Positions 1-64,000 of a DNA stretch of 64,000 nt are shown here, piece by piece. Position 1 is the first letter of the stretch. Each line of letters begins with the position of its first letter. The translations under genes and the position numbers were made by a program. The stretch spans positions 16,616,001 through 16,680,000 of the forward strand of contig OZ116707.1 of assembly GCA_964199315.1 (NCBI GenBank), given 5' to 3'. The stretch comes from Orbicella franksi. Its lineage: Eukaryota. The notes under the pieces were generated by a model, which saw only the letters and a program-made list of their open reading frames with translations, ran no database searches and was not told where the DNA came from.

Positions 1-594
1 ATTTACATCTTGTACAGTTTCACAAATGAAAAAGTTGAATTAACTATTCTGACCACGAAGCACAGCCTTTTGGCGAGTTACACAACACGGAAAGTTTGTT
101 TTCTGACAACCAATTATGGAATACAATGAATCTGCAGAGCTACAAATCGGAAAATTTATTTTCTGACCACTGATCTGTGGGTAATCATGGCCATTTGCCG
201 AGCTACACAGAAGATTTGTTCTCTTAGCACAACTCATGGCCATTTGCCATTGCGAGCTACAAAACATTCTTTCCTGATGACGCAGGCTTTAGTCACTTGT
301 TGACGAAGGCTAGCGGGTCAAAATACGTGCAGCTTTGCTGAAATCATACACACATTCTTCGAATCTATATGGCGAATATGTGACTGCGTGCATGCGCTCA
401 TAATGTAATTTGCCCCTGCTGCAGGAGGCCAAATCAGCCAACAAATCTGTCCCAAAAATTCTCATGACAGACTGGATTAGGATTGCGTTACACTGTGTGA
501 ACGCAATAATAATCACCATTGCAATAACAGTCCTGTAGTCCTCAACAATAATATTGTGACTTCACACACCATATGTCAACAAGCGAATTACTTA

Positions 595-3426
<2,832 letters not shown>

Positions 3427-4472
3427 GTTGTGTTGAGAATTGTTCGGGAAACAACGCTGAAGGTTCAAGACAACGCGGTCAATTCTACTAGCAGTTGAAT
3501 CTCGGCTTTTTCCCGTTTGCTTTTCATTAAAATTTTCTAGGTGTGTTGTCACCAGACTCATTTGCGTGAAACCGGTAAATCAAGTTTCGTTATCGGATTT
3601 GCATTTGTGACAGTCACGAAACATTGGCGCCAAAATCTTGTTATCTCGCGCCAAATATTCGCGTGGGCTAAATTTTTTTTTTCCACCAGGAGCCGAAATT
3701 AACTTTGTTGTTCCATAATGTCGGCAATAAGTTTCGTTTAACGGAGAATACTGTTGGGTTTTTATTAGGGAAAAAACAGTAGAGTTTCGCGTAACTTACG
3801 TATAAACAAACCAAACCAGTTCTTGGTTTGTAAACGTGATTTTTCGGCCACTTAATTACACATGTACGAGTGATCCCTGCGTACATTTAGACACTTCGTA
3901 TTTTATTTCACTGGACGATTGTAAGAGAACGTGGAAGGTCTGTGAAGGTCTGTGAACATACTACGGTCCTTTTAGATAAAACTTTTCGGGATAAACTGTA
4001 ACTTTTACAGTACAAAGTCCATGTCATTCATGCAATAAACCAAAGTAAATTGAACCACTTATCGATACAACTCCCTATTTGATCTCTTTGTAGCCGTATT
4101 TGACCCCAAGTCTGACTAAGCACAATGTCTGTATTTGACTCTTTGTTGACAAGTCAAGAGTGACTCAAGTGTGAAGGCATTGCAAAACTCGTAACGATCA
4201 ACCACACGTTACGGTGTCACGACTTCCACCAGTGGACTAATGTCACATCCTCCAGATTCCTTCATTAGTGTTGTCACTTTGGCGCCACTTCGTAACTCTA
4301 ATTTTATATCTGACATTTTACAATGTGCGAAAAAAGTGAACACTTATATCATTGTGAAGTATATATGAAATAATTCATATTTGAACTGCGGTAGTAGATG
4401 AAAGTGAAGTATGATCATCGCAGTAAATTTTCCAATTTAAGCAACTGGAAAGAAGAAGCCTGAAAAAAATCA

Positions 4473-4506
<34 letters not shown>

Positions 4507-4545
4507 GATACCGGTGCGATGCTCTACCAACTGAGCTATGAAGCC
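4473..4545 (-). pseudogene. tRNA-like head of repeat unit (pseudo-tRNA, GGT at anticodon position)
   Basis: Reverse complement of the 4785-4857 cloverleaf, with A box, B box and a downstream T-run. Confidence 0.8.
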
Positions 4546-4784
4546 ACACATTGGGAGCGAGGTCAATTAATTGAGTTCATATCTTCCCGTGAGTGAAATG
4601 ATGTGAAGTATATATGAAATAATTCATATTTGAACTGAACTTAAATTGGAAAATTTACTGCGATGATCATACTTCACTTTCATCTACTACCGCAGTTCAA
4701 ATATGAATTATTTCATATATACTTCACATCATTTCACTCACGGGAAGATATGAACTCAATTAATTGACCTCGCTCCCAATGTGT

Positions 4785-4823
4785 GGCTTCATAGCTCAGT
4801 TGGTAGAGCATCGCACCGGTATC

Positions 4824-4857
<34 letters not shown>
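4785..4857 (+). pseudogene. tRNA-like head of repeat unit (pseudo-tRNA-Thr(GGT)-like)
   Basis: Acceptor stem GGCTTCA/TGAAGCC, D stem GCTC/GAGC, T stem ACGGG/CCCGT with TTCGAAT loop. The anticodon arm is imperfect (A31-C39 mismatch, C at position 33). A T7 run follows. Confidence 0.8.
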
Positions 4858-5033
4858 TGATTTTTTTCAGGCTTCTTCTTTCCAGTTGCTTAAATTGGAA
4901 AATTTACTGCGATGATCATACTTCACTTTCATCTACTACCGCAGTTCAAATATGAATTATTTCATATATACTTCACATCATTTCACTCACGGGAAGATAT
5001 GAACTCAATTAATTGACCTCGCTCCCAATGTGT

Positions 5034-5072
5034 GGCTTCATAACTCAGTTGGTAGAGCATCGCACCGGTATC

Positions 5073-5106
<34 letters not shown>
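5034..5106 (+). pseudogene. tRNA-like head of repeat unit, D-stem/A-box mutated
   Basis: Same as 4785-4857 except TAACTCAG replaces TAGCTCAG. Confidence 0.75.
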
Positions 5107-5854
5107 TGATTTTTTTTTTCAGGCTTCTTCTTTCCAGTTGCTTAAATTGGAAAATTTACTGCGATGATCATACTTCACTTTCACTTATATCATTTGTGCA
5201 ATGTTATACTGCACAGAGGGGGGAAACGAATCAGATGTAAAATGGATACACAGCAAACCCGTTATGTGATCTGTCACGGCACAATCAACAGGACAAAGCC
5301 AGTCTAAGTAGTCAGGCATTTTCGGATTGGCAGCTTTTCACCGTTACACTCCACGGTCAAAACGAGGAGACTTGAAAAAAAGAGCTTCCGAGCCAGCCTA
5401 TCTTGTTTGTAACGCGGGTGCGGGTGGGGATGGGTCTGATCAAGTTGTCTGCCAAAAAATGGGAGTGCACATTCACGCACTAATTTGTCTGATATTGTTT
5501 TGTTGCCTTGTAAGGGAAGCCGGCATTGATCAGTGATCACCATTGATGTAGCTTCACACAACTCCTTGAGTATGATGTTTTGTCTTAATATTTATTAGTC
5601 TTCAACACCTCAACTGCAACGATTGATGGACAACGCAATGGTATACCTTCTCTTTATAAGTATTGATTCCGCGTTTTCTTCGGATACAAACCGACAAAAA
5701 TCTGGCACAAAAATACCTTCCGTGGTTCGATCTCCTAAATTTTATTCATTAACGGACTGGTCCTGCAAGCGTTTCGCAGCACTGCGACTTTGGTGACTCT
5801 CAACTCTCCAAGCGTCACGCAACCTTTGGAAAGAACTTCCGTCACACAACGCCT

Positions 5855-21713
<15,859 letters not shown>

Positions 21714-21937
21714 TATTTATATTAAAGCTTAAATACATGAAGAATAAAAATCATGTGAATTGGTTCACTGTCAAAGTATATTTGTACATCAATCTCCGAT
21801 CTTCTGCAATCTGTCTTTCGGCCATCGAGCCGACTTGGCCTGGATGCCAAGTTCCCGCCAGAAAGGCCTGGTGACATAGCTTCATGGTTACAAAGCTCAA
21901 AAATGGCGGTCCTCTAAGCACGTTTAGCTGTGAAAAC
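21714..21937. promoter_or_regulatory. Compact bidirectional promoter between PARG and METTL14
   Basis: The divergent ATGs are separated by 224 bp. There is an E2F-type TTCCCGCC at 21852-21859 and a YY1-type AAAATGGCGG at 21900-21909. Confidence 0.75.
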
Positions 21938-24900
21938 ATGGGTGACAGATTAAAACAGATCAAAGAAAAGTCGAAACTTCGGCGTCAAATTCTTGCACAA
22001 CAGGTAAAAATGCTTACAGTGACATTATGAGGCAGCAGATGAACATTCTCCAGTGTTTGAACGAAAATTATGCCGCGAACTCATCAACAATATATTATTT
22101 TGCAAGTATTTTAAGGATTATTTCATTGTGAGTTTATGTTCCCGGGGTCATGTTATGACTTATAAATTGTGCTGGCAACTTCTAGTCATGTATGATTATC
22201 TTTGTTGTCGTATATTTGCTAACAAGTTATGTAAGTTTTGAGTCATATACTAGTAAAAGTCATCTAAATGTACATACCACAAGAGAGTTGACACAGGTGT
22301 GTTCTTTGAGTAATTGGCTCACAAGCGGTAAATTAAGTATTGACATGAGTGCATAGAGAATTAAAGTTTTATTTCGTTATTCAGCTTGGTGCATCAGGAA
22401 GTGATGCTATTGGAGACCTTTTAACTAGTAAAGAAGAACAAGAAGTTAAAAGATTAAAATTAACAAAGGAGAAGCAGAATATAGACCAGCATGGAAGTAA
22501 CACAAACATCAGTACAGCAACAGAGGTAGCATTACCTGGTATCCCTGCAGGACCAACTAAGGTTGGTATTGGTATAGGTTACTAAACCACAGGAACACCA
22601 AGATTCATTGTTAGGGGTTAGGGGCCAAACAGTTAGGGGCTAATTGACTTGGGAGCTAAACATCCAGTTACCCAATAATTGATATTTTGCCGTTTATGGA
22701 ATTCTTGTATTTCAATTTTAGCTAACTACAGTACATGTACTCAAAAATTTTAGTCATTAGCTATTCAAGTTATATTAGTAAAATAAATATAATTTGTGGT
22801 TCAATATTACCTTAATTAGTATATTTTGTATTTTGCTTTGTTTCAGATACATTACTTTTCATATAAATTATTCACCATACACCAAAACACGGGAAAATAT
22901 CAAATTGCACCAATAATGATGTGCAGGGTGTAAAGAAAACCAATATTTGGGCTTGCCCTTTGGGAAAGCTTTAATATGATGTACTAACCTGAAAATCAAT
23001 CTCACTAGTCTGGTCCCCAAAAAGTTCATCTCTTACAATACTTCAGTCTGTTACTTGCACTTCCTCCAAAATTTTCTCAAGAAATTTCAAATGTCCCTTG
23101 GGCAAGTGACGAACATAATCCACTAGCCCAAACAGAAAATGTATAAACCCCAGGCTACAATATATATGGCAGCACTTTCTTTCCACACTATATGTTTTTC
23201 TTTTCTTTTTGTTTTGAGGTTTTCTACTATTAATACTGATCATGCCATTAGCACATTATACTGTATATATTATGGAACTTTGTCCTTTAAAATTACAACT
23301 TGCTTCCAGGTGCTGACATCACGAGAGGAGAAAAAAGAAGGAAAAAGTTCTTCCCAAGGGGATGGTCAGAACCCAGACAAAGTAAGCTTGACTTGTATTG
23401 AAGCTCATGGACTTACGAGTGTTTGTTGTTGTTACCTGTTTAGACTTGGGTAAAAGCTTTTTCTTCTAGAAAAGTTTTTCCTTCAATCTCTTGAAAGCTT
23501 GTCAATGGTGATTTATGCTATATGGTACTTGTGCATGTTTTTGTCTAGACTTTCCATCTTGATCATTCAGTTCATTTTTTTCTTTCAAGATTTTGACAAG
23601 TGGTAATTGTAATAACAAAATAGGACAAAGACAAGACATACATGTATAAGTAAGAGAAATTAATTTAGGAAAGACCCGTAGTCCTTCATATAAGAATACA
23701 ATTTGTAATTAAAGTATTGTATTATTTTGTTTTTCTTTGCAAGAGTAAAGAGGACTCTGAAGAGGACGATGTGGAAGAGGTTGTCTACAAAGATTCTAGC
23801 CATTTCTTGAAGGTAAAGTCTATTCTTAGGGTCAAAACAACTGCGTCTTTGACATCTTTGACATGGTAAAGAACACAACACTTATCTTGGCTAGGGTTTG
23901 AACCCGGACCACTCAATTCGTAACCAGTGCACTAACTATAAGGTCAATGCTCCTCCCCCTATTTGACATATTGATACAAATCCTGTCAGCTTTCAGACCT
24001 GCCACACCCAGCATGCAGCCAGCCATGTGATCTTATCGTCAAAGCATGTGGTTTTGTAGGTGCTTGTAAGCCACTAGCATACATGTACAAGGAGAACAGC
24101 TGAAAGGGGGACAACAGCTGTTAGTGATAAACAAGGTATTGCTGTCATGTGGCAGCATGAAATTCTAACTAACAACAGGAAAAACAACAACTTACAGGGA
24201 CTGATACAATATGGGATCTGTCCTCGGTGACAAAGTTTGAAAACTGCTCAAAGGCATTTAATTTATTGACAATTGGTCAGGTGTAATGTCTTAAGAATCT
24301 TTTAATTAAATCTTATCATATTGAAAGGGATGTTTTATGTTGATAACTGCTGGGAAATAAAAAGTTAAGAGAGAGACGTTTGTGCAAGAGTGTTACCTGG
24401 TGACAACTTTGCCATCGTGATATTGACTTTTGAGTTGCTTGTTTGAACATATTAATTTTATACTTAACAAATAAAGGAGCCACGACTGTGCTCTGTTCTG
24501 TTGTAAAGCACGCAGGAAGCAGTAGACCACGAAAGAAGTGTAGGGGAAAACACGAGACGTAGTCGAGTGTTTTTCCCCACTTCTTGAGTGCTCTACTGCT
24601 TCCTAAGTGCTTTACAACAGAACAGAACACAGTCGAGGCTTCTTTATTTGTTTTATGATAAAGAATCCGATAATTTCTCCACGCATTTGGCTGAATTTTC
24701 AAACCAAACTTTAGTTTCCAAACGAGCAAAAGTGGCGTCAGCCGTGCACTGTTCTCTGATAAAGCACGCTAAAATAAGCCAATCACAATCCTTGTTAGAA
24801 CTGTTCAAATAATTTGATTGGCTAACAAAGCGACAGCTGTCCATCACAAACTGGACTTCAGCTAAGCTTTCAGTTTCGAGTAGTTCTGAGCGGCTTTCGA

Positions 24901-27900
24901 GAGAAGAACAATGCCTTCAAAGTTTGCTTTTAAGTTAATTTTTAAATACGGATCTAAAGGCAGGTGAAGGTTTATAGTCCAGAGGAATCCGGCCGTATTG
25001 TGGCCCATGAAAACGTGCACTTTTCCAGTGGAAATTATGAAATGCTGAGCTCAAAGCTTGCGGATGAATATGCGAAATGTCATGTTGAATTTGAAAGGAG
25101 CTACAGTTATTTACGGCTTGTAGCCGCATGCTGCAAGATTGCCCGAACTAGCGTAAAAGATTAAATGACTCCCACTGGTTCTGCTCTGAGCACAGAAGAG
25201 AATATCAGAGCAAGCTTTGCACTGAGCACTCGTCGGTTCACTTCGCTGAGATGACCGGAGAACGAGCGTTACTACACTGCATGTAAGTGTTGTTTGAGCA
25301 ATTGAGCATTTTTCCAAAAATGAAGTTTCTCATCATAAACAGAGACAGTTCAATTGTTGTTTTCTGTCATTGTTTTACTTCTTAAGTATAATTTCTGCCT
25401 TCGTAACAAATATAATGTCTTTTATTGAAGCACTGTTTAGGTTGAGAATTTGTTTATTTCGCTACGTGTTTTGTCGGCGGGAATCTAGCAAAACTTGTTA
25501 TTTTAGTACAGTTTTAACACTACTGTTGCTAACAATGGTCTCTGTGAGCCCTATTTACTACAGACAAATAGCTTGTTTCCATTGCGTTTGTCTGAATCAC
25601 AGGGGATGTTTAATTTGGGGCAAATTTGTCAAAATTCCGAAGCAAAAATTTCAAAGCCAACTTACTGTCATCAACCCGTGCTCTGTTCTCTGATAAAGCA
25701 CGCTCTTTCAGCCAATCAGAGCGTGCGTTATATGGAAACTTTATTATCAAATGACATAATTTAAATAATAAGTTATAAATTATGTTTTTTTTCCAGGGAA
25801 CACAAAGTGCCAACCCCCATAATGATTACTGTCAGCATTTTGTTGACACAGGACAAAGACCTCACAACTTTATCAGAGATGTTGGTGAGTCATGCTGTAA
25901 AACTAAATTAGCCATAATAATTACTAATAAGCTTAATAAGGATTCTTCTACTGACTTATTATTACCAAGTGGCAAGTGTCAACAAAAGCTGCACATTTTA
26001 GAAGGTAATTGTTTCATCCATTCGTTATGATAGGTCTCGCAGATAGATTTGAAGAGTATCCTAAATTGAGAGAACTCATCAGGCTCAAGGTAAGGCTGTG
26101 CAATACTACTTGCTTATTGACTGATTGGGAGGGCTGGATATCCAGATTGAATTTTATGGCCCTTTTAGTGCCATAAACAGAGTATTCACTCTACATTTCT
26201 TCTTTTAGGATGAGATCATTGCAGAGAGAGCTACTCATCCAATGTAAGTACTACCTAGACAGTAACACAATTTGTGTTCAAAAAATATAATTATAATTTA
26301 CTGGTAACGTAGGATTACGCTGTTTTTACTTTGAATAACGTCATTAAGATTTACGTTTGTCGCAATGTTATTTTTGTGATGAGTTGAATTTTTGTGAATA
26401 TGATACAGAATTGATGCATTCCCCAATTAGAACCATGTGATTGCCAAGCTCTGGCAATCTTATTATTCCTGCGATTAATTGTAAATTTGAGTCTTCTGAG
26501 AATGTGTTGTTCGGTAGTATCAACAGGATACTTCCCATATGATCATCTTCTTTATTTCTTCCCATTACATTTTTTCTGTTTCCTTAAAAATGTAAACTGA
26601 AGATACTGCTAAGTATCGTAAGGAGATCTTTTAAGGACAAATAAAACCTTGCCATCAGTTCTCAGCTCCTTGACAGATTTTAATCATTCCAATTCTTTGT
26701 TGTTTTCAGGTATCTTCAATGTGACCTTGACATGTTTGATCTGGATGAGTTGGAATGTAAGTTTGACGTGGTGTATATTGACCCACCCCTTGAGGAATAT
26801 CAGCGTCGTGCATCAGGCACCATCTTCAGCTGGAAACCATGGACTTGGGATGAGGTCAGTTCCAGTAAATTTTCCTTCAATGTACATTATGTACTTTTCA
26901 AGGGAAAATATGTGAATGTTGTAGGCAAAATGAAAGTTGAATGCAAAATGAAAGTTGTATGTCCTACAACCATGTTGTGGTTAAATATTATAAAAAAAAT
27001 TACTTATTACTCTACAGATTCTAAAACTGGAGGTAGAAAAAGTTGCAGCCCAACGTTCATTCCTGTTTCTTTGGTGTGGCTCACACGAAGGGCTTAATGA
27101 AGGGAGAAAGGTATAATTTACATAGACTGAATTTCAACCATCTCCTCAAGTCAGTCACTCACTTCTGTGGGAGGGTGCTACTCAATGAGAAATTCACTGG
27201 CTATTGGTAGTGAAAATGCAAAATTAGTAATGAAAAAGTCATTAGTGTACTTTAAGATGAGAATTTTTTGTGAACAATGATTAACAGTCATGTATAAATA
27301 AAATTTAATTTTCTCAATTTAATTACACAGATGATCAAAAAAGGAAACAATAAATGATATCTACAAAATTTAGTTTTTACAGAACACTAAATGTTCAGGA
27401 CTTAGTAAATAAGTAAGGAATTACCTCTCATCCCTGGAGTTGTTTCAAAATCTTCTGTGCCGAAGGGAACTTGCATAGTGATATGTTTACTTCTTAACTG
27501 CACTTCATGCCGTTAACTTCTTTTCCTGTGAATAGTGTTTAAAGAAGTGGGGCTTTCGTCGTTGTGAGGACATTTGCTGGATCAAAACAAATAAAACCAA
27601 TCCTGGAAACACAAAATATCTTGAACCAGATGCCATATTTCAACACACTAAAGAACACTGTCTGATGGGAATCAAAGGCACTGTAAGGAGAAGCACTGAT
27701 GGAGACTTTATTCATGCAAATGTTGATATTGACCTCATTATCACTGAAGAGGTAAATTATTGTTATCTATGTTTTATTAGTAGTTATTTATTTGTTTAAT
27801 TTTTTGTGTTATTATTATTGATACCAGCCATGTGTAAGCCTTATAGAGGTACAGATAAAGAAAGCCTGAAAAAAATTAGCTTTTTGGCGTGATTAAATGC

Positions 27901-29736
27901 TGTGACTTTGAAGATGCCAGCATAATCATTTACTGCAAAACGAGCATTACTGCGCCTTTCAATAACATGCGGACTCTAAAATTCAAGGCTCAACTGACAA
28001 ATGCGTTTTACGCTACCATTAATCAAATGTTTGGTGGCTCCTCCCAACTACTGACTTCTGCTGAGTGTGTGGTAATCAAATCATTGAGCACAGTTCAGAA
28101 AACGAAACAGTGCTCGGCAGTAGTCGGGAGCTGGGTGGAACTGCCAAACATTTTGATTGATGGTAGTGAAAAACGCATTTGTTGGTTGAGATTTGAATTT
28201 TAGAGTCTGCGTGTTATTGAAAGGTGCAGTAAGTTAATAATGGGCCAGTTCAGATATATTGAAATTATAACTTGGCTCCGAAGATTAGGGGAATAAAGTA
28301 AAGAAATTAATTCATCTCTCAACCTCAAATCAATTTCTTTTGTGTATTCTCCTAAACCTCGGAGCTAAGTTAGGATTTTAATACAGTCGAACCCCTATTA
28401 ACTGTATATCAAAATTGGCCTAATGTCAAGTAGAGGAATACAGTAAACACCTGCATATTAGAACAAATGGATTTAGAACATCAAGCTGAAATTTGGCCCA
28501 TAAAGCACCATTTATATAAGAACCAGTTCAGCGTGATAAATACAACATGTTCTTGTGTAATAAGGGAGAGGGTGTTGAAATAAGAAAGCAATACATATAG
28601 CTATGGTTGCTGCTAGACAATGGTGGCCCAGTTGAGTTAGCATGACTGTAAGAAATATATAAAAAATGTTCATTTCTACTTTTTAATGTTAACTTGTTTA
28701 CTACCTGACAGAATTTTATTTTATTCATTGATTTACTGATTTGTTTACTTACTTATTTATTTATAATAAAATGTACTAACTAAACCTCTAATAACATGTT
28801 ATGTCTAGTATTTCTGAAACAAAGTTTAAGAACATATTAAGAACATCTTCAGGCTGATTTCTCACTAAGCAGCCAATAAATTAGAACTAGATCAGCCTGA
28901 ACCCCAAGATTATGTGTTCTTATATGCGGGTGTTTACCATACATGTAAACAATCAGTATTGTTGTCAAATGGATCTGACATGGTCTTATTTGGTGGTTTA
29001 TTCGTCTCTCAGAAATGACCACACAAGGTCTCCGAGATATAAACAATCTGAATGGGCTGTCGCAGAGGTTTGGATCTTGACAACTAGTACTCCACATTAT
29101 AAGTAGTGAGTCTGTGATGTACTTTTTTCCCCCAATTTGCAGCCAGCACTAGGAAGCACAGAGAAGCCAACTGAAATATTTCATATTATGGAGCACTTCT
29201 GTCTAGGACGACGTCGCCTTCACTTGTTTGGCAGTGATGATACCCTGAGACCAGGTAACAATTTAAATTTGAATTTGAAATTTTATTTCAGGACAGCAAT
29301 TTAATAATCTTCTCTAGCACAATTATGCGGCCAAAATCCAACAGCATTGGCCTCATGTTGGTTTCTCAAAGATATTTCTCCATGCAGCCATTTTACAGAT
29401 TTTAAATTGTTGATTGTTTTCTGGTTTCTTCAAGGTTGGCTTTCAGTAGGACCAAGTCTGTCAAGTTCAAACTTCTCTGCCGATCTATACAATTCCTACT
29501 TTTCCAATGGACCTGAAGACCTTATCGTTGGCAGCACACAAGAAATTGAGACTCTTAGACCAAAATCTCCCACAGGAAAACACAAAGGAGATGGTGGAGG
29601 ACGTGGGGGTGCAAATGCAGCCAGTCGTGGGGGCCCAGGTCCTAGAGCAAGGGGAGGAGTTCGTGGGGGGATGATGAGAGGGGCAGGGTTTCAAGGGAGG
29701 GGAGGAAGGGGTTTTGTAAGCTTCTCTGTGAGATAG
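21938..29736 (+). CDS. METTL14: m6A methyltransferase complex subunit METTL14, 12 exons, 464 aa
   Basis: Exons: 21938-22003, 22385-22525, 23310-23381, 23744-23812, 25797-25884, 26034-26089, 26209-26243, 26710-26854, 27018-27110, 27536-27751, 29143-29254, 29435-29736; total 1395 nt. Motifs include [98 protein letters not shown] and a C-terminal RGG tail. Confidence 0.97.
24469..24649. mobile_element. Palindromic hairpin MITE within a larger repeat cluster (about 24.4-25.77 kb) in METTL14 intron 4
   Basis: AAATAAAGGAGCCACGACTGTGCTCTGTTCTGTTGTAAAGCAC... is mirrored by ...GTGCTTTACAACAGAACAGAACACAGTCGAGGCTTCTTTATTT. The related motif CTGTTCTCTGATAAAGCACGCT recurs at about 24750 and 25683. Confidence 0.8.
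27947..28232. mobile_element. MITE with about 40-bp TIRs
   Basis: TTACTGCGCCTTTCAATAACATGCGGACTCTAAAATTCAA / TTTGAATTTTAGAGTCTGCGTGTTATTGAAAGGTGCAGTAA. Confidence 0.8.
28269..28371. mobile_element. Short palindromic MITE
   Basis: AACTTGGCTCCGAAGATTAGGGGAATA / TATTCTCCTAAACCTCGGAGCTAAGTT. Confidence 0.6.
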
Positions 29737-30035
29737 TCAGGATCAAAAATTACCAAAACAATGATTTTGATAAGAAAAACCATGATTGTGTTTTGCTATC
29801 ATCAAGTTAGTTAGAATGTGGTCATTATCATACAACAACACAAAGTTTGTACTTTTTGCCTTCGCGTCGTTTACTCTTACAGAGTGCTTGCCTTTAAATT
29901 TTAGTTTTCTTTGAGAAGATGGAACAATATATATATACTTCTTGAACTTGAACAGAATAAATTTACAGAGCGCTTGACTCTGAGAGTAGCAGTGTAGATA
30001 ATAAACAACGGTAGCAAGACTTCAATTCATCGTTT

Positions 30036-30091
30036 TATTGTGACAACGCTGTTTCGTATGGTCAAAGGATGACCACACTCATCAGGCAATA
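30036..30091 (-). ncRNA. Minimal type-I hammerhead ribozyme (Penelope-like retroelement type)
   Basis: The minus strand reads TATTG-C-CTGATGA-GTGTGGTC-atccttt-GACCATAC-GAAA-CA-gcgt-TG-TC^A-CAATA(AAA). Both catalytic boxes, an 8-bp stem II, a short stem III, a GUC cleavage triplet and a 5-bp stem I are present. Confidence 0.85.
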
Positions 30092-30344
30092 TCAACGAAT
30101 GGCCGTTAAATTTCACAAACTGGCAATTAAAAGCTAACTTTAGGTTGCTATGAGATATAAAAACAGTTGCTATGATATGGAAAATCAGATGCTATATAAC
30201 ATTGAAAAACTGGCAATAAAAAAAAATAAAAAAAAATAAAATAATAATGATAATAATAAAAAGTAAAATAAGAATAAAAAAATGAAACAGTTGCTATGGG
30301 ATTTAAAATCTGAAATCTCGTGTTGCTAAAAGATTGCATTACTT

Positions 30345-30385
30345 GCTCACAAAGATATATATACATATATATATATATATATATT
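30345..30385. repeat. (AT)n microsatellite
   Basis: GATATATATACATATATATATATATATATAT. Confidence 0.85.
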
Positions 30386-31863
30386 TAGCTTTTTTCTCAA
30401 GTAAACAGAAGTACAGGTGTTTTTGTTAGAACCTTGACTAATTTCCTTTCTTTGAAGCATTACTCAAGTCTTGGACATTTATGACTGCACTACTCAAATA
30501 TTACAATATTTAATGGTATCGTCATTAGTGATTTTCTGAGAACCGGTAGAAAATGTTTGAAAAAGGTAATTTAAAAGCCTCAAAGGGTATGTCTAGATCT
30601 TCTTTTCCGAATAGTGAAAAAATACTGAGTGTTTGATTTTACTTCTAGAGTAACTGGCTTTTCCTTGAAAAAATTAATGGTTAGCACACCTTGTCTTGAA
30701 GAATAATATTGAATAAGAGTTGGTCAGTAGCACATCCTATCATGGTTCGTTGCTGATGTAAAGTGTGATGCTTTAGAAGTGTTTTTACTGTTTTCTAATT
30801 GGACTATTTGGATAAATGAATTGTGATACTTGTACAACAATATTCTGAAACTTGTTTTAAAAACTGATTTGTAATTTTATCCAATAGAAATCATATCAGA
30901 TCTTAATTAACAAAGATTTTTATAATGTTATTATTAATTTTGTCTACCTCCTCAGTTTTTGTTTCAATTGAGATTACAATATCCAATACAGGACCATTTT
31001 GGAATAAGGTGTATTGTGCAGTTCTCTGTAGTGTTATCTAATCAGCCCTTCTCATTGCTCTCATCTTCACTTCACCTCTAATGGACTTCCTACATTGCTG
31101 AGTATTTTGTACACACTCTCTTGTAGTAAGAATAACATTTTTAACTGATTTGATTGGGTAACTTCACTGTGCTGCATTTTCAAAAGATACACTTCACAGT
31201 AAATTAAAATAAAACTGATATGCTTAGACTGAAACTGATTGTATCCCTGTGTTTTTTTATTGTTCCATAATACAATTAACATTATATTTTCAATCCAGTG
31301 TCACTGTGCAGAAACAAATTGATTTTAGAAAGGTTTGGGAAGCTGGAAGATATAATTTATCTTGAAGAAGATGATTAGAGACTCGTACAGGTAGAAAATA
31401 GCCTTTTTTATTGCGTCTTGTGGCTGGTATATAACAATTGTTATATACTTTACTAAAGACATTAATGGAATTAACTTTCCACAGATTTGCTTTGCTGTAA
31501 AATTGAAACATTTGCATAAACTTAAGATGTAATATTAGTCACAGCTCTTAACTCACATTGTTGTTGTCAATGATTAACAACATAATTTATGTATCGCAAG
31601 TAACAACTGGTATAAAGATGTGATATCGCTTACTGTGAATCTGCTTGACTATAGCAAAGAAGTATTCAAGCCTTCAATTCAAATTAATAAATTATGCTAT
31701 GTCATAGACAATACAGCCAATCAGAAAACAGGAAAGCCGTTGAATGCTTGATGGTATTACACCCTTCCCATCATTCCTTGCACTTATTGTGCCACTGTAT
31801 TCTTTGTGGCATGGTATAAAATAGATATGCAATACTTTTGAGTGGTCTACCATGGATTATTAT

Positions 31864-32160
31864 ATGGCTAGCTCCATGAGCAGGCAAGATGAATCAAATC
31901 CTGCACTGTGATTGGCTACCCGAGCTATCTTGCCCACTTAGGACTACCCACCGTGTCCCGCAAGAAAAATTTCTGCAAAAGCCATATAATAAATCCTTTA
32001 TTGACCAAGCTTGTTCAGACAAGATGGCTGCATATTGACCTCATTCTTTTTTTGCGAGTTTATGGACCTCGACTCCATCTTGAGTTTATAAACACACAAA
32101 AAAAGAACTTGGCCAACATCCAGCCATCTTGACTGAACGAGCCTGGTCAATAAGCCATAC
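31864..32160. mobile_element. Non-autonomous interspersed repeat, family type not determined
   Basis: Inverted internal motifs TTATTGACCAAGCTTGTTCAGACAAGATGGCTG / CAGCCATCTTGACTGAACGAGCCTGGTCAATAA, and termini TATATGGCT / AGCCATACATA. Confidence 0.6.
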
Positions 32161-34120
32161 ATATCCCATTTGTGTTTGCTTGGTATATACACTTGCCTAA
32201 GGTCATGTGCATACCAATACAAGTGACTTGTGGGTTATTCCATGGTATACCACTTGAAAGAGTGAGCAACTACCAGTAATGTACTTCTCCAAAAAGCCAC
32301 TTCATCCAGCAATGACTGTAAAAAATTATGGCAACAAACTTGCCCAAAAAACTGCACTTAGAATCCACTAGCCCCCCTCCAAAATCCACTAACCCTGGCT
32401 ACCAGGAAGGACTTTCTTTCCATGCTGCTAGTAACAGAATAAATCTACCCCTGGACTGTGTTGGAGAAAGGCTTCTGAGCTTCTGAGGTGCCAAGTTAAA
32501 ATTACTACCTTCTAGCTACAGAACCAATACTCTTATGTGTACATCGAATATTAAACTTTAAAAAAATAATCCCATTCTTGACAAAATCAGTGCACACTGC
32601 CACTGCTCATGAATGGAGGTGGTCGGTCATGCCTTGGTGTCCCTGGAAGACAAGATTATAAATCCAGATTAACAGTCTGTGTCAAATAGCTACTTAAAAC
32701 TATTTGTTTTGAAATCCTTCTTGTTTCTTACATGGGGATTTGCCAGACATAGAGACACGAGGTTGTGAGAAGATAGTGAGGAAAAAAAATCAGTTTTATA
32801 AATAATAATTATCCTAAGCGTCTGGTGAAAGAGTAATGTGGATGAATTATGATGAAAATATGGTACAGTAACATTAAGTCTTCAGTTCAGTCCTCGGCAA
32901 ATGAATATATTCCTTGAAGTGTTAAATCATTAAAAATGTGTGTGAGCCATGTTACTGACATGTAAATGGCAGGAGTGGAAAACAGGTAGAACATAAAAAT
33001 GCCAAGTAATTAAATGTGGCAAGTTAACTATTAGTCTGTACATGTAAATTCCTTCAAAAAAGTAATTTTCTGTTAATGTAAGTTCAACTTACAGTAATTT
33101 TAGAGTTGCAAACATTGACACTTGACTCCAGTTTTCATAGCACGACATAGCTGAATTATTTTGTAGTAATTTCGTTTTTCGATGTGCAGGATAATTCATG
33201 CATTCCAAATAATAAGTCAACTTTAAATTTATCTTGAGTTTTTCTTCCAAGAATAGAGAGTTTCTTTTTAAGCATGATGTCTACAGCAAATGGAAAAAAG
33301 GCAAATTACCTCTGATTTTGTGTTCTTTTCTTTTAATTCTTAATTAAATAACACACAAATAGAAAAACCTCTTCTACTATTCACTGCAAATACCGTGCAA
33401 ATATTTTGAAACTACTGTACAAACAGCTGACAAGATAGCAAAAGTTCTATTTTTTGCCATTTCCTGTTGCAAACGTCATGCTCAAACTCTCTTAGCTGGT
33501 AAAATAATATTGTTCGCAGACTTGTTAATCGCAGAGTGCTTGGAGAGTGACAGGGCTAAATGGGAGATTTATTTCTATCTTTGGCTGCTCTGTTTACCAG
33601 TCCAAGTCAAGCGTGTAGCTCCAACAAGACATGCTATTTTCCATGTTCCACTAGGCAAAATGAACCATACGCCATGTGGAACAATGCTGCCCTCAATACT
33701 GTCAGCACAACATAAACATCCAGACATCAGAAATCTCAATGGGACGTAATTAGCATGTCTGCCTTGTACTTCACCAGCAATTAACAGCAATAATTAATTT
33801 ATTCGACTAATAACCTCTGAACATAATTTACAGTTCAAATGGTGGTGTGTTAGTGTTCAGAAATGAATGAAATGTTAGAAAGGGTTATATTTTGAGAATG
33901 AATTAAACAGCTTATCAATTATAATAAAGATGCCAGTAGGGAGGTACTGTTCAATGCGAATGTCAAATGAGTTGTTGTTCATTTATTTCAAAAACACAAA
34001 ACACTTTCTGCTCAGGTGTGAGCAGATCATGCCTCCAGGGAACTTGTCAAACCTGTTTTCCACTCTGCTCTTCTTGCAGTTATCAAATCAAAAAATCTTA
34101 CTCACAAAGGCACCAAGTCT

Positions 34121-37100
34121 TCAGTCACCTTGAGCAGAGCCTGGGTAATACTGGTTGTTTCCGTGAGGTGATGACACATTCACACCAGGTTGAGGAGGCA
34201 GTCGGTATGGAGGGGGTGCTCCCAGGGGGGGGTCAGGTTCATATTCCTGCTGACTTGGGGAAGGATTCCTAATGAGTGAAGAATAATGTATTTATCAGAA
34301 GAAGGAGTTAAAAGAAAAATATGTGTTTAGTTCCAGTTGCAGGGAAGCACACCTTGTCAGGGCCACACATAGCCAGTAGTAACAGGCAAACCAGGGCACC
34401 TGCCTTGGTACAAGAAGTTACAGTTTTTTTTCTGTATTTCTTCATTACAGTATTTCAGGATCCTCTACGAGGCTATGTGTTAAAAAGATTAGCAGATATG
34501 AAAAAAAACATTGTGTTAATGCCTCGGTAAGAATTTCTGTGTGGCTAAGACCCAGTTTGTAAAAATTGGCCAATTGTCAAGTTTGCAAGTTTCGAGTGTT
34601 CAACTTTCTTGCAGCGAACAAGTGAGATATAAAGTTCAACACAAGAAGAGATATTCTATACCTTCAAGCAACCTTGACTTGTATTATTTTGTTTATTGTA
34701 GAAACATACCGACAACGACGTTTTCGATGATTTTACGAAGACTTCTGACCACCTTCCGAAGATTTCCACATGCCACATGAACATTTCCAAACATTTGTTG
34801 AAAATTTCCAAAGATTACTGAAAATTTCTGAAGGTAACCAAAGATTGCTGAAGACTTTCGAGGAAGATCCAAAGATATTTCAATCATACACCACCAAATT
34901 TAAGTATGGTTTAAGCATCAAACATGATACCTATTAGTAGTGAGGATATGGAAAATGTGCCACCTGAGTCCCAGATGTGGTTTCGTATGAATTTTACGGG
35001 TGGTATATTTTCCAGTAGAACACTTGTGTCTGTAATAAATAGAGGATATTACACGGTGGCGAGAAGATATGAATTTTATGTTCAAGTGGCAAGAACAATA
35101 TCTCACGAGTGAGCAAAGCGAACGAGTGAGATATTGTTCTTGCCACGAGAACATAAAATTCATATCTTCGAGCCAGCATGTAATGTTCTTTTTATTATAT
35201 GGAGAAACCAATTCAACAAAAGCAAAAGGCGGGAATCGTGCCGTCATTGAACGACACGACACTCACAAAGGTGACATACGGAAAATACGCCACTTGGGTC
35301 CCGGATGAAGTGGCGTATGGAATCTACGAGTGGTTTAGTTCCCAGTAAAACACTCTTCTCCATATAATAAAAGCTACAATGTCATCTGGCTTCACAAACT
35401 GGTACTTACTGCTTATAGGGTGTGGAAGTTTCTTTAGGCTCAGGACGATGGGCTGGGCCATCATGAGTAGTATCTCCATTCTGATGTGACAGCTGACGAA
35501 GTCGGAAAGTTGCCCGTAATATGGAGTCATGGTGTGACAGCTGCTGCCTGCAAGTGATACAGGGACTTTCATTTAATTTAAACCTTGGATTGTATATTTT
35601 TTGGTCCAAGTGCGTAATAACTATCAGGGCACATAAAGCAAAGTTGGGATAACATGAAAACAAGAGGTGACAAAAGTTCAGGTTAACTATGTGCACTCTG
35701 ACAGTGACTATCGCACACAGACTCACACATGTCACATAAATTAAAGCTTTAGATCAATTCTCAATAAATTTACTATTATTGATGATTGACGCACCGCTAC
35801 ACCTATACAATGAAATACAGTTGAACCCCTATTAAGTGGCCACCTATTAAACGGCCAACACTAACAGGCGACCAGTAATCAAAGTCCTGATGGGGGCTTT
35901 TCTATTGTTGTTACCTCTATTAAATGGTCAACCCCTTTTAGACGGCCACTATCCATTTCCCTGAGGGTGGCCATTTAATAGGGGTTGAACTGTACTTCTA
36001 CTTCTGACTAACCTTGCAGTCTCTGCATCCCTCTTTGGCCTAAAAATGCAAATTAAAGTTATTTAGTAAAATTATCATGTAAACACACCACACAAAGACA
36101 TAATTGAATTAAATTGTGAACCACTAGCTTCCAATTTAAATTTTCAAATCTAAATGTTGTGCAAATGTTCACGCCACAAATTCCAAGTCTATGGTTGGCC
36201 ATTCGTTTCAAAATTACAATAGAGTATACGCGGGTTTTTCTGCCGCGTATACTTGTTTACATATGTTACGTATGGGCTTTAAGCTCATATATACAACCAT
36301 TTAGATTGCGTTTATACGCATTTTTAAAGGGCCACATATTTGCATAAATTCAAGCGTGGGGATATGTGAAATAAATGCCCAAATATACGCGTCCTACAAG
36401 GACCCATATATACGCATGCTAAAATGCGTGTATATGCGGGTCTCGTAAATGACGTTTTATATGCCAGCACGAAATGTGCCTTTTAAGAGAATGGCTGTTC
36501 GCGTATGATAGCAATGAAAATTACTTTAACTAGGAATCGTCAATATGGCAGCAGTGGTAAAATGCCTTGTCGGACTATCTGCTATTAAATTTTTGTTACG
36601 GCAGCTCTCCAGTGAATGAACTTCTAGAAACTGTTATGCGTGTTTTGAATGACTGTTCAAGATTTTATCCTAACGCTAATCGTCGTGAAGTTGTGGATTG
36701 CTCTGTACCTCGTTTAGTGGCCTGCATAGCTTGGCGGTTTTTAGACAATTTGAACGTGCTAAGAAAGCCGTGAAGCCGCGATAACGAGCGCCAAATGCGG
36801 CGTAGCCACAAGGAGCCTGGGGGGTTCCTGCTTGTTTTCGCGGCTTTGTTGCTTTTTGTGCTCGCGCTCAAATTGCTTAAAAAATATCTAAACCGCCAAG
36901 CTAAGCAGGCTAATCTTTTAGTTGACTCATTCGACAGAGGTACCAAGGCGAATACTGAGAGGATACGGCCGCTAGAATCGCTGGTGAGACAAATGCAATA
37001 TTTACTACTTAGATGGGAAATGTTTGCATTAAGAGCAGTTTCATGCACCTCAGTGTACTCCCATTAGGGCTTTGCCAACTGTATCAGCTTCTAATGGAAG

Positions 37101-40100
37101 AGTGGGTCATCCAGCCTATGATATATCAATACCTCAAGGGGAGTTTTAGGAAACAGAATGTGAATTTAGTGTAAGTCCTATTGGGTCTTCACCAGATAAT
37201 TCATCTGGTTGGGTGTTATCATCAAATGTGTCCTTGACAGCTAGTATTTCCAGTATTACATATATCTTGTAAAATCACTGCGTTCACCCATATTGGCTGT
37301 GCGTACAGCATGGTTATTCCATGCCTCAACAAGGAGGTTTAACTGGTTGTTAATTCTGGAAAGAAATACGTAATACAAACAGAACAGATCAATTATGCTG
37401 GTCGATTCCAGGATGCCATTATCTTCCACCTGGTAAACAGAGTGTAGTGGAACTGACTGACTTCAATAAAGACTTCTCTCCAGAGACGCTCAATTCACTG
37501 GTTGTGTACAGACAACCCAGCAATTTTGCTTCTCCTATTAAATCCCCTGCGCCATAGCATAGCTCTTCCTACCTCTAAATTTTCATCCCCTTCGTCTAAA
37601 CACACCCTAGAGGGCAATCCATAACTTTGCACAGCAGCTAAGAAGAGAGCGAGCCCAGTCGCAGCAGAATTGTTTGTTGCACAACTCCAAGTCTAAAGCC
37701 CTGTCAAAACCACCGTGTATTACAAACCTCCAACTGATAAGGCAGTGTAGTCCATCGATGTGCCAGAGAGAATTAGGTCCCCTGACGCTGTCAACACGCC
37801 TTAAGATGGTATTGAACCACCTCAAATCAGACCCTATTAGGTCAGTTTGAAAAAAACTTTCCCTCACACGCTGACGCTGAACATAGATATTTCTACTTCA
37901 CAAATAACCCAGCATGATACTGAAATTTGGTGAAATTTTTCCCTTACAAGATATATTCACACTGAGATGTGAATGATGGTATTTTGGCTGACATGTTTGC
38001 AAGCAAGACCTACCTTCCTTCACGAAAACAAAACATGATGATGGCCAGAATGATTGCAATGATAATAACGACGATAAGTGGCAGGATCAGTATAAGGAGG
38101 AAGTCATTTCCAAAGTCCCTGACAGAAGAATCATACACTGGTGCGATGTATGTTGATTCATCAAATCCCTCTCCAGTGAGCCCTTGTTTAGTTGCATTGC
38201 TGACAACAATGGGTTTTTTACTCTTATCCATCTATCAACAAAAATAAAGAAAATAAAAATCTGTGAACATTCCTGTGAAAATATAAGAGGAATTAGTTTT
38301 CACAAGTTTATAAACAATAATTATAAACTACTATTAATTTATGTCTGCATCCCTTTCATTGGTTATTAGTCAAGAGTTGAAATGAAATTAATCATTGAAA
38401 TGACATGAAGTGTGCAATTAAAGAAAATATCAATACACTCCATGGAGAAACATTGGAAATTCTTTCGATAATGTGAAAAAGCTTAAAGATTTGGAAAGGA
38501 ACAAAGAAGCTTATCAGTGCTCAACCTTAGCGGTGGTCCACTAGCCCACAGCTAGTAGAAAATGGGTTTGGGCTACTAAAATTTCATAACGACTAGCCAC
38601 CGGGCTAGTCAAGGTACATGTAGAACAGGTTTGAGAAAGACAAATAAAGGGAAAAAAATCAGTTTTAGTTGATCGCGATGGAGAAAAATAAATTAAGAAA
38701 CTTATCAGTTATCTTGTGTTTTGCGATCGATAACTCCATTTGTGGTGAGTAGGACTGGCAGGAGGACTGAACACTAATGGGACCCGGTAATTCATGGACA
38801 TGCTGCCATGTGATGACCGCCATCTTTGATTTTGATCAGGGGCCTTGATCAGCAATGATGAAGAGGATAGACTCCTTTTTCATGAAATGCGATACTCCTA
38901 AGAAGAAACAGCGTGATGACAAGCAAGTCAAGGAAGATGAAGCAAGCAACTCACAACTGAAAGATCCTTCAAGTGCGAATGGACAAGCAACTCAAGCTCG
39001 TACCTCACTAAAGTAGCTTTCATCCCGAGTGGACAGCAACATTCCCCTAGGTCTATTACACAGATGGGAAAATGTTCTGTCACACTTGCCAGGAATGTCC
39101 AAAAAAGTCAAATGATTCTTCTAGTTTCGTCAGTGGATGCTCCAATTTTAAAATCAAATTCTTGAAGAGTCATGCAAGGTCCACAGGACATATCCAAGCT
39201 CAAGAGGCAACTCGTACAAAGGAAAGGCCTACGGCAGCTCCTCTGCCAAGTTCAACCCAGGCTTGGCTACCAGGTGATGTGGAGGCCTTACTACTTCAAA
39301 ACTTAATGAAATCCCATGGAGGGAGGATAAAATTTAAAAAAAACCTTAAAGGAAAGATATGGCTATTTTCTGAAACAACACTGCAAACATTACCAAGGTA
39401 AATTCACACCAGTTAATATCATAGGGTGGTTCCAATTGTTGGTTTGATGAATCCCGTAAACCAGCACATCCCCTGTATTCTGACGCAAGGACTGTGTAGT
39501 AAGATTCTCCGCCAACAGCTACATAAACACTACCAAAAAAGACATTTGACAATTTGTTATTAATGGCAATATTTAATTATATAATTCTGGTCTTTAAGCA
39601 TTTGAAATGCAGCAAGGTGAAAGTAAATTGCGAGCTAAATATTAAATTAAAATATCACCAACTTAATTAGCCATTTCCTAGTTGCTTTTTACCTCCAGTC
39701 TGTTTGAACACAAGTCCAGGTGCATAACTCTTTCATGTAGAAATGAGTTAGATTTGCAAGACAATGAACATGCAAGAAAAATTTATTTTCATATGAAAGG
39801 ATCTGCACAAAGACATTGTGAAACAGAGGTAAGGGCAACTCTGAAATAGTTTATTTACATCCCCAAACAAAATGTGACTCACCCCTCCTTTAGTGGTGGG
39901 ATTGGTACCCTCCCATCCCTGTCTAGTTTTGACTCCACTGAAGTAACCTTGACTCCACCTGTGGGCTGCCAAATTTTTTCCACCCTCCTGACAAAATTCA
40001 CACTTTCATCTCTCTCCAGGAACTCGGTGATGCTGCTATTCTGTACAAGAAACTCTGCCTGGTATTGTGGAATGTCTGTAACGCACATCAATAATATTCA

Positions 40101-43077
40101 TCTGATAAAGTTATTAATTAACATTATCTACAAAGCTGCAATTAGACATGTACGTTACATTTTACTTATCTTTATGCCACAATTTTTGTGACTGTGAAAA
40201 CACTTAGTATTTAATAAGGTAAAAACACTTAACATTTAATAATATAAAATCAGAGACCTGTAATAAAATAGTTATTGTAAACATGTAGGATGCAAAATCT
40301 AAAACCAATTAGTACAACATCTTGCTATTAACCTTAAATTCAGATCACAATCATTTGATCATCTGCATTTCATAATAATTATTAATACCGGTACTTAAAA
40401 TGATCAGACTCATTACTCTTTTGTTAAATGTACAGTATATCAGTATTTGGAAAGTTTGCAATTTAACTTTTCTTAAGTTCCTTAATTAAGTTTCAATTTA
40501 TAATTTTTCGCCACATACAAAATTTTAATTTATTCATACTTTTTACCAAATTGTGTCCACACAAAAATACAGCATTAACAATAATATTTATAATGTAGTT
40601 CAAGCTTATTAAAACTAGTAAAACTACATGTACCATTTAAGAGCCAGGGCAAACTGGCAATCACCTCTCTTGCATTGGCCTGTGCTGTTCAGTAATCTTT
40701 TGCAAACAAATTTAATAGTGAGACTGCGTCATGGATAGTTTATACAGGATGACACTATTTCCAAAAGATGAATTTCAATTTCTGTGCACAATTGTACATG
40801 TTACAACAAACCTTTGGACTTGTCAATGTTGATGATCATCTCCTGTCTTTTTGTTGTGTAGTCCTTTTTATTCCATCCTGTGATCTAAGAGACAAAAGTT
40901 TAATTTAATTTCACAAAATAATAATATCGCCATAATTTTGTTGCGCATGATGTGTGAATGTAATAGTCACACTTTTTAAAACTGGTAAAAAATTTTAACC
41001 AGAGAATGTTTTTACTTCTTAAAATAAGATCAAATTCTTCTTGATATATAAAATCCATTTATTTAGTAAGTATCAATTTGTATAGGTAATCATATTGAGG
41101 ATTTCCACTATGATTGATCTTTGAAAATTCTCTCAAAATTGCAAGAGCCTTTAGGCGAGTGCAATTTGAAAGAACTTCCAAATATCACAAGTACCGGTAG
41201 TGCAAATCCTTGATTGCTCGAGCTTTCATACGATTACTCATTTAGTATATTACGAACACGTGCGTGTTAATTCGCAGTGCAAATTAAGAATTAACGATAA
41301 ATTGACCTGCACTCAGCCAATCATAATGAAGTAATTTTCTCAGTTATATAATAAGCTGTCCAATAATATATCAGTGGCTATTAATATTGTTATAGTTGTA
41401 AGCCCCCTATTTAACATTTTGTTTGAGTCACCTCTTAAACTTTCAATTGACATTGAAAATTTGTATTAATTACCTAATGGTCCACTTACAGCAGCTGTAA
41501 TTTCAAAAATTATAATAAAATAATACAATTTACAGTGTGCAAATTTTATAAACATTTTCTAAAAACTTAATGTTCTTGACATTACTCATGAGAATAACTA
41601 ACTACAACTCTTTTCTTACCTCCAACACAATCTGACTGGATACTTCACGCCTAGGAGTGCCATAAATAAAGGCTCTATCCGTTGGATCTTTTTGTTCAAA
41701 ACGTAACCAGGGGGGAAGGTCTGGGGAACCTGATTTCGAAGCTATAAATCTAACTGGATCAGCTGAAAGACAAAAATGTAAGAATGTAGTAAAATTTGAC
41801 AAAATAATAACATCTTCCATTCCTGAAAACCAACTGCCAGGGAAACATTGTGTGTTCCTTGTCTTAAGGCTCATAGAGCCACCCTTCAATCAAGTTTCAA
41901 AGTGGTTGATTGAGGTGTAATACTTTAATTTCTAGCATTTTTTTAAGACAACCTTGTCATGGGCTTCATCTGGTCGCAGTTTAATCAAATTTATGAAAAT
42001 ATCAGGAAAGTAAGGGTGGAGTTCACATGATATCTGTTTGGCTATACTTCACAGAAATGGTAAAATCCCATATTCAGGCTAAGAATATTCATCGTAACAA
42101 AAAACTCTGTACTGAGGGAGTGTCGCTGCATTTATTCAGAGGTTTTTTCTTCTAAAAAGTCTTGCAATGTATTTTTTTCTTTCAAAAGACAATAAACTCA
42201 GTTGTCTGGTATATTGCTTTGGTTAACAGCATATGCTACTAACAGTAAAATTAAAATACTTTCTTTAGAATGAAGTTACACTGCATTAAACTTACAAGGA
42301 TCTGAGATGAAATCAGAGGCAAGGATTTCTTTCTGAAAAAATGTTCCAAGTGTGGCATCTGTTGTGATATTGACTGCTCTACACAGATGCAAGCACATGA
42401 AAAGGAAACCTGTAAAATAAGATATTAACACAATATCATTAATGGGGAATAAAGATCACTGTTAGTGTCTGAAGGATTAAAACTTTTGTACATGTAACAT
42501 AAAGCCATGTTGGTTCGTTAATGGCTTTAGTTAAGTTTCACTTTGATTCCTATCTACTTCTTGATGCAGTCACAACTATAAAAAAATAAATTATGCTCAA
42601 TACTGATACTCTGGCTTAGATTTCCTGTCATTTTAGAAATCTTCAGGAGATTTTAGACAAAGGAGGGAATTGGAAGTCTGCGTTAATTTAAATTTAATTA
42701 AATCAAAAGGAGATAAGATAGTGCTCTTTCCAACACAAGGCAGCAATATACAACTGCAGCTCGTCCGTCCGGCAAATTGCAGTTCTGCAGTAAAAAAAGA
42801 TGTACAACAAAACGCCAGCTCTATTGTGAACAAAGACACAATTACAAAGAACGGGGTTGAGAGCTCAAATATTCTTACAACAACAGGCCTGTCCATTGAT
42901 AATAATTCGAAAACTTAAAAATAGAGAAAAGATAAGAAGGGAGTTAATCTTGTGTTAGTCGCCGCAAAATTATAAAGTTCAACGAAAGAAAAATATATTC
43001 TCTTTTCATCAAAGATTTTTAATTAGTTCAGACTATACTGTAAGCCTACCAAGACAGCTGGCTTGTTTGAGATTCAT
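34121..43077 (-). CDS. SGCE: Alpha/epsilon-sarcoglycan-like type I membrane protein, 10 coding exons, 405 aa
   Basis: Exons: 43077-43050, 42409-42296, 41762-41620, 40884-40812, 40075-39883, 39529-39394, 38231-38014, 36039-36013, 35547-35410, 34268-34121; total 1218 nt. Signal peptide MNLKQASCLGFLFMCLHLCRA; family motifs SPDLPPWLRF...AFIYGTP, YQAEFLV, KLDRDGRVPIP..KEGVYV, INWCEFTL; TM FLLILILPLIVVIIIAIILAIIMFCFREG. Likely a co-ortholog of SGCA and SGCE. An upstream 5' UTR exon donor lies at about 43233. Confidence 0.9.
34620..35365. mobile_element. Composite repeat cluster with a central 107-bp palindrome (35063-35169)
   Basis: GAAGATATGAATTTTATGTTC..GTGGCAAGAACAATATCTCAC-GAGTGAGCAAAGCGAACGA-GTGAGATATTGTTCTTGCCAC..GAACATAAAATTCATATCTTC. 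The left part has GAAGA/GAAAAT sub-repeats. Confidence 0.7.
35818..35992. mobile_element. Tc1/mariner (pogo-type) MITE
   Basis: TIRs CAGTTGAACCCCTATTAAGTGGCCACC / GGTGGCCATTTAATAGGGGTTGAACTG, with a TA target duplication on both sides. Confidence 0.9.
37270..37885 (-). pseudogene. Degraded DDE integrase-core (RNase H fold) transposase of a DNA transposon (element about 36190-37900)
   Basis: Joined frames read VQRQRVRESF..DLIGSDLRWFNTILRRVDSVRGPNSLWHIDGLHCLISWRFVIHGGFD / TNNSAATGLALFLAAVQSYGLPSRVCLDEGDEN..SVHNQ*IERLWREVF..YVFLPRINNQLNLLVEAWNNH. There is an in-frame TGA at 37495-37497 and there are frameshifts. Confidence 0.85.
38515..39260 (+). mobile_element. hAT transposon 5' fragment with a broken TTF-type zinc-finger (ZNF862-like) transposase N-terminus
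   Basis: Begins CAGTGCTC with CTAG-rich subterminal motifs. The coding remnant from 38855 reads MMKRIDSFFMKCDTP..KKKQR, then SFHPEWTATFP*VYYTDGKMFCHTCQECPKKSNDSSSFVSGCSNFKIKFLKSHARSTGH, with a stop at a conserved Trp position. Confidence 0.75.
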
Positions 43078-43513
43078 CGTTTTCCAACCCGAACAGCGTC
43101 TTCGAGAATCTAGAAAGAATAAATAACGCCCTTCCTGTTAAAACAGTTAACTTAAGCTTTTAATAAACGCAACAGAGCAAATCCAACCTAATTACTTCTT
43201 GCATTTGTGAGCTATAACTGTGAGCATAACTTACCTTCTCTTCTATCTGTGAAGCTTCTGTCGGCTCCAGAACGTTTCGATGACCACGAGAGTCACCTAG
43301 AGTGCCAAATATAAACAAAGCGTTCCGTACTTCAAGCTTTTAAGGGTGAAAAATATCATACAGATGAATAACCTGCATATTTCAATCTCATTTCGAGCTG
43401 TTTTGGAATTTGTGGCAACTAGACTGTTGACGCCTTATGGAAATATCCGCTGACCAGATCAACAAATTCCCAGACGTCTTTGCGCCCGCCGTCGGCAATA
43501 TCCCGGATGCTTG

Positions 43514-43534
43514 CTCCCTCTCTTCCCTCTTTCG
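43514..43534 (+). promoter_or_regulatory. Polypyrimidine TCT initiator / 5'TOP candidate of RPL12
   Basis: CTCCCTCTCTTCCCTCTTTCG, containing CTCTTTC (43527-43533), about 105 nt upstream of the RPL12 ATG. TCT/TOP starts are typical of ribosomal protein genes. Confidence 0.55.
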
Positions 43535-43636
43535 TGGTGGCTGTGCAACATTCATTCCTAAAGAGAATTTGGTCGGGTTTATAAAACTCATCCACACAGC
43601 CATCAGACCGCAATCACGCGTCAATCCATAACAAAC

Positions 43637-46441
<2,805 letters not shown>

Positions 46442-46836
46442 ACTCAATTCCTCAAGAAAATCAATAAAATTTTAAAGAACCAGTTTTGAGTTTGTTTTGT
46501 TTTGCATCTCTTCACAACAAGAAATAAGGGACCATTCCTTCCCTTTTGGCTGGAGTGCTGACCCTTTCCATCATACACAGGGTAGCCATCCACTGGAAGC
46601 AAAACAAATCCCTAACTTTTCACTGACTGTAAAACAATTTTCACTGACCATGCAGGATGATAATTCTGGCCATAAAATGGCTCAGATAATGTTTAAAACA
46701 AAATTGCCTTGTCTATGCGAAAACATCTAATAAAATAATTTGCGACAACCTCAAGATAAAATTCCGTGACTTTCTCAACCTCAAAGTAATTATGTTCAAG
46801 TCCCTGAAGCCTTGGGGCCATATAGTATTTTAATGC

Positions 46837-47086
46837 AAGTGAAGAATGATCATTGCAGTAAATTTTCCAATTTAAGCAATCGGAAAGAAGCCTGAAAAAA
46901 TCAGGGCTTCAGCGGGATTTGAACCCGTGATTTCCCCGAATACCAGTGCGATGGTCTACCAACTGAGCTATGAAGCCACTCATTGTCTCCCTCTTCACTT
47001 TCATCAACAACTGCAGTTCAAATGTGAATTATTTCATATATACTCAACATCATTTCACTCCTCATGGGAAGATATGAACTCAATTA
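46837..47086. mobile_element. Diverged copy of the same tRNA-derived repeat as 4354-5181
   Basis: Minus-strand tRNA-like head (about 46905-46977) followed by an inverted fragment (CACTTTCATC...GGGAAGATATGAACTCAATTA). Confidence 0.85.
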
Positions 47087-47187
47087 TTTCATATTTACTC
47101 CACATCAGTATTTTAATGCTTTGCAATCTCGGTTTCTAATTGCTATACACCAGAAGGGCTGATTCAAATCATCCAATAAACTGGTCA

Positions 47188-47364
47188 TCAGCCATTCCCA
47201 CATCCCCCACAGTACACCTTGTTTGCCCCCCAAAATTCTGCATAACCTTTGTTTCCCATTTCTCCTGGGTATTACAGTCATCCCAAGAGAAACTAAAGAA
47301 ATTGCTTGTGCAAAATTTTGGGGGCAAACAAGGTGTATTATGGGGGATGTGGAAATGGCAATTA
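47188..47364. mobile_element. MITE with about 50-bp TIRs
   Basis: GCCATTCCCACATCCCCCACAGTACACCTTGTTTGCCCCCCAAAATT / AATTTTGGGGGCAAACAAGGTGTATTATGGGGGATGTGGAAATGGC. Confidence 0.85.
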
Positions 47365-47390
47365 GCAATTTTTCTTGGACAATTCTGTCC

Positions 47391-47711
47391 AAGGGGGAAA
47401 GGTACAATGAGGTTAACCCTATGTAAGAGCACCAACCAGTGAGACAAGGCCAGACCACAACACTAGGAACTACGTGCCCTACTCTTTTCGATGTGTGTGG
47501 GTTCTTTAACGCCCCCTGCTAACCCTGTAACACTGAAGATGCGGGAGACGGGGCCTGCAATTTATAGTCCTAATTGAAGAAGACTTCAATGTCTCACTAT
47601 TTGCAGATATAATTACAAAGGCAGCACATTCTCCTCAGTGTTGGTCTGGTCTGGGGCTCAAACCCTCACCTCACAGCAGTCTGGCACTCTACCGAGCTAA
47701 CCAGGCCACGG
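47391..47711 (-). mobile_element. tRNA-headed SINE with a Deu/Nin-type central domain
   Basis: Degenerate tRNA head (CCTGGTTAGCTC..GGTAGAGTGCC...GGTTTGAGCCCC) followed by ...GGGGCGTTAAAGAACCCACACAC-ATCGAAAAGAGTAGGGCACGTAGTTCC. From memory this resembles the Deu/Nin SINE core; not checked against a database. Confidence 0.65.
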
Positions 47712-48137
47712 CAGCATATTTTTTTCCACTGGATATACCTTGCGTGTCCCTGAAAGGTAGGGCAAGAGAGTTGTGTGTATATACTGTGTGTTACACAGTT
47801 GGGTCACCCTAACTTCAAGGCAAGTGATTTTACACCCCATAACAACAATGCAATATTTCTTACATTGTACTGCTGTTTGTAAAGAAACATGGAAATGCTT
47901 TCTTGCTTCAGGAGGCTTAAGGTGGCCCTTTGTAGCACTGGGTGTTTATTGACTACAGTATAAGGTTGGCTCTTTGCAGCCATTACAGGCCATGTGGGCA
48001 AACCCTGAACAATGACTCCCACATCATGACCGTGACTAACCTTGTCTCTGGATATGTTATTCGCACAAGTGCTAATTAACAGGAAGTAAACTTACAAACA
48101 CATAAGGGTAAAACAGAACATTGTTGAAACATGCCAT

Positions 48138-48160
48138 TTTATTTCAAACAATATTTTAAT
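48138..48160 (-). terminator. Poly(A) signals of the SNF gene (ATTAAA 48160-48155, AATAAA 48143-48138)
   Basis: Both hexamers are on the minus strand, followed by a GT-rich tract (GTGTTTGTAAGTTT, about 48100-48087). Confidence 0.65.
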
Positions 48161-48240
48161 ATGGTTTGTTATTGAACATCGCTTCTACCAGGCCTATGGA
48201 TAGATGGTAAATTTTGTGAGTGTAGTATCATTGATAAGCC

Positions 48241-48583
48241 CCAGCCATGTGCAATGCCGGAACAAAAGATCATGTTTTGTCACTTCAGCTCATGTGCAAT
48301 GCTAACAGTGTATCAGCTCAATAAACTACAAGTAATTTAAGTTCCAAACATTCATCAAAAAAATAACACAGCTTTGTGCAATGCTGCAATCAAAGAGAAG
48401 TTTAACTTGCAGCTAGATGATGCTACAGTGGAGAAAATGAAACCGTTCATGTTACAATATGGCAGCCTTAATGTGCAATGCTGCGGTCAGATCAAACTAA
48501 TGCTTAAAATGCAGCCAAGTGCAATGCTGCAATCAGTATGTGTTATCTAAATAATTATATCGACAGCTCTGTGCAATGCCACC
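48241..48583 (-). promoter_or_regulatory. Array of six U1 snRNA stem-loop-II-mimic hairpins (AUUGCAC loops) in the SNF/U1A 3' UTR
   Basis: GCATTGCAC occurs six times on the minus strand (+ strand GTGCAAT starts at 48249, 48294, 48376, 48473, 48519, 48571). Each sits in a 5-6-bp stem closed by C-G, with a loop of 10, 11, 10, 13, 10 and 10 nt respectively. Confidence 0.85.
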
Positions 48584-49017
48584 AATGATAAAACGAAAAT
48601 TCTTGTCCATAAAAATCAAGGATCTTCACCATTTTGAAATAAGACTGGCCCTGCTTTTATACCTCACCATCAAAATTAAAATTCTTTCTTCAGTTTTTTT
48701 GTGGTTATAAAATTTCTTTCAAATTAATCAGAATAAACAATTCAAAAACACACATCCTGTTATTGTGTGTGACATGATATACTCCTGTTACTATACTTAT
48801 TTTGGATTGAAAAAGAAACTGGTATCAAATTGATAAAGAATGACACTAAAGTTAATTTTAAAATGTTGCCTGTGGAACTAGTCTGTCACCAAAAAGCAAA
48901 CAGATCAAATGACTAACAATGGTGGGCTCCTGTTGATGGTGCAAGCATGTTGATGGTAACATCCTCTAATTGACTTGCATGGAAATAACTATTGATAACA
49001 GTGGTGCCCAGAGCAGA

Positions 49018-52000
49018 TCACTTCTTAGCGTAGGAGATTTTCATGGCCCGTGATGGAGTAATACGGAATCCCTGCAGAGCTTCTTTGGCTGTTCCTGACT
49101 GTACTTCATTTTCAAACTCCACAAAAGCAATGTCTGATCGGCCTGGAACCAAACGAACCTCTTTGAATCCAGGAAATCTGTAGCAAGAAATTGCAAAGTA
49201 CAAAGAAAGAAACAAAACAGCAAAACAATGTCACTTAAATCACAAAGTTGTCAACTGAATTTTAAACAAAAAACAAAGAGTATGAGATGACAACAAAGAG
49301 GATTCTTTGCAAAGACATTTCAACTAAAAGGGGCAAGTGCCATGATATGTTAACTCTCAAAACTGTTCTGCATGGTTTTTGATGGGTAACCAAAATTGGA
49401 AACTAATGCAACATTGTCTAGAAGAAACTTGTACATCTACAACATGATAAAGCTTTCTTTCCTCCCAATTAAACTGCCCTAGAGATACATGGAAACGCAG
49501 CAAATATATGAACACTGTTAAGCATTAAGATTGGCTTGGCGAGAAAATTCAATATGAAACAAAATAAAAAATGGACGGGAAAATTTTGCACGCATTTATT
49601 AAGCAGAAAATCCTTAATCCAGGAATGGTACTGGTTGAATAACATAGACAACATCAACTCAGTTGTCTCCTCTGGTAGGTTAGTCAAGAACAAGATATTG
49701 TTGGGCTGCTCAGGTAACACCACGGCTGGCTGTACTGGAGTTGGGATGACTGTGGAACCAGAAAATGACAGACACATTAATTAGGCTAAATGTCATTTTA
49801 TCATTCAAAATAGGAAATATAAAAAGTAGCAAAAAGTTCCACTTCAAAAATAAAAATAACACCTCTTCACCAAAAACAATTATTGATTTAGCATGAAGGA
49901 CAGGTTAAAGTTGAAAACATGAATATTCCATTACCATTTGGTGCAATTGGTGCAGCAACAGGCTGAGCAACTGCAGCAGGAACAGGCTGGGCAGCTGCTT
50001 GTCGTTTGGCTGGTTTAACTGCATGGGCCAAACAAAATAGGTTAGCACAGGAATGAGTACTACAATGTAAATCAAGCTCCACAACATTTTTTTTTTACAT
50101 GTTACAATAACAATACTAAAATGAAAGTTCCTCCATCACACTCGTGTGTACCAAAAGGCAAACTCCATTTGATTTTAAGCTGTCCCTCTTTGAATTAGAA
50201 TAATGCTTTCAATCTGTCTATAATATATTTGCAGTTTTTATTTGTATTTAGCATTGTGCACATTAATCTCATTGCATGATATAAAAGCCTACAAATTTCG
50301 GAAAAAGAATGACATGGAATCCCAATAATATTCATTCACCACATTGTCCCTCCATTCCTGGTGTACAGAGCATGAATGGATAATGATAGTGACACTGTAC
50401 ATGTAAAAACAGAAAAAAAACATTGAACAGAATTTACCACACAACTATAGAAACCAATACACTTGTGTGAAAATTTTTCCATTAAAAATAAATTCTGAAA
50501 TCTTATACAGAAGCAAAACTATGTTATTGCGAGGTCAAAGACATCAAGGAACAAAAGTGATGATCAGTGTTCATTGCAGCATTACCTTGTTCTGGAGCTT
50601 TTCTCTTCTCTTTGGGTTTCTTCTCTCTCTGAACATATGTTCCTTCCTTTTTCGCTACAGCATCAGACTTGCTCTTAGCATATTGTATTCTCTAACACAT
50701 GCAGTGAGAGGAAAAGTGATGTAAAAACTTCACAGCATCAGAACAACAAGCTTAACGTCTAGTGAGGGCACTTTTGACAAAACTGTTGTCCGTGATAGAC
50801 ATTTCAGTGAACTGAGGGGAAGTAATCTTCAGGGTCAAGTCATTTTCAAAGTCACTTGACTCTGAAGATGACTCCCGCTCAGGTTGCCAAAATGTCATTC
50901 ACCAACAAGAGTTCTTTTGAGAACTACTGTACCCTAACCTGCATAATCACGCTAGCTGAACAACTGGATACTCCTGGGTTCAAACCATTTACAGCATCAC
51001 TACATGGCAATAATATGGTCTCAGAATGCCTTCATGTTTCTTTACATGACAGAATTATGTAGAAAACCAGGACCTTGAAACAAGTGCAATTTAATGCACT
51101 GATTTTAAAATCTTTCCAGCACTACTCCAGGACAAACCTCAATAGCTTTCTAACTTGTTACAGGACGAAACCCTTACAAATTCAATTTACTTCCTTCAAA
51201 CTTAGCAAAAAATGTCCTCTATGCAAATTGACACCTTGTAGCTAAAAATAGTGCTGTACAAGAAGGACTTGTTCTCTTAATACTACCAAACAAGCATGTT
51301 TTCAAATACTCACAAACAACCTCTGATACATCCTCACTCAAGCCAAATTATACTTTGGAAAATAATATCTTAGTAACTAGGATCCATGAAGATCATTCAA
51401 CATAACAAAAAAATAATTTTTCTCTGTTTTCAAACAAAAGAGGATTCATTAGCATACTAACAACATCGCTGACCATAGGTTAAATATTCATTGCCCCTGA
51501 TTGCTGAATAACAGATGTCATCAGAATAAACTTAACAACACAGTAAAGACTCTCAATAATTTGACAGCCAGAATATTTAATCAAACTGCTAAAAAAAACT
51601 TTGGCAAAGCTCTCAAATTAAAAAAGTTTTCCTACAGATGTAAATTAATGCACTCAAGTTTTTAACAGGAAGTTTATCCAGCTGTTTTTCATGATCTTCA
51701 TTTCAAGTTATCAGACTTCAAACAGTAGATCTGCTGCAATATTGACAAGTATTTTTTAATCAAACCATGCCAACAATATTGACTGCTTGTAGTGAAATGA
51801 AATATTCGGCCCTTAATAAACCATCTAGAAGAAAAATAATTATATTTATTTATCTTTAGGATCTGCCAAAATAATATTCTTGTAGAAACTTTTCCTGAAC
51901 TTAATTATCCATGCATAACATGCACACTAAAAACTATGGTCATTAAAAAAAGATTATACAGGGATACAAAGACTTTTCAAACCATTGATGTTTGCAGAGA

Positions 52001-53586
52001 GCATCAACTCGAAATTAATCATTTTCTACCAGTCAGCATTCTCAGCAAGCATAATCATACCTCCAAAAACAATTTTTTGGTCACAAACCACTGTATGATA
52101 CATACCACTCAAGCTGTAGGGTCGGTTCATTCTACACTGTATAAGCAAAGAACTTACCATTGGCTTGTCATAAAACGGGAATCCTTGCATTGAGCGCAGT
52201 GCATTTGTGGCGCTCGTTAAGTCTCTAAACACTACAAACGCCTGACCTCTCATTTTGAGGGTCTTAAGTGCAACAATGTCTAAAATGGGTCCAAACTGTG
52301 AAAATATGGCATACAGTGACTTCTTCAATTCTGCAAACATCAAAAGAAAATGTGTTATACATGTACACTGTAAATTAGTAGGTAACATAATGTTTAGAAA
52401 CCCTTCACTTATATTCGTGTGTAAGCATGTAAGCACGAACACCTCATGAACACAAAAAAACTGATCTGACGTTTGGCAGAACAATTCCTAAAGGTTTCAA
52501 TTTCAAAGTACAACATAGTTGGTATCATTTCATAATTTGAGTTGTGAAAGTGTTTTCAGTAAGTATGGATTCAACTTCAAATCAGGGGTTCTCTCAACAA
52601 AGGAAGCTTCTTTTAAGCTTCCTCTGTGCTTGTATATGAAAACATTATTTTCACTGACAACTTCATGAAACGATACCAAGTGCATTGTACATGTACTTTG
52701 GGCAAGAAAGTTAGCATTACAGCCTGCCAAACTTCAGATAACTGATGATGAGTCACCCAACGAAATCATAGTTTTAATGCGAGGTGTTCACACTGTGAAG
52801 CAAATAACATTGTTGAAGCAGTTCAAGGTCTGAAATTACCAGCAGATGATCATCAACAGGCATGGATCCAAACCGGTTTCCACCGTTTTACGGAAATTGG
52901 TCAGAAACCCCCTAAAAAATCCAGAGCATTTCCTAAGCGAGCATGGCCCTGGATCCCTCTAAAAGGCACTCGTTGTTTCGGAAATCAGTCACCATTTATC
53001 CTAGACCCGCACCTAATCAATGTGGCTACACTTCAGTGTGTGTTTTCCTGTTTCAGTGTCAACTGACAACTGAAGAATTCAGTTGCCACTGTACTTGAAG
53101 GCTGCCTCTGCATAACATAGCTAATTTGGCCCGCGTTATAGTATGCTACAGCCTGCAGTAATACACGTAAAAATGTTATAAGGCATTTTGAAGTAAGCTT
53201 ACATATAGGATGGGTGAATTTCCTACGAAACTCTGTATTTCACAGCAGTGAGAGCTCATTTAAACATGGTAAAGGATTCAAGACGAGCTCCGAGTTTGTA
53301 CCTATCAGTAAAAGACTCGTAGCTCCACCTTTAACTAACGCGAGGCTGCGATCTACAGCTCTATATCAAAACAGCAATGCAACGCTTGACGCGCACGTGT
53401 ATTTCCATTCCACAACACTTAACCACAAAACGTTTCAAACCGCATTCGTTGCGTTGTGAACGGAAGACATCTCGCTGTTTATCGCTTGACTAGTATCAAT
53501 TGCGACTCTTAATAACACTCACCATCCTTCTTGACTTTCTCGTTGAGGTTGTTGATGTAGATGGTTTGGTTCGGTGGATTTTCCAT
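49018..53586 (-). CDS. SNF: U1A/U2B''/SNF-family snRNP protein (two RRMs), 6 exons, 234 aa
   Basis: Exons: 53586-53523, 52330-52158, 50691-50586, 50018-49935, 49749-49632, 49177-49018; total 705 nt. RRM1 [52 protein letters not shown]...FYDKPMRIQYAK; RRM2 [46 protein letters not shown]...KISYAKK. Confidence 0.97.
50761..50992. mobile_element. Penelope-like element remnant: inverted pair of decayed hammerhead-containing repeats in SNF intron 2
   Basis: Arms at about 50761-50840 and 50854-50935 are reverse complements. Each has a CTGAAGA box; the right arm lost GAAA and the left arm lost stem II. Confidence 0.65.
52857..53015. mobile_element. Degenerate hAT-like MITE in SNF intron 1
   Basis: CAGGCATGGATCC at the left end and ATCCTAGACCCGCACCT at the right end, with an internal GAGCATGGCCCTGGATCCC motif. 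Confidence 0.45.
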
Positions 53587-56179
53587 CCTTATTGCTTCTC
53601 TGTTCAAAAACCGTCGACTGCCCGCAATTCCCGCGCACCTTCACCAATCAAATGAATCGACAGAAAGATCTCGAGGAGGTTGTTTTCGCGAGTGGAAATA
53701 AAAACTAGCGTTTTAAAACAAAAATATGGCTCCAAGAGCAGAAAATGAAGGTAGTTTACAAACCAGATGGTCTAACTCAATAGAAACTCATGCAGATTCA
53801 ACTTTGACAAACGGCCGAGAGACGCCAAGGGGCATGTCCAAAAGATAACTCATGTAAGGCCAACAGATTTTCCTCTCCATGAACCCGCGAAGATACTTCA
53901 TGTAAGGCCAACAGATCTTCCTCTCAATGTACCAATCGCTAGTGATGGCTTTTTCCCTATTATATTTTCTCTTTTTGCTTTGTGATGAAAGAATTTTGAG
54001 AATCGCCTTTATGTGTCTGTCCAGGCCTTACAAACCTGGAAATATGACGTTATTTTGATAGGTTTCGACTGCATTAACCACTGACGTAGACCCTCTCGAG
54101 TTAGGATCGTCGATATCGCAAGCAAAATTATTAACCGCAGAGGATTTGAAAAAACCCGAACGCAGCGGAGTGGCCCTGAGGAAAGGCAACTCGCGCCCCG
54201 TCCCGCGTCCCGCGCTCGCTCAGTGATGCGCTCGCATCGCTCGTGCTCTCGAACAAAGATAACTCGCAGTAAAAAATAAGCGTCTGTGGAGACTCAAGTA
54301 TTGTCAGACAGCAATCGTCCAAAACACCCAGTTCGCTTAAAATACAAAAAAAGAAGAAAAAAATGACGCCTGCTCTGCGGGTTAGTGATATGTATTGCTG
54401 AACAACAAAATTAGCTGTTCTGCCAACTTGGGTCTCACTTTATTTTATTTTCAATTATTTATTTTTTTGTCTTTGTATGTGATTTTTCAAGCGTTTCAGG
54501 GAAACCAAACGTACAAGTTTTTCTATGCATAGCCAGGCCTCTACTAGAGACAGTAGAGTAGATAGTAACCTGGTCGCTAAGTGTTTTCCTCGTCCTATAA
54601 GCTCCGTTCTTACTGCACCCCCGCTGATGTTATTTCCGAGAAGAAAACGATCACGCGGGTATTTCCGTCATTCATAAAAACTCTGTGATAAGTTTCTGAA
54701 TAAAAATTATACCTATTTACGTGGCAGAAGTGCAGCAGCTCTCATAAGCTTGTAATTCTCTTCATTGTTAGCAGCTGTTATTGTTTTAGGACTAGGGGCA
54801 TTGTTTCTGTTGTTTGTTCTATTGAACCGTTGTATTAAGCTCTTGGGTCCCATTACATAAGAACGGGAACAAAGAAAACTGGCAAGACATACATTATAGT
54901 CTCACTGCATATCATACTTTACTTCATTAAGGCCATAGAGGCATTATCCACCGTATTTCGGATCAAAACAACTCAAAAACTCCGTGTTGAGATGCAAATA
55001 CAGCTCATAGAAATCCCGGATTCGAAAAGAAAGCAGTATAGTGATGGAAGATAGGGGTGTTTTCAATGTTTGCCGGATGCACATAAATTGAGCAACCCTG
55101 GGTTCAACAATACAACGTAAAACCAACTCACATTTTATTTGGGTTACCCTACAGTATTAACCTAATCGTGCCTAAGAAACACTTGAATATACAAAATTCT
55201 TCCCTCATGATTTACTGGGTAATATCATGTAATGAATTTAATTGGTGTTTTTCTTTAAGCTTACAGCAGTAGGCTATTGCAGCATATGTGTTAGATCAGA
55301 CATATGGGACGGAAGAAAACGGGGACGAGTCAACAGAGTGGCTTTCGTTCCCTTCTTTGACTCTCTGCGACAAAAAATTTTGTTTCGCAGGAAGTTGAAT
55401 ACTTTTAGCAACCATAACATATTGCTACTTTTAAGGCCCCCTTGCATGCAATGATGACTTAAACACACATGCCAACTGGAACCAAAGAGCTACTTCACTA
55501 GACCGGTAGTGAAGTGTCCACAAACTACATCCGTTACCCGCACGGGGCATCAGAAGCACTTTTTTACAGAACAAAGAATAATATTGTTATCATACTGTGG
55601 TAGTAATAATAAGGACGTATTTTCGACCTAACTATTGAGTCAAAGACGTTGTGAAACAACAGAATTATCTAATCCGCCACTCAGTGAAGAATGGCTTTTT
55701 AACCTAGAACGTTGTTCGGGACGTCTGGAAAAATTACCAACGCACGTTTCGCTACATCACATGTGCATGACAGCAGCCATTTGACCACGCGGTGAGTCAA
55801 AATAATAATGTACACTTAGTGTAATAACCAATGAAAATAATACCTTCGAGCACTGGTCTGGTTTGTAGCAGGTAATGCGCATGTACAACTATGATCACGA
55901 AGGTCTTTAACAATATGAAACGGCCGAACTTAAACCTACAACGACTTAGTTCGATAATACTGTATACCAAATGGTTTCTAAGGATATAAGAAAACTGTGT
56001 ACAGGGTGAATACATTTTCAGCCATACAAAATGATTGTTTAGATTTCCTTTGATCGGTTAATAATTTCGACCATTGCAATGCGCTGTACAGTAGCACTAC
56101 AGGCCTGGCTGGATCAAATAAGAACGAAAATCTGAACCAGAGTTGAGTGGAGTTCAAAATTTACTGCCCACCCTCACAC

Positions 56180-56284
56180 TAACCTGAGATCAGACGTTCT
56201 TTTTTTGGCGAACGGGAGAAGGGGATTTGTTCTTCTTACCCCTTCCTCCGTTCGCCGAAAAAAAGAACGCCTGATCGCAGGTAA
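56180..56284. mobile_element. Palindromic hairpin MITE (TA-flanked)
   Basis: TAACCTGAGATCAGACGTTCTTTTTTTGGCGAACGGGAGAAGGGG / CCCCTTCTCCGTTCGCCGAAAAAAAGAACGCCTGATCGCAGGTA. Confidence 0.85.
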
Positions 56285-59200
56285 CTCTAACACTGAGTCA
56301 TCGAATTTAAACCTGATCAGATCTTCATGACAGCCGACTAAAGTTTTCGCACGCTTGTTAGGCAGATGAAGTCAACGCTCGCTCACTCTCAGCTCGTCTG
56401 ACCGCGCGCTGTTGATAGTCGATGAGAGTAAAAAAGGAAACTCTTGTGCAGCTCTCGTCTCGTGGAATCTTGTTCTTTGGAAGAGGGATCTTTCTCTTCG
56501 ATATCTACGTGTAAGTAAATGCATTGTGTGAAAAATTGACACCGGCGAACGCTTAAGCCGTGCCAGCAGCCTGTCGCTCTCTCTGTTCCCGGATGCGCAC
56601 GTAAGTCGCTTCATTCAGTGTATCGCGGGCGCGCCCAGTTTTGGGATGTGATGGCCCAAGCACCTGGATTGAAAATAAAGGAAAATGTCAGCTTTACAGT
56701 TGGTATTATATCAGTAAAATCAGGAGGGAGAGGTGAACACGTCAGATTTGACTGACCCTATGATCATGGCCATCATGACGTCACGGCGAAAGAAGCGCGC
56801 AAATGCTCAAAATTCTCGAAAATGGTGTCGTCGCCTCTCGCTGATACAACTTTTTGAGGCAGAATTCTCCAATCATTCCAGCTTCAAATGGTATTGTATT
56901 TGGATCTCAAGGAGTGATTATCATTTTTCTTTCTTTAGAGGTAAGTAGATTTTAATTATAACCGAAAAATCTTGCAGAAAGTGTATTTAAAGTGTTACAG
57001 TCATCGCTCACCGTTGGAAATATGTGGGGCAAAATTTTGACTATTCGCCCTGTAAAATTGCCCTTTTTACGTGATCGGTAACGTAAAGAAACGTGTAACT
57101 TGGTCACAGAATAGCTTATATGTATAGGAAAACATTGTATCTGAAGATGATTTTGAGGAATTAGCAGTAAAAATGATCAGTCCATTTGAGTATGAAATAT
57201 CTGCGATCTCGTGCTTGGAGTGTTCTTTCACAAAACTGAAACCTTTTCACATATTCTGGAATGGGCCTAGCAAACAAAAATATTATCCACAATGAAGGAA
57301 ATGAGAACTTTTACAAACAAGAACTTAAGCGTAATTATTTAAATAAGACAAAGCCTGCCTACTGCACAACGGTGGTTAAAATGCAGACAGAGGATAACAT
57401 GCAGACTGCAGACTTTTTAAGAATATTGTATTCCCATTTCCTTTATATAGAGCTTGTGCTCCGTTTAGCCTGAAATATACGGCACAGGTTAGCCGGTGTA
57501 TGGTTAGCTCGATCTCTTTATAAATGAAAATAGGAATGTGATATTCCTAAAAAGCCTGCAGTCTACATTTTACCCATGGTTTGCAGTCTAGTGTTGTAAG
57601 ACTTTTCTCTTCTTCATAGGCCACTTTCGTGCTGCTTTGACCACAGGCTGGTAGTTTGGAGTATATTCAATTTCCCATAGGGAAAGAGGAGAGAGTACAA
57701 GGCCCCATTTATATGGTCTCGGGTACTGAAGGCAACCCTATCAGACCCTTCTGAGGCAACTTTATCGAGTGTTATAATATATGGCATGAAGTGGTCCTTC
57801 CAGGATTACTTAAGCCTTTTTTTATACTCCAATGCTCAGTTATCCTTCTTCCTTTGGCTTCCTTTCAGTCATTTGATCACTGTGGGGTTTTGTGAGTTAA
57901 TTTTTATTTCTTCATACCACGAGTTGCCCCAGGTAGGCCAGTCATAGTATTTTGGCGAAAAAAAGTTATCATGTCTACCAGGATTACCTTGGTTATGTTG
58001 CTAAGGGTGGCTTGTGTTTCACTTTCTCAACAAAACAGTGAAAGTTAGCTCGTTTAGGGTCACTGGGGCGAGGGCTTTCTTGGTTACCTAAGATCAAATA
58101 AGGGGCCTCACTGTCGGCTGCAATTATGTATGCTTATATAGCAAAACTTGAGTACCAAACTCGGTCACCTTGTGTTCCTGTTGCTGAATCTTATTATGTT
58201 TACAAAATTGGCACTGTTGATCAACAATTTAGGTATTTGAAGTCTGATTTATTTTAATTCCTAAACAATATTGTAACTTTTCTTTAAGTAAGGATCCAAA
58301 AATGCTTTATGCAGAGTGATTGTTGTAGTTTGTTTGACATGCTTCAGAAAATTTTATTTTTCTTTTTTGTGCAGGTGAGGGTGCTGAAAAAAATTCTTTA
58401 TGTGAAAATCTGAAGACCTCAGTTCAATACATGGATACTGGAAATGAGCTATTTAATGTTTTATAAATTATGATATTAGCTCCATGTACATGACCGCATT
58501 GTATCTGCTTGGACGGGACTTAAAAGGTGGATGGGGGTTGGATCATTTAATTGTGAGAATTGCATTTTTTTAATGGAAAATACACACTCGAGTTCTTGGT
58601 GCTGGATCTCATTAGGAAATTTGTCTTTTAGTTTAGATTTTCTGTTGAAAAGAGTTAGGGGCGATATGAAAACCAAAGAGGGAAGGGAGGTCATATAAAC
58701 ATTTACTGCAATTTTTGACTGGTGAATATTATGAGGAGTCTTATTATTTTGACCTTTTTAAACCTTAAGTTACCGTACCATCCTCCACTACCTTTGAAAG
58801 ACCATTCAAGCAGGTCCCATTTCTGGCAGTACATGCAACCACCATGGAAAGCTATCTATTTATTGTCAATGTACTGTCAATTAAACATTTAAAACCCAAT
58901 CCTTTGTTTTATTTGCTGGAAATGTACACATATCATTCTCTTGAAGCCAAAAATAAACTCATCAATGCAAAAAGCAACAGGGAACCTGGGATGGAAGGAG
59001 CTGGGGAGAAATCAGGCTTGACGTTCATGTTTACAAGTACAACCTCTCTGTGACACTCTTCTCGAGAATATTTCTTTGTAGTTCAGTTTAAGCTTAGTGC
59101 AAAATAATTGTTAGAGCTGTCTTTGTTCACATAAGATTTATGATGAAAATTAAAAGCAGAAAGTATAAAGAAAAGAATTGATTATCATTTCAAACTTAGA

Positions 59201-60639
59201 GGTAGTAAAGCTATTACAGTTTGTCAAGACATATACTATTAGAAAACAAGGGGTTTGGTTATAATAAGAGATCACCTGATATTGATCTTTCTAGCTTTGT
59301 CATAACCTTCTAGTGAACTCTTTGTTTTGGCAAAAAGTCGTTTTGGCTTAACAAGTTTCTCCTTGTTATGTTAACTCTTATTGCTAGTGACTTAGCATAG
59401 GAAGTATCCCTGTTCATATATCCTTTCCACTTTAATTCACTTGCTGCTTGGAACCAGATTCTGTATTTTTTAGGTCTTTCTATATGACATCCTACGCAGT
59501 TGTCTTTTACAGTCTATACTGAGAAATTAAAAATAAATAGAACCCAAAGCACCAGTTTAGGATACCTCTCTTGTCAGAAGTTCAGAAGAAGAAACAGCTT
59601 TGCACTGCATGCGGACGCCCGAGGAAACAGATCATTCTCTGATCTCATATTTGACGAACATTTTGACATGAAATGAAGCACCTTTCTGGCAAGAGGTCTG
59701 GTCCGTGTTATTCTGCATATCATCCGTTTCATCTAGGTCTCCTGTAGAATGATTTTATATCATTTTACCATCTAAAATATCCACACGTCTGCTCGGAGCT
59801 GGTTGGCCTCGCAGAAGAAAATGTTATCTTTGACGGTTTTGTGGATAATTTAGCGCAGAAAAATAATTCCTTGGTACATTATTTACTTTCCAACCCTGCA
59901 TATGACTTGATAGTTCAAATGCCTTTGCAAGGGAGCATATTCTCATATTTCGAGGGTTTCGAGTATCGATCAGCGGGTCCTCCACGCTATCGTCTACAAA
60001 ATAATGGGTTTAAACCCACTGATCATTTTTATGCACATGTTAAATGATTCGTTTTCATCACTATTCGAACGTTTTAAACCATATCAAGATCATGTTTTTG
60101 TGTTCGTGTTGTTCATTGTTGGGTTCTCCAGATATCGCCCAAGAAACGGGTGCAAAGCTCCACTTTTCGATCCCGTTTTTAATTGAGCGATCTCGAAATT
60201 TTGCATGTTTTTGTGCCTTCTGACTTCTAGTTTTTGAACACCAAAGTATTTTTGGACACAATATTAACAGGTTATCTTATTCCTGTGGTCTGTTTATCGC
60301 TTTCTTTCAAATTCTTTGAGTAATCATCGGATGAAACACTTGTCTGGTGTCATTCTTTAGCGGCCATTGAAACTTCACGGGCCGGCTCACGAGTGACGTC
60401 ATAATGGCCAAGATCATCGAGCGCGCAATCGCATGGCAACGCAAGCGAAGTTGACCTCTCCCTCCTGAGTAAAATATAAACTAGAAGACTCTTAGCAAGC
60501 TCTCTTGGCGTGTGACGCAAGTCACGCAATCTTTCAGGTGACAAGTAGGCATGACAGGTTAAGAGAATGTCTCCTTAGGAGGCTAAATGGTAACTGACAA
60601 GTGGCCATGGTTACTGATCGATTATGCTATTCTCCTGAC

Positions 60640-63600
60640 CTACAAGCGAGGCTCTGTATTGATCACGTCTTGAGAACCTAGAACCTGAATGAGCTTTGAT
60701 CAAGCTGAGCTCTCTCTCTAACAAGATTGAGGCACAACTTATCCCTGCTCCAATCCTACCTATCGCGGCAAAGATGACTCAACAATACCTGGTATCCGTC
60801 CTATGAAGCAACTAGGAGTAATGGCACCCATACACAAAGATTTGAGTCACCTCTATCCCTAATTGTTTCAGAGTATGTAACACTTAATACTTGACAGGTC
60901 TACTAACCTCCTGACACGTCTCGTGCCACTTGACAAAGTAATCATAGGCCTTCTGGAAATCTCTGTTGTCTTCATAAAGGATTCCAATGTTCAAGTAAAG
61001 CCGCAGCGTCAACATGTGTTTCTCGCCGTACGTCTTCAGACACAGCTCGAAGGATCTGTTGAGCATCTGCACAAACACAAAACACGAGTCAGCTTGCTGC
61101 TGAATAAAACGCTCCTCTGTGATTACAGGAAGTAAAATTATTCAGTCTACTGTTAGTCATTAAGAAATTCTTACTGACTAATAGTAGACTTACTAAGAAT
61201 GACCGTTTGGAAGATTAACCGCGATTTGAGTAACCCCCTATTGAGACCCTCGGATTTGGCTCAATAATTACAGCCACGAAACCTGTCTTTGATCTACTTT
61301 GAACATTAGAAGTTTTCAAAACTGTATATATAAGATGAGAAAATAAACAAGGCATAAAAAGTAACGTAAGTACCTCTTCTTTTTCCTTGAAATATTTCCT
61401 CGCACGCGGATTAATAAATGACTTGGTCATGATAGCTTCAGCCATGTGTCCCATGTCTCCATGCTATGATAAGACAAACAGGAAATACCGGTTGCCAAAC
61501 ATGAAAATTACAACACTTGTCAGATTATTACTTCAACTACAAAATTAAAACTACGAACGTCCTTACAACCTTTGTCAGTGGAACTGGCTATTCGTAAAAG
61601 ACCTTGCTGTAATTCCCGTTTACAACGAACAGGTTTTCTCCCTCCCAGTCAAAATACTCACTTAAAACTCACACGGGCGTAAACAGCAATAATTCCACCC
61701 ATTCAAACAAAAGTGCATGAATTTCTTGATCCGAAAAACAACGACGCTGTTATCTCGGGAAAATCTATTACCTTACCCTCATAAAGATGTCAATAGCCTC
61801 ATCGATATATTTAAAACAGTCTTTTCTTGTTTGTTCGGCGTTATCACGTTCTAAATCGGCCACGATGCTCAAGTGATGTGCAATCAGTATATCAATCATT
61901 GCTGTTTTATGCTGTGGAAATAAAAGTCGGGCAATTTTAAAGAAGCACTTTATCACTCCGTAATGTGAATTACAAGCAGGTTGATTAAATCAATACAAAG
62001 GGAAAACTGATTTACTTATGAAATAATTCAGCACAAACAGATATTGCTCGAAGGAGGGGCAAAGGAAGGGAGGAGGGAAAGAATGACGGAGGGGAAGAGG
62101 GAGAAGAAAAGAACGAAGTTAGGACAGGGCGACTGTAGGCTACAAGGTTACTTGTCTGAGCTACCAAGAGGTTCACTGACTTACTTACTGACCGACTGAC
62201 GGACGAACAGACAGACTGTCTGACTGGCTGACTGGTTGAGTGTCTGAGTGTCTGACTGTCTGACTGGATGATTGGCTGACTGGCTGACTGGCTGACTGTC
62301 TGACTGTCTGACTGTCTGACTGTCTGACTGATTGTTGTTGATTACTTCTTAATTGACTGATTAATGACGGACTGATTGATTGATTGTTTGATTGATTATT
62401 GACTGGTTGATGGGTAAAAGGCTGGCTGAGACTGTACCTCATGTTCCTCGCCGCTCAGCTGTTTTCGGAAACTCAGTGACTTTTTACAGAATTCAACAAT
62501 TTCTCGGTCCTGCTCCAATTGATCCATCGTCACGAAGTTGAAGTTCTTCACAACCTAAAAACAATACCACATTATTCAGTTGAGGAGAACCATGGACTCC
62601 TCCACATACACTCTTTCTGGCTTATCACGCAAGCCCCTCCTCCCAAACGAACATATGTCACGCAATCTATAACAAATATACGTCATGCAATGTTAACCCC
62701 TCGATGACTATACGTTACGCAGTCTACTTCAAGACAAATACCACTCGTTCTTTACTTCCCAACGAAAGAGCGATCGTTACTCATTCTTTACTTCAACGAA
62801 CACACGACACGAATTTTTCCTTTACAGAACGTACGTGACGCCATCTTCTTTCCTCCTGAACTTACGTCACGGTTACTCATTGAAAGTGTTATACATTACC
62901 TCACTCTTGGTCTTGGACATTAGTTGATAGATGTCTGCTAGTTTGTCTGTTCGAGCACCCAGACTTTCCTCTTCTAACTTCAACAAATCATTCAACAGTA
63001 CGTGTGCATCTTCATACTGTCCTGCTTGGATCCTAGATTACAAAGAATCGTCACTTAATTTTGAGATTGATCTCTCTTAATCCCTGTTTTAAATAACGTT
63101 AAAAAAGATATTAAAGAAGAATCACCAATTTTAACACATGGTTAGTCACCACTCAGAGATCAAACAACTGCACATAATAGGCAATGAGACATTATAAGCA
63201 ATGTTAAGGTCGGGTTTTTAATCCAACTTCACTCACAGACTTAAAAGTTAGAACCACCTTGCACAGCATTATAAACAGTACCAGATGAATGTATTGCACA
63301 GTAGCTTTCATTTGAATGGTCATACTAGGGCTTCATCCACTAAAAAGTGACCATTACCTTGCACATCAAAATCAACAGTAACACATGAGACGTCCACATG
63401 AAAGAACTGCTAAATAGCTTTCATTTCAATGGTCACACTACCATGGCGATAACATCACAATGTACTTACAGGAACATGACAACCATCTCAGTTTTCTTGG
63501 CGACGTCTTCAAGAGTTGCGTCTGACTCACGTAACACTTGTAATGATTCCTTATATAGAGCGGACGCAGTAGCGTATCCACCAGCCTGTCAAATAACATA

Positions 63601-63805
63601 CATTACAAAACATGTACCAAGCGTGGGAGAAAGGAGAAATCTGAGACCCCGATGAGATTAAAACCCATGAACACCCACATGGTATACTAGTACTCAGGCG
63701 CTTTAACCATGCTACATGTTTCTTTACAATTGGTACAAAACGATTCAGCTCAAATTCCACCTGGGAGAGAGTTGAGTAAGCCTGCGGATTCAACAGCGGT
63801 GCTGC
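60640..63805 (-). CDS. Tetratricopeptide-repeat protein, C-terminal exons (5' part outside the window)
   Basis: In-phase exons: 63805-63761, 63585-63470, 63032-62900, 62554-62438, 61911-61777, 61463-61374, 61066-60908, and a tentative terminal exon 60684-60640. TPR-like helices include GGYATASALYKESLQVL, AGQYEDAHVLLNDLLKLEEESLG and YGEKHMLTLRLYLNIGILYEDNRDFQKAYDYF. The first and last exons listed are uncertain. Confidence 0.75.
62185..62430. repeat. Degenerate (GACT/GTCT/GATT)n tetranucleotide microsatellite
   Basis: CTGACTGGCTGACTGGCTGACTGTCTGACTGTCTGACTGTCTGACTG...GATTGATTGATT. Confidence 0.9.
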
Positions 63806-64000
63806 CTAGCAACGAAGTGTATGGTAACAACATATTGCTCTAGCTCAGACTGACTGGACAATAAAAGAGCGGAAACTTACAGCACTAAGACAGCAGTTGT
63901 TTGCTGTTTAGAAAAGAAAACATCCCAGTGCAAATAGCAAAATAGTTGTCGCGTCAAAAACAACAAAAACTTGAATTCAGTTATGGGTTCTATTATTGCT

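Follow-up and report, generated by a model that had tools for sequence, protein, structure and literature searches.

The window analysed here, a 64 kb stretch of the genome of the coral Orbicella franksi, carries on its minus strand a gene of the SNF/U1A/U2B'' family, and the 3' untranslated region (UTR) of this gene contains an array of six short hairpins of the type found in stem-loop II (SLII) of U1 snRNA. The gene and the elements of its 3' end are the following, with coordinates counted from the first letter of the window.

49018..53586, minus strand: coding part of the SNF/U1A/U2B'' gene, six exons with an open 705 nt coding sequence for 234 aa and two RRMs
53586-53523, 52330-52158, 50691-50586, 50018-49935, 49749-49632 and 49177-49018, minus strand: the six exons, with introns that are all GT-AG
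48121..49017, minus strand: 3' UTR of the SNF mRNA, about 897 nt, seen in RNA contigs of eight runs and continuous with the coding sequence
48160-48155 (ATTAAA) and 48143-48138 (AATAAA), minus strand: poly(A) signals, 79 and 96 nt after the last hairpin (H6)
48235-48220 and 48194-48178, minus strand: two conserved blocks between H6 and the poly(A) signal that are not hairpins of this type, kept in Porites and Acropora according to a reading of the alignment by eye, the block at 48194-48178 having been offset by the aligner in the coral alignment

The predicted protein gave two matches to Pfam RRM_1, shares 99% identity with 'U1 small nuclear ribonucleoprotein A-like' of Orbicella faveolata, and has 3804 homologues; its best relatives with a solved structure are human U1A and U2B'' (full-length alignment E values of 1.6e-92 and 1.4e-88, respectively). 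It has the two RRMs, the family-specific RRM1 and the C-terminal RRM2 ending in ...AKK that characterize the SNF/U1A/U2B'' family. Over the aligned RRM1 its identity to human U1A is about 85%, and it has the same residues as the human protein at Y13, N15, N16, E19, R52, Q54 and F56, positions known to contact RNA. The domains, the alignments and the RRM1 match to human U1A therefore confirm that the host gene of the array is an SNF/U1A/U2B'' orthologue, as the initial annotation had proposed. The segment that follows RRM1 in human U1A is implicated in the inhibition of poly(A) polymerase; the corresponding coral segment is basic like the human one, is only partly similar to it, and is equally close to U2B''. 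This basic segment is more diverged in molluscs and in a brachiopod, though the hairpins are present there. The window also holds four tRNA genes (Rfam), three of them clustered at 4473-5106 and including an identical-scoring inverted pair, while the fourth (46904-46977) lies about 1.1 kb past the SNF poly(A) site on the same strand.

Evidence for the transcript came from Logan contigs of eight RNA runs belonging to several studies. These contigs cover positions 48121-49177 without a break and join the array to spliced coding sequence; they contain the exon 5-6 join at 49177 and, as they run at this position into exon 5, they are spliced. Loose poly(A) ends were found at about 48121 in two runs (X1, X13), placing cleavage at about 48121-48123, 17-20 nt past AATAAA. 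Since the spliced contigs cover the array and the poly(A) ends map to about 48121, downstream of it, the array is part of the mature polyadenylated mRNA, and no poly(A) site upstream of 48583, a position at which the message could have ended before the array, was seen. The array starts 435 nt after the stop codon (49020-49018), as first described, and the distances to ATTAAA and AATAAA listed above agree approximately with the earlier estimate. In the contigs of the eight runs neither an alternative join nor an upstream poly(A) end was detected in the 3' UTR. Contig depth steps down three- to four-fold within the UTR, upstream of or inside the array, in the poly(A) RNA runs X3 and X9 (from about 250 to 61 and from 183 to 64, respectively) and is flat in three other runs. 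A shorter isoform was considered as the source of this step and judged improbable, the break points being different (48648 vs 48541-48554), lying at polymorphic sites and being accompanied by no poly(A) end or join. Because the break points differ between runs and coincide with polymorphic sites, the depth step (48541-48648) probably reflects the splitting of alleles by the assembler, and a shorter isoform is not favoured.

Recognition of SLII by U1A depends on the heptamer AUUGCAC on the loop's 5' side, on closure of the loop by a C-G pair and on the presence of at least three further loop bases. The six hairpins of the array lie on the minus strand at the coordinates given in the initial annotation and span 48238-48586. 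They are listed below in mRNA order together with their scores against a covariance model (R1) that is described further on.

48559..48586, minus strand: H1, stem of 9 bp with some G-U pairs, loop AUUGCAC+AGA (10 nt) closed by C-G; R1 26.3 bits
48510..48531, minus strand: H2, 6 bp stem, loop AUUGCAC+UUG (10 nt); R1 31.2 bits
48462..48484, minus strand: H3, 5 bp stem, loop AUUGCAC+AUUAAG (13 nt); R1 17.6 bits, outside the R1 training set
48367..48388, minus strand: H4, 5-6 bp stem, loop AUUGCAC+AAA (10 nt); R1 31.8 bits, orthologous copies in Porites and Acropora
48282..48309, minus strand: H5, 5 bp stem plus 3 pairs across one bulged G, loop AUUGCAC+AUGA (11 nt); R1 17.9 bits, outside the R1 training set, orthologous copies in Porites and Acropora
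48238..48263, minus strand: H6, 8 bp stem, loop AUUGCAC+AUG (10 nt); R1 30.8 bits, stem shared with Porites

When each copy was folded alone, all six placed AUUGCAC at the 5' side of the loop and closed the loop with a C-G pair, on stems of 5-9 bp. Four of the six loops are 10 nt long, as had been noted (10, 10, 13, 10, 11 and 10 nt for H1 to H6), and all six leave at least three extra loop bases free, as in the loop of about 10 nt of an SLII-type site, so that each unit shows every sequence and structural feature of such a site. The element GCAUUGCAC occurs six times in the 64 kb window, always on the minus strand within 48238-48586 and nowhere else. Likewise, the six copies of GCATTGCAC in the window all lie on the minus strand between 48249 and 48579, which bears out the earlier statement that no further copy of this 9-mer is present; dinucleotide shuffles predicted 0.52 copies, and in none of 100 shuffles were six or more reached. 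The bare heptamer is only mildly enriched over the whole window (20 vs 12 expected), indicating that the signal resides in the local cluster and in the context of the heptamers. The folding energies of the single hairpins are weak (-4.3 to -10.8 kcal/mol), and H6, the most stable at -10.8 kcal/mol, is alone in standing above its shuffles. In a global fold of a 391 nt region H2 and H6 were retained and the other four hairpins were lost, with an overall stability equal to that of shuffled sequences (z = 0.51). The case for structure consequently rests on comparative evidence. No tandem repeat was found over the array, and neither the polyadenylation inhibition element (PIE) nor any other family was assigned to it when the window and ten orthologous loci were scanned with Rfam.

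The specificity of the association with SNF genes was assessed with a count of heptamers that involved no selection for stems, covering the window and 12 orthologous loci. ATTGCAC occurred 35 times in 26 kb of sense 3' flank, as opposed to 41 times in the 392 kb outside these flanks (Poisson P about 1e-26). The loop could be closed by a C-G pair for 35 of the 35 heptamers in the sense flanks vs 8 of the 41 elsewhere, and 25 of the 35 vs none of the 41 have an uninterrupted stem of at least 4 bp. A similar picture was obtained with the covariance model R1, trained on twenty hairpins with 10-nt loops, which was run over both strands of 235 kb and returned 33 matches at E<0.1; all of these are in sense orientation downstream of SNF stop codons, eight of them lie outside the training set, and within the 64 kb window none occurs beyond the array. 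In an environmental set of 80 SNF-like contigs from metagenomes and metatranscriptomes, R1 gave 15 matches at E<0.1, all of which follow the coding region on the coding strand, distributed over 10 contigs (11 if one match at E = 0.11 is counted). The SNF-like proteins of these contigs are 60-75% identical to the coral protein over the best segment, and 65-86% to their nearest named proteins. Two environmental transcripts (L018:829-1486 and L021:814-1571) carry three to four hairpins after an SNF-like coding region. One environmental contig contains the loop variants AUUGCAG and AUUGCAU beside AUUGCAC, the first of which is the form found in stem-loop IV of U2 snRNA, and a mixture of AUUGCAG and AUUGCAC would agree with the recognition of both snRNA loops by one SNF protein.

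In the comparative set, made up of orthologous loci or transcripts of other animals in which the region downstream of the stop codon was inspected, hairpins of a shared type were present in corals, as a check proposed in the initial annotation had called for, and well beyond them. In these hairpins AUUGCAC occupies the 5' side of a loop of 10-11 nt that is closed by a C-G pair, and the stem sequences differ between taxa. Positions are counted from the stop codon.

Acropora: four hairpins and a degenerate fifth, from about +850
Porites lutea: four hairpins, +617 to +1010
Nematostella: one strong and two weaker hairpins, from +19
Exaiptasia: four hairpins, +24 to +538
Trichoplax: one hairpin with an 8-bp stem and one weaker, at +108 and +214
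Pecten maximus (scallop): three hairpins, +407 to +706
Lingula (brachiopod): three hairpins, +173 to +282

Patiria, Strongylocentrotus and the jellyfish Rhopilema have one weaker hairpin each, 1.1-1.7 kb past the stop codon and of putative UTR membership; no such hairpins were found after the SNF stop codon of the octocoral Dendronephthya or the tick Ixodes, either by inspection or with model R1. Their occurrence in a placozoan, a scallop and a brachiopod means that a cnidarian-specific feature, as which the array could at first be taken, is no longer tenable. The single hairpins of the sea star (L010:9395-9425), the sea urchin (L012:9665-9700) and the jellyfish (L008:10680-10712) have nearly the same stem, composed of CAUG, one to three unpaired U and UGC on one side and of GCA and CAUG on the other, with one bulged U in the echinoderms and an internal loop of three unpaired U opposite one in Rhopilema, where a second R1 match lies about 200 nt upstream of the hairpin (10488-10535). 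A Vps26 gene adjoins SNF in Trichoplax (L009), Lingula (L013) and Ixodes (L014). In Lingula and Ixodes it lies upstream in divergent orientation, in Trichoplax downstream in convergent orientation, and the arrangement looks like an old microsynteny. The spacing of the hairpins also shows regularities. The distance from the last hairpin to the first poly(A) signal is 65-116 nt in the window coral, Acropora, Porites, Nematostella, Exaiptasia and Pecten, and in four of these six UTRs no earlier poly(A) signal occurs over 550-1030 nt. Moreover, the hairpins are often closely paired, with 24-58 nt from loop start to loop start.

The pattern of substitutions shows, as far as can be judged from alignments, selection on the heptamer and on pairing. 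The heptamer is unvaried in all 31 aligned hairpins from 11 taxa. As the MAFFT alignment of these 31 hairpins (A1) pushed the gaps arising from loop length to the 3' end, pairs were counted instead on the 20 hairpins with ten-nt loops (A2). Here 90% of the stem cells are paired, as opposed to 23-48% in slid registers, and double changes occur in five of the six pairs, an outcome reached in none of 500 shuffles. Compensatory changes of the kind suggested as a check in the initial annotation are thus present among the orthologous hairpins, the statistic being inflated because the hairpins were chosen partly for having stems; the heptamer count given above, made without selection for stems, is unbiased in this respect. 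The closing pair is C-G in 20 of 20 and the second stem pair G-C in 19 of 20 of these hairpins. A finer comparison is offered by H4, H5 and H6, which are orthologous in the window coral, Porites and Acropora. Among these three genera the heptamer is invariant in 21 of 21 columns and the stems in 27 of 38, while none of the 10 columns of loop bases that follow the heptamer is invariant, and the spacers have 50 invariant columns of 80 with 29 further columns gapped. In the crystal structure of a U1A-hairpin complex attributed to Oubridge and dated 1994, the heptamer and the closing pair are reportedly read and the last three loop bases are said to serve as a spacer. The fast-evolving positions are hence the bases that U1A does not read, which is the pattern expected from this structure. 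Within the coral itself, two polymorphisms in H4 (48368 A>G and 48371 G>A) change a G-U to a G-C pair and a G-C to a G-U pair, respectively, so that pairing is retained, and none of the polymorphisms seen in the RNA contigs falls within any heptamer.

These data bear on two explanations in which SNF has no part. The array might be a by-product, consisting of fragments of a mobile element that bears SLII-like hairpins or of chance duplications without function, but we consider the probability of this to be very low. The spacers are diverged and unrelated to each other, as originally observed, internal repeats are confined to the hairpin cores of 18-28 nt, and there is neither a longer repeated unit nor any other copy in the 64 kb. 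H4-H6 are moreover orthologous in three coral genera, equivalent hairpins occur at the same gene in other phyla, and substitutions follow the heptamer and the pairing. A tandem-repeat or transposon origin is therefore rejected on account of the short cores, the absence of the unit elsewhere in the window and the conservation across phyla, which also rules out a recent insertion; within the window the array does not behave as the dispersed transposon repeat that had been raised as a possible objection, and the cross-phylum conservation agrees with this. Alternatively, the hairpins may be recognized by a different factor, such as a GCAC-binding protein of the RBPMS/MEC-8 type, a loop-specific nuclease or a localization factor. 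Each site does contain GCAC, and RBPMS-family proteins bind repeated GCAC motifs (PMC5311487). However, an invariant whole heptamer, a C-G closing pair and a hairpin context go far beyond the needs of a GCAC binder, and an unrelated factor gives no reason why the elements should be confined to the regions downstream of SNF genes in every sampled taxon. We therefore regard this explanation as very improbable.

In our main reading, to which we assign a probability of roughly 0.6, the hairpins are self-binding sites for RRM1 of SNF that provide negative feedback, most likely via 3'-end processing. RRM1 of the encoded protein would bind the six hairpins, which correspond to the part of SLII recognized by U1A/SNF. 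SNF that is surplus to U1 or U2 snRNPs would then occupy the sites in the pre-mRNA or mRNA that encodes it and lower further production, the likeliest route being that cleavage or polyadenylation is hindered at the signal 80-120 nt downstream, as vertebrate U1A does via the PIE. Self-binding is the economical reading of a situation in which copies of a protein's RNA target are located in its own mRNA, are kept in most of the sampled lineages and are found nowhere else searched. The parts of this proposal differ in strength. The hairpins themselves, their place in the mature mRNA, their conservation with covarying stems and their restriction to SNF genes have been shown. That they are SNF-binding sites under selection appears highly probable. 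We infer the binding from the match to established recognition rules and, more weakly, the negative sign of the effect and its action on 3'-end processing. By analogy with U1A, negative feedback is a reasonably probable outcome, while inhibition of polyadenylation as its mechanism can be put forward only tentatively, the odds being somewhat against it. The spacing of the last hairpin, the lack of an earlier signal and the close pairs point toward a PIE-like feedback on the 3' end, and the close pairs would suit a need for two bound molecules. On the other hand, the array lies several times as far from the signal as the PIE does, some anemone hairpins adjoin the stop codon, and the segment that follows RRM1 resembles U2B'' as much as U1A, all of which speaks against a 3'-end mechanism. 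As the mature mRNA bearing the array was readily assembled in every run, any repression would be partial.

SNF might also bind the hairpins with another effect, namely stabilization or enhancement of the mRNA, its nuclear retention, or the formation of a reservoir that titrates free SNF. When U1 SL2 was placed in the 3' UTR of a reporter in human cells, expression went up, not down, through endogenous U1A, and U1A-bound targets were more often raised than lowered (PMC9136276), so the sign of the feedback cannot be assumed. The array is found on an abundant mature polyadenylated mRNA, some 80 nt or more separate it from the poly(A) signal, and some hairpins of the anemones Nematostella and Exaiptasia occur 19-24 nt past the stop codon, far from the poly(A) signal. 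Against an effect of this kind, positive feedback would give unstable control of a stoichiometric snRNP protein, the spacing from the last hairpin to the first signal stays within narrow limits in six species, and for vertebrate U1A, the only studied homologue, tests gave negative feedback (PMC6884704, PMC5071671). We consider such an effect possible but rather unlikely.

If negative self-regulation by SNF is accepted as the preferred reading, its history can be approached through the distribution of the hairpins. The hairpin-array form of SNF/U1A self-recognition was probably ancestral in animals, judging from the taxa that carry it. Whether it preceded the split of placozoans, cnidarians and bilaterians, with the PIE being a compacted pair of hairpins, the copy number of 1 to 6 acting as a dial for gain, and the tick and the octocoral representing losses, is in our opinion an evenly balanced matter. 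U1A autoregulation via the PIE is a textbook case of an RNA-binding protein that controls its own 3'-end formation. In the literature searched, autoregulation of the U1A type is described for vertebrates only: a full-text search, in which subscription journals were partly covered, yielded the vertebrate PIE alone, with no account of hairpins of this kind in the SNF/U1A genes of invertebrates, and a paper on the evolution of the SNF/U1A family does not deal with the UTR. If the arrays work as proposed, feedback on a core spliceosomal protein would date to early animals and would exist in a second architecture, a modular one built from independent hairpins that vary in copy number and spacing. 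Such arrays would offer a natural valency series, rising from one hairpin in echinoderms through two in Trichoplax and three in scallop and Lingula to four in Acropora, Porites and Exaiptasia and six here, for the study of feedback gain, of spacing effects and of the origin of the PIE. In addition, they supply a sequence rule for annotating the 3' UTRs of SNF/U1A genes, and the laboratory animals Nematostella and Exaiptasia are testable systems.

Among the closest known systems is SLII of U1 snRNA itself, the natural site of U1A/SNF RRM1. It too is a terminal hairpin in which AUUGCAC occupies the 5' side of a loop of about 10 nt, the loop is closed by a C-G pair and its last three bases may vary. 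In contrast to SLII, the hairpins described here are located in an mRNA, their second stem pair is nearly always G-C (19 of 20), and loops of 11 and 13 nt occur. The U1A sites of the IgM secretory site and of SMN are known as relaxed non-hairpin motifs in other genes, whereas the coral sites are full-consensus hairpins in the protein's own gene. As in the coral, several U1A sites are present there near a poly(A) signal, where they modulate 3'-end processing without U1 snRNP (PMC9136276). A parallel in regulatory logic is provided by the cross-regulation of U1C and U1-70K (PMC3798272) and by L10a (PMC4937301), in which excess protein is sensed via a copy of its RNA target in its own transcript. 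These systems act via alternative splicing and NMD, whereas the terminal exon holds the coral sites and the eight runs showed no alternative join.

A further comparison is with the PIE (Rfam RF00460), through which two cooperatively bound U1A molecules inhibit poly(A) polymerase (Boelens 1993, Gunderson 1994/1997 and Varani 2000, as reviewed in PMC6884704 and PMC5071671). Both elements are situated in the 3' UTR of orthologous genes, in the transcript and upstream of the poly(A) signal, both contain more than one SLII heptamer with a C-G closing pair, and in both the presumed binder is the gene's own product. A U1 snRNP co-element has been reported beside the human PIE; no conserved co-element of this kind (5' splice site-like) was found in the coral UTRs, and scattered matches at 8-9 of 11 positions occurred elsewhere. 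The PIE is one 47-nt structure whose two heptamers occupy internal loops on opposite strands, and it is placed just upstream of the signal (PMC5071671), whereas the coral array comprises six independent hairpins (one to five elsewhere) that extend over 350 nt and stop about 80 nt short of the signal. All of its heptamers are in terminal loops, and none of them forms the pair of asymmetric internal loops of a single stem that defines the PIE. Consistent with this, the Rfam PIE model scored 15.7 bits in the window against a threshold of 50 and gave no match in the ten orthologous loci. The distance from hairpin to signal, 79 and 96 nt here and 65-116 nt in the five other species, keeps to a conserved range but is several times that of the PIE (PMC5071671). 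Furthermore, the PIE mechanism has been tested experimentally, whereas that of the coral array is proposed by analogy. The initial annotation had suggested an architecture that is different from the PIE and possibly independent of it. The first part is upheld by the terminal loops and by the absence of a match to RF00460, but the second is not, and since the hairpins are widespread in animals, common descent with the PIE is likelier than an independent origin.
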